Shown piece after piece: positions 1 through 64,000 of a stretch of 64,000 nucleotides of DNA. Position numbers and translations under genes: made by a program. The stretch comes from an uncultured Armatimonadetes bacterium (GTDB taxonomy: Bacteria; Armatimonadota; Armatimonadia; Armatimonadales; Armatimonadaceae), in NCBI GenBank assembly GCA_903910385.1, contig CAIVZM010000011.1, forward strand, positions 15,203 to 79,202. The letters are read 5' to 3'. Within the stretch, counting starts at the first letter, position 1; the number at the start of each line of letters is the position of its first letter. The notes beneath the pieces were generated by a model. The model was not told the DNA's origin, ran no database searches, and saw only the letters and a list, made by a program, of their open reading frames with translations.

Positions 1-39
1 CGGGTACAGTGTATCCGAAACGAAAAGGAGTGTCAACCG

Positions 40-579
40 GTGAACCATTTATTTGAAGAAAAACCTGATGCACTAATCGCTCGAATCAATACCCTGTCGC
101 TCGATCAAGAGGGAGTTCCGACCAGAGTTCTGGTGGCGATCAACCCTCGCGAAACGCCTTATAGCGGTCTGGTCCGGTTCGCGGCGGCGTTTCCGGTACG
201 AGCGACCACAGGTAGACGTCCAGTTATTATCCGCAATCTTTCCGGCGAGGTGGTTCCCTGTCGTTTCACGGTGGACGACATGATACCGGATGCTCGATTG
301 CCCGAAGATCGCCTGCTCTGGCGTATGGAACTGGAATTCTACGCCGATTCCGTTCCGGCGAAGGGGTGGCGGGCGTTCGCCTCGCAATTCGGCTTTTCCC
401 CCGAATCACGATTGGATGACGCCGCCTACTGGAAAACACAACCGCCTTATGCCGGGGAAATCTCCGTATTCGAAACGGATTGCCACGACGGAGACTTGCC
501 CCAGAACGGATATTTCGCGGACATCCCGCCAGTTCCTGCGGTTACCGAAAGCGTCAACGCAAATCCTGTCTCGTCCTGA
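40..579 (+). CDS. hypothetical protein (179 aa)
   Basis: GTG start at 40 with AAGGAG about 10 nt upstream. Uninterrupted 179-codon ORF with no recognisable motif. The 3' end overlaps the convergent queG end. Confidence 0.4.
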   Translation: MNHLFEEKPDALIARINTLSLDQEGVPTRVLVAINPRETPYSGLVRFAAAFPVRATTGRRPVIIRNLSGEVVPCRFTVDDMIPDARLPEDRLLWRMELEFYADSVPAKGWRAFASQFGFSPESRLDDAAYWKTQPPYAGEISVFETDCHDGDLPQNGYFADIPPVPAVTESVNANPVSS

Positions 580-1687
580 TTTCTTTGACCGCCCAGTCGG
601 CGTGTTCCCTGACGAGATCGGACGGATCCGTCTGGATCACTTCCGTTAATGCGGGTATCGATTCGTCTCTTCCCACATTACCGAGAGCGACGCAGATATT
701 CCGGCGCAGTCCGATCCGTCCCGGACGTAGTAATGCCGTCCCGGTGAATTTCCCCTGAAAAGTTTCGTCCGTCTCAGTCAGGGCGAGCCATTGCAACAGG
801 TCAGGCGATCCCCTGTCTTCATCAAGAGCGGCGAGTCGCGTTTCCCGTCCTGCCTGCGCTCGTTCATTCCACGGGCAGGCGGCAAGGCAATCGTCACAAC
901 CGAAAATTCGGGCGCCCATCAGCGGGCGTAATTCCAGGGGGATCGCCCCTTTCAGTTCGATCGTCAGGTAGGAGATGCAACGCCGGGAATCCAGCGTCAT
1001 GGGCGCGACCAGCGCTCCGGTTGGGCAAGCGGTCAGGCAACGCGTACACGTCCCGCAGTGATTCTCTACCGGCGCATCCGGCGGCAATGGTAACGTGGTG
1101 AGCAGCGTACCCAGAAAGAACCAGTTCCCTAAATCCAGCGATATCAGATTGGTATGCTTTCCCTGCCAGCCGATTCCCGCACGCGCCGCCAATTCTCGCT
1201 CCCGAACCGGGCCGCTATCCGCCATCCCACGCGCTTTTTCCCCCGGCCAGGTCTCGGTAATCCACCGGGCGAACGCCTTCAGTTTCTCTCGGAAAATCTG
1301 GTGGTAATCCTCGCCGCGCGCGTAACGCGCTACGACTCCGCGTGGAGAAAGAGATCGGAGATGCGGTTCACTCGGTTCTGCATTACCCTGACCTGACGCG
1401 CTTTCCGGTATAGCTGTAGTCCGGTCGGACGGGTGATAGGAAAGGGCGACCATCACGACGGAGCGGGTTCCCGCCAGCAAGCTCTCATGATCGAGCGGGG
1501 CGGCACGGAGAGCGGCACGGTTCAGAAGATAGGACATCTCCCCATGCATTCCCGCCTGCAACCAGGATCGTGCATGTTCCGAGTGACCGGGCGCCGCCGC
1601 TGTCGTGATACGAACTGCGTCAAACCCCAGTTCTTCGGCTCTGGCTTTAAGCCGTTGGACGGCGTCTCCACCTGTTTCCGTGTTCAT
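554..1687 (-). CDS. queG: tRNA epoxyqueuosine(34) reductase QueG (4Fe-4S, C-terminal HEAT-like repeats)
   Basis: Two Cys clusters (CGTCTRCLTACPTG; FGCDDCLAACPW) typical of QueG ferredoxin-type clusters, plus a HEAT-like tail. Start moved 13 codons in from the ORF-track TTG to the ATG of MNTETGG, which has AAGGAG 3-4 nt upstream. Confidence 0.75.
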   Translation of the reverse strand: MNTETGGDAVQRLKARAEELGFDAVRITTAAAPGHSEHARSWLQAGMHGEMSYLLNRAALRAAPLDHESLLAGTRSVVMVALSYHPSDRTTAIPESASGQGNAEPSEPHLRSLSPRGVVARYARGEDYHQIFREKLKAFARWITETWPGEKARGMADSGPVRERELAARAGIGWQGKHTNLISLDLGNWFFLGTLLTTLPLPPDAPVENHCGTCTRCLTACPTGALVAPMTLDSRRCISYLTIELKGAIPLELRPLMGARIFGCDDCLAACPWNERAQAGRETRLAALDEDRGSPDLLQWLALTETDETFQGKFTGTALLRPGRIGLRRNICVALGNVGRDESIPALTEVIQTDPSDLVREHADWAVKEIRTRQDLR

Positions 1688-1742
1688 ATTCTCCTTCAGA
1701 TTACGGGGCACGAAAAAAAAACGCAATAGGCAAACAGATTGT

Positions 1743-1771
1743 TTGACAAAAGCGAATTAGCCGTGTACTAT
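1743..1771 (+). promoter_or_regulatory. sigma70-like promoter TTGACA-17nt-TACTAT upstream of the LysM gene
   Basis: Perfect -35 TTGACA, a 17-nt spacer and a -10 TACTAT in the queG/LysM divergent intergenic region. Leaves about a 120-nt leader before the LysM start. Confidence 0.45.
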
Positions 1772-1894
1772 ACAAAAGAACTTTAAGTTTGCCCTACGCC
1801 TTCCTTTCCGGGAACGGCGCTTTTGTCGGAGTAGTACGGACAATAGCCGTGACCACTGGTGTGGCTCGGTTCGTGATTTCGGGAAAGGTAACGT

Positions 1895-2389
1895 GTGATG
1901 ACGGCAACGGTGACAAACCTGCAGACGACAGCGCAGACAGAAAAAATGATGAAGGCGGTTCAGCATCGGTATGCAGCGACGCGTTCGGTCCCTCGGGTGA
2001 ATCCGTTGAAACGACGTCGAAAGCGAACGCTCTATCAATGTATCGCTCCGTTTATCATCGCTATTCTCATCGGAGCGCTTGCTCTGGCGAGCGGCGTCGC
2101 TTTAGCGAGACGTGGCGAGATGCCTGCTCTTCCGGCTTCGGTTTCGATTACTGTACGGCAGGGCGACACCCTCTGGGGTCTGGCGAAATCCTTTGGCGAT
2201 TACTCTGCGCCGCTTCTAGACCGTGTGGACGCTCTCGCTGCCGCGAACGAAATGAACGCAAGCAATGGTCTTTACCCCGGTCAGCGCATTACGATTCCGA
2301 TCTCCGACACGGATACATTCAACCGCCTCAAGAACAGCGGGCGGCTTTCCGAGGTTGCGAGCGCTTCTACAGGCAGAGGTTCTTTGTAA
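1895..2389 (+). CDS. LysM domain membrane-anchored protein
   Basis: N-terminal TM helix (FIIAILIGALALASGVALA) followed by a LysM motif (VRQGDTLWGLAKSF...GLYPGQRITIP). GTG start. Confidence 0.7.
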   Translation: MMTATVTNLQTTAQTEKMMKAVQHRYAATRSVPRVNPLKRRRKRTLYQCIAPFIIAILIGALALASGVALARRGEMPALPASVSITVRQGDTLWGLAKSFGDYSAPLLDRVDALAAANEMNASNGLYPGQRITIPISDTDTFNRLKNSGRLSEVASASTGRGSL

Positions 2390-2402
2390 AGGAAGCATCG
2401 AT

Positions 2403-2771
2403 ATGTTCCAGGGTCTTCGTACAACGATCTATCATGTTCCCGATCTGCCGGCGGCAAAGGAATGGTACGCATCGCTTCTGGGCGTTCCGCCGTATTTCGA
2501 TGAGCCGTTTTACGTCGGCTTCAATGTCGGCGGCTTCGAGCTCGGGTTGGCGCCTTGCGAAACTTCCGATCCCGAAGGCGAGAGCGAAAGGACGCTTACC
2601 TACTGGGGCGTTCCGGACGCCGATACAGCATTAGATCGGCTCCTTACCTCTGGCGCGACGGTACGAGAACCCGTAACGGATGTCGGCGACGGAATAAAGG
2701 TAGCTTCTGTCATCAGTCCATCTGGTAATATTGTCGGTATCATCGAAAATCCGCACTTTGTCCTGCCGTAA
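2403..2771 (+). CDS. VOC/glyoxalase-bleomycin resistance family protein
   Basis: Start at internal ATG (MFQGLRTTIYHVPDL) with AAGGAAG 8 nt upstream. About 122 aa with a VOC-fold signature (HV.DL..A..WY...LG; GFELG). The longer track ORF overlaps the LysM gene. Confidence 0.65.
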   Translation: MFQGLRTTIYHVPDLPAAKEWYASLLGVPPYFDEPFYVGFNVGGFELGLAPCETSDPEGESERTLTYWGVPDADTALDRLLTSGATVREPVTDVGDGIKVASVISPSGNIVGIIENPHFVLP

Positions 2772-2912
2772 TTTTCGCGCAGAACCCGCTTTCGGCGCCA
2801 CTCCGAAATTCTACGTTAGCGATACCGATTCCGCCCTTAGAGCGGGAAATCACTTGCCCGTATAGCATTCCATCTCGGTGTAAAACAGAAGGGATTATGC
2901 TATACTGCCCCT

Positions 2913-5339
2913 ATGAAAATGTCTTTTCTCCCCCCTTCGGCTCGAAAAGTCGGGCTTTCCCTTGTTCTGGGGCTTTCTCTTTGTATAGGATTAACGAACG
3001 TCGTTCAGGCGCAAGAGGGCGGTAGCCCATTCCAGCCGCCGCGTGCAAAAATCACCTATGCGCCAGACCGGGATTATGACCTCAAGCATCTTAAGGTTAT
3101 TCTGAGCGTGGATTATGGCAAGCGCACCTTTTCCGGAACTTCCTATAATACGCTAAGCCCGATTCGACAGGTAGGACTTTCAAAAGTTCGGCTCAATGTA
3201 GGAAATGGCCTTGTAGTCAACAGCGTTCAGGTCGGGGACGTGACGGCATCCTTCACCAAGGAAGGCGACTTTTTGATAGTGACGCTACCGAAGACGGTGG
3301 CGCAAAATCAGGATGTAACTGTTGCGGTCTCCTACAGTGGCGGAAAGGCGCGCGGCGGCGGATTCGGCGATGGAGGAGGATTCCACTGGATCGAACCGAG
3401 AGCGGCGGGAGATATGGAGGATATCGCCCGCGTTGGTTTCTGGACACAGGGTGAAACCGGGTTCAACCGCGAATGGGCGCCAACCTGGGACTATCCTAAT
3501 GACTTCTGCACGACGGAAACGATTACGACCGTTCCCGCAGACTGGTCTGTTATCGGCAATGGCGTCAAGGTATCGGATAGAGTCAGCGCCGATAAAAAGA
3601 CCCGCACTGTCCACTGGGAAATGAAGCAGCCACATGCGACCTACCTTCTCTCCCTCTGCGCGGGGCCTTTCGACATGAAGACCGCAACATGGGAAGGCGT
3701 CCCTCTGCTTTATGTCGTGCCGAAGGGCAAGGGAGACATGATCGATGCCTCCTTCAGCGATACACCGGATATGCTCTCGTTCTTCTCGAAGGTATTCGGC
3801 GTCAAGTATGCCTGGCCCAAGTACGCACAGAACGCCATGTATGACTTTGGCGGCGGAATGGAAAACGTTTCCGCGACCACTCTGGGAGCGAACAGCCTGA
3901 CCGATGGACGTGACGGATACCGCACGATGGCGAGCCTGAACTCCCACGAACTCGGACATCAGTGGTTCGGTGACCTGGTGACCTGTAAGGACTGGGGAAC
4001 GATCTGGCTCAACGAATCCTTTGCAACGTTCTGCGAAACGACGTACATGGAGTATAGCCGGGGCAAGTACGCATACGATCGTGAGATCGAAGGAAATATG
4101 CAATCGTACTTCCGCGAAGCGCAACGGTACAAGCGACCCATCGTCACCAACCTCTATCCCAACCCGGATGCCATGTTCGATAGCCATACCTATCCCAAGG
4201 GTGGAGCGGTCTTACACACCCTGCGCCGCGCTCTGGGCGATGAATCGTTCTATCGAGGAATCAAGCTCTACCTGACACGCCACCGACACACGCCGGTGGA
4301 GACGCCAGACCTGATTCGCGCATTAACGGATGCATCCGGGGTCAATGTCCAGCCCATGTTCGACCAGTGGATTTACAAGCCCGGTCATCCCGTGCTGGAG
4401 TATGCCTGGTCTTACGATGAAAGCAAGGGCGAACTGACGGTCACCACGAAGCAGATGCAGGACACCAAAGACGGAACGCCTATCTATGATATCCCGACCA
4501 AAGTCGGCGTCATCTCGGGCGGAACGCTGACCGCGCTTCCCGTGCGCTTGAATGCGGTGGAAAATTCGTTCACGTTGAGAACCCCGAAGCCAGAAGCGGT
4601 CATCCTGGATCCGAACCATGACTTCCTGCGCGAAATGAAGCACACGTTCGCCGCATCGGAACTGGTGGCAATCGTGAAATCGGCTCCGAACGCTATCGAC
4701 AAACAATCCGCCCTGACAGCAATGCTAAAGGGAACCCCTTCGGATGCGGACATCAAGACCGCAGTCGCCGCTATTGAGGCGGATAAAGAACGATTCTCCG
4801 CCTTCGACAACATCAGCGCTCTGGGAGCGTTGAAGCGCGAAGATTTGCGCCCCTTCTTCCGTTCTCAGCTCAAGAGTACGGACGTTAACCGACAGGCGCA
4901 AGCGATGACGGCTCTGGGAAATCTACCCAAAACCGATGAGGACCTGAAATTCGCGCAGAGCGTTCTTGCCGATAAGAAGGCATCGTACCCGCTCATGGCG
5001 GCTTCGGTATCAGGGATGGCGAAATGGGACCCGACCGCAGGAGTTCCGGCGCTGATCGCCATGACGGGTAAGGAGAATCCAACCCGCGTCCGGCGTATGG
5101 CGCTGGAAGCAATCGGGCAGACTCCAGGCAAAGACCCCCGCCTGACAGAAGCGCTCCGCAACGTCATCAAGGGAAATAACTTCGGCATGACCATGAGCGC
5201 AGTCGAAGCGGCGAAAGCGCGAAAAGAGACGTTGCTGCTACCCGATATTCAGTCGCTTGCAAAGAACGTTCCGGCGGGATACCCAAGCTGGTTCGGCGGC
5301 TATCTGAAGGAAGCGGCGACTGCTATCGGAACGGAATAG
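2913..5339 (+). CDS. secreted M1-family zinc aminopeptidase (aminopeptidase N-like) with C-terminal HEAT-like repeats
   Basis: Signal peptide. HELGHQWFGDLVT zincin HEXXH motif plus downstream NESFA(T) glutamate motif, and GAMEN-like GGMEN. TATACT -10-like hexamer 6 nt upstream of the ATG (possible leaderless mRNA). Confidence 0.9.
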   Translation: MKMSFLPPSARKVGLSLVLGLSLCIGLTNVVQAQEGGSPFQPPRAKITYAPDRDYDLKHLKVILSVDYGKRTFSGTSYNTLSPIRQVGLSKVRLNVGNGLVVNSVQVGDVTASFTKEGDFLIVTLPKTVAQNQDVTVAVSYSGGKARGGGFGDGGGFHWIEPRAAGDMEDIARVGFWTQGETGFNREWAPTWDYPNDFCTTETITTVPADWSVIGNGVKVSDRVSADKKTRTVHWEMKQPHATYLLSLCAGPFDMKTATWEGVPLLYVVPKGKGDMIDASFSDTPDMLSFFSKVFGVKYAWPKYAQNAMYDFGGGMENVSATTLGANSLTDGRDGYRTMASLNSHELGHQWFGDLVTCKDWGTIWLNESFATFCETTYMEYSRGKYAYDREIEGNMQSYFREAQRYKRPIVTNLYPNPDAMFDSHTYPKGGAVLHTLRRALGDESFYRGIKLYLTRHRHTPVETPDLIRALTDASGVNVQPMFDQWIYKPGHPVLEYAWSYDESKGELTVTTKQMQDTKDGTPIYDIPTKVGVISGGTLTALPVRLNAVENSFTLRTPKPEAVILDPNHDFLREMKHTFAASELVAIVKSAPNAIDKQSALTAMLKGTPSDADIKTAVAAIEADKERFSAFDNISALGALKREDLRPFFRSQLKSTDVNRQAQAMTALGNLPKTDEDLKFAQSVLADKKASYPLMAASVSGMAKWDPTAGVPALIAMTGKENPTRVRRMALEAIGQTPGKDPRLTEALRNVIKGNNFGMTMSAVEAAKARKETLLLPDIQSLAKNVPAGYPSWFGGYLKEAATAIGTE

Positions 5340-5346
5340 GACGGTA

Positions 5347-6231
5347 ATGATGTCAAACGGAAAGCCCCGAGTCGGTTTCATCGGATTAGGCCTGATGGGT
5401 GCAGGAATGGCGCGAAATATCGCCCGCGCAGGCTTTCCGCTCACCGTCTATAATCGCACCCGCTTACGATCAGAGGAACTGGTTGCGGAATTCGGCGGCG
5501 TGACGGTGGCGGATTCGCCCCGCCATGCCGCCGAGTCGGCGGACGTGCTGGTTTCCATCGTTTCCGATGTTCCGGATGTGGAAGCCATTTATCTGGGAAC
5601 GGACGGCGTCATCGAAGCGGCGCATTCCGGTCTGACCTGTGTGGATATGGGCACGGTCGGGGCGGATTGCGCTTCCCGTGTTGCCGCCGCACTGGCGAAA
5701 AAGGGAGCGGAGTTTGTCGATGCGCCCGTCTCCGGTGGCGTCTGGGGCGCAAAGGAAGGGACGCTTTCCATTATGGCAGGCGGTTCGGACGCCGCCTATG
5801 CCGCTGCGCTTCCGGTATTCGAGGCGATGGGCAAAAAAATCGTCCATTGCGGCCCGGTCGGTTCCGGTCAGCAAACGAAACTGGTCAATCAAATCGTGGT
5901 CGCTCTGAATCTGGAGGCGGTCGCCGAAGGACTGCTTTTCGCGCAAAAAGCGGGATTGAATATCCAGACGACGCTGGATGCGGTCGGCGCGGGTGCGGCA
6001 AGTTCGTGGGCATGGAATACGCTGGGGCCGCGCATGGCGTCCGGCGATTACGAACCGGGGTTCAAAATCGCCCATCAGATCAAGGATTTACGCCTTGCGA
6101 TCGAGGCGGCGGAGAAAGCGGGAATCTCCCTTCGCGGCGCCCGGCTTGTTGTGGAGAACCTCCAGCGGGCGCAGGAAATACTGCCTGATGGCGGCGAACG
6201 GGGTACGCAGGGTATTATTGCCGCGCTCTAA
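5347..6231 (+). CDS. NAD(P)-dependent 3-hydroxyisobutyrate/2-hydroxy-3-oxopropionate reductase family dehydrogenase
   Basis: N-terminal Rossmann motif VGFIGLGLMGAGMARN, with whole-length similarity to the HIBADH/6PGDH-like family. Confidence 0.8.
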   Translation: MMSNGKPRVGFIGLGLMGAGMARNIARAGFPLTVYNRTRLRSEELVAEFGGVTVADSPRHAAESADVLVSIVSDVPDVEAIYLGTDGVIEAAHSGLTCVDMGTVGADCASRVAAALAKKGAEFVDAPVSGGVWGAKEGTLSIMAGGSDAAYAAALPVFEAMGKKIVHCGPVGSGQQTKLVNQIVVALNLEAVAEGLLFAQKAGLNIQTTLDAVGAGAASSWAWNTLGPRMASGDYEPGFKIAHQIKDLRLAIEAAEKAGISLRGARLVVENLQRAQEILPDGGERGTQGIIAAL

Positions 6232-6261
6232 GCTCTGATAGATATTCGTATCGTGGTCTCA

Positions 6262-6288
6262 GGGGGATGGCATGAAATGCCATCCCCC
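6262..6288. terminator. perfect 12-bp stem / 3-nt loop hairpin between convergent genes
   Basis: GGGGGATGGCAT-gaa-ATGCCATCCCCC between the HIBADH-like (+) and pat (-) 3' ends. The flanking U-tract is weak, so probably a bidirectional terminator or RNA stability hairpin. Confidence 0.55.
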
Positions 6289-6303
6289 GCGTTATTCCCA
6301 GAG

Positions 6304-9039
6304 TCAGAGTAGGATTTCCGCCGTCACCGTCGCCGGGTCGCCATGCGGGGCGCTGAGTGTGAAACCCAGTTTTTCACAGATGGTCTGCATCGTCTCATTG
6401 ATAGAAAGAATCTCGGCGAAGAGACGATTCACGCCCTCGGCGCGTGCAACTACGATCAAGCGTTCCAACAGTTCCGTTCCCAAACCCTGATTCTGGAATT
6501 CATCGCTGATCAACAGATTGAAAGTCGCTTCGGCATTATTGGCGGCAATTCCACCGCGTGTGCGGGATAATCGTGCGACCGCAATCAACCGATTATCCGG
6601 GGTGACGGCGACCAATGCGATCTCCCGGTCGTAGTCGTTATGACTGATCCGCTGAAGCCGTTCATGGGCGACCCGCTGGGAAAGCGCGAACGGATGGTAG
6701 TAACGCAGTTCGACGCTCCGCTCCGAAAGCATCTCATGGAAAGCGACAATGCGCGGTTCGTCGTCCGGGCGAATCGGGCGAATGGTGACGGTAACGCCGC
6801 TTCTGAGGGTCGCCGTTCCAATATACTGCGCGGGATATGGGCGAATCGCCGGTCTGGGCAATTGATCGGCGGGGATATCCTTGCTGTAAAGAACCACACG
6901 AGCGTCCAGCGCAAGCAAGGTGTCATGAGACGCCAGCACCGGATTGATATCGAGTTCCTTGATGACAGGTTGCTCCACGATCAGTTGCGAGAATCGAACG
7001 ACAAGGTTCTCCAGTGCTTCTTGATTGACAGGCGGACGGCCTCGCACTCCCTGTAACGCCACGTAGATTTTCGTTTGCTCCATCATTCGCCGCGCCAACG
7101 TTCGCGTCAACGGCGGCAGGGCAAGCGCAGAATCCTGGTACACTTCCACCAGTTGACCGCCGGTTCCGAACAGAATGATCGGTCCAAATTGCGGATCAGG
7201 ACTTGCCCCCAGAATCAATTCATAACAACCAGAAAGCTTCGCCATAGGTTGGACGGTGACGCCCAGAAAGTCCGTTGCGCTCGCCGCGCGCGTGACTCCC
7301 GTTCGGATACGCCGGAAGGCGTCCCGAACCGCCTCCTCATCCTTGAGATTCAGTTGCACCCCATCGACATCCGTCTTGTGGGTCACAGTCCCCGAGTGCA
7401 GTTTAAGAACGACCGGAAAACCTAATTGCGCGGCAACCGCGATCGCCTCCTCTTCGGTTGTCGCAATGTGGGTTTCGACGGTCAGGATTCCATAAAGCGA
7501 GAGAAGTTTCTTGGATTCATATTCCGTCAGCAGATCTCTACCGGACTGCCGGACATCATCCAGCAGTTTCCGTGCCGCTTCGGAATCGACTTCGCTGCCC
7601 TCTGTCGCAGCGGGAATTTCATACAGGGAACGCAGGTTATCGCTATACCGCCACAGGAAATTGAAAATCCGCGCCGCCTGATCCGGATAGGGAAAAGTAG
7701 GAATCCCAGCATCCATCAGAATCTTTTCCCCTGCAGCGACAGTCGCTCCGCCCATCCAGGAGGCGAGGACAGGTTTATTCAGCGATTGCGCATAGGGGCG
7801 CAGCGATTCGGCGATAATGGTCGGTTCCGTCATCGCTTGCGGGGTGAGAATTACCAGCAGTCCGTCCGTATTCTCATCCTGCGCGGCGATCTCCAGCGTT
7901 TTTGCGTAACGCTCCGGCGGGGCGTCGCCCAGAACGTCGATGGGGTTATTATGACTCCATGCGGCGGGCAAGAAACTATTGAGACCACTCATGGCATCGT
8001 CGCCGATTTCGGTGAGCGCTCCGCCGCCGCCGATGAGCGCATCGGTCGCCAGAACGCCGGGACCGCCCGCATTGGTGATGATAGTAAGGCGGTTTCCCTT
8101 TGGGCGAGGTTGCTTCGCCAGAGCTTCCGTCAGCGCGAAGATATCGGAGATGGTATCCGCTCGTAAAACGCCTACACGACTGAAAGCGACATCCAGCGCC
8201 GCATCGGAACCGGTCAATGATCCGGTATGGGACGCCGCCGCCTTGGCTCCCACGCTGGTGCGCCCCGCTTTAATGACAATAATCGGCTTTGTCAACGCCA
8301 CTTCACGAGCGGCGGACAGAAAGGCGCGAGCGTCGCCCACCGACTCCATATAGATGACGATGCTCTCCGTTTTAGGATCATTGCCCAAATAATCGATCCA
8401 ATCACCCCAACCTACATCCAGCATCGATCCCAGCGAGGCGAAGACGGAAAAACCGATCTGTTCCTGTTGTGCGTAATCCAGAACAGCAGTCAACAACGCG
8501 CCGGATTGAGAAAGGAATGCGACTTTTCCGGGACGCGCCATCCCCTGAGCGAAAGTGGCATTAATTCCGGAAAGCGGCGACATCACGCCCAGACAGTTGG
8601 GGCCGACAATACGCATCTTGCCCTCTCGCGCCTTTTCCAACGCCTGCCGTTCCAGTTCTGCGCCTTCCGGGCCAATTTCCTTGAACCCGGCGGAGATAAT
8701 AATCGCACCCTTTACCCCGGCGGCGACGCATTCCGCGATGATCCCCGGCGTCGTGGAGGCAGGCGTTACAATGACAGCGAGGTCGATCTGGTCTGGAACC
8801 TCACGAATGTTCGGGTACGCCTTGATTCCCAGAACGGCGGGGCGCTTCGGGTTGACCGGGTAAACGACGCCGCCAAAGGGAGACCCGATCAGGTTCGTGA
8901 CAATCGTTCGCCCGACGCTTCCCGGATTCTCCGTTGCGCCGATAACCGCAACCGAACGCGGCTTGATGAAGACATCCAGAGGATGCTCCCCTCCCTGGCG
9001 CAACAAATCATGCAAGGGATCCGTTATAACATCGGACAT
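6304..9039 (-). CDS. pat: protein lysine acetyltransferase Pat-type (NDP-forming acyl-CoA synthetase domains fused to C-terminal GNAT)
   Basis: 911 aa. N-terminal CoA-binding/succinyl-CoA-synthetase-like and ATP-grasp domains of ADP-forming acetyl-CoA synthetase. C-terminal GNAT (…[13 protein letters not shown]…). GAGGAG RBS 10 nt upstream of the ATG. Confidence 0.8.
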
Positions 9040-9169
9040 ATGGAAAAGGCTCCTCGATTTGAGTCTAATAACAGTTTACCTGAAACTACATCGCCATGAA
9101 ACTGGATCATTATAATGCGAAGTTGTAGTTCTAAAATTTTGCAACATTTCGAATCCATAATCGAAAGCG

Positions 9170-11227
9170 TTAGAGGGTTGGCACATTACGCTCCAGTTCC
9201 TGAAGCCACACGGTGGCGGAACTATCGGAAGGCGCGCGCCAGTCGCCACGCGGGGAAAGCGAACCACCGGAACCAACCTTGGGGGAGTTGGGGACGCACG
9301 AGCGCTTGAACTGCGAGGTCTGGAAGAATCGGAACAGGAAGACGCCGAGCCACTTTTTGATCGTCGGCAGATCATAAGCGACCCGCTTCTCCTGAGGAAC
9401 GGAATCCGGCCAGGCGCCCTGATCGGCATCCGACCAGGCATGGAACGCCAGATAAGCCACCTTCGAGGGGCGGAAACCGTACCGACTGATGTAGTACACG
9501 TTGAAATCCTGCAGGTTGTACGGTCCGATGGTCGCTTCGGTGCTTTGCGCGGGAGCGTCCTTATCGCCCTTATCGTGCGGGACAAGCTCCGGGGAGATTT
9601 CCGTTTCGACAATCGAAGTCAGATAGCCGCTGGTGCGTTCATTGAATTGCGTGGTTTCTACTGACCAGCGAATCAGATGCTGAATCAGAGTTTTCGGCAC
9701 TGAAGCGTTCACATTGTAGTGGCTCATATGGTCACCGACGCCGTAGGTGCACCAACCCAGCGCCAGTTCGGACAAATCTCCGGTTCCTAACACCAGAGCG
9801 TTCTGGAAATTGGCAAGCCGGAAAAGAATCGACGTTCGCTGTCCTGCCTGAACATTCTCAAAGGTGACATCATAAACAGGTTCGCCGTTATGGAAGGGGT
9901 GCCCGATATCGCGGAGCATTTGCAGACACGACGGTTTGATATCGATTTCCTGCGCGGTCACGCCGAGGGATTCCATCAGGCCGAGGGCATTCTTCAAGGT
10001 GCGGTCAGAGGTAGCGAAGCCGGGCATGGTGTACGCGAGAATATTTGTTCGCGGCAGTCCCAGTCTATCCATCGTTTTCGCGGCGACGATCAACGCCTGT
10101 GTAGAATCCAGACCGCCGGAAACGCCGATCACGAGACGGGAAATGCCGGAGGATTGCAGACGCTTCATCAGCCCATGTACCTGAATGTTATATGCCTCAT
10201 AGCACCGCTCATCGCGCTTTGCGGCATCCGCAGGGACAAAGGGAAAGCGGGCGACCGTACGATTCAGCAGGGTCTCAGCAGGAATCTCGAACGCGAAATC
10301 GATTGTCCGTATCGCTTTCAGACGTTCGCGGAAATCATGGCGAGCGTCCCCGAAGGAGGTCAAACGCATCCGCTCTTGCACCAGTTTTTCGACATCGATA
10401 TCGGCGAAGAGAATATCTTCCTCCGGCGAAAATCGCTCGGATTCGGCTAAAACGCCGCCATTCTCGCAGATGATCGCGTGCCCATCCCAGGCTAAATCTG
10501 TGGTGCTTTCCCCCGGTCCCGCCGCCGAATAAAGGTACGCCGCGACGCAACGCCCGGATTGCCCCATACACAGGTCGCGCCGATAATCCGCCTTGCCAAC
10601 CGTGATATTGGAGGCGGAAAGGTTGCAAAGAAGAGTAGCGCCCGCCATCGCGCCAAAGGTGGAAGGCGGCAACGGCGTCCACACATCTTCACAAATTTCG
10701 GCGAACAAAACGAAGTCAGGTAGTGTCTCCGCACGGAATACCAGATCGTCCCCGAACGGGATACGCTGTCCAAACAGGGTAATTTCGCGATCAATCGCCT
10801 CTCGCGCCGCCGCAAACTGACGCTTTTCGTAGAACTCCCGGTAGTTAGGCAGATACGACTTCGGCGTGATTCCCAGAATCCGCCCGCGATAGACAATCGC
10901 CGCCGTATTGAACAGCCGACCGGAAACGCGCAACGGCAGACCAACCAGCAAAACAGGCGTCAATGCTCGTGACGCTTCCACGATGGACTGTAATCCCTGC
11001 AATGTCGCTTCCAGGAGCGCATCCTGATGGAACAGGTCATCATTCGTGTAGGCAGAAATCCCCATCTCCGGAAACAATGCCACTGCCGCCCCGCCCTCGG
11101 ACGCCCGCTTCGCCAGACCGATCGTCTGTTCCGCATTGTACACAGGGTCTGCTACTCGTACCGTCGGGACGCATACCGCCGCCCGCACAAACCCGTGCGA
11201 ATACAGCGAAAAGAAGGATTCCGTCAT
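9170..11227 (-). CDS. nadE: glutamine-dependent NAD+ synthetase (nitrilase domain + NAD synthetase domain)
   Basis: N-terminal C-N hydrolase domain plus a C-terminal NAD synthetase P-loop (GVSGGLDS) and a conserved tail ([20 protein letters not shown]). Start set at MTESFF, 72 codons in from the track start. TATACT lies 6 nt upstream of the ATG. Confidence 0.85.
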
Positions 11228-11402
11228 GCCTTCAGTATACCGCTCAAATTCTTCCTGAAGGTTCTGGATAGGTATCCGAACCTGTGTTGGAAGTCGCTGC
11301 GAAGCATATGGACGCACCTCAGATTGGCAACATGTCCTTTCCGGGGGACAGAAATAGCATATCGCTCTGGCGCGAGTTCTCGCATCGGAGCCATCTCTTT
11401 GA

Positions 11403-11432
11403 TAACACATGATATTTAGTAACACATGATAT
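11403..11432. repeat. direct repeat TAACACATGATAT x2 (17-nt phase) upstream of nadE
   Basis: Two identical 13-mers separated by TTAG in the nadE 5' region (minus-strand gene). Candidate operator. Approximate coordinates. Confidence 0.5.
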
Positions 11433-11639
11433 CGAAGCGGCAATCAGTCTGTGCGAACATGTGATCCTTCGGGGAATGGTGGTATCACCTCCGAAGTGTA
11501 CGCACCACTTCGCGCCCCTGTGACCGCGCTACCACGGCGTTCTTCACGATGAAAGAGGAACTTCTGGCTCAACTTTTAGCGCAACTTCTGGCGCTTACCA
11601 GCTTCTTCAAAATTTAACGGAGGACTTAACGCACTTTTG

Positions 11640-13013
11640 TCAAAAATTCACTCCCGCTACGATGTCTCCGGGGCTGGATGGACGGACCAGGCGTTTTTCT
11701 CGTTCCGTTTTCGCTTCCGGGTTTTCGATCGGTTCGCCGTTATCGTCTTTGCCGTCCGGGCCAATGCTGTAGAGCAGAAAGCCGTCCGGGGTAACACGAT
11801 AACGTGGCGATCCGCTTCGGGCGAACGGATCGACCGGCAGTTCAGGAAGATAGCGCGGGACTAAGGCTTCCAGCGTAGCGGGATATTGACCATTCTCCCC
11901 CTTATAAGCCCGCAAAGCGAGGTCAAGGGTTAGAAGAGCGTCCTGCGTTTCATTGGCGGCGAAACGAAGGCGGGCAGTCGAAACCTCCGGCAATAGAATT
12001 GCGCTGATCAGGTCTTTCGGTTCAGGGATTGGGGCGTGGTCATCGATATAACGACGTTTTGATTGGGCGATAGCAGCATCCATCGCACGGGTTACATTGT
12101 CCATCGAGCGCTGCTTGCCATAAATTGACCAGAAATAGCTTAATGTCGTAGCGCGGGCGTCGGCGTTTTGCGGAGAGTCGTTCTTATCACCTGATGCGTC
12201 TGCGGGATATTTTTTCGGGTCACGAAAAATCTCCATTGCACATGATTGAAGTTTATATTTCTCCTCGATAAGGATATCGGTGTAACTAACCCCCATTTTT
12301 CGCAGGTTTTGAAGTCGCTGGGTCGCCGCTTTTGCCTGTGTCGCATCAAGTCGATCACGAATATCCCACGCGGCATGGCGGGATGATGACTGACAGGGCA
12401 AACTGACCAGGCCGCCTATGAGAGAAGCTCCCGTTCCCAGGTGTTTCCCAAACTGGATGCCATCCAGAGCGCTCTCCATCGCTTTGCCTGCATCGCCCCG
12501 CGCGGCATAAACGCGACTTTCCAGAGCGATCAGACGCCCGGCGTATGTGAAGTCTTTATAATAAGGAACCGGGTCGCTCAGCGAGCGTAGCGAAGGTTGC
12601 CTGTAAGGTAGAGCAAGCCCCGTGCGAATCGCTTTCAATGGTTCTTGGTTGGCATCCACCAACGCCGCCTTTTGTGCGGTCGTTATTTTTTCTTCCTGCT
12701 TCCCCTCTAAAAAAGCGGCGCTGATCTCATCTTTGCGAACGATGGCTTTACCTGCCGCAACATAAGTATCGAAGGCGTTTGGCGTCGGCATGGTCGCTGT
12801 CGGGATGGAAACCGTCGGCGTTCGATTATTGCGGATAAGGGTTATGACAAACGCGATAGCGCCCGCCAGCAACGCCAGGGCAAGCCCGATCATCAATACG
12901 CCCATCGGAGTCCCGAAAAAGGGTTTGCCCCGTTCCGGCGGTACAGGAAGCGGAGCCGATGGCGATAGCGATCTCGGAGGCTCTTGCGCCCACGGTTGTT
13001 GCGGAGTGGACAT
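11640..13013 (-). CDS. hypothetical single-pass membrane protein with pseudopilin(GspG)-like C-terminal motif
   Basis: Pro-rich N-terminus and one TM helix (VLMIGLALALLAGAIAFVI). C-terminus DPFARSG..YRV...FLLYSIGPDGKDDNG resembles the conserved tail of T2SS GspG-type pseudopilins, but no canonical prepilin peptide. Confidence 0.5.
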   Translation of the reverse strand: MSTPQQPWAQEPPRSLSPSAPLPVPPERGKPFFGTPMGVLMIGLALALLAGAIAFVITLIRNNRTPTVSIPTATMPTPNAFDTYVAAGKAIVRKDEISAAFLEGKQEEKITTAQKAALVDANQEPLKAIRTGLALPYRQPSLRSLSDPVPYYKDFTYAGRLIALESRVYAARGDAGKAMESALDGIQFGKHLGTGASLIGGLVSLPCQSSSRHAAWDIRDRLDATQAKAATQRLQNLRKMGVSYTDILIEEKYKLQSCAMEIFRDPKKYPADASGDKNDSPQNADARATTLSYFWSIYGKQRSMDNVTRAMDAAIAQSKRRYIDDHAPIPEPKDLISAILLPEVSTARLRFAANETQDALLTLDLALRAYKGENGQYPATLEALVPRYLPELPVDPFARSGSPRYRVTPDGFLLYSIGPDGKDDNGEPIENPEAKTEREKRLVRPSSPGDIVAGVNF

Positions 13014-13290
13014 AGCGTTCTACAGCATCATTTCTTCGGCGTATTTTGTACAGTTTACCTTTTCAGAGCCGGTTTTCGTTCCTGCGATAAAGATACAGGG
13101 ATGTTCTGCATCTCATCGCTTTCGGAGTATCTATCCTGATGTGTGCTATTGTCATGAAAAGCGTTTGCCTGCCGATTGTATGCCGAATATCAACGAGCGC
13201 CACTCACACAGGGAAGAGCGATTTTTCGCTCCCGCTCTTTATTCGCAATAACGTGGCGTCGCGCAACAAACGGCATCAGGCGCCCCTACA

Positions 13291-14031
13291 TCAGATCGAT
13301 GTTGCGGCGTCATCGTCCTCATCTTCTTCTTCACTGAAGCGGTAGCGTTGCTCTTTCCACGGGTCGCCGAGCATATGGTAGCCGCCTCGCTCCCAGAATC
13401 CGGGCGCATCATCAGCGCGAAATTCTACGCCACTGACCCATTTCGCTGACTTCCACGCGTACAGGCGGGGAACGACCAGACGGAGGGGTCCGCCATGCTC
13501 CAGAGAGATGGGCAGTCCGTCATGGGTATCCGCAAACAGGCAGTCTTCGTCCAGAAACCATTCCAGAGGCAGATTGGTCGTCCAGTTCGTTCGCCCGCCC
13601 GCAAAGGAAAAACCCTTGTCATAGGCATGAACCATCACGAACTTCGCATCCGATTTCAGCTTGATCCGCGACAGGACTTCCCGAGTGGAAACGCCTTCCC
13701 AGATATTGCCCAACCGGGACCAGCGAGTCACACAGTGCATATCGGCGAAGACACGCATCCGAGGCAACTTCTGAAAATCTTCCCAGGTGAAGGTAAGCGG
13801 TTCCTCAATCAGTCCGAACAGATTCAGACGCCAGTCTGAAAGGTTCTTCAAATTCATATCGTCCGGTGGTCCGCCAGCATCCAGCACCGGCCATTTTTTC
13901 GTCCGCGCCTGATTCCGGGGAATCCGGTTTTCCCGGCGTGTATCCGGAGAGATCAAAACATCGTTGGGTTGAGTCTCCGGGACGGGCGGTTCGCCGGACT
14001 GTAACTTGGGGTCTGTGGTCTGAAAAAGCAT
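13291..14031 (-). CDS. sulfite-oxidase-family molybdopterin-binding oxidoreductase domain protein
   Basis: Oxidoreductase molybdopterin-binding signature around HCVTRWS (Cys ligand) and W.GV. Start moved to MLFQTT, which has AAAGGAAG 8 nt upstream. Confidence 0.65.
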   Translation of the reverse strand: MLFQTTDPKLQSGEPPVPETQPNDVLISPDTRRENRIPRNQARTKKWPVLDAGGPPDDMNLKNLSDWRLNLFGLIEEPLTFTWEDFQKLPRMRVFADMHCVTRWSRLGNIWEGVSTREVLSRIKLKSDAKFVMVHAYDKGFSFAGGRTNWTTNLPLEWFLDEDCLFADTHDGLPISLEHGGPLRLVVPRLYAWKSAKWVSGVEFRADDAPGFWERGGYHMLGDPWKEQRYRFSEEEDEDDDAATSI

Positions 14032-14186
14032 AGAATGCGCTTCCTTTCGACGTCTCCGCGCATACCTATTATAACCGACAGGTTTCCGGGAGAGTTGCGT
14101 TTTTTTGTCACTTCGGCGTTTTGTCGCCGGGACAATCAACCGAGAATCGGAATTCCGCCGGACGATTTCCCTGCTGATCTGGAGCA

Positions 14187-14930
14187 TCAGATTCGAGCGA
14201 TAGATTCGGTCAATAGCCGGATCAAGCGGGGCAAATTCGCCTCCATTGCCATCGTCACTTCTTCATGGCTCAGGGGAGTCCTGCTCAAGCCTGCGCCGGG
14301 GTTGGTGACCAGTGAAATTCCGGCGTAGGCGATACCTGCTTCACGAGCGAGGGTCACTTCCGGAATGCCGGTCATGCCGACGACATCTCCGCCCCACGAG
14401 GCGAAAAGACGCACTTCGGCAGGAGATTCATAACGGGGGCCGTCCGCACAGACATACGTTCCCGTCGGTCGGATTTCGATCTCTTGCGATTGCGCCGCCG
14501 ACAGGATAACGTTGCGAAGAGAGTCGGAGTAAGGGCGCGTAAAATCCGTGTGCGTCACCGGCGAATCGGCTTCGCCATCGAAGAAGGTCTTCCCGGCGCG
14601 CGTCAGGGTGAAATCGATAAAGTCGTCCAGGAGTACCAGAGACCCCGGCAACAGGTTGAGGCGTAGTCCCCCAACCGCTGTCGTCGCCAGTGCGGATGTG
14701 ACACCCAGCGCCGCCAGCGCAGCGATATTCGCCCGGTAGTTGATACGGTGTGGCGGAATCTTATGCCCGGTTCCATGACGGGCGAGAAATACGATATCCT
14801 TTCCTCGTAACCGACCTGTCGTAACCGTAGCATCGCCATGCTTCGTTGTGATGACCTCACTTTTGCCGGAGCTCTCCAGTTCAAAGTTCCCGACTCCGGT
14901 TCCGCCAATTATTGCAATCATAGAATTCAT
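14187..14930 (-). CDS. mtnP: S-methyl-5'-thioadenosine phosphorylase (PNP/MTAP family)
   Basis: IAIIGGTG N-terminus, with MTAP-type phosphate and purine-binding motifs (…VGMTGIPEVTLAREAGI…). Confidence 0.8.
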   Translation of the reverse strand: MNSMIAIIGGTGVGNFELESSGKSEVITTKHGDATVTTGRLRGKDIVFLARHGTGHKIPPHRINYRANIAALAALGVTSALATTAVGGLRLNLLPGSLVLLDDFIDFTLTRAGKTFFDGEADSPVTHTDFTRPYSDSLRNVILSAAQSQEIEIRPTGTYVCADGPRYESPAEVRLFASWGGDVVGMTGIPEVTLAREAGIAYAGISLVTNPGAGLSRTPLSHEEVTMAMEANLPRLIRLLTESIARI

Positions 14931-14951
14931 TGTATCGTTTTGGGCGGTTTT

Positions 14952-14990
14952 ACGAATGCATTCGTTTCAGCCATCATTTTTTGGTATTAT
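14952..14990 (+). promoter_or_regulatory. 14-bp perfect palindrome ACGAATGCATTCGT followed by extended -10 (TGgTATTAT) of upp
   Basis: Palindrome at about 14952-14965 in the divergent mtnP/upp region. TGnTATTAT at about 14982-14990 lies 24 nt upstream of the upp ATG. The palindrome sits where the -35 would be, a candidate operator. Confidence 0.45.
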
Positions 14991-15018
14991 TTCATCGATG
15001 TGAAGCGACCAGACAACT

Positions 15019-15636
15019 ATGAATATCAAACTTTTACAACACCCGCTCTCTGACCACCTGTTGACTATATTACGCGACGAGACTACCACAACCGCCGCCT
15101 TTCGCGCCGCCGCCGGTCGGGTAACCACTTTGCTGGCTATCGAAGCGACCCGCGATATGCCGACGACGCCACAGAATATCCGGACGCCGCTGGAAGAGAT
15201 GCAGGGGGCGACGCTTGCGCAACAAATTGTGCTCGTTCCGGTGCTACGCGCCGGGTTGGGGATGCTGACGCCATTTGTCGAACTCTTTCCCGATGTCGCC
15301 GTAGGCTATATCGGTCTCGCCCGCGATGAAGAAACGGCAGTCGCTGTCACGTACTACCGTAAACTTCCCCCGCTTGCTGGTCGCCGAACCATTCTGGTAG
15401 ACCCCATGCTGGCGACCGGGGGTTCAGCAGTTCAGGCGTTGGACGCTCTGAAAGCGGCGGGCGCAGATGACATTCAGCTGGTTTGCATTGTCGCGGCGCC
15501 GGAGGGGGTCGCCCAGATCCATCAGAACCATCCCGATGTACCCCTTCTGGCAGCCGCCCTTGACCGTGAACTCGATGATCGTCGATATATCTGCCCCGGT
15601 CTCGGCGATTTCGGCGACCGTTTATACGGGACCTGA
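15019..15636 (+). CDS. upp: uracil phosphoribosyltransferase
   Basis: Full-length UPRTase similarity, including the PRPP-binding VDPMLATGGS motif. Confidence 0.9.
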   Translation: MNIKLLQHPLSDHLLTILRDETTTTAAFRAAAGRVTTLLAIEATRDMPTTPQNIRTPLEEMQGATLAQQIVLVPVLRAGLGMLTPFVELFPDVAVGYIGLARDEETAVAVTYYRKLPPLAGRRTILVDPMLATGGSAVQALDALKAAGADDIQLVCIVAAPEGVAQIHQNHPDVPLLAAALDRELDDRRYICPGLGDFGDRLYGT

Positions 15637-15716
15637 TGGCGATATGGTTGTTGAAGGAATTCGCTTAAAACAGACGCTTTTTTTTTGCAATTTCCGTCCG
15701 AAAGCAGGGATTCGCC

Positions 15717-15776
15717 TTGACAAACCCGCCCGCTACCGGGTATATGTCAATCACTTGATTGAATCATTGGATTGAC
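15717..15776 (+). promoter_or_regulatory. promoter (TTGACA-18-TATATG) plus nested palindromic operator upstream of TetR gene
   Basis: TTGACA at about 15717, an 18-nt spacer and TATATG. Immediately downstream GTCAATCA-CT-TGATTGA-ATCATTGG-ATTGAC holds a perfect 7-bp inverted repeat nested in an outer GTCAAT/ATTGAC pair. Typical TetR autoregulatory box. Confidence 0.5.
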
Positions 15777-15828
15777 TCTGGTCGAATAGGGACTTGCGGA
15801 AAGCGATGAGGCGGGACGCACTGTAAGG

Positions 15829-16464
15829 ATGGGGGAAAAACAAAAAAAATCGGGGGGAGCGCCACGTCGGGAAAAAACGCGGGAGCAGATTCTGGAAGCA
15901 GCCTATCGCGCGCTGGTCAAAATCGGCTATGAGCGTATCACAACGAGGCGCATCGCGGAGGAGGCAGGATGTAATGTCGCCACCCTGCATTATTATTTTG
16001 GCGATAAGGAAACCCTGTTAACAGAGGCGGTCAGAGCGATTCAGCAGGAAGATTCCGCTCGAATCCGTTCCTCTATCGCCGCTGCTCCCTCCGGTGCAAT
16101 CGCGCTCGAAAGCGCGTTTAACACGGTATGGGAAATCGTACGCGAGCGACCCGGCATCGTGCGGTATGACCTGATTGTACGGGGCTTGCGTTCGGAGACG
16201 ACCCGACGCGAAGCGCTTCTCTTATATGGGGCGTTCCGCCAGTTGACCGAGGAGATCCTGCAACGGCATTTAAACGAGGGAGGCGTTCTCCCACCGGAAC
16301 TGACGATAACCGATTTGGCGCATTATTTGATTTCATCGGTAGATGGCGTAATTCTTCAATTTGCCCTCACACAGAATGAGACGATAACGCAAACCAGCTT
16401 GAATCTTATTTTGCGCAACGCTCTTTCTCTCATGGGAAATACGCTAACGAGCCCAACGAAATAA
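15829..16464 (+). CDS. TetR/AcrR family transcriptional regulator
   Basis: N-terminal HTH TREQILEAAYRALVKIGYERITTRRIAEEAGCNVATLHYYF (TetR_N signature). Confidence 0.85.
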   Translation: MGEKQKKSGGAPRREKTREQILEAAYRALVKIGYERITTRRIAEEAGCNVATLHYYFGDKETLLTEAVRAIQQEDSARIRSSIAAAPSGAIALESAFNTVWEIVRERPGIVRYDLIVRGLRSETTRREALLLYGAFRQLTEEILQRHLNEGGVLPPELTITDLAHYLISSVDGVILQFALTQNETITQTSLNLILRNALSLMGNTLTSPTK

Positions 16465-16487
16465 TAACGGGGCTACTGAGGAACATT

Positions 16488-17060
16488 TTGAGGCTCATGA
16501 GCCAGACGGAATTTGAAAGAACCGCGCTCCCGCATCGGGACGCCTTATATGGCCATGCTCTCGCATTGACTCGTAATTCTGATGAGGCGGAAGACCTTGT
16601 TCAGGAGACGATATTGCGGGCGCTCCGCAATTTTGAATCCTTTCGGGCGGAAGGACCGGTTCGGGCATGGCTTCTTACCATTTTGCGTAACCTGTTCATC
16701 AATGGCTACCGCAGTAAAAGTCGCGCGCCCCGCGCCGTGAGTCTGGATGCGCTGGAACATCCGGACCCGATAACGCCACGCGATCCCGGCCCGGAGCGTC
16801 AGGTCTTCGCTCGAATGGAGAACGAGGCTCTTAACCTCGCAGTGGACAAATTGCCCGACGATTACCGGGAAGTCCTGGTAATGTCGGATGTTCGTGGCAT
16901 GACCTATCAGGAAATCAGCGCCGAACTCGAACTCCCCATTGGTACAGTACGTTCGCGCCTCTCCCGCGCTCGCAATCGCGTTCGTCGTTCGCTCTACGCC
17001 TGGCGCCCGGACGCTCAGGGCAGCAGTAAGATGCGGCGCGTCCCCGCTCTCATGGCATAA
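16488..17060 (+). CDS. ECF-subfamily RNA polymerase sigma-70 factor
   Basis: Sigma70 region 2 (LVQETILRALRNFESF) and region 4 (YREVLVMSDVRGMTYQEISAELELPIGTVRSRLSRAR). Starts 24 nt after TetR, so probably co-transcribed. Confidence 0.85.
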   Translation: MRLMSQTEFERTALPHRDALYGHALALTRNSDEAEDLVQETILRALRNFESFRAEGPVRAWLLTILRNLFINGYRSKSRAPRAVSLDALEHPDPITPRDPGPERQVFARMENEALNLAVDKLPDDYREVLVMSDVRGMTYQEISAELELPIGTVRSRLSRARNRVRRSLYAWRPDAQGSSKMRRVPALMA

Positions 17061-17202
17061 TTGCACCGCAACGGAAACCGTGACCTTACGTTTGCCTAAG
17101 CCGCTATGGAACCTTCGTCAACCCGTATAGCGTAGCGTTGCATAGTAGTCCAGTGCAGCGCTGATGCTGCATCATGCCGCACGACGCCTGCTATTATGTC
17201 CT

Positions 17203-17273
17203 TGTAAGTATGTTTGTGTTAAGTATGGTTCTGTTAAGTATGGTTCTGTCGGTTGCAACTCGATTGCAACTCG
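17203..17273. repeat. two adjacent short tandem repeats (GTTAAGTATGGTTCT x2-3; TTGCAACTCG x2) in 5' region of pseudopilin gene
   Basis: Seen directly in the sequence between the ECF sigma gene and the real start of the DUF1559 gene. They create the [10 protein letters not shown] artefact in the over-extended track ORF. Confidence 0.6.
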
Positions 17274-17295
17274 TTTTGCAGAAAGCGGGGTTGAT

Positions 17296-18195
17296 ATGGA
17301 TACCGGTTTCGGCGCTCGTCGTCTCAGCGCCTTTACCCTGATAGAGTTGCTGGTTGTCATCGCCATTATTTCGATACTGGCGGCGATCCTCTTTCCCACA
17401 TTCGCTCAGGCGCGAGAAAAAGCGCGTTCCATCACCTGCCTTTCCAACCTCAAACAGATGGGACTTGCCCTGATGATGTACAACCAGGACTACGATGAGC
17501 AAATGCCTCCTATCGCCGGAGTATATACCAAAGGCAACGTCAAGTATTTCCAGAACTGGGCGATCGATCTGATCGGCGGGCAGAATGTGGATGTGGCGGT
17601 CATTCCCAACGGGGTGGTCGTTCCGGGGTTGATTCAGTCTTACATCAAAAACAACGGCATATTCAAATGCCCTTCTGCAAATGGCGGTAACCTCTCGTAT
17701 ATGTATAACGATCTGGCGGCGCAACAATCGCTCGCCGGGTTCGCATCGCCTGCAGTGAGCGTCCTTGTTCTTGAGTCCAGTCCAGCATCCGGCGCCTTCG
17801 GCGGCCTTGCCAATCCCCTCCGGTTGAATGTGGGGCACTTCGTTGCGCCGCCTTCCGCCGATGCGCTTCCCACTACAGCGACCGCAGACCAGTTGATTCC
17901 CTACGATAACGCTACCATTCTGGACAGCGCCCGATTCAAGGATGTTACTCGCCACAATGAATTTGGCAATTACATCTTCGCCGACGGTCATGCAAAATCG
18001 TTGCGGGCTCCGTACGATGAAGAAAATGGCGTCAACAAGAACGTGTTTTTTCCCGCTCCGGCACAGACCGTTCGTACAAACCGCAGCAATGCGGTTCAGT
18101 CCGAAAACCCGGGAAATATCGCCGTTCCCGGATTGAATGAGCCGATTCCCGGCGGAAATATGATGGGCTACGCTGCAACCCTTCATCTGAACTAA
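17296..18195 (+). CDS. prepilin-type N-terminal cleavage/methylation domain protein with DUF1559 (pseudopilin-like)
   Basis: Start moved to [34 protein letters not shown] (class III signal peptide: basic stretch then FTLIELLVV). C-terminal FADGHAKSL motif typical of DUF1559. Confidence 0.75.
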
Positions 18196-18240
18196 CCCGA
18201 GCGTCAGACCGCCAGCATTACGTAACCGCTCCACTAAATC

Positions 18241-18275
18241 GCAAGGACGCAACCTCGGGAAGGATGCGTCCTTGC
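18241..18275. terminator. perfect 11-bp inverted repeat hairpin between convergent genes
   Basis: GCAAGGACGCA-13nt-TGCGTCCTTGC between the pseudopilin (+) and metallophosphoesterase (-) 3' ends. Confidence 0.45.
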
Positions 18276-18332
18276 TCCTTGATATCCTCCGCAAAACGTT
18301 CTAAACGCCGTCGCCCTGCGTGGTTACCCAGT

Positions 18333-19262
18333 TCATACCGTTCGAGCCTTCCATCCATATGTCATGTAGCGGTGAGATATTTCGCCGCCTTTCGCTCTGA
18401 CAACCGTGAAGCCTTCCGGGTGGACGCCAAGACGATACCCCTTCCACCAATCTCCGCTGACCGCTCCGCCGGTTATGTAACGAGTCCCCAGATAAATGCA
18501 TTCTTCGACCACATGCGTATGCCCCTGAAAGACCGCTTTGACATTGCGTCCCTGTATCATTTCCTGAAACTGTTTTCCGTTCGAGACAACAAGACCAGAG
18601 GAGACCGCTTTCGTTGTGCCCTCTGTGTACATACCAAAGAGCGTCATGATCGGAATATGAGTCAGAAAGACCATAGGCATATTCTTATCGGTCTTGCGCA
18701 GGAGATTATCCAGCCATAGCAACTGGTCAGCGTCCAGTTCACCATGCCAACCGCCCTGTTCATCGATGGATACCGAGTCCAGCATGACGAAACGCCATCC
18801 CTTATGATCGAAACTGTTGTAACGATTCGCCAGGCTCAACCGCTTCAACCACCACTTCTTACCGTATTCGGGATTATCGGAGCTTAATTTGCTTTCTCCA
18901 CCCAGAGCATAGGCGTCATGATTGCCAATGGTGTAATAAACGGGCATATTCAGAGAGCTGGCAGCTTCCTGCCATAAATCGTAGACCATCTCGGCGCGTT
19001 TTCGACTTACCGTATTGGCATCCATGACCAGATCGCCACCAATCAGAGCAAAGGCAGGCTTTTCCTTGAGTTGGCGAATTTTCTCAAAAGCCTGATGAAC
19101 GCCTTCCGTCGCGCCCAATTCCGGTTGAATATGCGTATCCGTAATATGAATAAACGAAAAATCGGCGGGCGCAGCCTCCGCCGGTCGAGAGAGACGGGAA
19201 ACCCCGAGCCCGAGCGCCAGACCGCCAACGTTACGTACCAGTGTGCGGCGAGAAATACTCAT
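18333..19262 (-). CDS. Tat-secreted calcineurin-like metallophosphoesterase
   Basis: Twin-arginine N-terminus (SRRTLVRNVGGLALGLG). Metallophosphoesterase motifs (HITDTH; GGDLV; GNHD; GHTH). Confidence 0.75.
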   Translation of the reverse strand: MSISRRTLVRNVGGLALGLGVSRLSRPAEAAPADFSFIHITDTHIQPELGATEGVHQAFEKIRQLKEKPAFALIGGDLVMDANTVSRKRAEMVYDLWQEAASSLNMPVYYTIGNHDAYALGGESKLSSDNPEYGKKWWLKRLSLANRYNSFDHKGWRFVMLDSVSIDEQGGWHGELDADQLLWLDNLLRKTDKNMPMVFLTHIPIMTLFGMYTEGTTKAVSSGLVVSNGKQFQEMIQGRNVKAVFQGHTHVVEECIYLGTRYITGGAVSGDWWKGYRLGVHPEGFTVVRAKGGEISHRYMTYGWKARTV

Positions 19263-19455
19263 CTTGATATCCTTAATTCGTCACAGAAAGTTACGGAGTC
19301 CTGAAGTTTGAACGTAGAAAATCCGGCGCGGCGTCCTGCACGCTTCAGGAAACTCGCTCTCCTTTAAAATAACACGAAGCATACGCCCCACCCGTTTATA
19401 CCACTTTACGTCCGCTTTTCGTATGTTTCTTCGTGCGCTTCCCGGCGCTGCCAGC

Positions 19456-19495
19456 GAAGGAATTTCAAGGAAATGCCCCCGGGTCAAATTCCTTC
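19456..19495. promoter_or_regulatory. perfect 10-bp inverted repeat GAAGGAATTT-20nt-AAATTCCTTC in divergent intergenic region
   Basis: Seen in the 350-nt region between the metallophosphoesterase (-) start and the 19614 (+) gene. Candidate regulator-binding site or leader hairpin. Confidence 0.35.
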
Positions 19496-19613
19496 TATGG
19501 AAAAGTGTTACCATAGGAGGTGAGACGTTATTTCTTAATTTTAAGGTATAAAGAAAAGTGGCGCAGGGGCCAAGCCCCCAAGCCTTAACCATTCCAAAGG
19601 GAGTACCAAAACG

Positions 19614-19976
19614 ATGCCTTACATCATTCAGGGCCAAGAGCATAATCTTTCGACCGACCCATTCCTGGGCGGTAGCGGCGACAAGCATTATATTCCGTTG
19701 CGCGAAGTCATTACCGCACTCGGCGGCAGCCTTTCCTGGGACAATTTCGAGAAGGCGGCTACCGCTGTCATCGGTCCGTGGAGCGCCGTCATTCCTGATG
19801 GCGCGTCCAATGTTACCGTCTCCGGCAACGGTCAAGATATCCCGGTGACGCTCTCCGCGCCGGCGATGTTGCAGGACAACCAGATGTTTGTTCCTTGGGA
19901 CTTCCTCAACACAGCATACGGCTACAAGGTCGATCTGGCGGGTAACACGATGACCATCTCCAACCCGAACGCGTAA
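19614..19976 (+). CDS. small protein with copper-amine-oxidase N-terminal-like (stalk) domain repeats
   Basis: AAAGGGAG RBS. Two repeats resembling Cu_amine_oxidN1 (…YIPLREVITALGGSLSWD…; …MFVPWDFLNTAYGYKVDL…). No signal peptide seen. Confidence 0.5.
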   Translation: MPYIIQGQEHNLSTDPFLGGSGDKHYIPLREVITALGGSLSWDNFEKAATAVIGPWSAVIPDGASNVTVSGNGQDIPVTLSAPAMLQDNQMFVPWDFLNTAYGYKVDLAGNTMTISNPNA

Positions 19977-20009
19977 TCGTTCGCTAGTCCAACTAAACGT
20001 CAGGTTACA

Positions 20010-20050
20010 GGGCGGAGATGCAATTTTATTGCATCTCCGCCCTTGTCTAT
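20010..20050 (+). terminator. rho-independent terminator (14-bp perfect stem, TTT loop)
   Basis: GGCGGAGATGCAAT-ttt-ATTGCATCTCCGCC 35 nt after the stop of the 19614..19976 gene, followed by a T-containing tract. Confidence 0.7.
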
Positions 20051-20084
20051 TGAACTATTCTATTGAGCTATTCTATTGAGCTAT
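20046..20084. repeat. 13-nt tandem repeat x3 (TCTATTGAGCTAT)
   Basis: TCTATTGAACTAT / TCTATTGAGCTAT / TCTATTGAGCTAT directly after the terminator, upstream of the 20214 gene. Confidence 0.6.
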
Positions 20085-20213
20085 CTCTGGAACTTTTTTC
20101 CCGGGGCGCGTTGTAGATATAGTGGCGTTCGGCGCTAACATGCTTTCGATATCGCTTTTCGATGTCGCGTTCATTACTGGTAAACCCATGACGGGTTAGA
20201 AGGAAAATGTGTT

Positions 20214-20774
20214 ATGACTCGTTCTTCTCTGGCGGGTATCGCTCTTGTCGCGCTGGCGATCCCGGCTTTCGCAGCCCCGCTGAACTCGGGATTGAAATCC
20301 GGACAGCGTGTTTCTCCGTTCCATCCAAAGCATCTGGCAGGCCCACTGGCGGGAACGACCGGTTGTTTCCCCTGCACCTTCCAGGATCGTCCTCAGGCGC
20401 AGGTATGGGTGAACGGTGACGACCCGAAGAACGTCGTCGCTATCGCTTCGACGTTGAGCAAGGCGATGCAGACCTATAAGGGCAAAGAATTCAAGGCGCT
20501 TGTCGTCGCTCTGACCGATAAGAGCAACGCGAAAGCCACCGAAGCGATGATCCAATCCGCCGCCAAGCTTCCTTCCACTCAGGGCGTGGGAATGGCAGTC
20601 CTCGATAAGGACGCCGACTATGTTGAGAACTACAACATTAACACTTCCTCGGATATCAAGAATACGGTCATCGTCTACAAGAACTGGACCGTTGCACAAA
20701 ACTTTGTGAATGTGAAGGGCGACGCAGCCGGTCTCGCCGAACTCAACAAGGCGATCGCTTCCATTGCGAAGTAA
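20214..20774 (+). CDS. secreted hypothetical protein with CxxC (CFPC) motif
   Basis: Signal peptide (LAGIALVALAIPAFAAP) and a single CFPC motif, possibly thioredoxin-like. The fold cannot be assigned from sequence. Confidence 0.45.
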   Translation: MTRSSLAGIALVALAIPAFAAPLNSGLKSGQRVSPFHPKHLAGPLAGTTGCFPCTFQDRPQAQVWVNGDDPKNVVAIASTLSKAMQTYKGKEFKALVVALTDKSNAKATEAMIQSAAKLPSTQGVGMAVLDKDADYVENYNINTSSDIKNTVIVYKNWTVAQNFVNVKGDAAGLAELNKAIASIAK

Positions 20775-20808
20775 ACTCTGCGCAAAGGGTTGTTAACTTC
20801 ACCTTTTT

Positions 20809-20854
20809 GAAACGCCCCTCCCCAGATCGAGTTCGGGGGGGGGCGTTTTCTTTT
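20809..20854 (+). terminator. rho-independent terminator
   Basis: GAAACGCCCCTCCCC-loop-GGGGGGGGGCGTTTTC followed by TTTT, 35 nt after the stop at 20774. Confidence 0.7.
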
Positions 20855-21006
20855 CCCTGTCCGAGGATGGTCACCGAATTTATCGTTGCATAAAATGGAT
20901 AGCGTGATTCACAAAATGGATTTAACTATATTTTGCCAAATCGTGTAAAATGATTGGTGGCGCTTACTAATGTTTAATTCCACGTCTTCAGCGATCTCTT
21001 CTTTTT

Positions 21007-22911
21007 ATGGATTCCGAGAAACCGTCTCAACCTGATGAAACGTTGCCCCGACGACGATTTCTTTCTCTCGCTCTTCAGGGGACGATAACGGCGACGCTAA
21101 GTGGGTGCGGGGGCGTTCGCACTCCCAATGTGCGCCATTCCTCCACGACGCCTAAACCGACGCCCACCCCATCACCCACGCCCGGAGCGACTCCTTCGCC
21201 GTCTCCTTCGCCTTCCCCTACGCTAGGTCCGGTTCCGACTCCGATACCCACTCCGATACCCACTCCTGTTCCCACTCCCACTCCGACCCCTCTGCCCTTT
21301 ACTTTCACTCCGGTAAGCCCGAATCTGGTGAACCTGCCCTATCCTTCGGAGGGTTTATCATATTATCCCTCACGAAGCGGTGGTCAGTCTTACTATCTGA
21401 CCGCAGATGTTTGCATTTACGGCGCGACCGTAGCGGGAATCGCCGCCGCGATACAGGCGCGACGGATGGGACGATCCGTCCTTTTGCTCGCTTTCAGCGG
21501 CCATATCGGCGGCATGACTACCAGCGGTCTGGGCGCGACGGACTACGGCGCCAGGCAATCGATTGGCGGCATTGCGCGAGAGTTCTATCGCCGTATTGGG
21601 GCAAGATACGGCATGCAGGAAGTGTTCACGTTTGAGCCTCAAATTGCCGAAGCGGTTCTGCGTGAATGGTGCCGGGAAGAAGGCATTCCCATTCTGTATC
21701 AGCAACGTTTAGTCGCCGTCGAAAAACGTGGTTCCTCCATCGCTTACATCGCTACGGAGGGCGGAAACTATTTTATTGCGCGTTATTTTATCGATGCTTC
21801 CTATGAAGGCGATCTTCTGGCGGCGGCAGGCGTCACCTGCACCGTTGGTCGCGAAAGCAATGATCGTTACGGGGAAACCCTGAACGGCATTTACCCCGAT
21901 TCCGGCAATCACAACTTTCTGACTCCGATAGACCCTTATAACATTCCGGGCAACCCGAACAGCGGTCTTTTACCGATGATCGATTCGGAACCCTGGGGGA
22001 AAACTGGCGAAGCGGACGACCGTGTTCAGGCGTATTGTTTTCGTTTATGCGTTTCTTCCGCCGCCGGACGCATTCCGTTTCCTCGCCCCTCAGAGTATGA
22101 TGCCGTGCGCTATGAGTTGCTTCTCCGGTATATTCTGGCACGGGGGGGCGCAACGGATATGTTCAATCTGGTAGTCAATGTCTCGAATGGCAGAGCCAAA
22201 AACGCCGATATGAACAACTATGGCGCAGTCAGTCTGGATTATGTCGGCGGAAATCATGCCTGGGCGCAAGCGTCCTACGAACAGCGTGAACGGATTTTTC
22301 AGGAGCACGTCAATTACCAGAAGGGACTGCTGTATTTTCTTGCGAATGAACCGCGCGTACCCGATACCATTCGTCAGTTCACACAAAGGCTTGGTCTGAC
22401 TCCCGATGCGTTCGCTTCTACCGGAGGATGGCCGCATCAACTCTATATTCGGGAAGCCCGACGCATGATCAGCGATACCGTACTGACAGAGCGTCATGTT
22501 TTCAGTCGCGAATCGGTATCCGATTCCATCGCCCTTGCCAGTTATACGGCGGATTCGCATCATACGCGCCGTATTGTCCTGATAACACCTGATGGGCCTC
22601 AAGTCCGTAATGAAGGATGTTTCGAGGTCTTTATCCCGCGCCCCTGGGGAATTTCCTACCGTGCAATCGTTCCCCGTGCATCGGAATGCATCAATCTGGC
22701 ATCCGCCGCTTGCATCTCCGCGACTCATGTGACATGGAGCAGCCTGCGGATGGAACCCGTTTTCTTTTCGCTCGGTCAGGCGGCGGCGACGGCGGCGTGT
22801 CTTTCTATGGCTCCCATCGGAGCGGACGTCAACGCCGACGCCCCCCTGCAACGATTGTCCGTTTCCGCCTTGCAGGATCGTCTCCGTAGCGACGGACAGG
22901 TGATCGCCTGA
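21007..22911 (+). CDS. Tat-signal lipoprotein-like FAD-dependent oxidoreductase (FAD_oxidored family) with Pro/Thr-rich linker
   Basis: RRRFLSLAL, then LSGCGG, then a PT-rich low-complexity linker, then Rossmann FAD motif [40 protein letters not shown]. Confidence 0.7.
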
Positions 22912-22917
22912 GGCGGT

Positions 22918-24231
22918 TTACTTCTGTAAGGCGGCGCTGACATGGAGTAGAGCGCGGCCTTGATGGTATGGGTCTGTCCATGCATCACTTTTGCCCTGCC
23001 GCACTAAAGGCGTCCCGTCCGGATGCAGGGTGGGATACCATCCTCCGTGCGTCTTATCGATCTGATATTTTTGAATAAATTCCCACTGGCGGACAAACGC
23101 TTTCCCGTACTCAGGAGTTTCGCTTCGATAACGCTCGTCCATCAGTAAAAGCGCATTCAGCGCCTCCGCCTGCGTCCACCAGATTTTGTCCCGTTCGGTC
23201 GCAGAACCGTTGATCGGACCGGAGTCATAGAAACCGCCGTATCGCTTATCCATTCCGTACATTATTGTGTGGTTTACCAGACGGCGAGAAAGGGTCTGTA
23301 CGGTGGCGTCCTCTCCTTTCCCGAGCGCACGGGCGGCCTCAAGAATCAGGTACGCAGTCTCGATATCATGACCGTAGGAGTCCATATCCGATGTAGGTTT
23401 CCAGTCCGGCGTGAAAAACAGGCGCAGGTATCCTTCCGGAGACGCGATTTTCTTGCAGAGGATATCGAAAATTTCCTGTAGTCGTGCGCCGACCCGGGAC
23501 GTTTTGTCCGCCCGGTACAGTTCGGTCAGGGCTTCCAGAAGGTGGATGTGGGTATTCATGGACTTATACCCCTTGCGTGTCCCGATAGCGTCTTTTACAG
23601 ATTCCGGGTTTTCTGTTACGGCGATAGGCTTGCCATTGCGTTGCAGGGCTTCATAGTAGCCGCCGTTCACGCTATCATGGGCATGGGTATCGAGCCAGTT
23701 GAACCCGCGTTGCGCCAGTTCCAGCGCCTGAGGGTTTCGGGTGACCCGGTAATTGGCAGCGGCGGCGTAGATAGCGAAGGCGATGCCATAGGAATGTTTT
23801 TCCGTCGTTACCGGCTTTCCCTCACCGGTTACCGCCCAGAAGAAGCCGCCGTCTTGCGCATCCCACAGGCGATGATTCAGAAAGTCCAGACCATGCCGGG
23901 AATATTCGGTGAATTCTACTGACCGACTTTTGTACCGTTTCGCCGCTTCCGCCGCCATCCACGTCAATCGCGCCTGATACACCACGGAGCGCTCATCGCC
24001 TTCGCCGCGTGTCCAGTCGTGATTGAAGTACTGATGAAAGCCTCCGTGCGTTTTATCGACGGCGCGAGGATACCATTTATCCAGTATGTCCTTTTTCAGG
24101 CTTTCCTCGACCTGCTCCGCAATAGCCAAATAATCCAGCGGCGTAGCGGTAGCGTCTTGATCGACCACAGGAACGACCGTACAACCAAGCATTGCCACGA
24201 GAGCGCCGATGGTCACGTAAGAAGCTATCAT
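22918..24231 (-). CDS. N-acylglucosamine 2-epimerase (AGE) superfamily protein, lipoprotein signal
   Basis: AGE-family alpha/alpha-toroid motifs (WYPRAVDKTHGGFHQYFNHDW; repeated GGF/W motifs). N-terminal signal with LGC. Confidence 0.55.
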   Translation of the reverse strand: MIASYVTIGALVAMLGCTVVPVVDQDATATPLDYLAIAEQVEESLKKDILDKWYPRAVDKTHGGFHQYFNHDWTRGEGDERSVVYQARLTWMAAEAAKRYKSRSVEFTEYSRHGLDFLNHRLWDAQDGGFFWAVTGEGKPVTTEKHSYGIAFAIYAAAANYRVTRNPQALELAQRGFNWLDTHAHDSVNGGYYEALQRNGKPIAVTENPESVKDAIGTRKGYKSMNTHIHLLEALTELYRADKTSRVGARLQEIFDILCKKIASPEGYLRLFFTPDWKPTSDMDSYGHDIETAYLILEAARALGKGEDATVQTLSRRLVNHTIMYGMDKRYGGFYDSGPINGSATERDKIWWTQAEALNALLLMDERYRSETPEYGKAFVRQWEFIQKYQIDKTHGGWYPTLHPDGTPLVRQGKSDAWTDPYHQGRALLHVSAALQK

Positions 24232-24312
24232 TTCGTTGTCCTTCTATTCATTTCGTAATGAACAATCCTTATTCTTGCTCAGATTTCCCCGAAATCCCTG
24301 TTAAGCGTTTAC

Positions 24313-25170
24313 TCAGAGACGGTAGATGAGCGCCGCATTGTCATGAAACAAGTTTCGTTTTTCGGCTTCCGACCAATCCGCTATGATCTCGTCCAGTATA
24401 CCTTTCCATTCGGTCAAGCTGGCGTACAGGGTGCAGACCGGCCAATCACTGCCAAATAGCAAGCGATCCTTCCCAAAAGCCTCTGCACAGTGACGGACAA
24501 TCGGTTCCAGCGTTTCGGCGGAAGGAATTCCGGTGGGCGAAGAACCGACGATACCGGACACTTTACAGTAGACGTTCGGACATTGCGCCAGGACAGCGAG
24601 CGCCATTTCCCATAAAGCGCGATCTTTGCTCTCCCGTCCGGGCGCGCCACAGTGATCGAGAATGAAGCGGGTATCCGGGCGCTGTCTCGCTAACATCGCC
24701 GCTTCCTGCAGTTCATCTCGTCCGACCAGCAAATCACAGCAAAGGTTCGCTTCCCCCAGATTCTTCGCTAGTTGCAGGAAAGGTTCATTCAGTAGAGGAG
24801 AGGTTCCCACCTGACGATGGATCGCAGGTCGAACGCCTTTCAATCCCGAATGCGAGGAAAACGTTGCGATAACGTCCCGGTAATCTTCGTGCAAGGGATC
24901 AATACTGATGACTGCGCCTGCGATAATCGCATCTTTCTGTTGCGCCTCCAGAATCCATTCCGATTCCTCGTAGCGATACTCCGCCGTGACTCCGGACTCG
25001 ACATAGATCGCCGCCTCAAGGGAAATGCCCCTCGTCGCCGCCTCATAGTCTTCGCGAGTGAAATCCCGCGCCAGCGCTCCGCTCAACCAAGGGCGGTCAA
25101 ACTGCGTCGTTGTCCAGAGATGAAAATGAGAATCAATAATATTAATATAATCAATAACAGATGATGTCAT
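24313..25170 (-). CDS. amidohydrolase-2 family metal-dependent hydrolase (TIM barrel)
   Basis: DSHFHLW near the N-terminus and LFGSDWP near the C-terminus (Amidohydro_2 signature). Confidence 0.65.
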   Translation of the reverse strand: MTSSVIDYINIIDSHFHLWTTTQFDRPWLSGALARDFTREDYEAATRGISLEAAIYVESGVTAEYRYEESEWILEAQQKDAIIAGAVISIDPLHEDYRDVIATFSSHSGLKGVRPAIHRQVGTSPLLNEPFLQLAKNLGEANLCCDLLVGRDELQEAAMLARQRPDTRFILDHCGAPGRESKDRALWEMALAVLAQCPNVYCKVSGIVGSSPTGIPSAETLEPIVRHCAEAFGKDRLLFGSDWPVCTLYASLTEWKGILDEIIADWSEAEKRNLFHDNAALIYRL

Positions 25171-25202
25171 GAGCGTTTTGGGTTATCTTCCACCTAATTG
25201 AT

Positions 25203-25232
25203 AGGCTGATCAATATTATCAGGCTGATCAAT
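25203..25232. repeat. direct repeat AGGCTGATCAAT x2 (6-nt spacer), each containing TGATCA palindrome
   Basis: In the AT-rich divergent region at the left edge of the low-GC island, upstream of the LuxR-like gene. Confidence 0.55.
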
Positions 25233-25323
25233 GTAGCATTATGTTATAATTAGCCATATACTGATATCAAAACTTTAATAACTGATTATACATATTAAAA
25301 TAAGTTGAGAGTGAGAAATAGAG

Positions 25324-25614
25324 ATGCCCGAAGTCAGTAGCGATTCCCAGGATGTTGATTGCCCGTTGCCCAATTACTTGTACCAGTTGCTCAAAGCGTC
25401 AGCAAGACTATGTAGCATGGATTCAAAATTGCTCGCCCAAAATTTGGGGCGAACGCGCAGTACAATTAATACTGAATTCAGAGAGATCGCCAAAAGGCTT
25501 GGTACACACAGCCGTTGCGAAGCAATTTTTGTCGCCCTCCGTTATGGCTGGGTTAAATTGCCTCCACCGGAAAAACCTTTTCTCCTGCATAGTGTGTACG
25601 AAAAGGAAGAATAA
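25324..25614 (+). CDS. small LuxR/GerE-type HTH protein (no receiver or ligand domain)
   Basis: 96 aa. C-terminal RTRSTINTEFREIAKRLGTHSRCEAIFVALRYGWV fits the LuxR_C HTH pattern (L.IS..TV..H..NI..KLGV.SR.EA...A...G). Confidence 0.5.
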   Translation: MPEVSSDSQDVDCPLPNYLYQLLKASARLCSMDSKLLAQNLGRTRSTINTEFREIAKRLGTHSRCEAIFVALRYGWVKLPPPEKPFLLHSVYEKEE

Positions 25615-25739
25615 AAGAAAACTCTGCACGACGGGCGCAGCGCCCAAAATTGGGTATTGTATTTTTGATCAGATCTGCATAAGATCATTTATCTCAGCGA
25701 AGGTCTGGAACCATCCACTTCGGGAAGCAGGAAATTGTA

Positions 25740-27029
25740 GTGTCAAGGCTGTTGATCATTCTGCCTACCTATAATGAATGTGAAAATTTGCCGCGTATAA
25801 CGAGCGCCCTGCTTAGGTTATTGCCGGAAGCGCATCTGCTGGTTGTGGATGACTCTTCGCCCGATGGTACAGGCAATATTGCTGACGAATTGGCGCGACA
25901 TGAGAATCGTCTTTATGTATTGCACCGTCCCCGCAAAGAGGGTTTAGGGCGCGCTTACATTTCTGGGTTTCAATGGGGATTGGCTCATGAGTATACCCAT
26001 TTCGCTCAGATGGATGTGGATGGCTCCCATCGCCCGCAAGACCTTCTTAACTTGCTCCCTATTCTGGACAAGGCGGATGTTGTTATTGGCTCCCGCTTCA
26101 TTCCAGGAGGACGAATTGAGCGCTGGCCTTTGTGGCGACATTTGCTCAGTTTGGCTGGCGGCTTGTACATCCGTACAATTTTGCATTTATCAATTGGTGA
26201 TGTGACAAGCGGGTTCAAATGTCTTCGACGGTCAGCGCTCGAAGGTTTACATTTATCGGAGATTGGCGCCGTCGGATATTGCTTTCAATGCGAGATGAAT
26301 TATCACTGGGCTTCCTTGAACCTACTCGTCGTAGAAGTTCCCATAGTGTTTATGCCTCGAGTTGCTGGTCGCTCGAAAATTTCTACCGCCGTTATTAGTG
26401 AGGCATTATGTTCTCCCTGGCGTTTACGTAGGCAATCGCCATTAAAAAGAACTACGTGGTGCAATACCCTAAATTGGGTATTGCCCCTTGTGTTGAATTC
26501 TATTATATTGCCATCAAAAAACTTGCTATGTTCAATGGTGAATCGAAAGACAATTATGTCACCACAACTCCAGAGTCGCTACTTTGGTCTTAGACATTTC
26601 AATCTTTATATCTCCCTGACACTTCTGTCAACGATTTTCTTGATCGCCGCCTTCGCGAAAATGCAACGGTTTAGCGAACTTCAGGCGACGATAGTTGCAT
26701 CGCGTCTTGTCCCGGATTTATTGACCTTAGCAGTCGCCCGATTAGTTATTGGCGCGGAGTTAGTAGTCGCTACGTTTATCTGGTTACCATCTTGGCGGGT
26801 GGCGACGCTATGCGTTCTTTCGCTGTTAGCAAGCGTTTTTGCGAGTTATTCCGCTTGGCGCGGACTGATGGGGATACAAGTCCCCTGTCACTGTTTTGGA
26901 ATTTTGTATAGCCTTGCTCCTTGGCAAGGTATAGCACTCAATCTGATATTACTGGTTGTCGTAGCGAATCTTTATACTTTGGGGCTTAATCCTACGAGGA
27001 ATTCTACACCCAACATATTCGTCAGATAA
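25740..27029 (+). CDS. polyprenol-phosphate mannose/glucose synthase (Dpm1/Ppm1-type GT2) fused to C-terminal 4-TM MauE/DoxX-like domain
   Basis: Residues 1-230 align motif-by-motif with DPM synthases (ILPTYNE.ENL; VVDDSSPDGTG; GSRFIPGG; VEVPI.F..R.AGRSK). Residues about 250-429 have four TM helices with PCHCFG, resembling the MauE CGCFG motif. A GtrA-like flippase domain is the alternative. Confidence 0.75.
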   Translation: MSRLLIILPTYNECENLPRITSALLRLLPEAHLLVVDDSSPDGTGNIADELARHENRLYVLHRPRKEGLGRAYISGFQWGLAHEYTHFAQMDVDGSHRPQDLLNLLPILDKADVVIGSRFIPGGRIERWPLWRHLLSLAGGLYIRTILHLSIGDVTSGFKCLRRSALEGLHLSEIGAVGYCFQCEMNYHWASLNLLVVEVPIVFMPRVAGRSKISTAVISEALCSPWRLRRQSPLKRTTWCNTLNWVLPLVLNSIILPSKNLLCSMVNRKTIMSPQLQSRYFGLRHFNLYISLTLLSTIFLIAAFAKMQRFSELQATIVASRLVPDLLTLAVARLVIGAELVVATFIWLPSWRVATLCVLSLLASVFASYSAWRGLMGIQVPCHCFGILYSLAPWQGIALNLILLVVVANLYTLGLNPTRNSTPNIFVR

Positions 27030-27182
27030 ATCTGACTTATACAGTGTCGTTTTCCTCAGAGGCAATATACGGTGGGAAGCCACAGCGAAACTTACTGATT
27101 CCTAACGACTGGCAACAAATTACCAATAATAGACGCATCGTTTTCTTTGTTAAAAGGACTGTAAATGTTAAGGAGGGTCGAA

Positions 27183-27620
27183 ATGTATCGTTCTCTTGCG
27201 ATCAGTTGCGTAATGGGGCTCTGTCTGTCACTATACGCCATAACTTCAACGGGCGCCGCGACAATACCACAGAGGTCGGGATTTATGTCACGCCCATTGA
27301 GTGCGGAGGAAATGAAGGATACAGGTGGGCGGGGCTACAGTTGCGATAAAACTATCTGTCAAGTCCCAGACGGGACATACCCATGCATACCTTGGTATGT
27401 CGGTGGCACTTGGCAATATAGCTATACAAACTCATATAATCCAGGTTTGACTTGTCGACAAAACAACCAAGATCCCAACTCTACCTGTGTACAGTTCTCT
27501 AAATGGTGTTCATGGACACAGTATTATCAAACGACTAACTGTACGGATATTCCCTACACTTCAACACACACCATGAATAACTTCTGTAGCGGAGGTAATG
27601 CAACGCATCCAACACCATAG
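27183..27620 (+). CDS. small secreted Cys-rich protein (8 Cys in mature region; Trp/Tyr/Thr/Asn-rich)
   Basis: ATG at 27183 with AAGGAGGG 5 nt upstream. Signal peptide MYRSLAISCVMGLCLSLYAITSTGAA. Mature part has 8 Cys, 3 N-x-T sequons, a GG site (LSAEEMKDTGG) and almost no charged residues. Confidence 0.65.
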   Translation: MYRSLAISCVMGLCLSLYAITSTGAATIPQRSGFMSRPLSAEEMKDTGGRGYSCDKTICQVPDGTYPCIPWYVGGTWQYSYTNSYNPGLTCRQNNQDPNSTCVQFSKWCSWTQYYQTTNCTDIPYTSTHTMNNFCSGGNATHPTP

Positions 27621-27708
27621 CTCAGTAATAAAAAAGGGAATATCGTCTTCTATACCCCCTGGCAGGGGGTCCATATCCTACCAAGGGGTAAGCCTACAAA
27701 TCAACAAA

Positions 27709-28773
27709 ATGAACATTACATATACAAAAAACCATTTGTCATGGACGATACTCGTCGTTTTCTTGATTGCTTTTCTGCCTGTTAGGGCAATATCTCAAAA
27801 TAGCGTACGCCCGTCTATCTCCGATATAATTCAGGCGCATCAACAAAGGCGTGAGATTTTGAATGCTGTCTTTACGTTTGAATATAATAATAGTTGGATT
27901 CTTCCTCTACCTGGGGGGAAAGAAACAGGGAATGCGGCGGAGGCAGTGTTAGGCGAATTTTATATTTTCCAATCTATACAGAATAATGTCGATCCTGCTA
28001 ATCAAATGCCTATCTTTGTGTACGATGGAACCCAAACGCATTTATTGAGTAATGTCTCTTTGAACACTTCTACTGGCAAGTTAGATGGCGGTCAAGGTCA
28101 GCAAAGAGATACGGCAGTTGACGGAAAGAAAAATTCTCTTTATGGGCCGGCTGAATTTGGTTTTAAGATAGAGGGCGATTGGATCTGCGACGTTTTGCAA
28201 CCTTCGTTTAAAATGGTTTCTATCTCCGATGACATAGGGAACGGAAAACTATACGAGTATTTGGGCCAATATCGGAACACTCCTTTACGATTGACTTTCG
28301 CTCCCAAATATAACTACGCCTGTATCAAAGCGGAGTGGAAATCCAGCGCCACCAGAACTATAATTTTTGAAGCGGCGAATTTTATTAATGATCACGGTCT
28401 TTGGTTCGCCCAAACGGGTAGCATGCGGACGATTGACACTCAAAAGAATGGCGTAAAGTTCACAGCGGGTCAATCTGTCATTTTCTCTGATTATCAGATC
28501 AATAACGCTCGTCTTACACTGGCTAACCAATTATCCGAGGCTACCTTTCAAGTGCGCTTGGCTAAAGGGAGTCAAGTGTTCGATCAAGACCGAAGAACTG
28601 TTTACAAAGTTGGGGAGAACAATGAGAAGTTCGAAGATAAAGAAATGGTGCGGCTGATGAAGCTGAACCGCCTGCCAATGGCGATAGGCTGGTTATTTAT
28701 AGGGAGTATGACCACACTGCTTCTCCTGGGACTGGCGGCTTTCATCCGATGGCGACGACGCGATTCTTCATAA
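27709..28773 (+). CDS. secreted protein with C-terminal TM anchor and basic tail (sorting-signal-like)
   Basis: Start at MNITYTKNHLSWTILVVFLIAFLPVRA (signal peptide). C-terminus …LNRLPMAIGWLFIGSMTTLLLLGLAAFIRWRRRDSS is a motif/TM/RWRRR arrangement like PEP-CTERM or LPXTG tails. The 3' end overlaps the C39 gene by 25 nt. Confidence 0.55.
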   Translation: MNITYTKNHLSWTILVVFLIAFLPVRAISQNSVRPSISDIIQAHQQRREILNAVFTFEYNNSWILPLPGGKETGNAAEAVLGEFYIFQSIQNNVDPANQMPIFVYDGTQTHLLSNVSLNTSTGKLDGGQGQQRDTAVDGKKNSLYGPAEFGFKIEGDWICDVLQPSFKMVSISDDIGNGKLYEYLGQYRNTPLRLTFAPKYNYACIKAEWKSSATRTIIFEAANFINDHGLWFAQTGSMRTIDTQKNGVKFTAGQSVIFSDYQINNARLTLANQLSEATFQVRLAKGSQVFDQDRRTVYKVGENNEKFEDKEMVRLMKLNRLPMAIGWLFIGSMTTLLLLGLAAFIRWRRRDSS

Positions 28774-29243
28774 TACTGATTTGCCTGAGCGTGGGATGCT
28801 GGCTTCCCTCCTTATATGAGCCACCTCATATTCTTGCCCAACAATCATGTGGCGAACGTAGCTTGTTTGCAGCCGCAACTTCGATAGGACTACAGATCAC
28901 GGAAAAACAGGTGCAAGAAGTCCTCCCGGCAGGCGTGGAATCGTCTACGTTTGCTGAATTGCAAATCGCTGCCTCTCGATTAAACCTTCAAGCCGAGGGG
29001 CGTCAGCTAACTACCACCGACATTCTGCGGGGTCATTATATTGGTGTGTTGCACGTTGACCAAAATCATTTCGTGGCCTTGATAGGGCATGATGAAGACT
29101 CCGTAGAAATCATTAACCCTGTCTACCGCAATTTACTTAAAAAAGAATGCTGGTTTGTCAATGACTTGGAAACACGTTGGGATGGACGAATACTCATTTT
29201 GCAACGTCAAACAAGGATGAATGGTAGCAATGAATTCAAATAA
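28749..29243 (+). CDS. standalone peptidase C39-like (bacteriocin-processing-type cysteine peptidase) domain protein with N-terminal signal/anchor
   Basis: QQSCGERSLFAAATSIG (Gln/Cys of the C39 catalytic site) and NHFVALIGHDEDSVEIINP (His/Asp block, compare ComA LHYYVVTGQDKDSIHIADP). Hydrophobic N-terminus. 5' end overlaps the upstream gene and 3' end overlaps the DUF2079 gene. Confidence 0.7.
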   Translation: MATTRFFIILICLSVGCWLPSLYEPPHILAQQSCGERSLFAAATSIGLQITEKQVQEVLPAGVESSTFAELQIAASRLNLQAEGRQLTTTDILRGHYIGVLHVDQNHFVALIGHDEDSVEIINPVYRNLLKKECWFVNDLETRWDGRILILQRQTRMNGSNEFK

Positions 29244-30888
29244 TCAAATTGCTCCTATAGACATTCGATTCATGGTAAGAATGTTCACTCCACGAATCCA
29301 CAATGTTGTTCTAATAACATTAGTCTTTGTTTACGTGATAATTTTCTCTTGTTTGACCTGTAGCTTATTTGATCGCCTTGGTTACATGAATTTTGATATG
29401 GGGATTTTCGATCAGGCTACATATTTGATCAGTCATGAGGAAGAACCTTTTGTCACATTGCGCGGAACGCACATCCTTGCCGATCATTTTAGTGTTATTC
29501 TTTATCTGCTGGCTCCACTTTATGTCCTATTTCCGAGTCCTAAAACCTTGCTGGTAGTCCAGACCGTCGCATTGGCATCAGGCGTTTTTCCCGTCTATTG
29601 GCTGGCGAAGGAGAAAACAGGGACACCTTTTGTTGCTCTAATATTCTCTGTGGCTTATCTTTGTCACCCAGCGTTGCAGTGGAGCAATACCTATGAATTT
29701 CATCCAGATACCTTGGCTACGCCCGCATTTTTATTTGCGCTCTACTATTTGAACCAAAAGCGCTGGATCGGCTATTTTTCTGCACTTCTATTTGCAGCAC
29801 TAACGAAGGAGAATGTTGGTCTCACAATTTTCTTTATCGGATTTTGCCTTTTCCCTCATCAACGCAACATGGGAGTCGCCACCTTGATTACAGGAGTCGC
29901 CACACTATGTATAGCGTTAATGACAATACGCTACTTTAATGGAGCCCCCTCACCTTATGTTTACCTTTATTCGCAATGGGGAGCAACGCCGTTTGCTGTC
30001 GTTACACACTTTGTCCTTAATCCGAAACTACTGTTAACACTTTTTTGGAACAATTATAGCTATTTTGTTTTTCTGTTGACGCCATTACTTTTCCTTCCGC
30101 TTTTCGCACCAGAAAAACTCTTACCCGCGCTACCAGCCATAGCGACGAACCTGCTTAGTAATAGATCAGGAATGCATAATATAGAGGAACAATACACCGC
30201 ACTCATAACGCCATTTTTTATCGTCGCCGCTATTGCCGGTTACGAACGTTTATCTTACTGGATTCATCATCTCGCTAAAGGATACGCCGACTTGATCTGC
30301 TACGGGGTTTTGATGAATCTGTTATTGTGGGCATGCGGCGGCACTTTGCTCTGGGGACCCTTCTCCCGCGACACGGAGAGTCTGTATTCCGTTTTCTCAA
30401 TCGAAGAAGCTCGTGAAATTCGGGAAACGCTTTCTGTAATCCCGCCAACTGTGTCGGTGTCTGCGCAAATGGGATTAGGATCGCAACTTTCCCAGCGGCG
30501 ATTCATCTATCACTTTCCTAATCCCTTTTCGAAAAATGTTTGGGGAGGCACAAAACAGGCGTTAATTGAAGTCGCATCTATCGAGGGAGCTACCTTGTCT
30601 GCCGATTATAACAGTAACATTGCGCGTACGCCTGTTGAGTATATTGCCTTAGTCCCGCTCTCCTCATGCTTCCCTTTTTCCTTCGAAAGATATATGCATA
30701 CCATCACTCTTTTACTCAAAAATCCCGCTTATGGCGTCATCACAGTGGGAAAAAACGCCATTGTTTTACGGCGCGGCGCAAACCATAAATCAGGTATCCA
30801 ATTGCTGGCGCGGCGGGGGGATATTGTCACAGACGATTCAGAACAGGCGCTTTGGGCATGGCTTACCCGATCTCATTCGCGACGGTGA
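29221..30888 (+). CDS. DUF2079-family polytopic membrane protein (GT-C-fold glycosyltransferase-like)
   Basis: More than 10 TM helices. N-terminal block MNFDMGIFDQATYLISHEE…HFSVILYLLAPLYVLFPSPKTLLVVQTVALASGVFPVYWLA matches the DUF2079 signature (DLGIFDQA…DHFSPIL…PSP.TLL.VQ). Confidence 0.65.
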   Translation: MVAMNSNNQIAPIDIRFMVRMFTPRIHNVVLITLVFVYVIIFSCLTCSLFDRLGYMNFDMGIFDQATYLISHEEEPFVTLRGTHILADHFSVILYLLAPLYVLFPSPKTLLVVQTVALASGVFPVYWLAKEKTGTPFVALIFSVAYLCHPALQWSNTYEFHPDTLATPAFLFALYYLNQKRWIGYFSALLFAALTKENVGLTIFFIGFCLFPHQRNMGVATLITGVATLCIALMTIRYFNGAPSPYVYLYSQWGATPFAVVTHFVLNPKLLLTLFWNNYSYFVFLLTPLLFLPLFAPEKLLPALPAIATNLLSNRSGMHNIEEQYTALITPFFIVAAIAGYERLSYWIHHLAKGYADLICYGVLMNLLLWACGGTLLWGPFSRDTESLYSVFSIEEAREIRETLSVIPPTVSVSAQMGLGSQLSQRRFIYHFPNPFSKNVWGGTKQALIEVASIEGATLSADYNSNIARTPVEYIALVPLSSCFPFSFERYMHTITLLLKNPAYGVITVGKNAIVLRRGANHKSGIQLLARRGDIVTDDSEQALWAWLTRSHSRR

Positions 30889-30906
30889 AAGAGTAAGAGA
30901 AATCTA

Positions 30907-31725
30907 ATGAAAAAAGTTCAGACTATTAAAAAGCGGTCAATACAGGGTTTTACTTTAATCGAACTGCTCGTTGTTATCGCCATTGTCGCGCTACTGGCGG
31001 CCATAATCTTTCCCGTTTTCTCTCGAGTGCGTGAGAACGGCAGATCAAGCGTTTGCATGTCAAATATGCGGCAACTGGGTTCCGCCGTAACGATGTATAT
31101 TCAAGATTACGATGAGACATACCCAATGAATCGTATTCCCGACGCTAAACATCCGTTACAGGTCTGCCAGGTTAGTGGAAAGACCCCCGGAATGGACGGC
31201 AGCAGTCTGAATTGGCGACGTGTTACATTTCCCTACGTCAAGAATCTGAAACTTTACGAGTGTCCCTCAAACGGGTATGCCTGGGTTGCACCGGCGCCAG
31301 GAATTCAGGGCGGCGATGAATCAAATGCAGAATGGCCCGCCTCGCAAGACCATTTTCCGCTATCCTATGCGTACAATGGCAGTTTTTTTCATGAGTCCGC
31401 CCCCTGCAACATAGGCGAAGCATTACAAAGACCACGGCGCGCTACCGAAATCCGTGATTCGTCGCGTCTGCTCCTACTTTTGGAAACGCGGATCTCGCCG
31501 CCTGACCTCGGAAGTTGGTCGCTTACATGGGTATATGGCAACGATAAATCACATGGCGTATTTCAGGTCCATAATGGCACAACTAACTTTGTCTTTGTGG
31601 ATGGTCATGTCGCCGGCAAAAAATTAGCTACGACTTGCGATAATAAATACTGGTCAGATGGCTATCCTGATCCCGATTCGACTTGTAACGACCTCCCGAC
31701 CGAATTATTCGACGAGTACCGCTAA
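30907..31725 (+). CDS. prepilin-type N-terminal cleavage/methylation domain protein with DUF1559 (pseudopilin-like), island copy
   Basis: [38 protein letters not shown] class III signal. C-terminal FVFVDGHVAGKK (DUF1559 motif). Paralog of 17296..18195. Confidence 0.75.
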   Translation: MKKVQTIKKRSIQGFTLIELLVVIAIVALLAAIIFPVFSRVRENGRSSVCMSNMRQLGSAVTMYIQDYDETYPMNRIPDAKHPLQVCQVSGKTPGMDGSSLNWRRVTFPYVKNLKLYECPSNGYAWVAPAPGIQGGDESNAEWPASQDHFPLSYAYNGSFFHESAPCNIGEALQRPRRATEIRDSSRLLLLLETRISPPDLGSWSLTWVYGNDKSHGVFQVHNGTTNFVFVDGHVAGKKLATTCDNKYWSDGYPDPDSTCNDLPTELFDEYR

Positions 31726-31772
31726 GTTATATAATCTAAGTTAGATAATCTTTGGGAAGTGTCTATTTGAGT

Positions 31773-31791
31773 TAATTGATAAAATCAATTA
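31773..31791. other. 8-bp inverted repeat TAATTGAT-aaa-ATCAATTA at right edge of low-GC island
   Basis: Seen in the AT-rich region after the island operon. The same 9-mer TAATTGATA occurs at the left island edge (about 25195-25203). Confidence 0.35.
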
Positions 31792-32167
31792 TATGCCCCC
31801 TGTACTGCGGAAAGCGGCCCACTCACTCCTGACGCTTGTTCCAATACAACACAAAAAAGGTTATTGCACGGCTCAACACTACCGGACAGCGCGAGAACCA
31901 AATTCGCCCCTCACGAACGGCGAGCATCCCAAATGCTTCAGCGAATCGCTTTGACCTAATCTGCACCGCAGCGCCCGACGGAACTTTTCGCCTACGGGAA
32001 ACGGGAAGCCGCCCTCCCCCGCCGTCCAAAGCATGGTCAGCTTTCCAGCGGCGTAGGAGCATTCATACTGGATGCGCTGAGGCGATCCGTCGCTTAGGGC
32101 AGTATACTGGGATTAGCGAACGACACAGGATTACACACAAACACGAGGCGCGTAGGAAACCGAAACG

Positions 32168-34174
32168 ATGGCGACAAAGGGATGTTTTGAAGTAGTCAGC
32201 AAGTTTAAGCCGTCCGGCGACCAACCACAGGCGATTGGCAAACTGGTGGATGGCCTTAACAAGGGCTACAAAATACAGACGCTACTGGGAGCTACCGGAA
32301 CCGGTAAGACATTCACTGCGGCGCAAGTCATCGAAACCGTCCAGCGACCAACTCTCGTTATCGCGCACAACAAGACTCTGGCGGCGCAGTTATGCTCCGA
32401 ATTCCGCGAGTTCTTTCCCAATAACGCGGTCGAATACTTCGTCTCCTATTACGATTACTATCAGCCGGAAGCCTATATTCCGCAGACCGATACCTTTATC
32501 GAAAAAGACTCGTCCATCAATGAGGAGATTGACCGTCTTCGTCACTCCGCCACTCAAGCGGTGCTGGAGCGGCGCGATGTCATCATTGTCGCCTCGGTTT
32601 CCTGTATCTATGGGTTGGGAGCGCCGCAAGAGTACGCCAATCAGCGGGTATGGTTCCATACCGGGCAGGAGTATGATCGGGACGAACTTTTGCGCCGGTT
32701 GGTGCGTGTGCAGTTCTCTCGCAACGATGTGGCGCTCACTCGCGGCACATTCCGGGTTAAGGGCGATACTTTAGAATTACAACCCAAAGATGAAGAGATT
32801 CTTTACCGTATCGAATTTGACTGGGACACCGTCAAGCGTATCTCCGCCCTCGACCCGTTGACGGGAGAACTGATCGAAACCCGCGACGAACTGACCATCT
32901 TCCCCGCTACTCACTTTGTCACCGACCCCGACAAGCTGGAAGAAGTGCTGGAAGGAATCGAACAGGAAATGCTCGCGCAGGTCAAAGCGTTCAAGAGTGA
33001 GGGCAAACTGATCGAAGCGCAACGTATCGAACAGCGGACGCGCTTCGATCTGGAAATGATCCGCGAGGTCGGATTCTGTTCCGGAATCGAGAACTATTCC
33101 CGCTGGTTCGATGGACGCCCCCCGGGAACCGCTCCGCACACCCTGTTCGACTACTTCCCGAAAGATATGTTGCTCATCATCGATGAGTCTCACCAGACTA
33201 TTCCTCAGTTACACGCCATGTTCGCCGGCGATAAACGGCGGAAAGATACGCTGGTAGAGTTTGGTTTCCGACTGCCTTCGGCGCGGGACAACCGACCTCT
33301 ACGATTCGAGGAAACGGAGGCGCGTATCAATCAGGTCGTGTTTGTCTCCGCAACGCCCGGGCCTTACGAGAAGCAGAACAGTCAACAGATTGTCGAGCAG
33401 ATTATCCGACCCACCGGACTGATCGATCCGGAAATCCTCATTCGCCCGACGAAGGGTCAGATCGATGATCTTATCAACGAGATTCGAATTCGCACAGAGA
33501 AAAAGGAGCGTATTCTGGTCACGACCCTGACAAAAAAAATGTCGGAGGATTTGACCGAGTACCTGACCGAGATCGGTTCCAAGGTGCAGTATCTGCATTC
33601 GGACATTCACACTCTGGAGCGCACCGAGATCCTCCGTGATTTGCGCCTGGGTATCTACGATGTCCTGGTCGGTATCAACCTGTTGCGGGAAGGTCTCGAC
33701 CTCCCGGAGGTTTCTCTGGTCGCTATTCTGGACGCGGACAAAGAAGGGTTCCTGCGTTCGGAAACGTCGCTCGTGCAGACGATCGGTCGCGCCGCGCGTA
33801 ATGTTGGCGGGCAGGTCATTATGTACGCGGACAATATTACGGGTTCGATGGCCCGCGCTATCGATGAGACCAACCGCCGTCGCGCCAAACAGGTCGCCTA
33901 TAACACGGAACACGGTATCACTCCGCAGACCGTCATCAAATCGATTCGCGACGTTCTGGAATCTCGAAAGGTAGCAGAGACCAAATCCTACTATCGTGTC
34001 GCTTCCACCAAAGTCCCGGAAACGCTTCCTCTGGATCAGGTCATGCTCGCTATCGCCGATATCGAAAAGGAAATGAAGCAGGCCGCCCGAAACCTCGACT
34101 TCGAGCAGGCCGCTGTCCTCCGCGACGAAATCGCCCGCCTCAAAAAACTCGTTCCGACAAACGCCAAACGGTAA
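32168..34174 (+). CDS. uvrB: excinuclease ABC subunit B
   Basis: Full-length UvrB: Walker [11 protein letters not shown], beta-hairpin region, helicase motifs and C-terminal UvrB/UvrC interaction domain. Confidence 0.95.
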
Positions 34175-34286
34175 GTCACCGGATGACGATCACTCTGGCG
34201 TAGGATCGGAACCTCACCGAAACATAAGACCTAACAGCGATGTCAAGGCTTCAAAGGATAAAATAGAGAGATAAAGTTAAAAGAGA

Positions 34287-34532
34287 TCATGGCATTGATG
34301 CGGCGACAAGCGCCCGACTGATCAGCATGCCGTCCAGATAAAAATAATCGAACGGCGCTTCCTGCAACGAAAAGGAAATAATGTCGACATGCTCTACGAG
34401 GCGTAGCCGCTCCCGAAACTCAATGGCATTATCTCCGGATCGGAAACAAGTCAGGTAATCATGACCTGATTGTCTCAGGCAAACAAACTCACCGGTCTCA
34501 ATATGACGAAGCGTGTATACGCTTTCACTCAT
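34287..34532 (-). CDS. hypothetical small protein (81 aa)
   Basis: Start at MSESVYTL with AGGAG 8 nt upstream. No recognisable domain. Confidence 0.4.
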   Translation of the reverse strand: MSESVYTLRHIETGEFVCLRQSGHDYLTCFRSGDNAIEFRERLRLVEHVDIISFSLQEAPFDYFYLDGMLISRALVAASMP

Positions 34533-34718
34533 TTTCGCTACTCCTGGATAGGAGCTATCGAACGATTCTTTCATTGCCTTCGTTCCCAGATGGAGTCACT
34601 TTCGATTCGTTAATTATTTTGTCCGTCTTCTTTCGACTCGATAACCTTCTGAAAGGGAAGAGCCCTATCCTTTGGACGAATCCACCTGCCGCCCCGTTCC
34701 GTCAAATGGGCGTAAAGT

Positions 34719-35191
34719 ATGAGAGCGTCCATAGCCCTTATGACGACAGCGGAAGATCAACGTATCGAAGCGGTCACTGCGGACTCGCCCTTCGCCCGCT
34801 TCGACGCCGCCGTAGAAGCCCGTCTGAAGCTGTTTTTTAGTCCTGCAACGCCGGTATTCACTCCACGAACACGCCACTACGGCGAACGCTTGCTGGGCGT
34901 CCCTTGTAAAACTATCGCGCAGGAAGACGCCATGGCGACGATTGCACCGCCCCCGATACTGTTGATTCAAGGTGGGAAAGATCACCTTGTGACTCCGGAC
35001 AACGCCCATGGTATTTATCAGCAATCTCCCGAAAACATTACGAACCGGGGGTTCCCGAGGCTTCGCATATCCGCTCTATCTATCTGGCGCGCGCCGAATA
35101 TGCGCGCCGCATAAATGAGTTCCTGCAAGCATCATTCTCTACGAGGGAAGCATTCTCAGAGGAACCTTCCGCCTTGCCGACGAATGAGTAA
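34719..35191 (+). pseudogene. frameshifted C-terminal remnant of an alpha/beta-hydrolase (dienelactone-hydrolase-like)
   Basis: Frame 0 encodes …ALMTTAEDQRIEAVTADSPF…PILLIQGGKDHLVTP (post-nucleophile and Asp-loop blocks). The catalytic His and tail (ASHIRSIYLARAEYARRINEFL) continue in another frame to a stop at about 35191. No N-terminal half or GxSxG motif found. Confidence 0.4.
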
Positions 35192-35194
35192 TCA

Positions 35195-36040
35195 ATGCTG
35201 ACAATAATCCAACTGACGCTCAAAGAAGCGTTACGACGACGAACGCTCATTATCTCGGTATTGATCGTTGGTCTGCTTCTGATAGGCGCGTTCATTCCCT
35301 TGAACGGACGGTTGGCGGCGCTGCCTCCCGCACAGGGTCAGCGGCTATTCGGTTCGCTATTTGTCTTTTACGCTACGGACGTTCTCAAGTTCTTCGCTGC
35401 AACGTTCAGTCTGGCGCTGGGAGCGGGCGCGATCTCTGCGGAACTGGAGCGTGGGGTTCTTTCCGCCATTTTACCCAAGCCTATTTCCCGCTTTTCGGTG
35501 TACGCCGGAAAATGGATCGGGCTGTTCCTGTTCATCGCGCTCAATATTGTGATCTGGGATATTGTCGTCTGGGGAGTCGCTCGCTATCGCGCCCCGCAGG
35601 AAATGTATTTCGAAGTCTGGAAAACGTTGCCCGCCCTGCTGGTTTATCCTGCGGTCTTCCTGACGCTTGCCCTGTTTCTCTCCACCTTCGGTTCGTTTCA
35701 GCTTTCGGCGGGATTAGGCATTCTGTGTGCGGGAATCGGTTGGGCGGAAGGCGTCCTTTACGCGCTTTACCGAACTTTCGATAATTCCTACCTTGCCACC
35801 ACTTCAAAGGTCGCTGGATATCTGATGCCGCTGGGCCGTATGTCACGGAATGTCAGCGCTTCCTTGAGCGATCTTCCCGGATTCGCCGATCTTCCTCCGA
35901 TGGTGCAGGCAGTCATTCTGGGCAAAGGCGGCCCCTTCAAAACGCTGGAAAACGGCCCCTGGGATTTGCCCTATATCCTGTTTTATGCGCTGGTGATTTT
36001 CATCGCAGGAGCGGTAATCTTCAGCAAAAAAGATGTCTGA
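35195..36040 (+). CDS. ABC-2 family transporter permease-like membrane protein (orphan, no adjacent ATPase)
   Basis: Six predicted TM helices with ABC-2 permease-like topology and an N-terminal amphipathic helix. No NBD gene nearby. Confidence 0.5.
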   Translation: MLTIIQLTLKEALRRRTLIISVLIVGLLLIGAFIPLNGRLAALPPAQGQRLFGSLFVFYATDVLKFFAATFSLALGAGAISAELERGVLSAILPKPISRFSVYAGKWIGLFLFIALNIVIWDIVVWGVARYRAPQEMYFEVWKTLPALLVYPAVFLTLALFLSTFGSFQLSAGLGILCAGIGWAEGVLYALYRTFDNSYLATTSKVAGYLMPLGRMSRNVSASLSDLPGFADLPPMVQAVILGKGGPFKTLENGPWDLPYILFYALVIFIAGAVIFSKKDV

Positions 36041-36062
36041 ACCGCATTCCGAAACCGCACAC

Positions 36063-36752
36063 TCAACTTTGATTTCCGCATTCGACACAGAATTTATCGC
36101 CCTTCACCAGCGGCGCATGACAATGACGACATAGCGGCGTTGAAGCGACCTCATTGCCGCAGTTCGGGCAGAAGTTCGGGCGCCGTGAATCCGACCAGAC
36201 GCTGCCGCAGACGCCGCAACTACGTTGCATCCGCATCCCGGCGAAGGCGAGGCCGCCACCCGCCGCCAACCCGAAACCGCCGACCGCCGCGATCAACGCC
36301 CCCGGTCCCAGGTAACGCGAAACCGGACCGATTCCTTCAAATGGCTCGATCGGTTCCAGAGCGACCTGCGCTAAACGCGAATTGACAGGCGCAATCGCCC
36401 GTTCAATAGAAATGACGCGCCCCATCAAGTCCCGCGCTACCAGATTCCGGGTGGTTAGAGCGCAAAAAGCGCCGAGAACTCCCGCCAGAACGGCGATTAA
36501 GGGGAAGTTTCGTAGGGTCAGCAAGCCAATCACAGTAGTGGCGGCGCAAATCGCGCCATAGGTCAGGATACCCGTCAACGGAAGCGGTAACCCAAAAACC
36601 GCCACTTGCGCCCACGGCAAGATAGCCCCCAGAAGGGCTGTCCCGCCGCCGAGGAAACCGAAGGCATAGCCACACCACCGTAACCAATGCGCTCGTCGAT
36701 GTCGCTTTACCGCCGAAAGAGGAGAAGTTGAAGTTTTCGCGTTACGGGGCAT
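36063..36752 (-). CDS. membrane protein with C-terminal double zinc-ribbon domain
   Basis: Several TM helices followed by CGVCG…CPNCG…CRHCH…CVECG (two zinc ribbons). Confidence 0.55.
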   Translation of the reverse strand: MPRNAKTSTSPLSAVKRHRRAHWLRWCGYAFGFLGGGTALLGAILPWAQVAVFGLPLPLTGILTYGAICAATTVIGLLTLRNFPLIAVLAGVLGAFCALTTRNLVARDLMGRVISIERAIAPVNSRLAQVALEPIEPFEGIGPVSRYLGPGALIAAVGGFGLAAGGGLAFAGMRMQRSCGVCGSVWSDSRRPNFCPNCGNEVASTPLCRHCHAPLVKGDKFCVECGNQS

Positions 36753-36782
36753 AACCAGTATTATACCCTTCGCCCCTCGAAC

Positions 36783-37430
36783 TTAAAAAAGCGTCGCGGG
36801 AGGCTCTTTCTTCGCCTCGATCACCTTTTTGCGCGCCGTCTCGATATCGGCAACCAGAGAGGCTCGGGCGGAGTCGAACGCTTCGCCCTGTTGACGTAAA
36901 ATATAGGCGGGGTGCAGTCCGGCGATAGCGTAACGCCCATACTTCGTGGGGAAAAACGTTCCCCGTTCCTGCATCATCTTGAAGCCTTTGTGGATGATGG
37001 CGTTCGCCGAGGGAGCGCCCAGACAGAGGATAACGAGCGGTTGAATAACGGCAAGCGTCGGTTCCAGCCAGAGATTGATACAGGTCGCGGATTCCTGAGA
37101 GGTCGGGGGACGATTTTTCATTCGTCCTGTCTCATCCGGGTCAGCGGCACGGCAACGGACAACATTGGTAATGTAAACGTGCTTGCGGAGCATTCCGCAT
37201 TCTCGTAAACATTCATCCAGAAGCACGCCCGCACGCCCGACAAAGGGTCGCCCGGTCTTGTCTTCATTTTCGCCGGGGCCTTCTCCGACAATCACGAGGG
37301 GCGAGAGCGGGTTTCCTTCCCCGAACACGACATTGGTTCTTCGCAGGTGCAGGTCACAGGCGATACAGGGTTGGGCTTTCTGACAGAGCTTCTCTACCTG
37401 CACCGCTTTATCAATCGCTTCCGCCATCAT
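36783..37430 (-). CDS. uracil-DNA glycosylase family 4 (4Fe-4S UDG)
   Basis: CQKAQPCIACDL Fe-S Cys motif. GEGPG catalytic loop and HPAY(I)LR C-terminal motif of family-4 UDGs. Confidence 0.8.
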   Translation of the reverse strand: MMAEAIDKAVQVEKLCQKAQPCIACDLHLRRTNVVFGEGNPLSPLVIVGEGPGENEDKTGRPFVGRAGVLLDECLRECGMLRKHVYITNVVRCRAADPDETGRMKNRPPTSQESATCINLWLEPTLAVIQPLVILCLGAPSANAIIHKGFKMMQERGTFFPTKYGRYAIAGLHPAYILRQQGEAFDSARASLVADIETARKKVIEAKKEPPATLF

Positions 37431-37519
37431 GTTAATCTAAGCGCATTTTAGCCCATTTTGTTCCCGGTGCGGAAAGAATCCGAACGAATACGCCGAGATC
37501 ACCCCTCGCATAACGCCGA

Positions 37520-40051
37520 TTACGGATGCAGTCCGCTCTCGCTCCGACGGTTTCCGAAAGCGACGCGCGTTTCGTCTCCGGGATACGGCGTGTCCACTCC
37601 CTTTACAGAGTGCCAGATAACGCGGTTGAGCGTATCGGAATCGGCGCGATCCAGCCCGCCCCAGTCCAGGGCGAGGCTTTTTTTCGTCCAGTAGAGTTCC
37701 CTGCCGACTTGCGCGGAGACCGGGGGATTCATATCATCCAGAGGAATAGTATTCTTCTTCGCGACATAAGCGGTCAAATCGGGCGTATCGGTAAAGCAAC
37801 CGGTAATCGGCGGTGTGACCGCATCGAAGCGATTCATCGGATCAAGACCGAGCATCAATTCAATGCTTCGCAACATAGACACGGTTGTATACATCGTCGA
37901 TTCTACGAATTTGCGCCGGACATAAGGCGAGATCGCCATGTAAGAGGTGCGATGCCCATCGACATGATCCGGCCCACTCTGTGCATCATCTTCAATTACG
38001 AAGATGCAGGTATCTTTCCACTGCGGCGATTTGCTGACTGCCTCCACGACACGACCAAGAGCGAGATCATTGTCCGCCATCATCGATTGAGGTCGGGGAT
38101 AGTTCGGGTCACGTCCCTCCGTATGGTCGCAGGGCAACGACATGACCATCAGGTTCGGGACTTTGTCCTCCCGGCTCATTTTCGTGTATTCCGCAATGAA
38201 CAGATCCGCCCGCATCTGATCGCTTTGCAATAGCGGCCAGTAGACGAACTCCGGGTGAATATAGGGTTTCAGTCCATTAACTCTGGTGCCGACCTGTATC
38301 TTGATCTTCCGAGATTGCCGATCTTTCCACAGTTCCATCCAGCTTTTGACCGGCGGCGTAAAGGTCGCCAATCGGTCATCACAGAACTCGCCGTATACCC
38401 GGATCGACTTGCCCTTTCGGGCGGCGGCGTCCCAGAGACAACCACCTTCGGAGATGCTCATCGCGCAGTCGCCGTCATCCGGGTAGGTGCGATAGTTATC
38501 GTAGAAGTGTTCGAGATAATCGTTGGCGACGCTCTGCGTGGACCAGGCATGACCGTCCGCCGAGTTGGTGCCGGACACGTAGCCGTTATCGAAAAGAGTG
38601 AACTCCTGCGCTATCGCCCGATGGTTGGGCATGAATTTTCCCAGCGAGCAGAGTTTCGGGTCGCCGTTTCCTTGCGGCAAATCCCCAAAGATTTCGTCGT
38701 AGGTGCGGTTTTCCTTGATAATGTAGAGAACGTGCTTGATGGCGCCGTTATAGACTTTGAGGTTGGGCTTCAGGTTCTTCGGGTCGCGGTTCCATCCGTT
38801 GTTTGCGGCGACTTTCGCCGTCGCTACATCCAGATCGGCGGACAAATCCAAGATACTGACCGTCCCCTGATAATCGTGCGCGTTTCCCTTGTTGCCCTTG
38901 ACCGTCTCACGAACGGAGCCATTGCCTTTGGTATTCAGGACGAAAGCGGTCTTCGCGCCGGGAGCCAGAGCGATCTGCACCGGATAGTAGCCGACGGGAC
39001 GATGTCCACGAATCTTGCCGGAAGGCAATTCCATTTCCGCAATAGCGTTATCGCCGCCGTTGGCGATGTATAAAGTTTTCCCCTCAGGCGAAAACGTCAG
39101 CGCGACAGGCATGGAACCGAACAGATTTTTCGTCTGCCATTTGATCGGCAGAGTGCGGGCGAGTTTCTGCGTGACGATATCCACTTCGGCGATAGCGTCC
39201 GACGCCGCGCAGGCAATATACGCTTTTTCGCCTCGCACCGCGATCTCGGTCGGGTGCAGACCAATTTCCCGGTGAACCGTTTTGCCGGAAGGGAGATCGA
39301 TCAGGCTGACAGTCCCGGAATCCGGGGCGCCGCGCGGATCAACGACGATCAGAGCTCCCGCCGTTTCCGCTTTATCGTCGTCGCCTTTTGGCTGACGTCC
39401 GCCCCAGTTCGAGACGATCAACGTTTTCTCATCTTCGGAAAGCGCGACAGCGAACGGGAGCATCTGTACCGGATAAGAGCGAACGAATTTATTGCTGGTC
39501 AAATCGATTTCGCCGACAGCGTTGGCATCGCACAGAGCGACAAACAATTTCTTGCCGTCTCTGGTGATCGCCATTCCTCCCGGACGCGGGTTTTTCTTCG
39601 GGTCGGCGCTTTCGGGCGCACAGGCGATTTTCGCTCCTGCCGTCAGCATCGAACCATCCCAGAGCAGTTCGCGAACTGTTCCCGCCTCTGTGCTGACCAG
39701 GCATCGCTTCCCATCCGGCGTCCACTTGATGCCATGATAAGCGGCGCCGGTCATCAAGGGGACGGTGGAATCCGGAATCACGCCCTCGGAACTGAGGAGA
39801 AAAACCGTCTTCTGACCTAAAATGGCGGCGAATTTTCCGGTAGGATGCATCGCCATATCTATCGGGCGCATCTCCAGAGGAATAGCGCCCGCTTCCACAC
39901 GTTGCCCGGACGATACTATAAACGCCCCGTCGGGTTGTTTACCCATACGGATAACGCCGGAGCCTGCTGCAAGGGCGGTCGCCAACGCCACCGCGCTGAC
40001 AACCGTTAAAATCCCGCCCGTTTTGCGCCCATGAAATCGATTTTCCGTCAT
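37520..40051 (-). CDS. secreted bifunctional-architecture protein: N-terminal YVTN/NHL-type beta-propeller + C-terminal phosphoesterase family (PlcC/AcpA-type) domain
   Basis: Signal peptide. Repeated propeller blades (…KLFVA…; …TLIVSN…; …KAYIAC…; …TLYIANGGDNAIAE…). C-terminal HVLYIIKENRTYDEIFGDL matches the phosphoesterase (PF04185) I.ENRSFD motif. Confidence 0.7.
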   Translation of the reverse strand: MTENRFHGRKTGGILTVVSAVALATALAAGSGVIRMGKQPDGAFIVSSGQRVEAGAIPLEMRPIDMAMHPTGKFAAILGQKTVFLLSSEGVIPDSTVPLMTGAAYHGIKWTPDGKRCLVSTEAGTVRELLWDGSMLTAGAKIACAPESADPKKNPRPGGMAITRDGKKLFVALCDANAVGEIDLTSNKFVRSYPVQMLPFAVALSEDEKTLIVSNWGGRQPKGDDDKAETAGALIVVDPRGAPDSGTVSLIDLPSGKTVHREIGLHPTEIAVRGEKAYIACAASDAIAEVDIVTQKLARTLPIKWQTKNLFGSMPVALTFSPEGKTLYIANGGDNAIAEMELPSGKIRGHRPVGYYPVQIALAPGAKTAFVLNTKGNGSVRETVKGNKGNAHDYQGTVSILDLSADLDVATAKVAANNGWNRDPKNLKPNLKVYNGAIKHVLYIIKENRTYDEIFGDLPQGNGDPKLCSLGKFMPNHRAIAQEFTLFDNGYVSGTNSADGHAWSTQSVANDYLEHFYDNYRTYPDDGDCAMSISEGGCLWDAAARKGKSIRVYGEFCDDRLATFTPPVKSWMELWKDRQSRKIKIQVGTRVNGLKPYIHPEFVYWPLLQSDQMRADLFIAEYTKMSREDKVPNLMVMSLPCDHTEGRDPNYPRPQSMMADNDLALGRVVEAVSKSPQWKDTCIFVIEDDAQSGPDHVDGHRTSYMAISPYVRRKFVESTMYTTVSMLRSIELMLGLDPMNRFDAVTPPITGCFTDTPDLTAYVAKKNTIPLDDMNPPVSAQVGRELYWTKKSLALDWGGLDRADSDTLNRVIWHSVKGVDTPYPGDETRVAFGNRRSESGLHP

Positions 40052-40295
40052 CTGAATCCTGTATTTCGTCCGTAGTGAAAGGGATCGTTATAAAATATGC
40101 GCGGAGGAACGTTTGAGCATAGTCCGGACTCCCTTAAATGAGTCGCGCCCCGGAATTTCAGGGGGGCAAATAATGAGAAGACAATGTGAAATCGCGGTTC
40201 GCAATTCCTGATAATAACTTTACCTCAGGCAACCGACCAGTGGATTAAGGTAATGTTAAGAACGTAATATTTTCGACAGCGGAATTTGGAACGCT

Positions 40296-40335
40296 AATAA
40301 AAACGCCGCTTCGATCAAAAGACCAAAGCGGCGCT
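40296..40335 (-). terminator. rho-independent terminator for minus-strand gene 40363..40746
   Basis: On the minus strand: CGCCGCTT-14nt loop-AAGCGGCG followed by TTTTTATT, about 30 nt after the gene's stop. Confidence 0.6.
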
Positions 40336-40362
40336 TCCCGGGCAGGTATTCCGAAAGGATCG

Positions 40363-40746
40363 CTACGAGGCGTCACGCTCTTCACGCAGACGAGAGACTA
40401 GCTCTTTCGGCGCGATATGCGGCAACGCAAAAGCGGCCATCAGCAAGGGGCCAACAATCCATTCGAAGCTGTTAAAAGCGATATCGAGACCAACTCCGAT
40501 TACCGGCAACATCACCGCCAGCAACGTTTCCGCAGGTAATTCCACCGCATTCAGCGCAATCATCGCGACAAAGCCCGCCGCCAGCGCCGCCATTTTGTAC
40601 GGAACCGCGACTCGTCGATCCCGAAATAACGCCGTGCCAAGCTTGAAGTCGAGCGGTTTGCCGTTACCGACAAAATGCCGCGCCGCCAGCGCTACTGCAG
40701 GAGCCGCTACCTTACCTATGGGAACCCTTTTATACGTCTGTTTCAT
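40363..40746 (-). CDS. hypothetical small multi-TM membrane protein
   Basis: Three or four hydrophobic helices. Start uncertain: the track TTG at 40782, or ATG giving MKQTYK. No family assigned. Confidence 0.4.
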   Translation of the reverse strand: MKQTYKRVPIGKVAAPAVALAARHFVGNGKPLDFKLGTALFRDRRVAVPYKMAALAAGFVAMIALNAVELPAETLLAVMLPVIGVGLDIAFNSFEWIVGPLLMAAFALPHIAPKELVSRLREERDAS

Positions 40747-40920
40747 CTGTACGAAGAACGCGCCTCCCTGTGCGCTATACAACCCCTACCATGAAGCGAA
40801 ACAAAAGCCGGAATATCTATCCTGCGCCACACTACGGAACTACAACGTTAACTATAGGACGCCTCTTTCCCTTTACGTGTTCCGTCGTCTTATCGTTCCC
40901 TTCTGCCGCACACTTTCCGT

Positions 40921-41691
40921 GTGCTTCCCTTACCGCCATTCTTGCCAGAACGAAAGGGTTTAGATTATTATAACGCCATGCCGACACGTATTCCTTATTC
41001 TTCTTTACCGATTCCTCCAGAATGGGGCGATCAGGACCCGACAACGCCCGTTCACGGATATTTTCCGGATGCCCCATCGGAATGGATGGCGCGACACGAC
41101 CGATTCAACGAGGAAGCGGAAGCGCGTCGCGATGAGATCAAGGTCGTCTTTCTGGGCGATTCGATTACCGAAGGCTGGGCGGGGGCAGGTCAGGAAATCT
41201 GGAACAAGCGCTACGCTATGCTGGGATCGGCGAACTTTGGGATCGGCGGAGACCGGACGCAACAAATCCTCTGGCGTATCGCACACGGTAATCTGGATCA
41301 TCTGACGCCAAAATTAGTCGTCTTGAAAATCGGGGTCAACAACCTCTGGATGGGGGACGCCCCCGCCATTCGCGTTCCCGAAGGCCGCGCCCTCTGCGTC
41401 GCCGCGATTCAGGAGAAATGCCCGAATGCGAAAATCCTGTTACTGGGCGTCCTACCCGCAGGACAATTCCCCCAAGATCCGTTACGCGCTCGCGTTCAAC
41501 GCATCAATGACGCTTCGCCCACGCTCGACAACGGCAAGACTGTCCGCTACCTCGACATCGGCGCGAACTTCCTCCAACCCGACGGCAGCATCTCCGCCGA
41601 AATCATGCCGGATTTCTGCCACCTCTCCCCCGCAGGCTACAAAATCTGGGCTGATTCCATGCAACCACTGTTCGACGAAATGATAAATTGA
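40921..41691 (+). CDS. SGNH/GDSL-type hydrolase (esterase/lipase) family protein
   Basis: GDSIT block (VFLGDSITEGW), GxND block (KIGVNNL) and C-terminal DxxH (DFCHLS). Start ambiguous (GTG 40921 or ATG 40978). Confidence 0.7.
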   Translation: MLPLPPFLPERKGLDYYNAMPTRIPYSSLPIPPEWGDQDPTTPVHGYFPDAPSEWMARHDRFNEEAEARRDEIKVVFLGDSITEGWAGAGQEIWNKRYAMLGSANFGIGGDRTQQILWRIAHGNLDHLTPKLVVLKIGVNNLWMGDAPAIRVPEGRALCVAAIQEKCPNAKILLLGVLPAGQFPQDPLRARVQRINDASPTLDNGKTVRYLDIGANFLQPDGSISAEIMPDFCHLSPAGYKIWADSMQPLFDEMIN

Positions 41692-41939
41692 TATCTCTAT
41701 ACCGATTCTCATGCGCCAACCCCGGGTCGATGTCATGTGTATTTGACCAAATCTCGCTTCATAATGGTCGATTGTCGCCATTCCTTGCATGACCATGTCC
41801 TCGGGCAGACCCTGCCATTGTTATGAATCGCTTCAGGATGGTGGGCGAAGAGTTCAGGCGTTGCCTGAAACGCCCATTCGACACGTTCCGCGAACAAAAG
41901 CGTAAAGACGGATGCGCGGCATGCGAAACTTTCATCGGC

Positions 41940-42306
41940 GCCCGATACGGTTCTGGCTCCCGGCAAACCCCTGATCTACGGCACTATTTCGGACGCAGGA
42001 ACGGGTGTCGCCAGTAACGGAGTCCGTCTCGTCGTCAATGGCGCCGATGTTACCGGGTCGACGACCATGCGGGCGGCGTTGTCCGGTATCGTATTCGCTA
42101 TCAGGGAACTCTGGTCATCTTACCGGTTTCCGGGACTATCGCTGAAGGCGAAGTCACCGCTAACGAAAAGGGACAATGGAGCGTCTCCAACTTTTCCCTT
42201 CCGAACCCAACCGGCGTCACCAAAGTGACCTATGTCGCGGAGGTTATCTCTGTGGGCGCAGTGGGAGAAACATCACAACCGGCAAGCGTGGAGTTTAAAC
42301 GGTAGC
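41940..42306 (+). pseudogene. frameshifted fragment encoding bacterial Ig-like domain(s); remnant of a large surface/adhesin-type protein
   Basis: Frame A: …LAPGKPLIYGTISDAGTGVASNGVRLVVNGADVTGSTT…. Frame +2: …YRIRYQGTLVILPVSGTIAEGEVTANEKGQWSVSNFSLPNPTGVTKVTYVAEVISVGAVGETSQPASVEFKR-stop. No start codon and not continuous. Confidence 0.35.
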
Positions 42307-43257
42307 GGAAATCGGGTGGGAGAGCGGCAGGATCGCCTCCCATCCTTTCCGATGTTGCGCCGGAGTCAATCGCCGCACGATTTCGGCGGCGGGTCGGACA
42401 TCGTTGATGGAGGAAATACCCCTTCCCGCAAAGAGCGCCGGGAAATCCGCGCCCGATGCTGTGCGCAGGTACCGGCGAGGAGCGCACGGCCATTCGCCAG
42501 CGACTTGAGGATCGAGGATCAGGTCGCTGACATCCGCACGGGCAAGACGTATTTTACAATGACGCTCCGCCTGCGCTTCTTCCGATAGCAGGAATCGCGT
42601 CCCCATCAGGGCGGCGCTGGCTCCCTGAGAAAGAATAGTAGCGACATCGCGAACGTTGGCGAGCCCGCCCCCCGCGACAATCGGAACCTGTCCTGCGGTG
42701 ATACTCTGTAGTTTCTCCAGCAGTTCCTGTAAGGAATAGGGACTCCGCACCTGACCGCCCGCATCCGTTCCCGGCGCCACCAGAATATCGGCGCCGTTTT
42801 CGAGAGCCTCTTTGGCCTGTTCCACGGTTCCTACCTGCCAGAACACCGTACCTCCCACCGCATGGATCTCGTGCGATAACCGGGGGCCATTCCACCAGAA
42901 GACCTGAAAATGATGGAATCCCTGTTCCAGACAGGCGTTCAGTACTGTCTCACGTTGCCACTGGGGCGTAAAAGCGATGAGGACCGGACGTTTGGTTAGT
43001 CGGCGTAACTGTATCAGACGGCGCTTCAAACGAATATCCGAGCCACCGTTGATGGTGAGACTTCCCAGCGCTCCGGCGCGGGAAACGGCGGCGGCGAGTC
43101 GCGGACCGTCGCAGGAACCCAGAGACGCCTGTACTACCGGGCAACGTAAGGTAAGCGTTGATCCCAGTGGAAATAACGTGCGTTTAGTCGATAACGCTAC
43201 CGCGCCCCGACTTACTGTCTGACTTTCCCGTGGTTGCAAAGCGCGCATCATAAACAA
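42295..43257 (-). CDS. nitronate monooxygenase (NMO/2-nitropropane dioxygenase, FabK-like) family FMN oxidoreductase
   Basis: CPVVQASLGSCDGPRLAAAVSRAGALGSL (compare PIIQAPMAG…LAAAVSNAGGLG). TIM-barrel FMN motifs (VAPGTDAGG; VAGGGL). Confidence 0.7.
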   Translation of the reverse strand: MFMMRALQPRESQTVSRGAVALSTKRTLFPLGSTLTLRCPVVQASLGSCDGPRLAAAVSRAGALGSLTINGGSDIRLKRRLIQLRRLTKRPVLIAFTPQWQRETVLNACLEQGFHHFQVFWWNGPRLSHEIHAVGGTVFWQVGTVEQAKEALENGADILVAPGTDAGGQVRSPYSLQELLEKLQSITAGQVPIVAGGGLANVRDVATILSQGASAALMGTRFLLSEEAQAERHCKIRLARADVSDLILDPQVAGEWPCAPRRYLRTASGADFPALFAGRGISSINDVRPAAEIVRRLTPAQHRKGWEAILPLSHPISATV

Positions 43258-43385
43258 GACTGTTCAGTGAGAATTATATCTCTGAAAAGCCTGATTTGCT
43301 TACGGATTCTTTTGCCTATGGGATTCCCCTTATTCGTTGCGCCACAGGAGGAAAAAGAGGACGTTTTCCCAAACTACTTCGAACC

Positions 43386-44969
43386 ATGCCTGACACGCTC
43401 CCCCTTACAGACAAACCGCATATCGCCTGCTGGACAGAAACGGAACGCAATGATTCCGCCGCAGAAGTTCGATTGATTGCACAGTCCGATAACGTACTGG
43501 AAATTTCGCTTTCCGCGCCGAATGTCGCCCTTGCTTATGTCGCCTTACGCTGGGATTTCGCCATCGCGCCTCATACACAAATTATGGGCGATCATTGGGA
43601 GCGTGGGTATGGCGATCTGGAGTGGCGAGGCATCGTTCCGGAGCGCGTTTTGCCCTGGTATGCCCTCCTGGCGGATAGGAAGACCGGGGTAACTTTCGGA
43701 ATCGGCGTTGAGACTGGCGCCGGGGCGCTATCTTCCTGGCGTGTGGATGAAGTGGGCGTCACCTTGATGCTGGATGTCCGTAACGGCGGGAGCGGCGTCC
43801 ATTCAGGTGAGCGTCTTCTTCAGGCGGCGGTCGTTCATTCGCTATCATCGGAGAGCGGCGAGGATTCCTTCGCTTTCGCCCGTCGTTTTTGTCGCGCTCT
43901 CTGCCCGGCGCCCCGTCTTCCGTCTCAACCCGTCTATGGCGGCAACGACTGGTACTTCCGTTACGGAAACATCACTGCCGAAACGGTATGGTCAGATTCC
44001 GCCCTGATCCGGGAATTGTCGCCCAATCGGGAGAATGCGCCCTTTTATGTTATTGATGCAGGGTGGTTTCCCGGTAAAGGTTGTAATGGCGGTCCTTATG
44101 AAGTAGGCAATACCGATTTCCCCGACTTGCCAGGGCTGGCATCCCGGATGACCGACAACGAAACGCGCCCCGGTATTTGGATTCGCCCGCTATTAACGCA
44201 AGCCACCGTTCCCGCAACCTGGCGTCTGCCGGAAACGCACCCGCACGGTAAAGCGCGTGAAAACTATCTGGACCCATCTGTGCCCGAAGTTCTCGATCTT
44301 GTTCGCGAGGATATCCGCCGCCTGACGCTGTGGGGTTACCGCATGATCAAGCATGACTTCACCACGTTCGATATCACGGGCAAGTGGGGATTTCAGATGG
44401 GGTCGGAGGTCACCCGAAATGGGTGGGCGTTTGCGGATCGGACGCGCACCACCGCCGAGATTATCCGCGATCTGTATTCCGCTATTCGTGAAGCGGCGGG
44501 CGACGCTTACCTGATCGGTTGCAACACAATCGGTCATCTGGGTGCGGGACTCTTTGAACTCCAGCGTACCGGCGACGATACCAGCGGACGACACTGGGAA
44601 CGAACACGCAAAATGGGCGTCAACACCCTCGCCTTCCGCCAACCCCAGCATAACGCCTTTTTCGCCGCCGATGCCGACTGCGTCGGTCTAACCGAACATA
44701 TTCCCTGGGATTTGAACCGCCAGTGGCTGGATATCCTCGCCCGTAGCGGCACAGCATTATTCGTATCTGCTGAGCCCGCTATCGCCCGACAACTTGACCA
44801 ACGCGCCGCCCTTACCGAAGCCTTCGCCCGCGCCGCCGTCCCGCAACCGCTTGCTATCCCCCTCGACTGGCAAGAAACGACCTGCCCTCGTCGCTGGAAA
44901 TTCGGCGATGAGGAAATCTCCTACGACTGGTCACCGTTTCCGGCATCCTCTTTCGATTGTCCGGGTTAA
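43386..44969 (+). CDS. glycoside hydrolase, alpha-galactosidase/melibiase-like (GH36/GH27 clan) family protein
   Basis: Start at MPDTLPL (ATG). Motifs FYVIDAGWF, GIWIRPL and GYRMIKHDF resemble the catalytic (beta/alpha)8 core of the melibiase superfamily. Confidence 0.55.
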   Translation: MPDTLPLTDKPHIACWTETERNDSAAEVRLIAQSDNVLEISLSAPNVALAYVALRWDFAIAPHTQIMGDHWERGYGDLEWRGIVPERVLPWYALLADRKTGVTFGIGVETGAGALSSWRVDEVGVTLMLDVRNGGSGVHSGERLLQAAVVHSLSSESGEDSFAFARRFCRALCPAPRLPSQPVYGGNDWYFRYGNITAETVWSDSALIRELSPNRENAPFYVIDAGWFPGKGCNGGPYEVGNTDFPDLPGLASRMTDNETRPGIWIRPLLTQATVPATWRLPETHPHGKARENYLDPSVPEVLDLVREDIRRLTLWGYRMIKHDFTTFDITGKWGFQMGSEVTRNGWAFADRTRTTAEIIRDLYSAIREAAGDAYLIGCNTIGHLGAGLFELQRTGDDTSGRHWERTRKMGVNTLAFRQPQHNAFFAADADCVGLTEHIPWDLNRQWLDILARSGTALFVSAEPAIARQLDQRAALTEAFARAAVPQPLAIPLDWQETTCPRRWKFGDEEISYDWSPFPASSFDCPG

Positions 44970-45083
44970 GGTACCGTCAAACCCGTATATCGGGCGTCCC
45001 CATTGGAGATGGTGAGTAAGGCAGTGTGAAGTAGGAGGCGCTATTATGGGTCAGAGAGATTGCACACTCTCCTGACGCCTGTT

Positions 45084-46202
45084 ATGCGCCTTTCTGACCG
45101 CTACATTTTCTCTGAGCTCTGGATGCCCTTCTTCATTGGCACCTTTCTGGTGCTGATGATGATTGTCGGTAATACCCTGTATGCCTGGCTCGATACCATT
45201 ACCCGCGAGAAGTGGCCGCTACAGGAAGTGGCGCGGATGCTCGTGCTCAATATTCCGACAGCCGTGGTGTTGACCTTGCCCGTTTCGACGGCGCTGGCAG
45301 CGAGTCTGACCATAAACCGCATGGCGCGGGACAATGAAATCACCGTCCTGCGCGGCGCGGGCGTCCCGCTCTGGCGGATTTTCCTGCCGATTTTCGCCTT
45401 TGGCGCAGTGATCAGTTTTGCGAACCTGTATATTGCGAATCGCATTACGCCCTGGGCGTTCAAGGAACAGCAGAATGTAGAGAGCGCCCTGAACTCCATC
45501 ACGTCCAGCAAGATCGAGCAGGGTCGAACGATCAGCGTTGACAATTACACAGTCTCATTTTCCTCTGCATCGAAGCTGGCGGACAACAGGTGGCGGTTGA
45601 ACAATGTCATTCTGGTCGAAAACAACTACGCCCCGCCCGGAACCGTTCCGGGAGCGCCCGAGTACCCCAAAATTACGACCGCTAAATACGCAGATTACGA
45701 GAAAGGGGCGGATAGAGGCATCTGGCATCTCAAAAGCATCGTCCGGCACGAGTATGATAGTAATGGTTTCACTGTCCACGATGCCGGAGCGGAATCGGGC
45801 ACGCTGGATTTGAAAATCGACTTCAACCAGATGTATTCGCAACCCGCGCAAAACGATAAACTCTCCTACGAAGAATTGACACAGCGAGCGACGGAAGCCA
45901 AACGATTCGGCAACTCACGAGACGCTGTCACTCTGGAAGTGGAACGCTGGTTTAAACTCTCCCTCCCCCTCATGGGAATGACGCTTGCTCTATGTGGGCC
46001 TCCGCTGGCGTTGCTCTTTGCGCGAGCGGGCGCATTTACCGGAATCCTGTTATCGGTCATCGTCTCTTTTGTCGCGTGGAACACCTTGCTACTGATGAAA
46101 TCTATCGGGTTCGGCGGATATTTATCCCCGATGGTCGCCGGTTGGTCCACCAATGTGATCTTCACGCTTTTCGGACTGTGGCTACTCAAAAAACAGGAAT
46201 AG
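45084..46202 (+). CDS. LptF/LptG-family LPS export permease (YjgP/YjgQ)
   Basis: MRLSDRYIFSELWMPFFIG (compare LDRYI.REL..PF), a periplasmic beta-jellyroll region and C-terminal TMs. Start ambiguous (TTG 45060 or ATG 45084). A strong AGGAGG lies upstream in another frame. Confidence 0.65.
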   Translation: MRLSDRYIFSELWMPFFIGTFLVLMMIVGNTLYAWLDTITREKWPLQEVARMLVLNIPTAVVLTLPVSTALAASLTINRMARDNEITVLRGAGVPLWRIFLPIFAFGAVISFANLYIANRITPWAFKEQQNVESALNSITSSKIEQGRTISVDNYTVSFSSASKLADNRWRLNNVILVENNYAPPGTVPGAPEYPKITTAKYADYEKGADRGIWHLKSIVRHEYDSNGFTVHDAGAESGTLDLKIDFNQMYSQPAQNDKLSYEELTQRATEAKRFGNSRDAVTLEVERWFKLSLPLMGMTLALCGPPLALLFARAGAFTGILLSVIVSFVAWNTLLLMKSIGFGGYLSPMVAGWSTNVIFTLFGLWLLKKQE

Positions 46203-46225
46203 CCACCATTACGGTCTCCGCCGTA

Positions 46226-48880
46226 ATGCTTGTGGTATCCCTCTGTCCTTCCCGCGCCGGAGCGCAGGACACGAGCGGCGCCAATCCGCCGCCGCCTCTC
46301 CCCCCGACTAACCCTCAGGCGGCGGAAGCGGCGGAAAAGACAGTTCCCCCCTCGCCCCAATTCGCCGATACGACGCAAAAGCCGGTGGCGCCGTCGCCCC
46401 TTGCGATTGATCGCGCCCGTAATGCTGTCCGGGATCGTCTCAAAACGCAAACGGAGCAGGAAGCGACAGCGAACACGCGCAAGGGTCGGGAGGTCAACTT
46501 TCAAACCGATGGCGAGACAATCTATAGCGAGAATAACCAGATCGTCACCTCACGCGGCAATGTGAGGGTCGAAACGTCCGGGTATATCGTTACCTGCCAG
46601 CAGGCGCAATGGGATCGCCGCCGAAACTTCGTCACAGCGGAAGGCTCCGTCGTTCTGACGGGGACTCCCTACCCGGTCTATGCCGATTATGTCCGTATCA
46701 ATACGCGAACGCGCGAATTTCAAACGCGGAACGGGCGAACCATCGTCCCTGCCGAAAATATCGGATCTCAGATCGTCCAACCGGCCTATATTTCGGGCGC
46801 GACGCTGGATCGAATCGGCAATAACTACAAGGCGACCAACGGACTCCTGACCACCTGTGACTTCCCGAATCCGCACTTCAAGATCGGCTTCCGGCAGTTA
46901 GATGTCATTCCACGCGACCGCATTGTTCTGCGTGACAATATTCTGTACCGCTATGAACGCGAAGTCGCCCGCATCAAGTATCTGACATTTCCGATCCGTG
47001 ACGAACCGCGATTCAGTTATTTGCCGGAATTCGGGCGGACGAACGAAGAGGGGTATTACGTCAAGGCGGCGCTCGGTTATGCGCTCAGTCAGACCCTGCC
47101 GGGCATTGTGCGCGTCGATGTGATGCAAAAGAAAGGCATCGGGCTGGGCTTCGATCAGGCGTATTCGCTCGGCGCTGGCGCAGCGGTCGGGACGCTCGCC
47201 CTGTACGGTCTCAACGACAAAAGCAGAGCCGCCAGTTCGTATAACGGTCGCATCAGCCATCAGCAATATCTGGGCGATACACTGGCGACCATTTCTTCCG
47301 ACTTCCAGAACAACAGTTATCAGGCGTTGACTTCCAGTTCACGCACTTCCAACACCACGCTGAATCTGGATCGCTCTATCGGCAAAAGGCGCACCAGCGG
47401 CAGTATCACTTACGGGCGTAGCGACTACGGAACCAGCAACAGCGACAACACTTCGTATACCTTCTCCCAGATCGAACCGCTGGGTCAGCGGGGAAATATC
47501 ACCTTCCGGTTGAACGGCTCGGATACGACATCGCGCAATACGTTCAACGACATCATCACCCGCTCCGGACGCGCCGAACAATCCGCCGACCTGACCGCCA
47601 GCGGTTCTCTGGGCATTTTCGATGCGAATCTGAGCGCCAACAAAAACCTGTTCAGTCGCGATAAGAGCGGCGGTTCCTCCCCCTTCTTCGGGACACAGAA
47701 ACTGCCCGACTTTGTGATGACAACCAATCTGGATCGCCTCCTCGGCGTTGATCGTAACGCTTCCGGTTCGTCAAACTCCCTGCGTCCCCGGACGTCTCGA
47801 CCCAATCAACGTGGCGCAGACAGAAACGATACGGGTTCCGACAGAACCGGGTCCGATGCGAGCGGGCAGGGGACGACTCCCGAGGAAACGCCGCGCGAAA
47901 GTTTCCAGAGCAAACTGGTCCAGGTACTGCCGTTGCGCTTTTCCTTTGGATATGGACGCTTTCTGGAAAATATCACACGGTTCAATACCGGAGGAGGGAC
48001 TTCCACGTCCGTCGTCGTACCCGTGACAACGAACCGACTGCTTTTCAATGCGGAAACCAGTCGCGACCCGCAGTTTTCGCTCACACCGGGCGGTAATCTG
48101 ACGGTCACTGCAGGCGGCGGATTCCGGCAAACCGTCTACCGGCAGGATGCCGCGCAGTACATCATTACCGGACGGTCGAATCTGCGCCAACGCCTTGGGG
48201 AAAACTCGTCGTTCAATGTGAACTACAACTATCAGCGGCCTTATGGCGGAACCCCTGCGGACTTTCGTCTGGATCGTATCGGGGCCTTCAATAATGTCGG
48301 TCTGAATGCGAATGTCGATACCTACCGTACGCGATTGGGCGTCACCACCGGATACGATATCGAACGCGCCGGGGCGGACTTGCCCGCGGGAATCTCCAAG
48401 AATCCCTGGCAGAATCTGGGTGTCCAGTTGGGTCTTCGCCCCTCCGACTGGTTCCAGACCCGGTTCACGACTACTTATGACATCAACCACGGGAAGTGGC
48501 TGGATTTGACCAACCGGATGCGTTTTCGGGGGTTGAATTTCTTCGCGCTGGATACCAGTTTCCGCTATGATCCCATGCGCCATAAATTTCCGCAGCTTAC
48601 CAGCGCCCTGACAATTCCGCTGTTCTCCAAAGATGTCTTCCTGAACGCATTAAATGGATACAACGGCATCAGCTACAAATGGGACTATCAGCGGTACTCC
48701 GTCACCTGGCGTTTCCATGATTACGAATACCTGTTTTCGTATGTCGATCAGCCCTACGGCTACCGCAGTGAACGGGGCTTCAACTTCTCCATCCGCCTCC
48801 GCGCCCTCCCGCAAGCCACCGTTTCGACAACGGGTCAGTTCGGAACCGCCATCGATACCGGTTCTGGCGAAGTGTTTTAA
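46226..48880 (+). CDS. LptD/OstA-like outer-membrane LPS-assembly protein (OstA-like N-domain + large beta-barrel region)
   Basis: Start moved to ATG (MLVVSLCPSRAGA signal) just after the lptF/G stop. The track ORF overlapped lptF/G by 210 nt. N-terminal LptA/OstA-like fold (…VTSRGNVRVETSGYIVTCQQAQWDRRRNFVTAEGSVVL), then about 700 aa rich in beta-strand residues. Confidence 0.55.
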   Translation: MLVVSLCPSRAGAQDTSGANPPPPLPPTNPQAAEAAEKTVPPSPQFADTTQKPVAPSPLAIDRARNAVRDRLKTQTEQEATANTRKGREVNFQTDGETIYSENNQIVTSRGNVRVETSGYIVTCQQAQWDRRRNFVTAEGSVVLTGTPYPVYADYVRINTRTREFQTRNGRTIVPAENIGSQIVQPAYISGATLDRIGNNYKATNGLLTTCDFPNPHFKIGFRQLDVIPRDRIVLRDNILYRYEREVARIKYLTFPIRDEPRFSYLPEFGRTNEEGYYVKAALGYALSQTLPGIVRVDVMQKKGIGLGFDQAYSLGAGAAVGTLALYGLNDKSRAASSYNGRISHQQYLGDTLATISSDFQNNSYQALTSSSRTSNTTLNLDRSIGKRRTSGSITYGRSDYGTSNSDNTSYTFSQIEPLGQRGNITFRLNGSDTTSRNTFNDIITRSGRAEQSADLTASGSLGIFDANLSANKNLFSRDKSGGSSPFFGTQKLPDFVMTTNLDRLLGVDRNASGSSNSLRPRTSRPNQRGADRNDTGSDRTGSDASGQGTTPEETPRESFQSKLVQVLPLRFSFGYGRFLENITRFNTGGGTSTSVVVPVTTNRLLFNAETSRDPQFSLTPGGNLTVTAGGGFRQTVYRQDAAQYIITGRSNLRQRLGENSSFNVNYNYQRPYGGTPADFRLDRIGAFNNVGLNANVDTYRTRLGVTTGYDIERAGADLPAGISKNPWQNLGVQLGLRPSDWFQTRFTTTYDINHGKWLDLTNRMRFRGLNFFALDTSFRYDPMRHKFPQLTSALTIPLFSKDVFLNALNGYNGISYKWDYQRYSVTWRFHDYEYLFSYVDQPYGYRSERGFNFSIRLRALPQATVSTTGQFGTAIDTGSGEVF

Positions 48881-48976
48881 GTTAAGACTTTTCTTATTTC
48901 TGCCTGTTAGCATAAAACGATGAGAGCATTTGTTGAAAACAGGGTATGATTTCGGCTACAGTATCAGGGGAGAATA

Positions 48977-49795
48977 ATGGTTATGCGTTTAGCCGGAAGA
49001 GTCGCTCTTGTTACAGGCGCATCCAGTGGAATCGGTCGGGCGATAGCCCTGCGCTTCGCCGCAGAAGGGGCAAAAGTCATTGTCAACTATCTGGGCGGGC
49101 CGGACGGCGACCCGAAAGCGGCAAGTCGCAAGGCGGATGCGGAAGCAGTCGTCGCCGCTTGCGGCGGCCCGGACAGGGCAATCGCAATCGCGGCGGATGT
49201 TTCGGTCCGCGAACAGGTAGAGGCTCTGGTGCAGGGTGGAGTCGCCGCGTTCGGTCGTCTCGATATCGCGGTGAACAACGCCGGAATCGAGATCAAGAAA
49301 CCCTTCCTCGAAGTCACGGATCATGAGTGGGACCTGGTGATTGCCGTCAATCTACGCGGTCCGTTTCTGGTGACCCAGACAGCGGTCAGGCAGATGATGG
49401 CGCAGGAACCGCTTCCCGATATGGAAGCCCGTGGCAAAATCGTCAACATCTCCTCCACCCACGAAGACATCCCCTTTCCGCAATACACCGCCTATTGCGC
49501 GAGTAAAGGCGGCGTTCGCATGCTGACGCGCAACCTCGCGATTGAACTATCGCCGATGAAAATCAATATTAATAGTGTGGCGCCCGGCGCTATCGCCACG
49601 CCTATCAATCAATCCGTCCTTCAAGACCCTCAGGAAACGAAAAACGCCCTGAGCGAAATTCCCTGGGGACGATTCGGCAAGCCGGAAGAGGTGGCGGGCA
49701 TGGTCGTCTGGCTCGCCTCCCCCGAAGCGGACTATGTCTCCGGTTCCACTTTCTATCAGGACGGCGCTCTGGCGCTTCAGGTAACCCAGTACTGA
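48977..49795 (+). CDS. SDR-family NAD(P)-dependent oxidoreductase (glucose-1-dehydrogenase-like)
   Basis: TGASSGIGRAIA cofactor motif, NNAG, and catalytic Y..K (YCASKGG). Confidence 0.85.
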   Translation: MVMRLAGRVALVTGASSGIGRAIALRFAAEGAKVIVNYLGGPDGDPKAASRKADAEAVVAACGGPDRAIAIAADVSVREQVEALVQGGVAAFGRLDIAVNNAGIEIKKPFLEVTDHEWDLVIAVNLRGPFLVTQTAVRQMMAQEPLPDMEARGKIVNISSTHEDIPFPQYTAYCASKGGVRMLTRNLAIELSPMKININSVAPGAIATPINQSVLQDPQETKNALSEIPWGRFGKPEEVAGMVVWLASPEADYVSGSTFYQDGALALQVTQY

Positions 49796-49870
49796 CTAAC
49801 CCAGTACTGACGCTGTATTCATTCCTAACGTGAGCGAGGCGAGCGTGGAACTCAACAAAGCGAGGCGATC

Positions 49871-52639
49871 GTGGAACCCAATAATGAAGAGCAAAAGCGG
49901 TTGGATCAGGCGAAGGGCGACCCCGATGGGTGGCGGCTCTGGGGGCCATATCTGGCGGAACGCGCCTGGGGAACGGTACGCGAAGATTATAGCGCGGATG
50001 GTAGCTCATGGACTTACTTCCCTCACGATCACGCACGGTCACGCACCTACCGGTGGAACGAGGACGGACTATGCGGCATCAGCGATATCCGTCAATATCT
50101 CTGTTTCGGTTTGACACTCTGGAATGGACAGGACGCTATTCTCAAGGAACGCCTGTTCGGTCTGACCGGACCGGAAGGCAATCATGGCGAAGATGTTAAG
50201 GAATATTACTACTATCTGGATGCAACGCCGACGCATTCCTACCTGAAATGCCTGTATAAGTACCCCCACCGGGCGTTTCCCTATGCCGATCTGGTCGCGA
50301 CAAATCGGAGCAGGGGTCGTCATGAGTCCGAGTATGAATTGATCGATACCGGAATATTTGGGGAGAATCGCTATTTCGATATTTTTGTCGAGTACGCCAA
50401 AGCGACCCCGGAAGATATCGCAATTCGGATTACCATCCATAACCGAGGACCGGAGGACGCGTCGTTACACCTGTTACCAACGCTGTGGTTTCGAAATACG
50501 TGGTCCTGGGGCAATGATGATCGCCATCCTTCCCTCAGCGCCGATGTAAGCGGGGATTACTCGGGCAATCAATGCGTCGGGATTCGCGCTTCCCACTTTG
50601 CGTTGGGGACGCAGTACCTGATCTGTAACGATACCGTGACAATCACTCAGGCAAACGGGGAAAATTCCGAAACACTTGCCCTGACGCCCGAATTGCTATT
50701 CTGTGAGAACGAAACCAATCATCAGCGGGTATTCGGCGTTCCCAATCAGACGCCCTACCCCAAAGACGCCTTTCATGCGCGCATTATCGGCAGCGATACG
50801 CGCGCCGTCAATCCGCAACACATCGGAACGAAAGCGGTTGCATGGTATCCCCTGAACATTCCGGGAGGCGGTTCCGCAATCGTAAAACTGCGTTTACGTC
50901 CTACAGCGCCACATCTGCTGGAATTGCCGGGGATGTTCGCAAAGGAATCGTTCGATGCGCTGTTTGAAACGCGAATTGCCGAGGCGGACGCCTTTTATTC
51001 TCCCTTTACCTTGCCTATGGATGGTAAACCGCTCTCCGAAGATGGGTGTCGCGTTCAAAGGCAGGCATTCGCCGGGTTGATATGGTCGAAACAGTTCTAT
51101 CATTACGATGTGCAGAAATGGATAGAGGGAGACCCCGCCTCGCCCACGCCGCCGGCGCAACGCAAAAAGGGACGTAACTCCGATTGGCGCACCGCTTCCA
51201 TGCGCGATGTCCTTTCCATGCCGGATACCTGGGAGTACCCCTGGTTCGCCGCCTGGGACTTAGCCTTCCATATGATTCCCTTCGCCATGATTGATCCGGA
51301 CTTCGCCAAGCACCAACTCCTGACGCTCTGCCGGGAATGGTACATGCACCCCAGTGGGAAAATTCCGGCGTACGAATGGAGTTTTGATGATGTCAACCCT
51401 CCGGTGCTGTCCTGGGCCGCTCTGCGCATTTATAAAATAGAGCGCAAAGCAATGGGAAAAGAACGCAACGAACCGGGCGATACCGATTTCCTGGAGCGGA
51501 TTTTCCATAAACTGCTCCTCAATTTCACCTGGTGGGTCAATCGGAAGGATACGGAAGGGAACAACGTCTTCGAAGGCGGCTTTCTCGGGTTGGATAATAT
51601 CGGGGTCTTCGACCGCTCCGCTCCGCTTCCGGAGGGGATGTCACTGGAACAGTGCGACGGAACCGCCTGGATGGCGATGTTCTGCCTGAATATGCTGGCG
51701 ATTGCTCTGGAATTGACGCGAGTGAATCCCGCCTATCAGGATGTCGCCACCAAATTCGCCGAACACTTCGTTTATATCGCGCATGCCCTGACGCAAATGG
51801 GCGATGATGGTCTTGCGATGTGGGATGAAAAGGACGGCTTTTTCTACGACATTTTGCGTCAACAAAGTAAAGAGAACGCGGAATCGTTTATGCCGATGCG
51901 AATCCGCTCCATCGTCGGGCTGATTCCCCTGTTTGCGGTGGAAGCCTTTGATTCAGATGCTCTCAATGTCGCCCCGGACTTTCTTCAACGCATGGAATGG
52001 TTCCTGCGCCATCGTCCCGGTATGGCAAAAGATATCGCCCATATAACGAAACGAGGACAGCAAGACCGAATCTTATTTTCCTTGATCAATCCAGACCGCT
52101 TGCACCGTATTCTGTCCGTTGTTCTTGATGAAAACGAATTTCTGGCGCCGCATGGCATTCGCGCTTTATCCCGCTATCACAAAGACCATCCCTTTGTCTG
52201 TACCCTGAACGGAATGAATATGAGCATCGGATATGAACCGGCAGAATCTATGTCAGGATTGTTCGGGGGCAATTCCAACTGGCGCGGACCGATCTGGTTT
52301 CCTATCAACTTCCTGTTAATCGAGGCGTTGCAAAAATACGATTATGTCTACGGCGGTGAGTTTATGATCGAATACCCCACCGGAAGCGGCCACCAGTATG
52401 ATTTGTGGAATATAGCGGCGTTATTGTCCCGGCGACTTTCCGCCCTGTTCCTGCAAGATTCCGAAGGGAAGCGCCCCGTTTTCGGCAACAACCTCACCTT
52501 TCAGTCTGACCCGGACTGGCGCGATCATATACTCTTCTACGAATACTTCCATGGAGACAATGGAGCCGGGATCGGCGCCAGCCATCAAACGGGATGGACG
52601 GCTTTAGTGGCTAAACTGCTGGCGCAAAGCGGTGAATAA
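49871..52639 (+). CDS. GH63-like glycoside hydrolase (MGH1/mannosylglycerate hydrolase-type, cytoplasmic)
   Basis: GTG start with GAGG 5 nt upstream. N-terminal W(R)LWGPYLAERAWGTVREDYS…YFPHDHARSRTYRWNEDGL block characteristic of bacterial GH63/MGH1-like enzymes. (alpha/alpha)6 region with acidic catalytic residues. Confidence 0.7.
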   Translation: MEPNNEEQKRLDQAKGDPDGWRLWGPYLAERAWGTVREDYSADGSSWTYFPHDHARSRTYRWNEDGLCGISDIRQYLCFGLTLWNGQDAILKERLFGLTGPEGNHGEDVKEYYYYLDATPTHSYLKCLYKYPHRAFPYADLVATNRSRGRHESEYELIDTGIFGENRYFDIFVEYAKATPEDIAIRITIHNRGPEDASLHLLPTLWFRNTWSWGNDDRHPSLSADVSGDYSGNQCVGIRASHFALGTQYLICNDTVTITQANGENSETLALTPELLFCENETNHQRVFGVPNQTPYPKDAFHARIIGSDTRAVNPQHIGTKAVAWYPLNIPGGGSAIVKLRLRPTAPHLLELPGMFAKESFDALFETRIAEADAFYSPFTLPMDGKPLSEDGCRVQRQAFAGLIWSKQFYHYDVQKWIEGDPASPTPPAQRKKGRNSDWRTASMRDVLSMPDTWEYPWFAAWDLAFHMIPFAMIDPDFAKHQLLTLCREWYMHPSGKIPAYEWSFDDVNPPVLSWAALRIYKIERKAMGKERNEPGDTDFLERIFHKLLLNFTWWVNRKDTEGNNVFEGGFLGLDNIGVFDRSAPLPEGMSLEQCDGTAWMAMFCLNMLAIALELTRVNPAYQDVATKFAEHFVYIAHALTQMGDDGLAMWDEKDGFFYDILRQQSKENAESFMPMRIRSIVGLIPLFAVEAFDSDALNVAPDFLQRMEWFLRHRPGMAKDIAHITKRGQQDRILFSLINPDRLHRILSVVLDENEFLAPHGIRALSRYHKDHPFVCTLNGMNMSIGYEPAESMSGLFGGNSNWRGPIWFPINFLLIEALQKYDYVYGGEFMIEYPTGSGHQYDLWNIAALLSRRLSALFLQDSEGKRPVFGNNLTFQSDPDWRDHILFYEYFHGDNGAGIGASHQTGWTALVAKLLAQSGE

Positions 52640-52658
52640 GGCAAAACCTGAAAGTAAA

Positions 52659-53339
52659 TCACTGGGTTTTAGTATGCGCTTCGGAGACACTTACCAGACG
52701 ATACTCCCGGGCTAAAAGACGATCGATGACACGGGGCAGCGCCTCGGCGGTATGCCATCCCCTGCCGTTGATATGGAATATGAGAATTGAGCCCGGATGC
52801 AGGGGGCGTAAAACGTCCTCTATAATGTCCGGACTTTTCTGTTTGGGATCAGGATCGCCCGATTCACAATCCCACATCACCGTCTTTAGCCCAACGCTCG
52901 CCGCCACTGTGACCACGCGCTCGTTATAATCGCCAAAGGGCGGACGAAAGAGCGTTCCCTGTCTGCCTGTCAGGCGAAACTGTACATCCTGTGTACGATT
53001 GAGTTCATCACGGATCGCTGCATCGGAGAGGCGCGGAAGATGCGGATGGCTGTAAGTATGATTCCCAATCTCGAAATTCGGATCGTGCGCGAGATCTCGC
53101 GTTGCATCGGGAAAATGCTCCATCCACTTCCCGCCCAGAAAAAATGTCGCTGGGACGCGTTTTTCCCGCAGGATGCGCGTGATTCGGGCGTCATAGCGGC
53201 TCGGACTCTGCGCCCAGCAAGCGTCAAAGGTAAGCGCGGCGATACGGGAACGCGTATGGCGTTTGCCATCCAGCAAGGTCGGCGGAATCGGAGGAAGCGG
53301 CGGTCTTAAAGGTGAGTCGTGCAGAGGAGAAACAGGCAT
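52659..53339 (-). CDS. polysaccharide deacetylase (CE4, NodB homology domain)
   Basis: TFDAC (motif 1 Asp), HTYSHP (His-His metal motif) and RPPFG (motif 3). Confidence 0.75.
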   Translation of the reverse strand: MPVSPLHDSPLRPPLPPIPPTLLDGKRHTRSRIAALTFDACWAQSPSRYDARITRILREKRVPATFFLGGKWMEHFPDATRDLAHDPNFEIGNHTYSHPHLPRLSDAAIRDELNRTQDVQFRLTGRQGTLFRPPFGDYNERVVTVAASVGLKTVMWDCESGDPDPKQKSPDIIEDVLRPLHPGSILIFHINGRGWHTAEALPRVIDRLLAREYRLVSVSEAHTKTQ

Positions 53340-53370
53340 TTATGGATTATCTCTGGCTCATTATATTCGT

Positions 53371-54264
53371 TTAATCCTTCCCATGCTGCCAACCGCGCAG
53401 GGTATCGTGGAGTCGCTGGGTGTCTTCGGTTGTGGAAGACAGAGAATTAGCCCTGTCGCGGGCGACTAAGCGGAGCGATGGATAGGGAGTCTTGAGAGGA
53501 AGAGTGAGGGACGCTCCGATCAGATTGCTGGTCGAATGGTGTAATCTCGGGTCTCCCGCAACGATATCTCTGGGTATAGTGATGATTTGCGTCTCGCCGA
53601 TGAAGAGCAAGCGCTCAGGGAAGAGGGAGAGCCAGCCGATATCAGGGGCGATTTCCCCTTTTCTTTGATTTGAGCGTATCTCGACGAAGGATCGGGCTTC
53701 CGGGACTTCCGCGTTGCGTTCCCGCAAAAGCCGCGCCTCTTTTCGCGCCAGAATACGTTGCGCCCGGCTGTTTCCCAATAAGGCGAGATGATCCAGTGCA
53801 AAGTAGAGCATCGCCCAGGTCGCGATTATTCCCAGCAAAACGGACACATCGAAACGCCAGCCTTCAACAATGCCCCAGAGCAGTCCCCCCTGCGCCATCC
53901 AGTTCAGGATGGGCGCCAGCAGACTTCCGCCACGTTCCCATCCGAATGCCCGCGCTATCCCTTCCAGAATCGCCCAGAAGGCATACCCGAATATCCAGAC
54001 ACTAATTACGCCCCCTGCAAAGGCAAAGGCGGTAAGCGTCGTCAGCAATGCGGCAGGTATGTTCCCATAGGCGATTTCGCCACGCTGTGCGGGAGAGCGT
54101 TCGATACGCAAACCATCAGCGAGGACAGTCGGAGCGTTGGATGGTGGGTATCCGGTCTGCATTGTTTTCATTGTACCCGTTAGCAGGAAAAGGCATAGGG
54201 GCGGAGTAAATTTATACATGGACGCCGATTCAGGATGGACAGAGGAAAGCGTCAAGGCATTCAC
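53371..54264 (-). CDS. hypothetical membrane protein
   Basis: Several TM helices in the N-terminal half. No assignable domain. Confidence 0.45.
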   Translation of the reverse strand: MNALTLSSVHPESASMYKFTPPLCLFLLTGTMKTMQTGYPPSNAPTVLADGLRIERSPAQRGEIAYGNIPAALLTTLTAFAFAGGVISVWIFGYAFWAILEGIARAFGWERGGSLLAPILNWMAQGGLLWGIVEGWRFDVSVLLGIIATWAMLYFALDHLALLGNSRAQRILARKEARLLRERNAEVPEARSFVEIRSNQRKGEIAPDIGWLSLFPERLLFIGETQIITIPRDIVAGDPRLHHSTSNLIGASLTLPLKTPYPSLRLVARDRANSLSSTTEDTQRLHDTLRGWQHGKD

Positions 54265-54281
54265 AGTCAGGAAATAAACTC

Positions 54282-55046
54282 ATGTCAAACAAAATACCTA
54301 TAGCCCTGCAAATGTACACGTTGCGCGACGATGCAGAGAAAGACTTTGCAGGTACGATCAAGCAAGTTGCCGCCCTTGGTTACTATGGCGTTGAACTGGC
54401 GGGCTACTCAGGACACAGCGCCGCCGAAGTCAAGCAAATTCTGGAGGACAACAATCTGAAAGTGGTCGGCGGTCACGTCGGCTATGACCAGATCCTCGGC
54501 GATCCCGAAAAAGTCATTGAGGAATACTCCGCTTTTGGCGCGAAATATGTCGCCATTCCCTGGATCGGCGAGGACAAGCGCCAGACCCTGGATGACTACA
54601 AAAAACTGGGCGCGACATTCTCCGAGTTGGGCGCAAAATTGAAGCCCGCCGGTATCACCCTTTGCTACCATAACCACGCCTTCGAGTTTGAGAAATTCGG
54701 GGGGGACGAGTACGGATTCGATGCCCTGTTCGCCGCCGCCGATCCCTCGCTTCTGCAGGTGGAGATGGACACTTACTGGGTGAAGAAGGGTGGCGAGGAA
54801 CCGGACGCTTATCTCCGCAAGTATGCCAATCGCGTCCCACTCGTCCACCTCAAAGATATGGGTGAAGATGGCGATTTCCGACCGGTAGGGGAAGGAACGA
54901 TAGATTATCCATCCCTGTTCACCGCTGCAGAGGAAGCCGCAGGGACCGAATATTACATCGTGGAGCAGGATGTCTGCCGTACCGCAACCCCCCTGGAAAG
55001 CGTCGCCATTTCCATTGGCAACCTGAAAAAGTGGGGCAAGTTGTAG
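54282..55046 (+). CDS. sugar phosphate isomerase/epimerase (xylose-isomerase-like TIM barrel)
   Basis: AP_endonuc_2/xylose isomerase-like TIM signature (…GYYGVELAG…; HNHAFEF; EMDTYW; VHLKD). Confidence 0.7.
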   Translation: MSNKIPIALQMYTLRDDAEKDFAGTIKQVAALGYYGVELAGYSGHSAAEVKQILEDNNLKVVGGHVGYDQILGDPEKVIEEYSAFGAKYVAIPWIGEDKRQTLDDYKKLGATFSELGAKLKPAGITLCYHNHAFEFEKFGGDEYGFDALFAAADPSLLQVEMDTYWVKKGGEEPDAYLRKYANRVPLVHLKDMGEDGDFRPVGEGTIDYPSLFTAAEEAAGTEYYIVEQDVCRTATPLESVAISIGNLKKWGKL

Positions 55047-55110
55047 TCCCAGTTCTCAACACTGTATCGTCCTTGATTCGGTCGCATTTGCGATAAATCG
55101 ACGAAAACAG

Positions 55111-55160
55111 AAAACTCTCAAGGGGCGGAACGCTGTAGCGTTCCGCCCCTTGAGAGTTTT
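55111..55160. terminator. bidirectional terminator: perfect 23-bp inverted repeat with 4-nt loop, flanked by A/T runs
   Basis: AAAACTCTCAAGGGGCGGAACGC-tgta-GCGTTCCGCCCCTTGAGAGTTTT between convergent isomerase (+) and proS (-) genes. U-tracts are available on both strands. Confidence 0.8.
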
Positions 55161-55187
55161 AAGGCGACTCGAACCGTGAATCTCAGA

Positions 55188-56909
55188 TCAGGACAAATCG
55201 GACAGTAAGGCGACCACCGTATTTGCGGCTTCAGCGACCGGCGCTTCACGGGCGGAATTCGAGTTCTTTCGGACTTTGATTTCGACCGTCCCGTTCGCCA
55301 GTCCCTTACCGATCACGACGCGAACTGGGATACCTATCAGATCGGCATCCTTGAACTTGATTCCGGCGCGTTCGTCCCGGTCATCCAGAAGGACATCGAC
55401 GCCGCGTGCACGAAGGGCGTCATGCAGTTCCTGCCCCGCCTTAACCAACGCCTCGTCCTTGATATAAGTGACCACGATGATAACCGAGAAAGGAGCTACC
55501 GCTACCGGCCAGATGATGCCGTCCTTATCGTGGGAATTTTCAATGAGCGCCGCCAGCAATCGGGTAATCCCGATGCCATAGGAACCCATTTGAATCGGTT
55601 TCGCCGCGCCGCTTTCCTCCGTATAGTTAGCGCCCATGGGCGCGCTATACTTGGAGCCTAATTTGAAGATATGCCCGACCTCGATGCCTCGCGCATCTTC
55701 CAGTTTCTCAGTCCGGCAGGAGGGACATAAATCCTTGGCGACCGCCACGCGAATATCGGCATACTCTGTGGGTGAAAAGTCACGCCCGAGATTCACATGG
55801 ACATAATGCGCATCCGCCTGATTCGCTCCGGCGATAAAGTTTCGCATGGTGAGCAGGGAGTTATCGGCGATCAAACGCAGACCGATGACGCCAACAGGCC
55901 CTGCAAAGCCCACCGGCGCTCCGGTTATACGTTCCACTGTCGCCGAATCCGCCAATCCCAGCGATTCCGCTTTCAGAAGGCGACGCAGTTTGATCTCGTT
56001 GACCTCATGGTCTCCGCGCACCAGTACCGCTACCGGCGTCCCATCCGCGACATAGATCAGCGTTTTGACCAGATTATTGGCGGAAGTGCCCAGTAAACCC
56101 GCTACCTCGTCGATAGTGCGTGCGCCCGGCGTACTCACCATTTCCAGAGGCTTGTCGCCATTGCTCGCCGGAGCGGAAGACAGAACGCTTTCCGGCGTCA
56201 ATACCGTGCAACGTTCCGCATTGGCGGCGTATCCGCAGTTCGGACAGAGAAGGATGGTATCCTCCCCAGACTCAGAAAGAACCATGAATTCATGGTTGTC
56301 CAGATCGCCAATCGCGCCGCCATCCGCTTCCGCTGTAACTACGGGCAGTTGAATGCGGGCGAAGAAATTGTCATACGCGCCTTTGAGTTTCTGGTAGCTC
56401 ACATCCATACCTGCCTCGTCACGATCAAACGAGTAGGCGTCGAACATGATGAATTCGCGCGTTCGGATCATTCCGCCGCGTGGGCGAGGTTCATCACGAA
56501 ACTTCGTCTGATTCTGGTACAGAAGACGAGGCAAATCGCGCCACGAGCGCATATCACGCCGGGCGATATCAGTCATGACCTCTTCGTGTGTGAAGCCGAG
56601 AGCGAATTCCGCTTCGCGGCGGTCTTGTAGTTTGTAAACCACATCGACATTCCAGCGCCCGGTTTCTTCCAGCATTTCACGAGGATGAAGGGTGGGCATA
56701 CGCATTTCCGCGCAGGCGATAGCATCCATTTCGTCGCGCAGAACGCTTTCGATCTTCTGGACGACACGCCAACCGAGGGGCAACAGAGTATATACCCCGG
56801 CGCTGAGTTTGCGAACGAACCCGGCGCGAAGCAATAATTGATGAGAGACGAGCTCCGCTTCCGCCGGGACATCGCGGAGGGTAGGGATAAAGTATTCTGA
56901 ATATTTCAA
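55188..56909 (-). CDS. proS: proline--tRNA ligase (bacterial type with editing domain)
   Basis: Class II aaRS motifs and a YbaK-like insertion. Start moved to TTG giving MKYSEYFIPTLRDVPAEAELVSHQLLLRAG, matching the ProS N-terminal consensus. A TATAAT lies upstream at about 56970-56975. Confidence 0.85.
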   Translation of the reverse strand: MKYSEYFIPTLRDVPAEAELVSHQLLLRAGFVRKLSAGVYTLLPLGWRVVQKIESVLRDEMDAIACAEMRMPTLHPREMLEETGRWNVDVVYKLQDRREAEFALGFTHEEVMTDIARRDMRSWRDLPRLLYQNQTKFRDEPRPRGGMIRTREFIMFDAYSFDRDEAGMDVSYQKLKGAYDNFFARIQLPVVTAEADGGAIGDLDNHEFMVLSESGEDTILLCPNCGYAANAERCTVLTPESVLSSAPASNGDKPLEMVSTPGARTIDEVAGLLGTSANNLVKTLIYVADGTPVAVLVRGDHEVNEIKLRRLLKAESLGLADSATVERITGAPVGFAGPVGVIGLRLIADNSLLTMRNFIAGANQADAHYVHVNLGRDFSPTEYADIRVAVAKDLCPSCRTEKLEDARGIEVGHIFKLGSKYSAPMGANYTEESGAAKPIQMGSYGIGITRLLAALIENSHDKDGIIWPVAVAPFSVIIVVTYIKDEALVKAGQELHDALRARGVDVLLDDRDERAGIKFKDADLIGIPVRVVIGKGLANGTVEIKVRKNSNSAREAPVAEAANTVVALLSDLS

Positions 56910-57120
56910 CGTTGTGAAGTCTTTTTGCGCCCCGCATGTGACGCGCACGAGGGAATGGAATAGTAGTCTATTATAGCGGTGGAAACGGGGCGGACGCAAA
57001 CCCCGATATCCTGAAAGGGCTTTTTAATTTTTGCAGACGAAATTATTCGCTCCGAAGGCAATGACGCCTAGCGAGCAAATAAATATAACGTCACTATGCT
57101 TTAATAGTAAGGAATAGCGG

Positions 57121-57438
57121 ATGAACGACGAAAAAAAGGGTCGGTTCGAAACCATCTTTGACTATGTTCGCACGATTCCCACCGGGCGCGTTCTCGCCTA
57201 TGGAGAGGTTGGGCAAGCCGTAGGGGAGACGGCGCGGACAGTCGGTTGGGCTATGAGCCTTGTTCCGAAAGACGTACCGTGGCATCGGGTAGTAGGCGCG
57301 GACGGATACCTGAGAATCGCCCGCCGCGCAACGGAACTGGCTACCGAACAAAGAAGGCGCCTACAAGAGGAGGGCGTTATACTGAACGAGAAAGACTGTG
57401 TTCTTGCCGAGTACTTCTGGTCGCAGGAGAGCGCCTGA
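57121..57438 (+). CDS. alkyltransferase-like (ATL) protein: MGMT/Ogt DNA-binding domain with Trp replacing the active-site Cys
   Basis: 105 aa. MGMT C-terminal domain pattern (…YGEVGQAVGETARTVGWAM…VPWHRVVGADGYL) with PWHRV in place of catalytic PCHRV, as in E. coli YbaZ/Atl1-type proteins. Confidence 0.65.
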   Translation: MNDEKKGRFETIFDYVRTIPTGRVLAYGEVGQAVGETARTVGWAMSLVPKDVPWHRVVGADGYLRIARRATELATEQRRRLQEEGVILNEKDCVLAEYFWSQESA

Positions 57439-57768
57439 TCCATTGCGTCTGGATGCGCTTCTCCTTCGGAGTTGTTTAACGGAAGGAATACGTTCCCGAC
57501 GAGGCGCACTAATCAGTCTGCCAGCGGCGGCTTCATGCTCTTCCTACACTGTATAATCACGCGATGCCAGTGGGAGCAGACTAAGGTCATAGCGAACGTT
57601 CTGCCCGGAGCGTTCCAGAAGTTCCTTCCCCCCCGGCAGAGGGAACCATAATTATCGCTCCGCAAGACGACATCGGTAGCTTCTTCCGGACTTATGCGTC
57701 AACGCAAGGTGACGCGCCCGAGTTTCCGGTATCCTGGAAAAACTGTCCTCACAGGAAATCGGAAAGAC

Positions 57769-59508
57769 TTATTTCTTGGGGAAAGTGATTGCCGCGACCG
57801 TCTGACTATTATCGGTCTCCAGCGTAAATTCGCCGTTCAGGTCTCCCCGTGTCAGCGTGTCAATAATCTGTAATCCCAGATCACGATTTTTCATCGGATC
57901 GAAATCGGGTGGGAGCGGATCACCGGTATTACGCACTTCCAGACGCCACTGCTCGGGTAATTCGTTCAAACGAACGACGATCTCGCCATCGTCCGTCTTT
58001 GCAAATCCGTGTTCGACGGCGTTTTGCACCATTTCATTCAGGCAAAGGGCTACCGAGTTCGCCTGATGCGATGATAATAAAAGGTCTGGCCCCTCCACCC
58101 GCATCTGAATGTGTTTGTTGGGCAGGGTGAAGCTCTGAGCCGTTGCGGTCAAAATCGAATCGGCGATTTTGCGAACCGAGATCGTATCGAGGTCTTCACG
58201 GGAAAGCAAATCATGAACGGCGGCGACCGCCAGAACCCGGTTGATGCTCTCATTCAGGACAGCGACCGGAGACTGATCACCCGCATAGTGCGCCTGTAAG
58301 CGTAGCAGGGAAGCGATCGTCTGCAAGTTGTTCTTGACCCGATGGTGCATTTCCTGTAGCAGAGCGCCTTTGACCATCAGCTTCGCATTCTCAATGGCGA
58401 CGGCGACCTGATTTCCCAGCGTCATCAGAACGGCGATCTCATCCTCGGTAAAATCGTGCTGTTTTTCCGTGTAGCAGTTGAGGATGCCGATAGTGCGCTC
58501 TCGAACCTTCAGAGGAACACAGGCGAGGCTGGTCAACCCTTCCTTTTTTGCCAACTCCGTAAAGCGGTAGTCCGGCCGCTTTTTGACATCGGCGACGGTC
58601 ACGACCTTCCCGGTATCCATCGCCTGTCCGGCGATTCCTTCTCCGAGCGGCAGTCCGGGCTTACGAGCATATTCACGGGACGAGGTTTGCACCGCTTTGA
58701 GGATCAACTCACGCTTGTCCTCGTCCACCAGAAATAAAGCGACCACCTTGAAGTTCATGGTCTGCGCGGTTGCGGCTACCGCCAGTTGCAGGATTTCTTC
58801 CAGATACAGGTTAGAAGTAATTGTCTTGGAAACTTCGGCGACAGTGGAAAGGTGCAGAGCGCGTTTCTCAGCAGAGCGAAATTGACGAGATGCCGCCAGA
58901 GTCCCAGCGATCTGTCCGGCAATGGACGAAAGCAGTTGTATCTGTGTCTTGGTATATTCGTGCGGCCCCTGCGTTCGCACATTGATGACCCCGATACAAT
59001 CCGCCCGCCAGATAAGGGGCACGGAAAGTATGCTCTGATAACGCTCTTCCTGAAGTTCAGGAACATACTTGAACCGTTCATCATTCCAGGCTTCCGCCGC
59101 AATGGAAACAGGTTGCTTTTCTCGCGCTACCCACCCGGTTATTCCCTCACCGACCTTGAGACGGATTTTACCGATCAGGTTTTCCGCTTCCGCATCGGCG
59201 ACGGCGCGTAAGATTAAGGTGTCCCGGTCATCGTTAAAAAGATAGACCTGCGCAGAGTCGGTTCCGGTTACCTGAATGGCAAGAGCCGCGATCACCGGCA
59301 AGATTTCTTCTTCCTTGACAATCTGCCCGGTAGCTTCTCCGATGCGACGTAGCGCCGCCGCTTCCGAGGCGCGCGCTTCCAGCGCCGTCTCTAACTGTCG
59401 AATGCGTGCGCGTGCATCCTCTAATTCCTGTTCGCGCTTTTCCAGAAGGTGCGCCAATTCGCTGGTTTTTGAATCGCCGGTGAGCAGATGCTGTAATGAA
59501 AGACGCAT
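57769..59508 (-). CDS. sensor histidine kinase: N-terminal coiled coil, two GAF domains, HisKA_2-type dimerisation/H box and HATPase
   Basis: H box HHRVKNNLQTIASLLRLQ (HisKA_2 / HWE-like). GAF-like blocks (…GITGWV…; …GIAGQA…). C-terminal ATPase N/G boxes (NEMVQNAVEHG). Confidence 0.8.
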   Translation of the reverse strand: MRLSLQHLLTGDSKTSELAHLLEKREQELEDARARIRQLETALEARASEAAALRRIGEATGQIVKEEEILPVIAALAIQVTGTDSAQVYLFNDDRDTLILRAVADAEAENLIGKIRLKVGEGITGWVAREKQPVSIAAEAWNDERFKYVPELQEERYQSILSVPLIWRADCIGVINVRTQGPHEYTKTQIQLLSSIAGQIAGTLAASRQFRSAEKRALHLSTVAEVSKTITSNLYLEEILQLAVAATAQTMNFKVVALFLVDEDKRELILKAVQTSSREYARKPGLPLGEGIAGQAMDTGKVVTVADVKKRPDYRFTELAKKEGLTSLACVPLKVRERTIGILNCYTEKQHDFTEDEIAVLMTLGNQVAVAIENAKLMVKGALLQEMHHRVKNNLQTIASLLRLQAHYAGDQSPVAVLNESINRVLAVAAVHDLLSREDLDTISVRKIADSILTATAQSFTLPNKHIQMRVEGPDLLLSSHQANSVALCLNEMVQNAVEHGFAKTDDGEIVVRLNELPEQWRLEVRNTGDPLPPDFDPMKNRDLGLQIIDTLTRGDLNGEFTLETDNSQTVAAITFPKK

Positions 59509-59593
59509 ACTGTTATTCTACCGTCAATCTTCGGGGATATATCCTGCGGGAGCCTCATCGCGACCGAAATAAAAATCCGCCCCTGTTTCATTG

Positions 59594-59646
59594 GAGTTAC
59601 GCCCGATTCCGGAAGCGACCTTCGCCCAAAAATTCGGGCGTAACTC
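59594..59646. promoter_or_regulatory. perfect 13-bp stem hairpin (GAGTTACGCCCGA / TCGGGCGTAACTC, about 27-nt loop with internal alternative pairing) in RR-HK intergenic region
   Basis: Lies in the 170-nt spacer between ANTAR response regulator (upstream) and histidine kinase (downstream) genes on the minus strand. On that strand it is followed by GGGGCGGATTTTTATTT. Candidate attenuator or terminator. Confidence 0.4.
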
Positions 59647-59678
59647 TAATGAAATTCAGAGACGGATTACGATTTGTC

Positions 59679-60254
59679 TCACACCGAGTGAGCGATAATA
59701 ATCGCTTCAGCGATTTCTCGCATGGACTTGCGAGTATTCATGCTCTGCACCTGAATACGGCGGAAGGCGTCCTGTTCCTTCAGTCCGTACATATCCATCA
59801 GGATGCCTTTCGCACGGTCAACGGCTTTGCGGGTTTCCAGTTTATCTTCCAGAGAAGCGACTTCCTCCTCCAGTTTCATAAACTCTTCATACCGGGCGAC
59901 CGCGATATCGATGGCAGGCATCAAATCCGCTTCCTTAAACGGCTTGACCAGGTAGTTAAAGACGCCCGCTTCGCGCGCCCTTTCCACCAGGTCTCGTTGT
60001 GAGTAGGCGGTCAATAACAAGACCGGGGCGATGCCCTCGGTAGAGATAACCTTGGCAGCATCAATGCCGTCCATATTCGGCATTTTAATGTCGAGAATGC
60101 ACACGTCCGGTTTTAGTTCACGAGCCAATTCCACCGCCTGCGCGCCGTCACCGGCTTCGCCCACGACAATATGGCCCATGTTTTCCAGCGTGCGCCGCAG
60201 GTCAAGCCGGATAATCGGCTCGTCGTCTGCGATCACAATCCGCAGGGATTCCAC
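59679..60254 (-). CDS. ANTAR-domain response regulator (receiver + RNA-binding antiterminator output)
   Basis: GTG start with GGAGGG 8 nt upstream (MESLRIVIADDEP). Receiver Asp/Lys residues. C-terminal ANTAR signature (…AKGILMDMYGLKEQDAFRRIQVQSMNTRKSMREIAEAII). Confidence 0.8.
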   Translation of the reverse strand: MESLRIVIADDEPIIRLDLRRTLENMGHIVVGEAGDGAQAVELARELKPDVCILDIKMPNMDGIDAAKVISTEGIAPVLLLTAYSQRDLVERAREAGVFNYLVKPFKEADLMPAIDIAVARYEEFMKLEEEVASLEDKLETRKAVDRAKGILMDMYGLKEQDAFRRIQVQSMNTRKSMREIAEAIIIAHSV

Positions 60255-60689
60255 TATTCTAACCCTCCTGATATTTGTATGCGAAGCCTCTCGTTTGCTC
60301 CCCTTCGGCGGGAACCGGGCAAATGGCCCGTCAATGGCTCCACATGGTTCCAACGAAATAAATCACACGATTTGTATTATTTTATATGTAATAGCTAACA
60401 AAAATCGACGTATAGTATAGACGCTACCGTGCAGGGCATTGTATACTGACGTTTAGCGTTCTGTCAAACGTCTCCCCCCCTGCCTATGGCAGGGATAGCA
60501 CACGATGTGACGACAGCAAAGCAATGAAGTTTCGACCAATTGCAGGACAAACCGCTCCTCTGGAGCGTCCTCTCAATCGGTGAAAAACCAGAAAGACGAC
60601 GCGAATCGCGCCCGACTATGACCGGCTCTCCGCATAACAATATAAATAACGAGGAATTTCCTATACAAAAAGAATCAGAGAATCATTTT

Positions 60690-61943
60690 ATGGATGACCC
60701 CGTAGAGTTCCGGCAGAGCGCTTTCGGTCAGGTTATTCTCTGGGCGATCTCCGCCTGCCTGTTAACGCTGGTGAACCGGTTCGCCGGCTATGTCGTTCCT
60801 ATCGCCCCTTACGGAACGCTTTCGGGCCATTTTTTTTCGCTTCTGTATCTGGCGGGATTACTGTATGTCCTGATGCGATTGACCGACGCCGCTGCTCGTC
60901 TGCCCCTGAGAACCGTTTCCCTTTTCAGCATCGGGTTGGCTTTTGCGATCCCCATGGCGATTGTTTTGCTGATGCAGTACCAGCATCAACGTCCGCCTCT
61001 GTTCTTGACTCTTACGGCTAACAATCTGTTCCTACCGATTGCGGCGGCGATGGTCGGGGCGGCGATCGGCCGTATCATCAAGCATCCGAACACGCTTCTG
61101 GCGGGCGCCGGATTCGCCATTTTCTTCGATTTTGTGGTGGTGACAATGGGCACCGTCGCGCAATTGATGAAATCCAACTCCAGTATTATCGCCTCCGTTT
61201 CCGTGGGAGCGGGAGCATCGGTGGCGGCTTCCGCTGAATTGCCGTCCTGGATGCGCGCCCGGTCGGCGGAACCGATTACCGGCGTCACCATTGGCCCGGC
61301 GGATGTGCTCTTTCTGGCACTCTTCCAGGCAGCGGTATACCATCTGCGGCTCTCAGCGCGGTCTACTTTCTGGTGGATGTTCGGTCTGTTGATGCTGGCG
61401 CTGGCGCTGGTGGAAATGATCGGACTGCCGGTTCCGGCATTGATCCCGATGGGAATCGCTGTACTTATCGCTAACGCCCGGCATGGGGCGTTTACAGCGA
61501 CGGAAAAGCGTGATCTGGCTATCGGAGCCGTCTTCGCGGTCTTTTGCGCGGCATTGATCATTTTTATTTCCCAGCGTACTATCTCGCAATCGGGGGGTTC
61601 CACTCCTCTTGGCTTCACTATCGGGCCGGTCAGCGCCAACGCGTTTTATGTGGAGCCCAGTGGCGGCGACTCGAAACAACTGGAAAAGGGTTCTCTGGGT
61701 GAGCAGGCGGGGATGATCGGCGGCGACCAGATTCTGATGATTAACAACGTTCCGACCGGTTCACTCTACGGAACAGGAAACCTTTACCCGACTCTGGGCG
61801 ACACTCCAAAGAAGGGGTTGGTCTTGCGGGTTCGCCTGCGCGATACGCAGATCGTGCGCGATATTTATATTCCCCCCTCGCGTCCTCTTACCGCCGAAGA
61901 AGAGCAAAAATACGGCAAGCTTCTTCGCAAAGTTCGTCCGTAA
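60690..61943 (+). CDS. polytopic membrane protein with C-terminal PDZ domain
   Basis: About 10 TM helices followed by a PDZ-like block (GSLGEQAGMIGGDQILMINNVPTG). Start uncertain (ATG 60690, or upstream ATG about 60618 with a low-complexity N-terminus). Confidence 0.5.
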   Translation: MDDPVEFRQSAFGQVILWAISACLLTLVNRFAGYVVPIAPYGTLSGHFFSLLYLAGLLYVLMRLTDAAARLPLRTVSLFSIGLAFAIPMAIVLLMQYQHQRPPLFLTLTANNLFLPIAAAMVGAAIGRIIKHPNTLLAGAGFAIFFDFVVVTMGTVAQLMKSNSSIIASVSVGAGASVAASAELPSWMRARSAEPITGVTIGPADVLFLALFQAAVYHLRLSARSTFWWMFGLLMLALALVEMIGLPVPALIPMGIAVLIANARHGAFTATEKRDLAIGAVFAVFCAALIIFISQRTISQSGGSTPLGFTIGPVSANAFYVEPSGGDSKQLEKGSLGEQAGMIGGDQILMINNVPTGSLYGTGNLYPTLGDTPKKGLVLRVRLRDTQIVRDIYIPPSRPLTAEEEQKYGKLLRKVRP

Positions 61944-61983
61944 CATCCTGGCAGAGCGCATTCGCTCCCTGCCAGGATGTTAC
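61940..61983 (+). terminator. perfect 15-bp inverted repeat hairpin overlapping the stop codon of the PDZ membrane protein gene
   Basis: GTAACATCCTGGCAG-14nt-CTGCCAGGATGTTAC. The TAA stop lies inside the 5' arm. No strong U-tract. Confidence 0.5.
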
Positions 61984-62110
61984 GTTAGACTCCCTGTTCT
62001 CTCCATCCTTGCTACAAGTGATCCGGTTCATTCAGGGTGATGACATCACCTTGTGGCGGCTCGTTACCCCTGACTATTACCTCACTCTTGTTCCTAATCT
62101 ATCACTCGCC

Positions 62111-62128
62111 CACTGTGATCACTGTGAT
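62111..62128. repeat. tandem CACTGTGAT x2 containing palindrome GTGATCAC; nearby ACGTCAAA x2 upstream of SPFH gene
   Basis: Seen in the 370-nt intergenic region before the SPFH gene. ACGTCAAA is repeated at about 62243 and 62262, flanking a TTGAAC…GATAAT promoter-like element. Confidence 0.4.
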
Positions 62129-62313
62129 CTGTATCACAAAACCATCTAATTTGCGTGATTGTGTATGACAGGCACAAAGAACGCTCAAATCGTCACATCA
62201 TGGGTAATGCTTGCTATGTGGCAACTCTTGCGACCTTTGCACGTCAAACTGTATTGAACGTCAAATTTGATAAAATACGATAATAAAACGAGACGACAGG
62301 GAGGGTAAAACTT

Positions 62314-63333
62314 ATGCCGCAAGAATCAGGCAACCGCCTTGGATTAACCGAGGAAAAATCCACAGTGGAAAAGACCAGGAGCCAGTATGATATGGCGTCT
62401 CTTCAGGAAACCGGCGCCGAACAAAAGCGATTTCCGGAAACGCCCTCCGTCCTCACCACGGAGGAAGCCACTTATTTCCATCACTCCGGTTTCGAAAAAG
62501 AACGGGGCGCTCTACCCGGGTTGTCCGCTATCGCGCTCATGGTAGCAATCCCAGCGCTCGCTGTTTACTTGCTAACCCTCGGAGGTGGAGTCGCCTTGCT
62601 GAGTATTCCACTGGGAATTCTGTGGTTCTTTCTGCTGAACGGCTTTTTCGTGGTCGAACCGAACGGTTCCAAAGTCCTTACCCTGTTCGGCAAATACGCC
62701 GGAACAGTCAAGCAAAACGGTTTTTTCCTGACCAATCCGTTTGTGAGCAAACGCGCCATCTCCCTGCGGGCGCGATCGCTCAACGGGGATAAATTGAAGG
62801 TCAACGATGCGGTCGGTAACCCGATAGAAATCGCCGCCATTATTGTTTGGCGTGTCCGGGACACGTATCGCGCCTGTTTTGAGGTGGACGATTACGAACA
62901 GTTCGTCCGTCTGCAGAGTGAGACGGCGGTGCGCCATCTGGCATCCACACACCCTTATGACGCCGATGATGAAACCATTTCTCTTCGCCGTAATGCGGAT
63001 GAAATCAGCCATGCTCTGAGAAACGAGTTGGAGGAGCGACTATCTCGTGCGGGAATCGAAGTGCTGGAAGCCCGCCTTTCGCACCTTGCCTACGCCCCGG
63101 AAATCGCTAGCGCGATGCTTCGACGCCAGCAAGCGGCGGCGGTAATTTCCGCCCGACAGCGGATTGTGGACGGAGCGGTCGGCATGGTTGAAATCGCCCT
63201 GAAGCGGTTGGAAGAAAACCAGACGGTCAACATGGACGATCACGAAAAGGCGCGTCTGGTATCCAACCTGCTGGTTGTCCTCTGCGGCGAGACGAACGCG
63301 CAACCGGTGGTAAACACAACGGCGGCGAATTAA
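62314..63333 (+). CDS. SPFH/band-7 (stomatin/prohibitin-like) domain membrane protein
   Basis: GGGAGGG RBS 8 nt upstream. TM helices followed by SPFH core (…[28 protein letters not shown]…) and a coiled-coil C-terminal region. Confidence 0.7.
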
Positions 63334-63404
63334 GCGGTCTTTCCGTGACTTCTCCGGCGTATACTTTCTGACATATCCCTTCCTGAAGGTTCGCCGGTTC
63401 TTGT

Positions 63405-63830
63405 ATGGATGTCTACGGTAAAGCGACACGCTCCGCCGTGATGCGCGCCGTCAAAGGAAAAAATACAAAGCCGGAGATGCGTATTCGTAAAGCCCTCCAT
63501 GCAGAGGGCTTTCGTTACCGCTTGCACCGGCAAGATCTGCCCGGAAAGCCAGATATGGTCTTTACCGGTCGTCGTAAAATCATCTTTGTTCACGGGTGCT
63601 TCTGGCATCAGCACCCCGGTTGTCCCGCTGCAGATCGCCCATCCGCCAACTCCGACTACTGGAACAGGAAGCTCTCGCGCAATGCGGCGCGAGATCAGGA
63701 AAATCTGACCGCCCTCGCTACGCTGGGATGGGAAACGCTGGTAGTCTGGGAATGCGATCTGCGCCATGATCCGTCGGGGACGCTGAAAAATGTGATGGCG
63801 TTTCTGCGAAGAACTTCACTGGAAAAGTAG
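63405..63830 (+). CDS. vsr: very-short-patch-repair endonuclease (T/G mismatch-specific)
   Basis: KATRSAVMRAVKGKNTKPE (compare ATRSKNMRAI) and FVHGCFWHQHPGC zinc/catalytic motif of Vsr. Confidence 0.85.
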   Translation: MDVYGKATRSAVMRAVKGKNTKPEMRIRKALHAEGFRYRLHRQDLPGKPDMVFTGRRKIIFVHGCFWHQHPGCPAADRPSANSDYWNRKLSRNAARDQENLTALATLGWETLVVWECDLRHDPSGTLKNVMAFLRRTSLEK

Positions 63831-64000
63831 CTTCGCCGTTTGATACCGACGCACAAACGCATTCTTTTTCTTACCGCAGCAGGGCTATTCAGTTATTTGT
63901 ATTCCCATGCATTGTAACGCCCTCCGGGGATTTGCTGCGAAGTAACGCCGAGCCGCAGCCACGTTGCAAAAACCCGATAAACGAATCAAACTAAGCGCCA

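Follow-up and report, generated by a model that had tools for sequence, protein, structure and literature searches.

Within the 64-kb stretch of DNA analysed here (hereafter, the window), a gene on the forward strand at positions 25740..27029 begins with a GTG codon and encodes a single open reading frame of 429 aa with zero internal stops. The original prediction described this gene as a polyprenol-phosphate sugar synthase of the GT2 type joined in one reading frame to a MauE-like domain, and both domain assignments hold in Pfam: Glycos_transf_2 (PF00535) is matched over aa 6-168 (E 5.3e-23; 82.2 bits against a cutoff of 23.3) and MauE (PF07291) over aa 291-411 (E 1.2e-16; 61.6 bits against a gathering cutoff of 27). 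The motifs quoted for the synthase (ILPTYNE, DDSSPDGTG, GSRF.PGG, and VEVPI.F..R.AGRSK) are all present, and PCHCFG corresponds to aa 382-387. The C-terminal half might instead have been GtrA-like, as the original prediction had itself allowed; searches extended to E<=1 gave no Pfam match to GtrA (PF04138) or DoxX in the fusion protein.

The claim that no stop separates the two domains is likewise borne out by independent records. The NCBI and ENA contigs carry an identical 429-aa protein (cluster P0001), and variants with 99% identity, recovered from other samples, continue through the linker without a break. An orthologue of the same GT2-MauE architecture (P0002; 45% identical and likewise 429 aa long) was found in four independent metagenome assemblies (L001, L002, L003, and L011). 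Because the identical, 99%-identical, and 45%-identical proteins all read through, a missed stop or frameshift between the domains, which had been raised as a concern at the outset, can be excluded without re-sequencing. The low-complexity, AT-rich, and structurally disordered linker is the kind of sequence in which adjacent genes could be joined by an assembly or sequencing error; however, such an artefact is vanishingly improbable given that independent assemblies and samples repeat the architecture, as does a second lineage whose protein has an equal total length. The fusion is thus genuine, as two lineages with 45% identity and several independent assemblies attest. The architecture is, moreover, rare: when the 150 best MauE relatives were taken from 1.84 billion representatives, GT2-MauE proteins were confined to these two clusters. 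Relatives of the C-terminal half had to be collected by an exhaustive profile search, as a word-indexed search returned only one. No mention of a MauE-glycosyltransferase fusion was found in a literature search.

Synthase and MauE domains

Residues 1-232 (25740..26435, + strand) constitute an intact, cytoplasmic synthase domain of the Ppm1/DPM1 type, the family of polyprenol-phosphate mannose synthases. The top stand-alone matches are 45-55% identical, and many of these are named polyprenol monophosphomannose synthase. At the columns conserved in at least 95% of 49 homologues, 57 of 58 residues are identical, the sole exception being I214 in place of Met. Both the DxD metal site (D92-V-D94) and the DDSSPDGT segment, which binds the nucleotide, are retained, and the catalytic domain structurally matches solved polyprenyl-phosphate glycosyltransferases, with GtrB and ArnC among the best. 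In NCBIfam, the synthase reached no equivalog threshold (the best match, PpgS, scored 44 bits against a cutoff of 370). Judging from homology, the domain most likely transfers mannose from GDP-mannose to polyprenol phosphate.

What follows this domain distinguishes the protein from its relatives. A TM-grade segment is absent from 105 of 118 stand-alone synthase homologues. Similarity to the Pyrococcus furiosus dolichyl-phosphate mannose synthase (DPMS; PDB 5MLZ) ends at residue 231, and the homology does not continue through a membrane domain as it would for a type III DPMS with its own four-TM domain. Unlike in other Ppm1/DPM1-type synthases, the membrane domain of the fusion is MauE, which belongs to a different family and carries a redox CxC site.

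MauE was recently shown experimentally to be a DsbB-like disulfide-forming enzyme with a CxC active site; two MauE proteins complemented E. coli dsbB, the CxC was essential, and isoprenoid quinone binding was predicted (bioRxiv 10.64898/2026.03.05.709764). The MauE domain of the fusion extends over aa 276-429 (26565..27029, + strand), and residues of about 276-415 form a bona fide MauE domain with four TM helices (about aa 287-305, 327-347, 352-372, and 391-412). The Pfam match covers profile positions 7-125 of 128, and the domain is modelled with pLDDT >90. As in the rest of the family, a Lys in TM1 (K307; 26658-26660) and a Glu in TM2 (E340; 26757-26759), which together make up the predicted quinone site, are present, and a CxC followed by FG (C383-H-C385; 26886-26894) lies in the loop between TM3 and TM4, within P382-C-H-C-F-G387. 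Across the aligned relatives, K307 is kept in 74 of 74 and E340 in 75 of 77, and CxCFG is conserved. The middle residue of the CxC is His in the fusion; Gly or Ala is reported for the majority of MauE proteins (10.64898/2026.03.05.709764), and CHC instead of CGC is normal for the branch to which the fusion belongs. The seven longer relatives in this branch are, without exception, fusions of MauE to DsbA or thioredoxin. Such domains are also the partners in described MauE fusions, whereas the N-terminal partner in the window protein is a cytoplasmic glycosyltransferase.

An N-in orientation with a periplasmic CHC is predicted consistently from hydropathy, the positive-inside rule, and the cytoplasmic location of the GT2 domain. 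The segment ahead of TM1 is basic, no conserved TM segment occurs in the linker, and a GT2 domain is necessarily cytoplasmic, which would place the CHC loop in the periplasm. This predicted topology agrees with that published for MauE.

Membrane partners are needed by Ppm1-type enzymes (PMC3460810), and a domain predicted to bind isoprenoid quinones could conceivably bind polyprenol. The MauE domain of the fusion might therefore be redox-dead and serve only as a membrane anchor, or as a GtrA-like module for binding or flipping the lipid carrier. We regard this as very unlikely: K307, E340, and PCHCFG are kept in both fused lineages exactly as in the stand-alone relatives, similarity to GtrA is lacking, and the fused cassette has no second MauE gene, whereas every split cassette described below has a MauE gene.

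The linker and its palindromes

The two domains are connected by a disordered linker (aa 233-275; 26436..26564, + strand) with a GC content of 0.38, the lowest in the gene cassette. Model confidence falls to pLDDT <50 over aa 238-274, and the KD19 hydropathy maximum is 1.38 in the window protein and 0.35 in P0002, which indicates that the linker is not a conserved TM segment. Within its coding sequence, at 26461..26484, lies a perfect palindrome, GCAATACCC-TAAATT-GGGTATTGC. A degenerate copy, GCAGCGCCC-AAAATT-GGGTATTG, is located at 25637..25659, 81 nt upstream of the GTG start, and the two copies form a 26-nt direct repeat (81% identical). This arrangement recurs in L001, where the linker palindrome reads ATACCC-CAAACA-GGGTAT, and analogous palindromes occur 26-62 nt upstream of the stand-alone MauE starts in L004, L024, and L027. 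Exact TACCC-N6-GGGTA has no further occurrence in the about 260 kb examined. In a shuffle test, neither the 13-mer nor the palindrome with 1-2 mismatches was significant alone; the weight of the argument lies with matches that are exact and occupy homologous positions in the two lineages.

Downstream of the linker palindrome, by 60-82 nt, are two in-frame ATG codons, M269 (26544) and M276 (26565), spanning 26544..26567 (+ strand). P0002 has two consecutive Met residues at the equivalent position. The spacing between ATG and palindrome corresponds to that of stand-alone MauE genes. Taken together, the palindrome and the Met codons probably mark the ancestral upstream region of MauE, and the linker is probably this former region. 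M269 and M276 are candidate relic or alternative starts for a free MauE of about 154-161 aa. The search of 25100-27300 against Rfam yielded 0 RNA families, and the 64-kb window contains no tRNA genes.

Given these features, MauE might be produced as a protein of its own, either in addition to the fusion or as the main form. In its strongest form, this would mean that the fused reading frame gives largely separate products, with the linker palindrome as an internal promoter or operator and M269/M276 as the ancestral start, still in place, yielding free MauE and the downstream genes, and with the read-through fusion being minor or incidental. Such a reading would account for a perfect palindrome common to two lineages whose linker peptides do not align, for its counterparts ahead of stand-alone MauE genes, and for the Met codons 60-82 nt beyond the palindrome in both fused lineages. 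It would also give a role to the promoter-like sequence TTGCCC-17-TATATT, which overlaps the palindrome in this disordered, AT-rich segment, but that match is weak (9/12) and such matches are not enriched over shuffles. Moreover, the frame is kept open over about 130 nt of otherwise unconstrained sequence in both lineages, at 45% overall identity, which would hardly be expected without selection for the fused product. A functional fusion could in any case coexist with internal initiation, and largely separate products appear fairly unlikely.

The surrounding cassette and its distribution

The fusion is part of a seven-gene cassette of low GC content, which both halves of the fusion share, with the order LuxR-type regulator, MauE, 8-Cys protein, anchored protein, C39-like peptidase, DUF2079, and DUF1559. 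The first gene (25324..25614, + strand) encodes a small LuxR/GerE-type HTH regulator of 96 aa. Its GerE match is weak (E 0.0023), the alignment shows the LuxR-type HTH signature, and orthologues with 39-41% identity lie upstream of MauE in L001, L004, L024, and L027.

Directly beyond the fusion, the adjoining 8-Cys secreted protein of the original prediction was recovered as an ORF at 27165..27620 (+ strand) with a signal peptide-like segment, a pro-region ending in ...LSAEEMKDTGG ahead of the first Cys of the mature part, and a mature part of 96 aa; it contains 10 Cys in total, of which the 8 in the mature part are conserved. Orthologues occupy the same position at 10 other loci, with 7 Cys invariant, 1 nearly so, and a conserved GxGYxC junction (E 1e-9 against the L004 orthologue). 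The next gene (27598..28773, + strand; probable start 27709) encodes a cassette-specific exported protein with a C-terminal TM anchor and the C-terminal motif GWLFxGSxxTLLxLG...RWRRR. It matches no Pfam family, has orthologues in L001, L004, L010, L012-14, L016, L020, L024, and L027; a search of the genome contigs with its alignment gave a single locus. It is followed by a stand-alone C39-like cysteine peptidase of 164 aa (28749..29243, + strand; Pfam Peptidase_C39, E 1.2e-7), which has an N-terminal hydrophobic segment (exported or membrane-tethered) and lacks an ABC-transporter part. The peptidase is 40% identical to its L004 orthologue, with Cys34 and His107 invariant; phmmer found no match among PDB sequences. 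The last conserved gene (30907..31725, + strand) encodes a DUF1559/N-methyl pseudopilin-like protein with 6 Cys (Pfam SBP_bac_10 and N_methyl), whose orthologues also end the cassette in L001, L024, and L027 (52-53% identical) and in L004 (41%). No thioredoxin-like gene is encoded in the cassette. An extra gene of 156 aa in L024 and L027 was considered as a thioredoxin-like partner and was ruled out, as its product contains zero Cys. Neither mauA, mauB, nor mauD is among the MauE neighbours, and the fusion gene does not belong to a mau (methylamine dehydrogenase) cluster.

Between the peptidase and the pseudopilin-like protein lies a DUF2079 membrane protein (29221..30888, + strand; Pfam DUF2079, E 2.4e-58), a family for which the literature search found no mention. 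Sequence comparison with PDB chains, with a single sequence or a 60-sequence profile, gave no match; its fold was revealed only by the structure model (pLDDT 95.4, pTM 0.93). When this model was compared with the PDB by Foldseek, the 22 matches with E<=1e-3 were all GT-C enzymes (TM-scores 0.40-0.50), including ALG9/12, AftA, and ArnT, with STT3, DPY19, and PglB on top. The model therefore shows a GT-C glycosyltransferase fold for DUF2079. Directly after TM1, in the first external loop, is the conserved acidic motif FDxGIFDQ, in which D59 is invariant and D64 nearly invariant; a catalytic role for this motif is inferred. The protein presumably uses the lipid-linked sugar as its donor.

The cassette is conserved in L001, L004-9/18/19, L010, L012-14, L016, L020, L024, and L027. 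At least seven further lineages encode MauE on its own; their synthase is likewise separate, of another kind, or missing. At L004-type loci, MauE and GT2 are separate genes of one cassette, the GT2 being only 27% identical to the window synthase, and a 608-aa membrane protein has no detectable similarity to DUF2079; the glycosylation module is therefore not strictly conserved. L024 has a complete cassette and no GT2 within 8 kb, so the dedicated synthase, and hence the fusion, is not essential to the system. The relatives include Armatimonas sp. and a MAG labelled Terriglobia.

Proposed function and known counterparts

The original prediction's coupling of glycolipid-donor synthesis with oxidative folding is now better grounded, both in the DsbB-like nature of MauE and in the occurrence of the separate genes in a shared cassette elsewhere. 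It does not represent a new catalytic mechanism and is best read as a gene fusion within a multi-gene maturation cassette. We propose, with a probability of roughly 0.6, that the product is a bifunctional inner-membrane maturation enzyme, arisen by gene fusion within this conserved cassette, for a secreted, probably glycosylated four-disulfide protein. Its cytoplasmic N-terminal domain would move a hexose, most likely mannose from GDP-mannose, onto polyprenol phosphate at the inner membrane face, and the lipid-linked sugar, once flipped to the periplasmic side, would serve the DUF2079 GT-C glycosyltransferase as donor. The four-helix MauE at the C-terminus would be a DsbB-like, probably quinone-linked disulfide generator, with its Cys383-His-Cys385 loop between TM3 and TM4 facing the periplasm. 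It may oxidise the adjacent 8-Cys protein, directly or via a housekeeping DsbA-like carrier, and possibly the 6-Cys pseudopilin-like protein as well. MauE may also supply a membrane anchor to an otherwise anchorless synthase, as Ppm2/Lnt does for mycobacterial Ppm1. The sugar, its acceptor, the MauE clients, and any benefit of the fusion beyond co-expression and anchoring are inferred.

The sugar acceptor could be a glycan or lipid instead of the Cys-rich protein. Glycans and lipids are frequent acceptors of GT-C enzymes, including the matched AftA and ArnT, DUF2079 is also present outside the cassette (L025 and L026), and MauE has been described as a generalist oxidase (10.64898/2026.03.05.709764). 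Accordingly, the synthase and DUF2079 might act on a non-protein envelope component while MauE serves unrelated periplasmic proteins, with the fusion bringing co-regulation and anchoring only. This is unlikely, however: in many lineages, MauE is accompanied in constant order by the 8-Cys protein, the anchored protein, and DUF2079, the top structural matches (STT3, DPY19, and PglB) are protein-modifying, and Ppm1-dependent protein O-mannosylation is established in Actinobacteria (PMC3460810).

The maturation-enzyme reading has a precedent in mycobacteria. Rv2051c (Ppm1) of M. tuberculosis is an Lnt-Ppm synthase fusion, ppm2 and ppm1 are split in M. smegmatis and C. glutamicum, and Ppm2 has been proposed to anchor and stimulate Ppm1 (PMC3460810). 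Both systems link a Ppm synthase, by fusion or within an operon, to a polytopic membrane enzyme that carries out a different post-export protein modification. In both, the fused or split state varies by lineage, and anchoring or stimulation of the synthase is the role proposed for the membrane partner; that both enzymes of Rv2051c act on the same exported proteins is a further likeness. Unlike in the window protein, the partner in Rv2051c is an apolipoprotein N-acyltransferase with its membrane domain at the N-terminus, and phylum and pathway differ. The window fusion would be a second case, independent of the mycobacterial one, in which a Ppm1-type synthase has acquired a membrane enzyme of protein maturation as its anchor. 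GtrB-GtrA and ArnC systems offer another parallel, in which a cytoplasmic lipid-sugar synthase supplies a periplasmic GT-C enzyme; however, GtrB and ArnC have two C-terminal TM helices of their own where the fusion has a redox domain, and Pfam found no GtrA-like domain or gene here.

More tentatively, the cassette as a whole may be a previously undescribed system that matures a family of small secreted 8-Cys proteins in the periplasm, in which Sec export, C39, MauE, and DUF2079 serve one substrate and, in the fused lineages, synthase and disulfide generator form one polypeptide and a physical maturation complex. The exported stand-alone C39 peptidase would cut the double-glycine-like pro-region, the dedicated MauE would form the disulfides, and the DUF2079 GT-C enzyme would glycosylate the product. 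If true, this would constitute a diderm, lipid-carrier-dependent counterpart of glycocin biosynthesis. Glycocin clusters (sublancin and glycocin F; PMC12457901) similarly bring together a precursor with Cys residues, a GT2, a C39 peptidase of the double-glycine type, and dedicated thiol-disulfide oxidoreductases, and the end of the pro-region resembles a double-glycine leader. However, a glycocin GT2 attaches the sugar to the cytoplasmic peptide directly, whereas the GT2 in the window is a synthase of the lipid-carrier type with a GT-C enzyme alongside; the glycocin C39 domain belongs to an ABC exporter (PCAT), and the precursor in the window has a Sec-type signal and a mature part of about 96 aa with 8 Cys. 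With a C39 protein devoid of ABC domains and a GT2 of the lipid-carrier type, the locus was rejected as a glycocin-type RiPP cluster.

MauE was recognised in 2026 as a widespread DsbB-like enzyme (10.64898/2026.03.05.709764). Here, it appears to be dedicated to one substrate-specific cassette, and two lineages have it covalently linked to the synthase of a lipid-linked sugar. The fused and split pattern provides a Rosetta-stone argument that periplasmic glycosylation and oxidative folding share a client; the argument names the 8-Cys protein as this client, and DUF2079 gains a fold and a likely donor. With seven genes, the system is small and directly testable in E. coli.

The fusion protein and its two domains

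The original prediction placed a GT2 domain and a membrane domain in a single uninterrupted frame, and window 25740-27029 (+) is indeed one 429-codon ORF that starts with GTG and contains no internal stop. Glycos_transf_2 (PF00535) covers aa 6-168 with 82.2 bits, in agreement with the proposed GT2 identity, and the predicted MauE domain (PF07291) covers aa 291-411 and scores 61.6 bits, where the gathering cutoff is 27; GtrA and DoxX, the other two families named for checking, gave no Pfam match in the protein even at E<=1. By these profile matches, both domains are assigned to known families. AlphaFold models both confidently (mean pLDDT 86.8), with aa 238-274 disordered. The public annotation reads only 'dolichol-phosphate mannosyltransferase'.

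MauE proteins substitute for DsbB in E. coli; a CxC in their periplasmic TM3-TM4 loop, followed by a conserved Phe-Gly, is essential, and a conserved Lys in TM1 and Glu in TM2 lie near a predicted quinone site (2026 preprint, 10.64898/2026.03.05.709764). The fusion protein carries every one of these features: K307, E340 and P-C383-H-C385-F-G, the CxCFG-like motif noticed originally. Hydropathy likewise yields the four TM segments expected of this half, with a basic stretch before TM1. K307 is kept in 74/74 aligned relatives and E340 in 75/77; among 149 MauE relatives the CxC is CSC in 38, CHC in 35, CNC in 23 and CGC in 15, and His as the middle residue is common within this branch. The linker between the domains (aa 233-275) has a KD19 maximum of 1.38 in the window and 0.35 in a second fusion lineage, cluster P0002, and is not predicted to be a conserved TM segment. 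With the GT2 domain necessarily cytoplasmic, the CHC loop is predicted to lie on the periplasmic side, where canonical MauE has it. Each of the seven longer relatives in the branch joins MauE to DsbA/thioredoxin; this links the branch independently to disulfide chemistry and shows which fusion partner is usual.

An assembly artefact, such as a missed stop or frameshift joining two genes, is effectively excluded as the origin of the fused ORF. Contigs in NCBI and ENA encode the very same 429-aa sequence, variants at 99% identity in further samples keep the frame open across the linker, and the second lineage, of the same architecture and length and 45% identical overall, was found in four independent assemblies (L001, L002, L003, L011). 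The suspicion that the coupling is unusual was borne out: among the best 120 whole-protein homologues, PF00535 and PF07291 occur together only in P0002 and in P0001, the cluster holding the window protein, and every other homologue is a stand-alone protein 236-294 aa in length, with polyprenol monophosphomannose synthase as the name of many. When the MauE-domain profile was run exhaustively with HMMER against 1.84 billion representatives, 3,720 hits resulted; of the best 150, only P0002 and P0001 are long proteins with this domain as their C-terminal part. The GT2-MauE fusion is thus real and rare.

The surrounding cassette and its exported proteins

On the same strand as the fusion gene lie genes for a small LuxR/GerE-type HTH regulator (25324-25614), an 8-Cys secreted protein (27165-27620), a cassette-specific protein anchored by a C-terminal TM segment (27598 or 27709 to 28773), a stand-alone C39-like peptidase (28749-29243), a DUF2079 protein (29221-30888) and a DUF1559/N-methyl pseudopilin-like protein (30907-31725). 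The flanks hold unrelated genes (amidohydrolase and UvrB). This order recurs in other loci (L001; L004-L009, L018, L019; L010; L012/L021; L013/L015; L014; L016; L020; L024; L027), including a MAG labelled Terriglobia (L010) and, by NCBI names, an Armatimonas sp. (L027). Orthology between loci is confirmed by pairwise similarities to the window for DUF2079 (48% identity, L001), the C39-like peptidase (40% identity, L004), the anchored protein (E 4e-23 with L001, 6e-13 with L004) and the Cys-rich protein (E 1e-9, L004). Cassette GC (about 25300-31750) is 0.456 versus 0.55 in both flanks, and the deficits in L001, L024 and L027 are similar in direction and smaller; flanking genes differ from locus to locus, and an IS605 OrfB/TnpB-like gene follows the L004 cassette. 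Together, the low GC, the varied flanks and the L004 gene suggest horizontal mobility of the cassette.

The secreted neighbour described originally as having 8 Cys carries a signal peptide and has 10 Cys in all, of which the mature part keeps 8. Its family (the window, L001, L004, L010, L012, L013, L014, L016, L020, L024 and L027) is unannotated, with no Pfam match, and is marked by an N-terminal hydrophobic signal-like segment, a conserved G-x-G-Y-x-C junction and 8 conserved Cys, 7 invariant and 1 nearly so, one Cys lying near the C-terminus; the L001 member lacks the GxGY motif. In the window protein, the segment before the junction ends in LSAEEMKDTGG, followed by RGYSC, and is double-glycine-leader-like. 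The corresponding segment in C39-containing loci resembles a double-glycine-type pro-region, and the shortest pre-Cys regions are those of L001 and L010, the two loci where a C39 gene is known to be missing; with n=2, the association between C39 absence and a short pre-Cys region is suggestive. Catalytic Cys and His are both retained in the C39-like proteins, which have a hydrophobic N-terminal segment; they are probably active, and probably either exported or tethered to the membrane. One is recorded in JGI as 'bacteriocin/lantibiotic exporter with double-glycine peptidase domain', yet despite this label it has no ABC part.

The anchored protein (27709-28773 and orthologues) is about 350-390 aa long and cassette-specific. 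Its C-terminus (about 28690-28770) has a conserved GWLFxGSxxTLLxLG...RWRRR, in which a motif is followed by a TM helix and a basic tail; this end is sorting-signal-like, with only weak VPDSG-CTERM matches (E 0.04-0.11), and no sortase-like gene was seen near the gene.

Fused and split arrangements and the linker palindrome

In all lineages but those of the window and L001, MauE is a separate gene (about 150-165 aa) in the same cassette position, directly after the HTH gene. L004-type cassettes have a GT2 gene at the far end (L004 8529-9305; 27% identical to the window GT2), preceded by a gene for a 608-aa polytopic protein (6725-8551) that shows neither a Pfam match nor similarity to DUF2079; these two are possibly a non-orthologous replacement of the DUF2079/Ppm1-like glycosylation module. 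A different, convergent GT2 adjoins the L027 cassette, and L024 has none within 8 kb. From this comparison, the core comprises the regulator, MauE, the Cys-rich and anchored proteins, an optional C39, a GT-C enzyme and the pseudopilin-like protein. The dedicated synthase is a variable addition, and the fusion is a derived state of two related lineages. L024 (7422-7892) and L027 (3638-4111) also carry, between C39 and DUF2079, an extra conserved gene absent from the window cassette, whose product of about 156 aa lacks Cys and matches no Pfam family.

Within the linker lies a perfect palindrome, GCAATACCC-TAAATT-GGGTATTGC (26461-26484), with a degenerate copy at 25637-25659, 81 nt upstream of the fusion-gene start; both belong to a 26-nt direct repeat (81% identical). 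L001 likewise has ATACCC-TGTTTA-GGGTAT upstream of its gene (9922-9939) and ATACCC-CAAACA-GGGTAT in its linker (10715-10732). Exact TACCC-N6-GGGTA has no further copy in the window or the other loci. The split cassettes have analogous perfect palindromes 26-62 nt 5' of the stand-alone MauE start: TGCCCC-TAAACA-GGGGCA in L004 (3822-3839), ATGTCCC-ACTTTT-GGGACAT in L024 (4751-4770) and TATCCTA-ATTTT-TAGGATA in L027 (813-831). Since the linker peptides of the two fused lineages do not align, the conserved thing is a DNA or RNA element. The palindrome, which may resemble NarL-type 7-2-7 sites, is probably either an operator at which the LuxR-type regulator of the cassette acts or an RNA hairpin; Rfam gave no match for the region.

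The linker would accordingly be the ancestral region upstream of MauE, into which a Ppm1-like gene was presumably inserted along with a palindrome copy, and the former MauE start may persist as M269 (26544) or M276 (26565). Both fused genes have in-frame Met codons 60-82 nt past the linker palindrome (L001 10809-10814), and a promoter-like TTGCCC-17-TATATT (26481-26509) overlaps that of the window. An internal start might thus yield free MauE of about 154-161 aa beside the fusion; on a rival reading, separate products made through such an element may even be the main output of the fused ORF.

A proposed bifunctional enzyme

The best-supported reading is that the fusion protein is a bifunctional membrane enzyme. 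Its cytoplasmic synthase half would load a hexose onto polyprenol phosphate; the lipid-linked hexose, once flipped, would be consumed by DUF2079 in the periplasm, and the MauE domain would supply disulfides to the cassette's exported Cys-rich proteins while doubling as membrane anchor of the synthase. Ppm1 of Corynebacterineae relies on a membrane enzyme, Ppm2/Lnt, that acts on the same lipoproteins; M. tuberculosis Rv2051c fuses the two, and elsewhere they are separate (PMC3460810). This precedent, and the absence of a TM-grade segment from 105/118 stand-alone synthase homologues, argue that MauE anchors the synthase; the fusion may bring a benefit beyond anchoring and stoichiometry. A MauE domain acting as a mere anchor or lipid binder is disfavoured, because the full MauE active-site signature is retained and the fused cassettes have no other MauE gene.

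The likely client of the cassette is the small Cys-rich protein. The mature window Cys-rich protein (96 aa) has 24% Ser/Thr, three N-x-S/T sequons and one WxxW motif, none of which identifies a type of glycosylation. Alternatively, the sugar pathway may be aimed at a non-protein acceptor, and the fusion would then amount to co-regulation only.

For the bifunctional enzyme, a plausible consumer of the synthase product within the cassette is provided by DUF2079, a Pfam family without assigned function that is confidently predicted to have a GT-C glycosyltransferase fold. Sequence searches against PDB chains found nothing. With a model built from 60 homologues (pLDDT 95.4, pTM 0.93), all 22/22 Foldseek matches at E<=1e-3 are GT-C glycosyltransferases using polyprenyl-linked donors (STT3/OST, DPY19, ALG9, ALG12, AftA, ArnT and PglB). 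An invariant Asp motif, FDxGIFDQ, directly follows TM1 across the family, and some homologues have precomputed PMT_2 hits.

A search within a library of papers found no mention of DUF2079 or of a MauE-glycosyltransferase fusion; the fusion is previously undescribed, as apparently is its recurrent host cassette. Its architecture differs from PfDPMS, GtrB/GtrA and the published MauE-thioredoxin fusions. In concept, the nearest precedents are the Lnt-Ppm1 fusion and the glycocin clusters, in which a precursor is accompanied by a GT2, a C39 peptidase and thiol-disulfide oxidoreductases (PMC12457901). Unlike these clusters, the window cassette has a lipid-carrier synthase and a GT-C enzyme, a stand-alone C39 predicted to be exported, and a Sec-type precursor. 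Outside the cassette, a DUF2079 homologue (42% identical) in L025 (8001-16292) adjoins a 383-aa C39-domain protein, a CBM96-like protein and an RHS/YD-repeat toxin, immediately downstream of cas1-cas2.

What the first reader, a model, noticed from the sequence alone, without database searches (positions are those of the whole stretch)
27183..27620. Small secreted 8-Cys, Trp/Tyr/Asn/Thr-rich protein as candidate substrate of the island machinery
A 145-aa product with a Sec signal peptide. The mature region has 8 Cys (four possible disulfides), three N-x-T sequons (NST, NCT, NAT), almost no charged residues after a short acidic pro-region, and LSAEEMKDTGG, which partly resembles double-glycine leader consensus LSxxELxxIxGG read by C39 peptidases. 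It lies immediately upstream of a C39-like peptidase gene and downstream of the MauE-like fusion. I cannot place it in a known family. It could be a toxin/bacteriocin-like or lectin-like cargo, or a structural glycoprotein.
Basis: partly seen in the sequence, partly recalled or inferred. Interest (0 to 1): 0.7.

Follow-up and report, generated by a model that had tools for sequence, protein, structure and literature searches.

The report
Secreted cysteine-rich cargo of conserved operon
This is a real gene for a small secreted protein with four likely disulfide bonds. It is always found with its own disulfide-forming enzyme, a leader-cutting protease and a sugar-transferring membrane enzyme, which suggests an undescribed periplasmic maturation route for a bacteriocin-like or adhesin-like protein in Armatimonadota.

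Summary
The ORF at 27183-27620 is real. It has a strong Shine-Dalgarno site, a Sec-type signal peptide and 8 Cys in the mature part. It matches no Pfam, NCBIfam or PDB family. An exhaustive search found only about 10 relatives (22-38% identity), all in Armatimonadota MAGs or metagenomes. All keep G49, G51, Y52 and the cysteine scaffold.

In every locus with enough flank (9 of 9), the gene sits in the same operon: [LuxR-type HTH] - MauE (CXC kept) - small Cys protein - about 350-aa tail-anchored protein - signal-anchored C39 peptidase - polytopic glycan-transferase-type protein - DUF1559 pilin-like protein.

After the signal peptide, 6-7 of 12 members carry L[ST]xxEMxx[TI]xG[RKA] followed by GY. 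This is the canonical C39 register (-12, -7, -4, -2). The N-x-T sequons are not conserved.

A Planctomycetota cassette has the same layout with a non-homologous Cys-rich cargo carrying signal peptide + LGDEALTTMLGG.

Best reading: a Sec-exported pro-protein, oxidised by MauE and trimmed by a periplasmic C39, possibly glycosylated. This would be a periplasmic analogue of glycocin or class II bacteriocin maturation. The final function is unknown. Sister strains carry independent deletions of the gene.

The parts
25324..25614 (+). Small LuxR/GerE-type HTH protein (96 aa), first gene of the cassette
   Evidence: Weak Pfam GerE and HTH_38 hits. Homologues at 38% identity sit in the same position in L003, L004 and L018.
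25740..27029 (+). GT2 glycosyltransferase (residues 6-168) fused to a MauE-type membrane disulfide oxidase (residues 291-411). The PCHCFG (CXC) motif is at about 26886-26894.
   Evidence: Pfam Glycos_transf_2 E 5e-23 and MauE E 1e-16. The CXC motif is kept in 7 of 8 complete cassette MauEs. CXC is the experimentally defined active site of DsbB-replacing MauE (bioRxiv 10.64898/2026.03.05.709764). The best weak NCBIfam hits for GT2 are polyprenol-phosphate sugar synthases.
27183..27620 (+). Target gene: 145-aa secreted 8-Cys pro-protein (the stop codon is included in the range)
27183..27257 (+). Predicted Sec signal peptide (residues 1-25; signal peptidase I site near TGA|A)
   Evidence: A positive n-region and a hydrophobic stretch are present in all 12 family members. 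Read from the sequence; no signal-peptide predictor was available.
27258..27332 (+). Predicted pro-peptide (residues 26-50). It holds the double-glycine-type leader L39-S-A-E-E-M44-K-D-T47-G-G49-R50 at 27297-27332. The predicted cleavage is R50|G51.
   Evidence: Alignments A4-A6 and the regex scan. AF2 predicts a helix at residues 41-46. There is precedent for C39 cleavage at G-K|G (PMC12457901).
27333..27617 (+). Predicted mature core (residues 51-145): GY start, 8 Cys, NPG motif, beta-rich
   Evidence: Invariant residues are G51, Y52, C54, C59, C68, C91, C109, C120 and C135; P87 is nearly invariant. The AF2 model built from the alignment has pLDDT 56, with strands at 69-85 and 109-115.
27709..28773 (+). 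P354: a cassette-specific protein with a signal peptide, a periplasmic domain of about 300 aa, and a conserved C-terminal TM helix plus KWRRR tail. An alternative upstream start lies at 27598.
   Evidence: No Pfam or NCBIfam family. Homologues sit directly downstream of the small gene in all loci and are duplicated in L010 and L021. Only weak hints to SO2946-like_C and VPDSG-CTERM.
28749..29243 (+). Signal-anchored free-standing C39 cysteine peptidase (164 aa). Catalytic C34 and H107 are present; N123 stands in place of Asp. The gene overlaps both neighbours.
   Evidence: Pfam Peptidase_C39 E 1e-7. C34 and H107 are invariant. The best PDB relative is LahT150 (6mpz), a double-glycine-motif protease, with the Cys and His motifs aligned.
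29221..30888 (+). DUF2079 polytopic membrane protein, probably a GT-C-type glycan transferase
   Evidence: Pfam DUF2079 E 2e-58, with sub-threshold hits to Mannosyl_trans4 and PMT_2. Wzy_C, PIG-V-like or other polytopic proteins occupy the same position in L021, L011, L015 and L018.
30907..31725 (+). Prepilin-type (N_methyl) DUF1559 / H-X9-DG pseudopilin-like protein, last conserved gene of the cassette
   Evidence: Pfam and NCBIfam hits. 41-57% identical homologues in the same position in L009, L010, L011, L018 and L019.

Best explanation
The gene encodes the cargo of a conserved operon restricted to Armatimonadota.

Proposed pathway:
1. The 145-aa precursor is exported by Sec through its N-terminal signal peptide. 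This is inferred from the sequence.
2. In the periplasm, its eight conserved cysteines are oxidised to four disulfides. The electron path runs through the operon's own MauE, a quinone-linked, DsbB-like oxidase with a CXC active site. This is inferred from invariant adjacency and from the published MauE activity.
3. A 25-residue pro-peptide carries a double-glycine-type recognition helix: L39 (-12), M44 (-7), T47 (-4), G49 (-2), R50 (-1). The membrane-anchored periplasmic C39 peptidase encoded two genes downstream recognises it and cuts at R50|G51. This is inferred from the register, the co-occurrence and the G-K|G precedent.
4. The product is a disulfide-locked, beta-rich domain of about 95 aa that starts with GYSC and is rich in Ser, Thr, Tyr, Asn and aromatic residues.
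5. The polytopic glycan transferase that always follows the C39 gene may O-glycosylate the product. Here that enzyme is DUF2079, fed by the GT2 domain fused to MauE. This step is weakly inferred, because the acceptor could instead be the pilin-like protein.
6. The mature protein most likely acts outside the cell, as a bacteriocin-like antagonist or as a carbohydrate- or surface-binding factor. This is speculative.

In logic, the pathway is a Sec-dependent, fully periplasmic counterpart of glycocin or class II bacteriocin maturation.
For: - The gene is real and conserved. Exhaustive phmmer found 4 homologues and a profile search found more. All have a signal peptide, G-x-G-Y and 8 or more Cys in an 80-109 aa core.
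- Synteny holds across loci. MauE lies upstream in 9 of 10 loci. P354 and C39 lie downstream in all 9 loci with enough flank.
- The genes overlap or abut, as expected for an operon.
- The leader pattern L[ST]xxEMxx[TI]xG[RKA] was picked up in 5 distinct members by the regex scan, which found no background hits in 225 k residues. A sixth type, P0007/P0009 (LTKAEMNCSAGK), keeps the register but has Ser at -4.
- P0008 has an 11-residue insert between GR and GY. This shows that the leader and the core are separable.
- One homologue's leader weakly hits the lichenicidin A2 and Mersacidin lantibiotic-leader models.
- The cassette C39 keeps Cys and His, and is closest to LahT150, a double-glycine protease.
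- A C39 that cuts after Gly-Lys with Gly at +1 has been shown experimentally (PMC12457901).
- The MauE CXC motif is kept in 7 of 8 cassettes. MauE replaces DsbB, and its CXC is essential.
- An analogous Thermoguttaceae cassette (L015) has Trx-like, C39, DUF1573, a non-homologous 166-aa Cys-rich protein with signal peptide + LGDEALTTMLGG|V, a P354-like protein (hhalign E 3e-5), a PIG-V-type GT-C and a DUF1559 pilin.
- No ABC or PCAT transporter occurs in any cassette, which fits Sec export.
- Several features fit an antagonism or surface-interaction cargo: fast divergence (22-38% identity, versus 39-48% for DUF2079 and 41-57% for the pilin), a low-GC island, and strain-level deletions.
Against: - There is no experimental evidence of any kind.
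- Four or five of the 12 members (P0003, P0006, L010, P0010/P0011) lack the LSxxEM helix and keep only G-x-G-Y. The invariant glycines could therefore be structural rather than a cleavage site.
- Arg or Lys at -1 is atypical for C39 enzymes.
- The oxyanion-hole Gln at Cys-6 is not conserved, and the third triad residue is Asn here.
- A Sec signal peptide in tandem with a double-glycine leader has no characterised precedent that I could find.
- No thioredoxin-fold partner for MauE is in the Armatimonadota cassettes.
- L012's MauE lacks the CXC motif.
- L021 has DUF1573 instead of MauE.
- GT2 is present in only 3 cassettes.
- The sequons are not conserved.
- The fold is unknown (pLDDT 56).
- The glycan transferase could serve the adjacent pilin-like protein instead.
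Confidence: 0.55

Rival explanations
1. The small protein is a structural or accessory periplasmic or surface component. It might be a partner, cap or chaperoned subunit working with the DUF1559 pseudopilin-like protein and P354. It is not a processed cargo. In this reading the G-x-G-Y-x-C motif is simply the start of the folded domain. The C39 peptidase and the glycan transferase act on the pilin-like protein or on P354, and MauE only provides the disulfides.
For: - The pilin-like gene is the best-conserved member of the cassette and keeps its position.
- The enzyme slot after C39 is filled by Wzy_C in L021 and L011 and by GT-C-like proteins elsewhere. From my own knowledge, these are the same enzyme classes that glycosylate pilins next to pilA in Pseudomonas (TfpO/PilO and TfpW).
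- Four or five family members lack the leader helix.
- P354 has a highly conserved C-terminal TM helix and basic tail that resembles a sorting signal, and its gene overlaps the C39 gene.
Against: - The canonical -12/-7/-4/-2 register is conserved in most members, and in P0008 it is separable from the core.
- The non-homologous cargo in L015 carries a textbook GG leader in the equivalent cassette.
- Prepilins are processed by prepilin peptidase, not by C39.
- L021 has the cassette without a pilin gene downstream.
Confidence: 0.22
2. The protein is the small, cofactor-bearing or redox subunit of a periplasmic enzyme. It would be analogous to the methylamine dehydrogenase light chain (MauA), whose maturation needs MauE.
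For: - It is adjacent to MauE.
- It is small, periplasmic, and rich in Cys and Trp.
- MauE was historically tied to maturation of the MADH small subunit.
Against: - A profile of the family finds no PDB chain at E <= 10, so it does not match MauA.
- No mauB, mauG or mauD genes, and no large-subunit gene, are in any cassette.
- W108 is not invariant.
- The 2026 preprint argues that MauE is a general oxidase largely uncoupled from mau genes.
Confidence: 0.03
3. The adjacency has no functional meaning. The small protein is an ordinary secreted protein that happens to lie in a cell-envelope glycosylation or pilin locus. Its leader-like motif is a chance resemblance.
For: - Short motifs can arise by chance.
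- The function of every neighbour is inferred only from family membership.
Against: - The same order is seen in 9 independent, highly diverged loci across at least three Armatimonadota lineages.
- The motif has no background hits.
- The family is never seen outside the cassette.
- A parallel cassette in Planctomycetota carries a different cargo.
Confidence: 0.05

Closest known systems
Glycocin biosynthetic clusters (sublancin SunA/SunS/SunT/BdbA-BdbB; glycocin F; thermoglycocin and orniglycocin)
   Same: - A small Cys-containing precursor with a double-glycine-type leader.
- A C39 protease encoded in the cluster.
- Dedicated thiol-disulfide oxidoreductases in the cluster, with MauE here playing the BdbB/DsbB-like role.
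- A GT2-family glycosyltransferase in the cluster.
- Cleavage at G-K|G has been demonstrated for orniglycocin, which matches the G-[RK]|G seen here (PMC12457901).
   Different: - Here a Sec signal peptide precedes the leader, and there is no ABC/PCAT exporter.
- The C39 is a free-standing, signal-anchored periplasmic protein.
- The core is 80-109 aa with 8 Cys and is predicted to be beta-rich. Glycocin cores are about 40 aa, helix-loop-helix, with 2-3 disulfides.
- GT2 occurs in only 3 cassettes and resembles polyprenol-phosphate sugar synthases rather than SunS.
- The extra constant genes (P354, polytopic glycan transferase, pseudopilin-like protein) have no glycocin counterpart.
- The host is a diderm Armatimonadota.
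Class II bacteriocins / class II microcins / peptide pheromones with LSxxELxxIxGG leaders, exported by peptidase-containing ABC transporters (PCATs)
   Same: - The leader consensus and register: hydrophobic residues at -12, -7 and -4, and Gly at -2.
- A cognate C39 enzyme with Cys and His. Its closest solved relative is LahT150.
   Different: - The leader is not at the extreme N-terminus.
- Export is by Sec rather than a PCAT.
- Position -1 is Arg, Lys or Ala.
- The product is a folded protein of about 95 aa with four disulfides.
MauE and MauD with MauA (methylamine dehydrogenase light-chain maturation), and MauE as a DsbB substitute
   Same: - MauE is encoded next to a small, disulfide-dense periplasmic protein.
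- The CXC active-site motif is conserved.
   Different: - The target shows no sequence relation to MauA.
- There is no MauD-like thioredoxin, MauG or MauB.
- In this window and in L004, MauE is fused to a GT2 domain.
Polyprenol-phosphate-sugar dependent periplasmic protein glycosylation (actinobacterial Ppm1/Pmt; pilin glycosylation by TfpO/PilO [Wzy_C] or TfpW [GT-C]). This comparison rests on my own knowledge.
   Same: - A GT2 enzyme is paired with a polytopic GT-C-like or Wzy_C-family membrane enzyme, encoded beside a Sec-exported Ser/Thr-rich protein and a pilin-like protein.
   Different: - DUF2079 is uncharacterised; a literature search found nothing.
- The acceptor is unknown.
- No glycan has been demonstrated.

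Membership tests
Double-glycine leader peptides (C39/PCAT substrates) | Leader consensus LSxxELxxIxGG: hydrophobic residues at -12, -7 and -4, and Gly at -2 | tested here: met
   Window protein: L39(-12) S40 E43(-8) M44(-7) T47(-4) G49(-2) R50(-1) | G51. Five distinct family members match the pattern by regex, and a sixth type keeps the register with Ser at -4. There were no background hits.
Double-glycine leader peptides (C39/PCAT substrates) | Gly, Ala or Ser at -1 | tested here: inconclusive
   Position -1 is R in the window and L018, K in P0004 and P0007/P0009, A in P0002 and P0010, and S, Q or G in others. Charged residues at -1 are atypical, but cleavage at G-K|G has been shown for orniglycocin.
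Double-glycine leader peptides (C39/PCAT substrates) | Leader at the extreme N-terminus, no Sec signal, and export by an ABC transporter carrying the C39 domain | tested here: not met
   A Sec-type signal peptide precedes the leader in all members. No ABC transporter is in any cassette, and the C39 is a free-standing protein of 153-179 aa with an N-terminal hydrophobic anchor.
Double-glycine leader peptides (C39/PCAT substrates) | Actual cleavage by the cognate C39 | not testable with these tools
   This needs in vitro cleavage or MS of the native product.
Glycocins | SunS-type GT2 that S- or O-glycosylates the precursor | tested here: inconclusive
   A GT2 domain is present (Pfam E 5e-23). 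Its best NCBIfam similarities are to polyprenol-phosphate sugar synthases, and no SunS-type model was hit. GT2 occurs in only 3 cassettes.
Glycocins | Core of about 40 aa, helix-loop-helix, with 2-3 nested disulfides | tested here: not met
   The core is 80-109 aa with 8-10 Cys and is predicted to be beta-rich.
Methylamine dehydrogenase light chain (MauA) | Sequence homology to MauA, conserved TTQ tryptophans, and mauB/mauG neighbours | tested here: not met
   The family profile finds no PDB chain at E <= 10. W108 is variable. No mau genes other than a mauE-like gene are present.
Peptidase C39 (neighbour 28749-29243) | Catalytic Cys and His in the CG...L and NHFV motifs | tested here: met
   C34 and H107 are invariant in the four cassette C39s aligned, and they align to LahT150. 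The third residue is Asn here and Asp in several homologues. The oxyanion Gln is not conserved.
MauE-type disulfide oxidase (neighbour 25740-27029) | CXC motif in the periplasmic loop between TM3 and TM4 | tested here: met
   PCHCFG is present in the window and in 6 other cassette MauEs; it is absent in L012. The motif was defined experimentally in bioRxiv 10.64898/2026.03.05.709764.
Bacterial N-linked glycoproteins | Conserved N-x-S/T (D/E-x-N-x-S/T) acceptor sequons and an STT3/PglB oligosaccharyltransferase | tested here: not met
   There are 0-3 sequons per homologue, and they are not positionally conserved except for a partial N-C-[TS]. No STT3 family protein is in the cassette.

The most novel reading that the evidence does not exclude
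Diderm Armatimonadota and Planctomycetota possess an undescribed, fully extracytoplasmic maturation pathway for ribosomal protein products. Precursors carry a Sec signal peptide in tandem with a double-glycine leader. After export they are disulfide-bonded by a cassette oxidase (MauE or a Trx-like protein). They are glycosylated by a GT-C or Wzy_C enzyme that uses lipid-linked sugars. A free-standing membrane-anchored C39 protease then trims them. Finally the cassette's tail-anchored P354 and its pseudopilin-like protein hand them across the outer membrane. The cargo genes are interchangeable. This would be a periplasmic 'glycocin-like' system with protein-sized cargo.
Probability: 0.25. Interest if true: 0.8.

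Novelty: new variant of a known kind. Interest (0 to 1): 0.65.

Why it matters
Three consequences follow if the model is right.

- It would show that double-glycine leader recognition by C39 proteases is not tied to ABC-transporter export. It can also operate in the periplasm on Sec-exported, protein-sized substrates.
- It would give the newly recognised MauE disulfide oxidase its first dedicated natural client outside methylamine dehydrogenase.
- It would assign a first functional context to DUF2079, to an unnamed protein family of about 350 aa, and to one of the hugely expanded DUF1559 pseudopilin-like proteins of Planctomycetota, Verrucomicrobiota and Armatimonadota.

The cargo family is a new disulfide-rich scaffold with no detectable relatives. 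Its recurrent loss in sister strains suggests an ecologically contested function, such as antagonism or a phage- or predator-exposed surface factor, in freshwater Armatimonadota. This phylum has very few cultured members.

Tried and rejected
**Searches that found nothing for the target**
- The k-mer-indexed homology search found only the protein itself.
- Pfam, NCBIfam and PADLOC gave no family for the target.
- A profile search against PDB sequences gave no hit at E <= 10.

**Structure**
- Single-sequence AF2 gave pLDDT 35.
- AF2 with a 10-sequence alignment gave only pLDDT 56 and pTM 0.36.
- Foldseek against the PDB gave no match below E 1, so the knottin, defensin or lectin question stays open.
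- The afdb50 library was unavailable.

**Locus retrieval and other scans**
- The search for related loci with the P354 alignment failed because it had no conserved stretch.
- The profile search with P354 returned only two proteins.
- The Rfam scan of the window found nothing.
- The promoter and terminator scan was no better than shuffles.

**Literature**
- There was no paper on DUF2079.
- The 'MauE + C39' query returned only noise.

**Loci judged irrelevant**
- L013 and L014 are actinobacterial C39 hits in unrelated clusters.
- L022 is a CheA-like kinase.

**Ideas rejected**
- Lipoprotein: there is no lipobox.
- N-glycoprotein: the sequons are not conserved.
- MauA-like quinoprotein subunit.
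- DsbA-like partner of MauE: there is no CxxC, and the C54-C59 spacing varies from 3 to 5 residues.
- Paralogues in the window: none were found.
- Upstream ATG at 27165 as the start: the Shine-Dalgarno site favours 27183.
Full report
**1. The observation**

The ORF at 27183-27620 (+) is open and encodes 145 aa. An AAGGAGG site lies 6 nt upstream of the ATG, which favours this start over the in-frame ATG at 27165.

The N-terminus has the layout of a Sec signal peptide. It begins MYR, continues with a hydrophobic stretch (best 12-mer at residues 4-15, mean Kyte-Doolittle 2.23; uncharged through about I20), and ends TGA|A. There is no lipobox.

The rest contains exactly eight cysteines. The 95-residue core that starts at G51 has the following composition:
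- 43% Ser, Thr, Tyr and Asn
- 16% aromatic residues
- only 4 acidic and 3 basic residues

The three N-x-T sequons and the string LSAEEMKDTGG are present as described.

Two details in the finding need correction:
- The gene is not immediately upstream of the C39 gene. A 354-aa ORF (27709-28773) lies between them.
- The conserved glycines are G49 and G51, not the G48-G49 pair (see section 4).

**2. It is a real, conserved, but very rare protein**

No Pfam, NCBIfam or PADLOC model matches the protein. A family profile finds no PDB chain at E <= 10. The word-indexed search of 5.8 billion proteins returned only the protein itself.

The exhaustive phmmer scan of 1.84 billion cluster representatives found four true homologues: P0002, P0003, P0004 and P0006. 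They are 126-148 aa, 27-38% identical, with E values from 4e-10 to 2e-4. There was also one low-complexity false hit. A profile search and inspection of fetched loci added P0007-P0011 and the L010 and L017/L018 proteins.

All members share these features:
- a signal peptide
- an invariant G-x-G-Y-x-C
- seven invariant cysteines, plus an eighth that is invariant apart from an alignment shift
- an NPG-type motif, with P87 nearly invariant
- an 80-109 aa core with 8-10 Cys

The N-x-S/T sequons are not positionally conserved, and one member has none. There are no paralogues in the window.

**3. Genomic context: a conserved operon**

Wherever enough flanking DNA exists, the gene sits in the same co-directional cassette. 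This holds for the window, L003, L004/L005, L009, L010, L012, L017/L018, L019/L020 and L021. The gene order is:

1. a small LuxR/GerE-type HTH protein (optional)
2. MauE
3. the small Cys protein
4. a 325-380 aa protein with no family, called P354 here
5. a free-standing C39 peptidase of 153-179 aa
6. a polytopic membrane protein
7. a prepilin-type DUF1559 protein

In the window these genes are at 25324-25614, 25740-27029, 27183-27620, 27709-28773, 28749-29243, 29221-30888 and 30907-31725. The last four overlap or nearly abut.

The genome hits are MAGs of Chthonomonadaceae, Fimbriimonadaceae and Chthonomonadales, so the cassette belongs to Armatimonadota. In the window it forms a low-GC block, at 42-48% against 52-57% in the flanks.

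**4. The leader**

After the signal peptide, the window protein reads L39-S-A-E-E43-M44-K-D-T47-G48-G49-R50-G51-Y52.

The same pattern, L[ST]xxEMxx[TI]xG[RKA] followed by GY, occurs in P0002, P0004, L017/L018 and P0008. P0007/P0009 keep the register (LTKAEMNCSAGK|GY) but have Ser at -4.

If cleavage falls after position 50, the residues sit at -12 (Leu), -8 (Glu), -7 (Met), -4 (Thr or Ile) and -2 (Gly). This is exactly the register of double-glycine leaders. In those leaders the residues at -7 and -12 occupy hydrophobic pockets of the C39 domain (PMC12457901).

In P0008 an 11-residue insert separates ...TVGR from ...GTGYYC. The leader element and the core are therefore separable.

A regex for the consensus hit only members of this family in 225,136 residues of six-frame ORFs. 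The P0002 leader weakly matches the type-2 lantibiotic leader models lichenicidin A2 (E 0.013) and Mersacidin (E 0.025). AF2 predicts a short helix at residues 41-46 in both runs.

Arg or Lys at -1 is atypical. However, a C39 domain that cuts after Gly-Lys with Gly at +1 has recently been shown for orniglycocin (PMC12457901).

One caveat applies. P0003, P0006, the L010 protein and P0010/P0011 have shortened pro-regions. They keep only G-x-G-Y and lack a clear -7/-12 pattern.

**5. The neighbours**

*C39 peptidase.* The protein has an N-terminal hydrophobic anchor preceded by Arg, so by the positive-inside rule its catalytic domain should face the periplasm. C34 (GCGxxSL) and H107 (NHFVAL) are invariant. 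The third triad position is Asn here and Asp in several homologues. The oxyanion Gln is not conserved. The closest solved relative is LahT150 (6mpz, 'Double Glycine Motif Protease domain'), followed by PCAT1. The Cys and His motifs align.

*MauE.* The domain keeps PCHCFG in 7 of 8 complete cassettes. A 2026 preprint shows that MauE proteins complement an E. coli dsbB mutant and that their CXC motif is essential (bioRxiv 10.64898/2026.03.05.709764). In the window and in L004, MauE is fused to an N-terminal GT2 domain. The weak best NCBIfam similarities of that GT2 domain are to polyprenol-phosphate sugar synthases.

*The slot after C39.* A polytopic glycan-transfer-type protein always fills this position, but its family varies:

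| Locus | Protein after C39 |
|---|---|
| Most loci, including the window | DUF2079, with sub-threshold hits to Mannosyl_trans4 and PMT_2 |
| L021, L011 | Wzy_C |
| L018 | an unclassified 608-aa protein plus a separate GT2 |
| L015 | PIG-V-type mannosyltransferase |

Replacement of one family by another in a fixed position argues that glycan transfer belongs to the system. It does not identify the acceptor.

*P354.* The protein has a signal peptide, a highly diverged domain of about 300 aa, and a strongly conserved C-terminal TM helix followed by KWRRR. It is duplicated in L010 and L021. Only sub-threshold hints exist, to SO2946-like_C and VPDSG-CTERM. Its role is unknown.

**6. A parallel cassette with a different cargo**

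L015, from a Thermoguttaceae MAG in Planctomycetota, encodes in order:
- a CxxC thioredoxin-like protein
- a C39 peptidase
- a DUF1573 protein
- a 166-aa Cys-rich protein
- a P354-like protein (hhalign E 3e-5 against the P354 profile)
- a PIG-V-type GT-C
- a DUF1559 pilin

The Cys-rich protein begins with a hydrophobic signal sequence followed by LGDEALTTMLGG|VNPSWC. This is a textbook GG leader, with hydrophobic residues at -12, -7 and -4. The protein is not detectably homologous to the target family (hhalign probability 0.2%).

A second lineage thus pairs 'signal peptide + GG leader + Cys-rich core' with a free-standing C39 and a disulfide catalyst. This is the strongest indirect support for the processing model. 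It also suggests that the cargo is interchangeable.

**7. Structure**

AF2 on the single sequence failed, with pLDDT 35. With a 10-sequence alignment it reached pLDDT 56 and pTM 0.36. That model has a beta-rich core, with strands at 69-85 and 109-115 at pLDDT 70-76. Foldseek against the PDB found nothing below E 1. The fold therefore remains unknown. The knottin, defensin or lectin idea is neither supported nor refuted.

**8. Population variation**

Contigs L001 and L002 are 100% identical to the window across the gene. Three contigs from about 98-99% identical strains carry deletions:

| Contig(s) | Window bases missing | What is lost | Junction microhomology |
|---|---|---|---|
| L016 | 26705-27471 | MauE C-terminus including the CXC, plus the first two-thirds of the small gene | ATC + C (ATCGCG vs ATCCCA) |
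| L016 | 29200-30870 | DUF2079 | CTCATT |
| L023, L024 | 26865-27296 | MauE truncated just before the CXC, plus the start codon and signal peptide of the small gene | TTG |

These are two independent alleles, and each inactivates both MauE and the small gene. The pair is therefore dispensable and perhaps counter-selected in some settings. This is typical of bacteriocin or exposed-surface loci. It rests on metagenome assemblies only.

**9. Mechanism proposed**

The proposed steps are:
1. Sec export.
2. Formation of four disulfides, driven by MauE.
3. Recognition of the pro-peptide helix by the membrane-anchored periplasmic C39, with cleavage at R50|G51.
4. Possible O-glycosylation by DUF2079, using a lipid-linked sugar made by the GT2 domain.
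5. Release of a mature domain of about 95 aa.

The status of each part is as follows:

| Status | Content |
|---|---|
| Shown by sequence and comparison | The gene, its conservation, the synteny, the motif register, and the catalytic motifs of C39 and MauE |
| Inferred | Every biochemical step |
| Speculative | The final function (antagonistic bacteriocin-like protein, or a lectin- or adhesin-like surface factor), and any role of P354 or the pseudopilin-like protein in outer-membrane transit |

**10. Comparison with known systems**

The logic is closest to glycocin clusters. These have a precursor, a GT2 enzyme, a C39-PCAT and BdbA/BdbB-type oxidoreductases (PMC12457901). It also resembles class II bacteriocin and microcin maturation.

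The target is not a member of those families, for three reasons:
- A Sec signal precedes the leader.
- There is no ABC exporter.
- The core is protein-sized, beta-rich and has four disulfides.

It is not MauA-like either.

A serious rival is that the glycan transferase, and perhaps the C39, serve the adjacent pilin-like protein. From my own knowledge, TfpO (Wzy_C family) and TfpW (GT-C) glycosylate pilins encoded next to them in Pseudomonas. This rival cannot be excluded with these tools.

**11. Verdict**

- The 'candidate substrate of the island machinery' interpretation is supported in its core and corrected in its details.
- I rate it a new variant of a known kind: double-glycine/C39 maturation moved to the periplasm and coupled to MauE.
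- It is built around a protein family with no known relatives.
- Interest is 0.65.

Noticed in passing
window 26705-27471 and 29200-30870 (vs L016); window 26865-27296 (vs L023, L024): Near-identical strains (about 98-99% nucleotide identity) from other metagenomes carry two independent deletion alleles. Each removes the MauE CXC region together with the start of the small gene. One allele also deletes DUF2079. The junctions show 3-6 bp of microhomology. L001 and L002 keep the intact allele.
   Followed up: partly
window about 25000-31700: The whole cassette is a low-GC block, at 42-48% GC against 52-57% in the flanking genes (amidohydrolase upstream, uvrB downstream). This fits an island or a compositionally distinct operon.
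   Followed up: partly
L015 1-6785 (Thermoguttaceae MAG JANLFZ010000205.1): This is an analogous Planctomycetota cassette: Trx-like CxxC protein, C39, DUF1573, a 166-aa Cys-rich protein with signal peptide + LGDEALTTMLGG leader (not homologous to the target), a P354-like protein, a PIG-V-type GT-C, and a methyltransferase/DUF1559 pilin ORF.
   Followed up: partly
L021 6462-7685; L011 527-2155; L018 6446-8272 and 8250-9026: Other proteins fill the DUF2079 position after the C39 gene. These are a Wzy_C (O-antigen ligase / O-oligosaccharyltransferase family) protein in two loci, and an unclassified 608-aa polytopic protein plus a stand-alone GT2 in another.
   Followed up: partly
window 27709-28773 (alternative start 27598); L010 2423-3652 and 4814-5959; L021 3933-4997 and 4967-5992: P354 is a cassette-specific protein family with no Pfam model. 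It has a very divergent body but a strongly conserved C-terminal TM helix plus KWRRR tail that resembles a sorting signal. It is duplicated in two loci. Databases call the window copy from the upstream ATG (391 aa), whereas the homologue alignment favours 27709.
   Followed up: partly
L012 3825-4747 (Chthonomonadales MAG DAIDHP010000003.1): In this MAG a frameshift splits the small gene: the signal peptide is in one frame and the rest in another. The intact versions are P0007 and P0009. The adjacent MauE has PRPANGFG instead of PCHCFG, so it lacks the CXC motif. The locus also has two tandem DUF2079 genes.
   Followed up: no
window 30907-31725 and L009, L010, L011, L018, L019: A DUF1559 / H-X9-DG prepilin-type protein is the best-conserved cassette member (41-57% identity) and always closes the operon. 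This is a rare case where one of these massively expanded pseudopilin-like genes has a fixed genomic partner set.
   Followed up: no
L018 9984-11249: An ORF with a C-terminal CxxC...CxxC/DRDxNAAxNI-type motif lies directly downstream of the cassette in this metagenome contig. It resembles an IS605-family TnpB-like protein.
   Followed up: no

Follow-up and report, generated by a model that had tools for sequence, protein, structure and literature searches.

A GT-C-fold DUF2079 glycosyltransferase and a prepilin-like DUF1559 protein form a conserved pair in a cell-envelope cassette of Armatimonadota

What does a GT-C-like membrane enzyme do when its gene is immediately followed by that of a prepilin-like protein, and is the neighbour its substrate? 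This question is raised by a locus in the window analysed here, a stretch of 64,000 nucleotides from an uncultured Armatimonadetes bacterium. Within a low-GC island of this window (~25.3-31.7 kb; GC 0.456 versus 0.549 in the flanks), a DUF2079 gene (29221-30888) and a DUF1559 gene (30907-31725) lie on the + strand, separated by 18 nt. The ORFs, their domains and the gap, including the class III signal of the pseudopilin-like product, were all borne out as described in the initial annotation. We take DUF2079 and DUF1559 to be a functional unit; they close, at the 3' side, a so far undescribed cell-envelope cassette of seven genes that is conserved in Armatimonadota. As a tentative main reading, to which we assign a probability of about 0.38, we propose that DUF2079 hexosylates the neighbouring DUF1559 protein in a pilA-tfpW-like manner.

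The DUF2079 protein (555 aa) matches its Pfam family (PF09852) over residues 52-436 (E 2.4e-58; 198.8 bits versus a cutoff of 28.2) and consists of 10-12 hydrophobic segments followed by a C-terminal alpha/beta domain of ~170 aa. The structural model of DUF2079, which is polytopic and resembles ArnT and PMT, identifies the protein as a GT-C glycosyltransferase, as had been suspected from the sequence; a search for sequence similarity to GT-Cs of solved structure found none. Across 26 sequences, the first loop has three residues that do not vary (D59, D88 and H89) and a fourth, D64, with at least 90% conservation. By charge count this loop, which follows TM1, is net negative and the next short loops alternate between +2 and -2, a pattern consistent with the conserved acidic loop being on the outside. 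A full-text literature search did not find DUF2079 by that name and gave only an irrelevant mention of PF09852.

The cassette-type DUF1559 protein (272 aa) combines a class III signal, a pilin alpha1 helix, an H-x9-DG motif and six Cys residues. It matches the Pfam families N_methyl (E 4.5e-8) and SBP_bac_10/DUF1559 (E 1.8e-9; 38.5 bits versus a cutoff of 23.3) as well as NCBIfam TIGR02532 (30.4 bits versus a cutoff of 16.3). The signal is canonical: the N-terminal stretch MKKVQTIKKRSIQG precedes the cleavage site, which lies between KKRSIQG and FTLIELLVV, and Glu is found at +5. The H-x9-DG motif is visible as HNGTTNFVFVDG, with TIGR04294 scoring 16.4, under its cutoff of 19. Its first 60 residues find PilA/GspG chains as PDB matches, and the family profile aligned with the alpha1 helices of PilA, GspG and geopilin with E-values down to 2e-13. 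As previously noted, a second DUF1559 paralog with typical GC (0.54; GC3 0.62) is present outside the island at 17296-18195, and the island copy is both divergent and AT-rich (GC 0.49, GC3 0.49), being 29% identical to the window paralog versus 43-55% to other cassette-linked copies. Cassette-type DUF1559 is in fact a tiny, distinct subfamily, with only about 10 sequences at E <= 1e-50 among the 216,087 representatives of the family. In the literature searched, DUF1559 is mentioned only as a paralog family of unknown function; one planctomycete encodes 68 paralogs, two of them essential, whose function is not known (PMC10632474).

Next to DUF2079, cassette-type DUF1559 is found in 13 of the 14 readable cassette lineages. 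In ~580 kb of non-redundant DNA surrounding DUF2079 genes of Armatimonadota, DUF1559 accounted for 11 of 77 same-strand immediate DUF2079 neighbours, but for only 2 of the 538 remaining genes (Fisher p 4e-9, odds ratio 45), and the pair is therefore not a product of chance. The proposed co-occurrence of the two families thus holds for this Armatimonadota clade, but elsewhere DUF2079 never adjoins prepilin genes. It could be argued that this adjacency has no mechanistic meaning and that the genes merely co-travel in a low-GC island: the cassette lies 3-13 GC points below its own flanks in all genomes examined, its copies occupy differing genomic contexts, and IS fragments are present within or beside two of them. 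We consider this very improbable given the neighbour statistics and given that the adjacency is kept down to 34-37% DUF2079 identity, through a swap of the gene order (L164 and L090, counted once), loss of the remaining cassette genes (L019/L020 and L028) and fusion of the pair.

The same compositional signal and variable location may point to the co-acquisition of the two genes that had been suggested initially, and it is on these two features that this idea rests, because the island is not marked by an integrase, a tRNA or terminal repeats. Specifically, at the island borders no integrase, tRNA, Rfam match or meaningful terminal direct or inverted repeats were detected, and no mobility genes flank the island. 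Promoter-like sites occurred at the level of shuffled sequence, while terminator-like sites were found at ~2 times the shuffle mean, none of them at an island border. A phage origin was rejected, as IMG/VR contained no DUF2079 relative and only distant, generic DUF1559 matches, and so was a known defence system, for which PADLOC gave no match.

DUF2079 and DUF1559 are the best-conserved cassette proteins (mean identity 45% and 52%, respectively) and co-diverge (r 0.67). In one lineage, represented by 20 contigs, they form a single ORF of 845 aa (P0128), without an ATG, GTG or TTG start in the 60 codons ahead of the G/FTLIELL site. This fusion was one of the two DUF1559-seeded matches inspected for context, the contigs of the other being too short to read. 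Since the prepilin cleavage site of P0128 is intact, its halves may separate after processing. Partner subunits would explain the fusion no less well than an enzyme and its substrate.

The genes upstream of the pair, all on the + strand, complete the cassette. While the initial annotation was right about the pair and the GT2, it overlooked four conserved components, namely MauE, a Cys-rich secreted protein, an exported protein (U391) and a C39-like peptidase. The first gene (25324-25614) encodes a GerE/LuxR-type HTH protein of 96 aa, a putative cassette regulator with a weak Pfam GerE match (E 0.0023, below the cutoff) and homologues at the matching position in cassettes L002, L004, L005, L010 and L093. 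It is followed by a fusion (25740-27029) in which a Dpm1-like GT2 (residues 1-231; Pfam Glycos_transf_2, E 5e-23) precedes a membrane redox domain of the MauE family (residues 291-411; E 1e-16) with a PCHCFG motif. The closest PDB match of the GT2 domain is the Dol-P-Man synthase of P. furiosus (5mlz, E 1.5e-28). A polyprenol-phosphate-sugar synthase type of enzyme at the operon head, as had been claimed, is thus present, but the GT2 domain is lineage-specific: it occurs in only two cassette lineages (the fusion is also found in L004), and most cassettes have MauE alone (L002, L005, L083, L162, L164 and L252).

The third gene (27165-27620) encodes a small Cys-rich secreted protein with a Sec-type signal peptide, a propeptide with the double-glycine-like motif LSAEEMKDTGGR directly before GYSC, and a core of ~95 aa with eight conserved Cys. 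It has no match in Pfam or NCBIfam; in an alignment of 12 orthologues (A2; mean column identity 28%), the Cys columns and a GxGY motif are conserved, and further members are found in L162, L164 and L252. U391 (27709-28773; its longest ORF begins at 27598) has a signal peptide, a beta-rich domain of ~300 aa, a conserved C-terminal TM anchor (GWLF..S.TTLL..VRW(R/K)) and a basic tail. This family is present in all cassettes (mean identity 27%) and recruited only 3 database homologues; a PDB profile search gave no match and the AF2 model was unusable (pLDDT 37). The C39-like cysteine peptidase (28749-29243; Pfam Peptidase_C39, E 1.2e-7, 32.1 bits versus a cutoff of 22) is a stand-alone protein of 164 aa with an N-terminal membrane anchor, in which all of 13 orthologues retain the Cys of CG..SL and the His of HFV. 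Neither an ABC gene nor a GtrA-like gene is present in the cassette, and literature searches for MauE together with C39 returned only irrelevant matches.

Several known systems suggest what the enzyme of the pair might do. PglL/TfpO (PilO) enzymes, members of the Wzy_C/O-antigen-ligase family, modify pilins in the periplasm with oligosaccharides from Und-PP-linked donors, and tfpO adjoins pilA. The initial analogy with these enzymes does not hold, as the 555-aa protein lacks a Wzy_C/O-antigen-ligase domain (Pfam gives DUF2079 only and NCBIfam nothing) and the operon contains an enzyme of the polyprenyl-monophosphate-sugar synthase type. Because the donor synthase is Dpm1-like, while PglL/TfpO use Und-PP-glycans, the proper analogues are TfpW, PMT and ArnT, with TfpW the closest. 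In the GtrA/GtrB/GtrC, ArnC/ArnT and Ppm1/PMT systems, a Dpm1-like GT2 makes a polyprenyl-phosphate monosaccharide that is used by a GT-C outside the cytoplasm, and the acceptors differ, from O-antigen and lipid A to Ser/Thr residues of secreted proteins. The window differs from Gtr-type systems in that no GtrA-type or other flippase was found in it and in that the GT2 is fused to MauE and absent from most cassettes; the full set of GT2, GtrA and GT-C was seen only at the distant actinobacterial locus L249, arranged as PMM-GT2-DUF2079-GtrA. Plain GT2 genes do adjoin non-cassette DUF2079 paralogs in L008, L011, L012, L022 and L091. From these paralogs, the L249 set and the Dpm1-like GT2 in the operon, we infer that the donor for DUF2079 is a polyprenyl-phosphate-linked sugar.

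TfpW, which acts on the group IV pilins of Pseudomonas aeruginosa, is a GT-C with a cytoplasmic N-terminus, 11 predicted TM helices, a loop 1 whose acidic motif is essential, and a large, soluble C-terminal domain in the periplasm; its gene adjoins pilA and it belongs to a polyprenyl-phosphate-arabinofuranose pathway (bioRxiv 10.1101/2020.04.19.049825). The likeness of our locus to pilA-tfpW(-tfpX) lies in a GT-C gene beside a type IV pilin-type gene, the enzyme architecture just outlined, an island-like inheritance of the cassette and a donor on polyprenyl monophosphate. It is a likeness of described features, and the C-terminal domain is TPR in TfpW versus small alpha/beta in DUF2079. Furthermore, PilA is a major pilin whereas the neighbour of DUF2079 is a DUF1559/H-x9-DG pseudopilin-like protein, whose gene, unlike pilA, usually lies downstream of the enzyme gene and away from pilus genes; among the scanned window ORFs there were no pilus, T2SS or prepilin peptidase genes. 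The donor synthase is Dpm1-like, which suggests a hexose, versus the DPA pathway of TfpW, and no DprE1/E2-like genes were found among the same ORFs.

According to our main reading, the GT2, here fused to MauE, would make a polyprenyl-monophosphate hexose donor on the cytoplasmic face, and DUF2079 would transfer a single hexose from it at the outer face of the inner membrane. The likeliest acceptor would be DUF1559, which its pilin-type N-terminal helix anchors in the membrane, and the pair would represent the conserved machinery end of the cassette. Several observations count against this reading. The sole recurrent N-x-S/T of DUF1559 (NGS) sits in the family-wide SYAYN motif and is missing from 2 of 11 copies; in cassette L009, DUF1559 is absent although DUF2079 is present twice; same-clade DUF2079 paralogs have the same C-terminal domain, yet no DUF1559 neighbour; DUF1559 is more conserved than DUF2079, unlike typical glycosylated surface pilins; genes for a flippase or for pilus assembly are missing from the window; and secreted Cys-rich ORFs, too, are enriched upstream of DUF2079, as described below.

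The evidence equally allows DUF1559 to be the partner of DUF2079, with another exported protein as the acceptor. In such a scheme, which we regard as possible though doubtful, DUF1559 would be a membrane-anchored periplasmic partner for acceptor recognition or enzyme stabilisation, and the 8-Cys protein, U391 or both would be glycosylated. There are precedents, as PIG-X partners PIG-M and OST has accessory subunits. The natural fusion suits physically associated subunits, even though its cleavage site might allow them to part, and the pair is conserved like machinery while the Cys-rich protein and U391 vary like cargo. Upstream of DUF2079, small Cys-rich secreted ORFs are over-represented as well (14 of 163 versus 4 of 503, p 2e-6), including modules without DUF1559, and within the clade this holds even where DUF1559 is replaced by A6 (~270-aa N-anchored proteins) or DUF1573, or where the GT-C is PIG-V-like. 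Against this scheme, hhalign did not support homology between A6 and DUF1559 (probability 0.6%, E 0.09), the pairs at L019/L020 and L028 stand without a Cys-rich or U391 gene, and the Cys-rich cores show no enrichment of N-x-S/T sequons (19 observed versus 15 expected).

The variable end of the cassette, to which U391 also belongs, has features that suggest protein maturation. MauE and MauD mature the disulfide-rich small subunit of methylamine dehydrogenase, and the cassette resembles this system in having a MauE gene beside that of a small exported protein with many Cys; it differs in lacking MauD, MADH genes and a TTQ context. From this adjacency we infer a role for MauE, which would probably help to oxidise the Sec-exported 8-Cys protein. 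The peptidase is reminiscent of PCATs in its conserved catalytic Cys and His, and its putative substrate has LSxxEMxxIxG(G/A/x) just before the mature Cys-rich core. Its presence co-varies with this double-glycine-like motif across cassettes, the peptidase being missing exactly in the three (L004, L010 and L252) where the Cys-rich protein has no propeptide. It differs from PCATs in that it stands alone, lacks an ABC transporter and has a single N-terminal TM helix in a length of 150-200 aa, and its substrate differs in the Sec-type signal ahead of the motif and in a mature product of ~70-105 aa. The membrane-anchored peptidase probably trims the 8-Cys protein after the motif, and since the Sec-type signal precedes this motif, cleavage would take place outside the cytoplasm. 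Taken together with the partner role, this would amount to a secreted-protein maturation system in which the 8-Cys protein is oxidised by MauE, clipped extracytoplasmically by the C39-like peptidase and hexosylated by a 'split' GT-C, with DUF1559 as the acceptor-recognition module in trans, or in cis in the 845-aa fusion; we consider this complete scheme unlikely.

Finally, DUF2079 might modify an envelope glycolipid or polysaccharide, like ArnT, ALG or Aft/Mpt, with secretion or surface assembly as the sole link to DUF1559. In other lineages than this Armatimonadota clade, DUF2079 occurs in tandem arrays (2-4 paralogs, cyanobacteria) or in GT2/GtrA/PMM sets (Actinobacteria), a pattern typical of glycan building, and within Armatimonadota 2-3 DUF2079 genes accompany one GT2 at L008, L011, L012 and L091. 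The cassette would then alter the cell surface, for example to protect the cell against its own secreted Cys-rich protein, or to build a lipoglycan handled by the C-terminally anchored, possibly LolA-like U391 (1 of 15 members matches Pfam LolA_like, E 1e-5). We judge a glycolipid or polysaccharide acceptor to be distinctly unlikely, as it does not explain why the two genes adjoin so tightly in either order or why the fusion involves a single tiny subfamily of DUF1559, and the cassette contains no Wzx, Wzy, ligase or further GTs.

Among uncharacterised families of prokaryotic proteins, DUF1559 ranks with the largest, with 216,087 cluster representatives in this search, and the small, defined, co-evolving and once-fused pair links one of its subfamilies to a GT-C enzyme. 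The pair gives two uncharacterised families, DUF2079 and DUF1559, a first testable function, and because it is so defined, co-expression combined with mass spectrometry can directly address what DUF1559 does. An unusual role of a C39 peptidase, acting extracytoplasmically on a Sec substrate, is likewise suggested by the cassette. If the 'split' GT-C were real, it would provide the first function for any member of DUF1559 (>200,000 representatives), as a membrane-anchored periplasmic adaptor and not a filament subunit. With DUF1559 as the acceptor, as we tentatively prefer, the cassette may extend pilin-linked GT-C glycosylation, so far represented by Pseudomonas TfpW, to a deep-branching phylum.

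The two genes under study lie in a run of same-strand ORFs that is bounded by an amidohydrolase gene on the minus strand (24313-25170) and by uvrB (32168-34174). The DUF2079 protein (29221-30888, 555 aa; Pfam match with E 2.4e-58) is followed after 18 nt by a 272-aa protein (30907-31725), which matches both N_methyl and SBP_bac_10/DUF1559 and starts with the canonical class III (prepilin) signal MKKVQTIKKRSIQG↓FTLIELLVV, with Glu at position +5. At the head of the operon, a GT2 domain is fused to a MauE domain (25740-27029), and the closest match of the GT2 part is the dolichol-phosphate-mannose synthase of P. furiosus (5mlz, E 1.5e-28). The ORFs and Pfam matches thereby bear out the initial annotation, which had described a DUF2079 and prepilin-type DUF1559 pair in an operon headed by a polyprenol-phosphate-sugar-synthase-like gene. 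The second, GC-typical DUF1559 gene that it had listed was likewise recovered (17296-18195), with a normal composition and a GC3 of 0.62 versus 0.49 in the island copy. This paralog is located directly 3' of genes for an ECF-type sigma factor (16488-17060) and a TetR regulator (15829-16464).

The conservation of the pair was analyzed in homologue-containing DNA, comprising 78 genome loci, 79 metagenome loci and several contigs that were annotated by profiles made from the window proteins. The same cassette was present in 17 lineages with unrelated genomic surroundings. Its seven genes encode, from the first to the last, a small GerE-like regulator, MauE (which carries a fused GT2 domain only in the window lineage and L004), a small secreted Cys-rich protein, U391 (an exported, function-unassigned protein of 330-390 aa), a stand-alone C39-like peptidase, DUF2079 and DUF1559. 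DUF1559 adjoined DUF2079 in 13 of the 14 lineages with a readable DUF2079 flank (the window, L002, L004, L005, L007, L023, L083, L085, L087, L093, L162, L164 and L252), and the single exception, L009, carries two DUF2079 genes. The order was inverted in L164 (C39-DUF1559-DUF2079), a divergent DUF1559 precedes DUF2079 on the short contig L090, and the pair occurs without the other cassette genes in L019/L020 and L028. DUF1559 accounted for 11 out of 77 immediate same-strand neighbours of DUF2079 versus 2 out of 538 other genes (∼580 kb; Fisher P-value 4e-9), and prepilin motifs were nearly absent elsewhere in the flanks. DUF1559 and DUF2079 are also the two best-conserved cassette proteins (mean identities of 52% and 45%, respectively), with pairwise identities that correlate (r 0.67), while C39 (34%), U391 (27%) and the Cys-rich protein (mean column identity 28% in alignment A2) diverge faster. 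Pure hitch-hiking of the two genes is contradicted by these conservation data and is very improbable. Because the pairs are self-sufficient, because their adjacency is independent of gene order, and because there is a precedent in TfpW, a GT-C encoded beside pilA in Pseudomonas group IV pilin glycosylation (bioRxiv 10.1101/2020.04.19.049825), we tentatively place the pilin-like DUF1559 protein first among the candidate acceptors of DUF2079 (probability of about 0.38).

The island DUF1559 copy had been called divergent, and indeed it shares only 29% identity with the paralog in the window itself, as compared to 43-55% with other cassette-linked copies. When 1.84 billion representatives were scanned in full with HMMER, 216,087 DUF1559 relatives were returned at E ≤ 1e-3, but only 49 at E ≤ 1e-30 and ∼10 at E ≤ 1e-50. 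On sequence grounds, the cassette-type DUF1559 can thus be regarded as a small, distinct subfamily. Among the five best matches was P0128, one 845-aa ORF (L252:2315-4852, GCA_020849275.1; also in L253) that was recorded in identical form on 20 contigs. Residues 24-525 are DUF2079 (34% identity, E 3e-84) and residues 585-845 are cassette-type DUF1559 (44% identity, E 1e-62), connected by an Arg-rich linker of ∼60 aa. The prepilin cleavage site is intact (RRRARG↓FTLIELL) and, since there is no ATG, GTG or TTG within the 60 codons before it, P0128 reads as a true fusion. It is free of DUF2079-selection bias because it was found in a DUF1559-seeded search, and it is surrounded by genes for MauE, the Cys-rich protein and U391. 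Such a fusion favours another reading, in which DUF1559 would be a membrane-anchored enzyme partner and the variable exported proteins would be the acceptors. The contrast of a conserved machinery with a variable cargo points in the same direction, as do the Cys-rich proteins that recur beside DUF2079 even where DUF1559 is missing, and we consider this possibility almost as likely as DUF1559 being the acceptor.

The small Cys-rich proteins of the cassettes are mutually homologous (alignment A2) and consist of a Sec-type signal peptide, a propeptide of 15-25 residues and a core of 67-106 aa with eight conserved Cys residues. The propeptide ends in a double-glycine-like motif, LSNAEMTAISGA↓GY in L087 and LSAEEMKDTGGR↓GY in the window. 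In the C39-like proteins, which have a single N-terminal hydrophobic helix, the Cys (CG..SL) and His (HFV) are invariant. The C39 gene is missing from L004, L010 and L252, which are exactly those loci where the Cys-rich protein lacks the LSxxEM...GxGY propeptide, and this co-variation is the best evidence that the C39-like peptidase may trim the Cys-rich protein. As its putative substrate bears a signal peptide, the cleavage would take place outside the cytoplasm. MauE, which has a PCHCFG motif, was confined to cassettes with the Cys-rich protein and was missing from both stand-alone pairs in the loci examined; it might oxidise the Cys-rich protein. U391 (27709-28773 in the window) combines a signal peptide with the conserved C-terminal anchor GWLF..S.TTLL..VRW(R/K), and only one of the U391 proteins gave a LolA_like match.

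All cassettes are 3-13 GC points lower than their flanks, and the window island (∼25.3-31.7 kb) has a GC content of 0.456 versus 0.549 for the remaining window. The source organism belongs to the Armatimonadota: the nearest named relative of the DUF2079 gene is from an Armatimonas MAG (52% identity), and the others are from Chthonomonadales. While the divergence and low GC of the island copy, from which co-acquisition had been proposed, were confirmed, no tRNA, integrase or terminal repeats were found at the island borders. IS fragments were detected in or beside two other cassette copies, namely an IS3-type OrfA-like ORF, identified by eye, between MauE and U391 (L023:7753-8088) and IS605 OrfB/TnpB fragments just 3' of the cassette (L164:6555-7028). 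No DUF2079 relatives were found on viral contigs. Several variants were seen as well. Contig L001, elsewhere 99% identical to the window, lacks ∼270 nt (26992-27290 versus L001:1080-1110), with which the GT2-MauE gene loses its end and the Cys-rich gene its signal-peptide part, together with the spacer between them; the difference stems either from a natural deletion or from the assembly. In one sub-clade of cassettes, C39 and DUF2079 are separated by an additional conserved protein of 156 aa (L002:9422-9892, L005:3638-4111, L083:2679-3152), which has no signal peptide, is presumably cytoplasmic and gave no Pfam match for the L002 copy. After the cassette of one genome come genes for a PSCyt1/PSCyt2/PSD1 protein and a PSD-domain protein (L004:12611-17521), families that are typical of Planctomycetes.

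The GT-C-like nature that had been ascribed to DUF2079 was supported by an AlphaFold2 model built from 26 homologues (pLDDT 91.4, pTM 0.90), and a Foldseek search with this model was in agreement; a sequence-level search against solved chains gave no match. By its modelled structure, DUF2079 is a GT-C-fold enzyme. The loop that follows the first transmembrane helix contains the invariant D59, D88 and H89 and a nearly invariant D64. Alternating loop charges indicate an extracytoplasmic position for this acidic loop as well as for the invariant EFHPD loop; this charge bias settles the orientation of the N-terminal seven-helix module but not that of the C-terminal helices. The C-terminal domain of ∼170 aa bears a conserved FPNPF motif with an invariant P433-N434-P435 core. 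The equivalent domain of ArnT, PglB and TfpW lies outside; the Arg-rich linker of P0128 would be easier to fit if that of DUF2079 were inside. From the fold alone, protein, lipid and glycan acceptors cannot be told apart. Modification of a glycolipid or glycan would fit the nearest folds and the behaviour of the DUF2079 family elsewhere, but it leaves the pairing with DUF1559 unexplained and is unlikely.

Beyond the cassette, other Armatimonadota DUF2079 paralogs adjoin plain GT2 genes, often in sets of 2-3 (L008, L011, L012, L022, L091). A second module type (L018, L021, L092) combines DUF1573, a small secreted Cys-rich protein, a ∼270-aa N-anchored protein and DUF2079, and that of L014 additionally has a PIG-V-like GT-C. 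Small secreted Cys-rich ORFs were twelve-fold enriched upstream of the DUF2079 genes of the clade (P-value 2e-6). The N-anchored proteins (family A6; L018:2040-2834, L021:9038-9859, L092:8991-9791, L092:13462-14304) share the motif GKVLGNP...YP...VLWxDG, and their genes directly precede non-cassette DUF2079 paralogs. A small secreted Cys-rich ORF lies ahead of them and, in L092, so does a gene for a DUF1573 protein. The motifs of the N-anchored proteins line up with DUF1559, but hhalign gave no support for homology. In L014:5775-11545, each of the two GT-C genes (PIG-V-like mannosyltransferase and DUF2079) has a small secreted Cys-rich ORF and a gene for an anchored protein ahead of it. In a 4.86 Mb genome (L247:6363-10629), prkA-DUF444 and spoVR, which are normally one operon, are split by an insertion of four genes, for a small Cys protein, an anchored protein resembling U391, a DUF1573 protein and DUF2079. 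Next to a type I-C-like CRISPR-Cas locus, L166:8001-16292 has DUF2079 and, after it, genes for a CBM96-like protein, a C39-domain protein of 383 aa and an RHS/YD-repeat protein of 1360 aa.

Cyanobacterial DUF2079 genes form tandem arrays and are never beside prepilin genes; the co-occurrence that the initial annotation had proposed to test holds for one Armatimonadota clade but not for cyanobacteria. An actinobacterial locus (L249:6732-11080, Acidimicrobiia) groups a distant DUF2079 with phosphomannomutase, GT2 and a GtrA-like flippase, which makes the three-component polyprenyl-P-hexose set complete. Combined, the GT2 neighbours, Cys-rich modules, tandem arrays and GtrA set support a polyprenyl-monophosphate-hexose donor for the DUF2079 family, and they show that the DUF1559 link is particular to one clade. 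A search of a full-text library did not retrieve the name DUF2079 and returned DUF1559 solely as a large family to which no function is assigned, and neither PADLOC nor NCBIfam has a model for the cassette. Within a cassette that appears to be undescribed, the arrangement itself appears to be of a known kind, namely a GT-C glycosyltransferase that is genetically coupled to a pilin-type protein.
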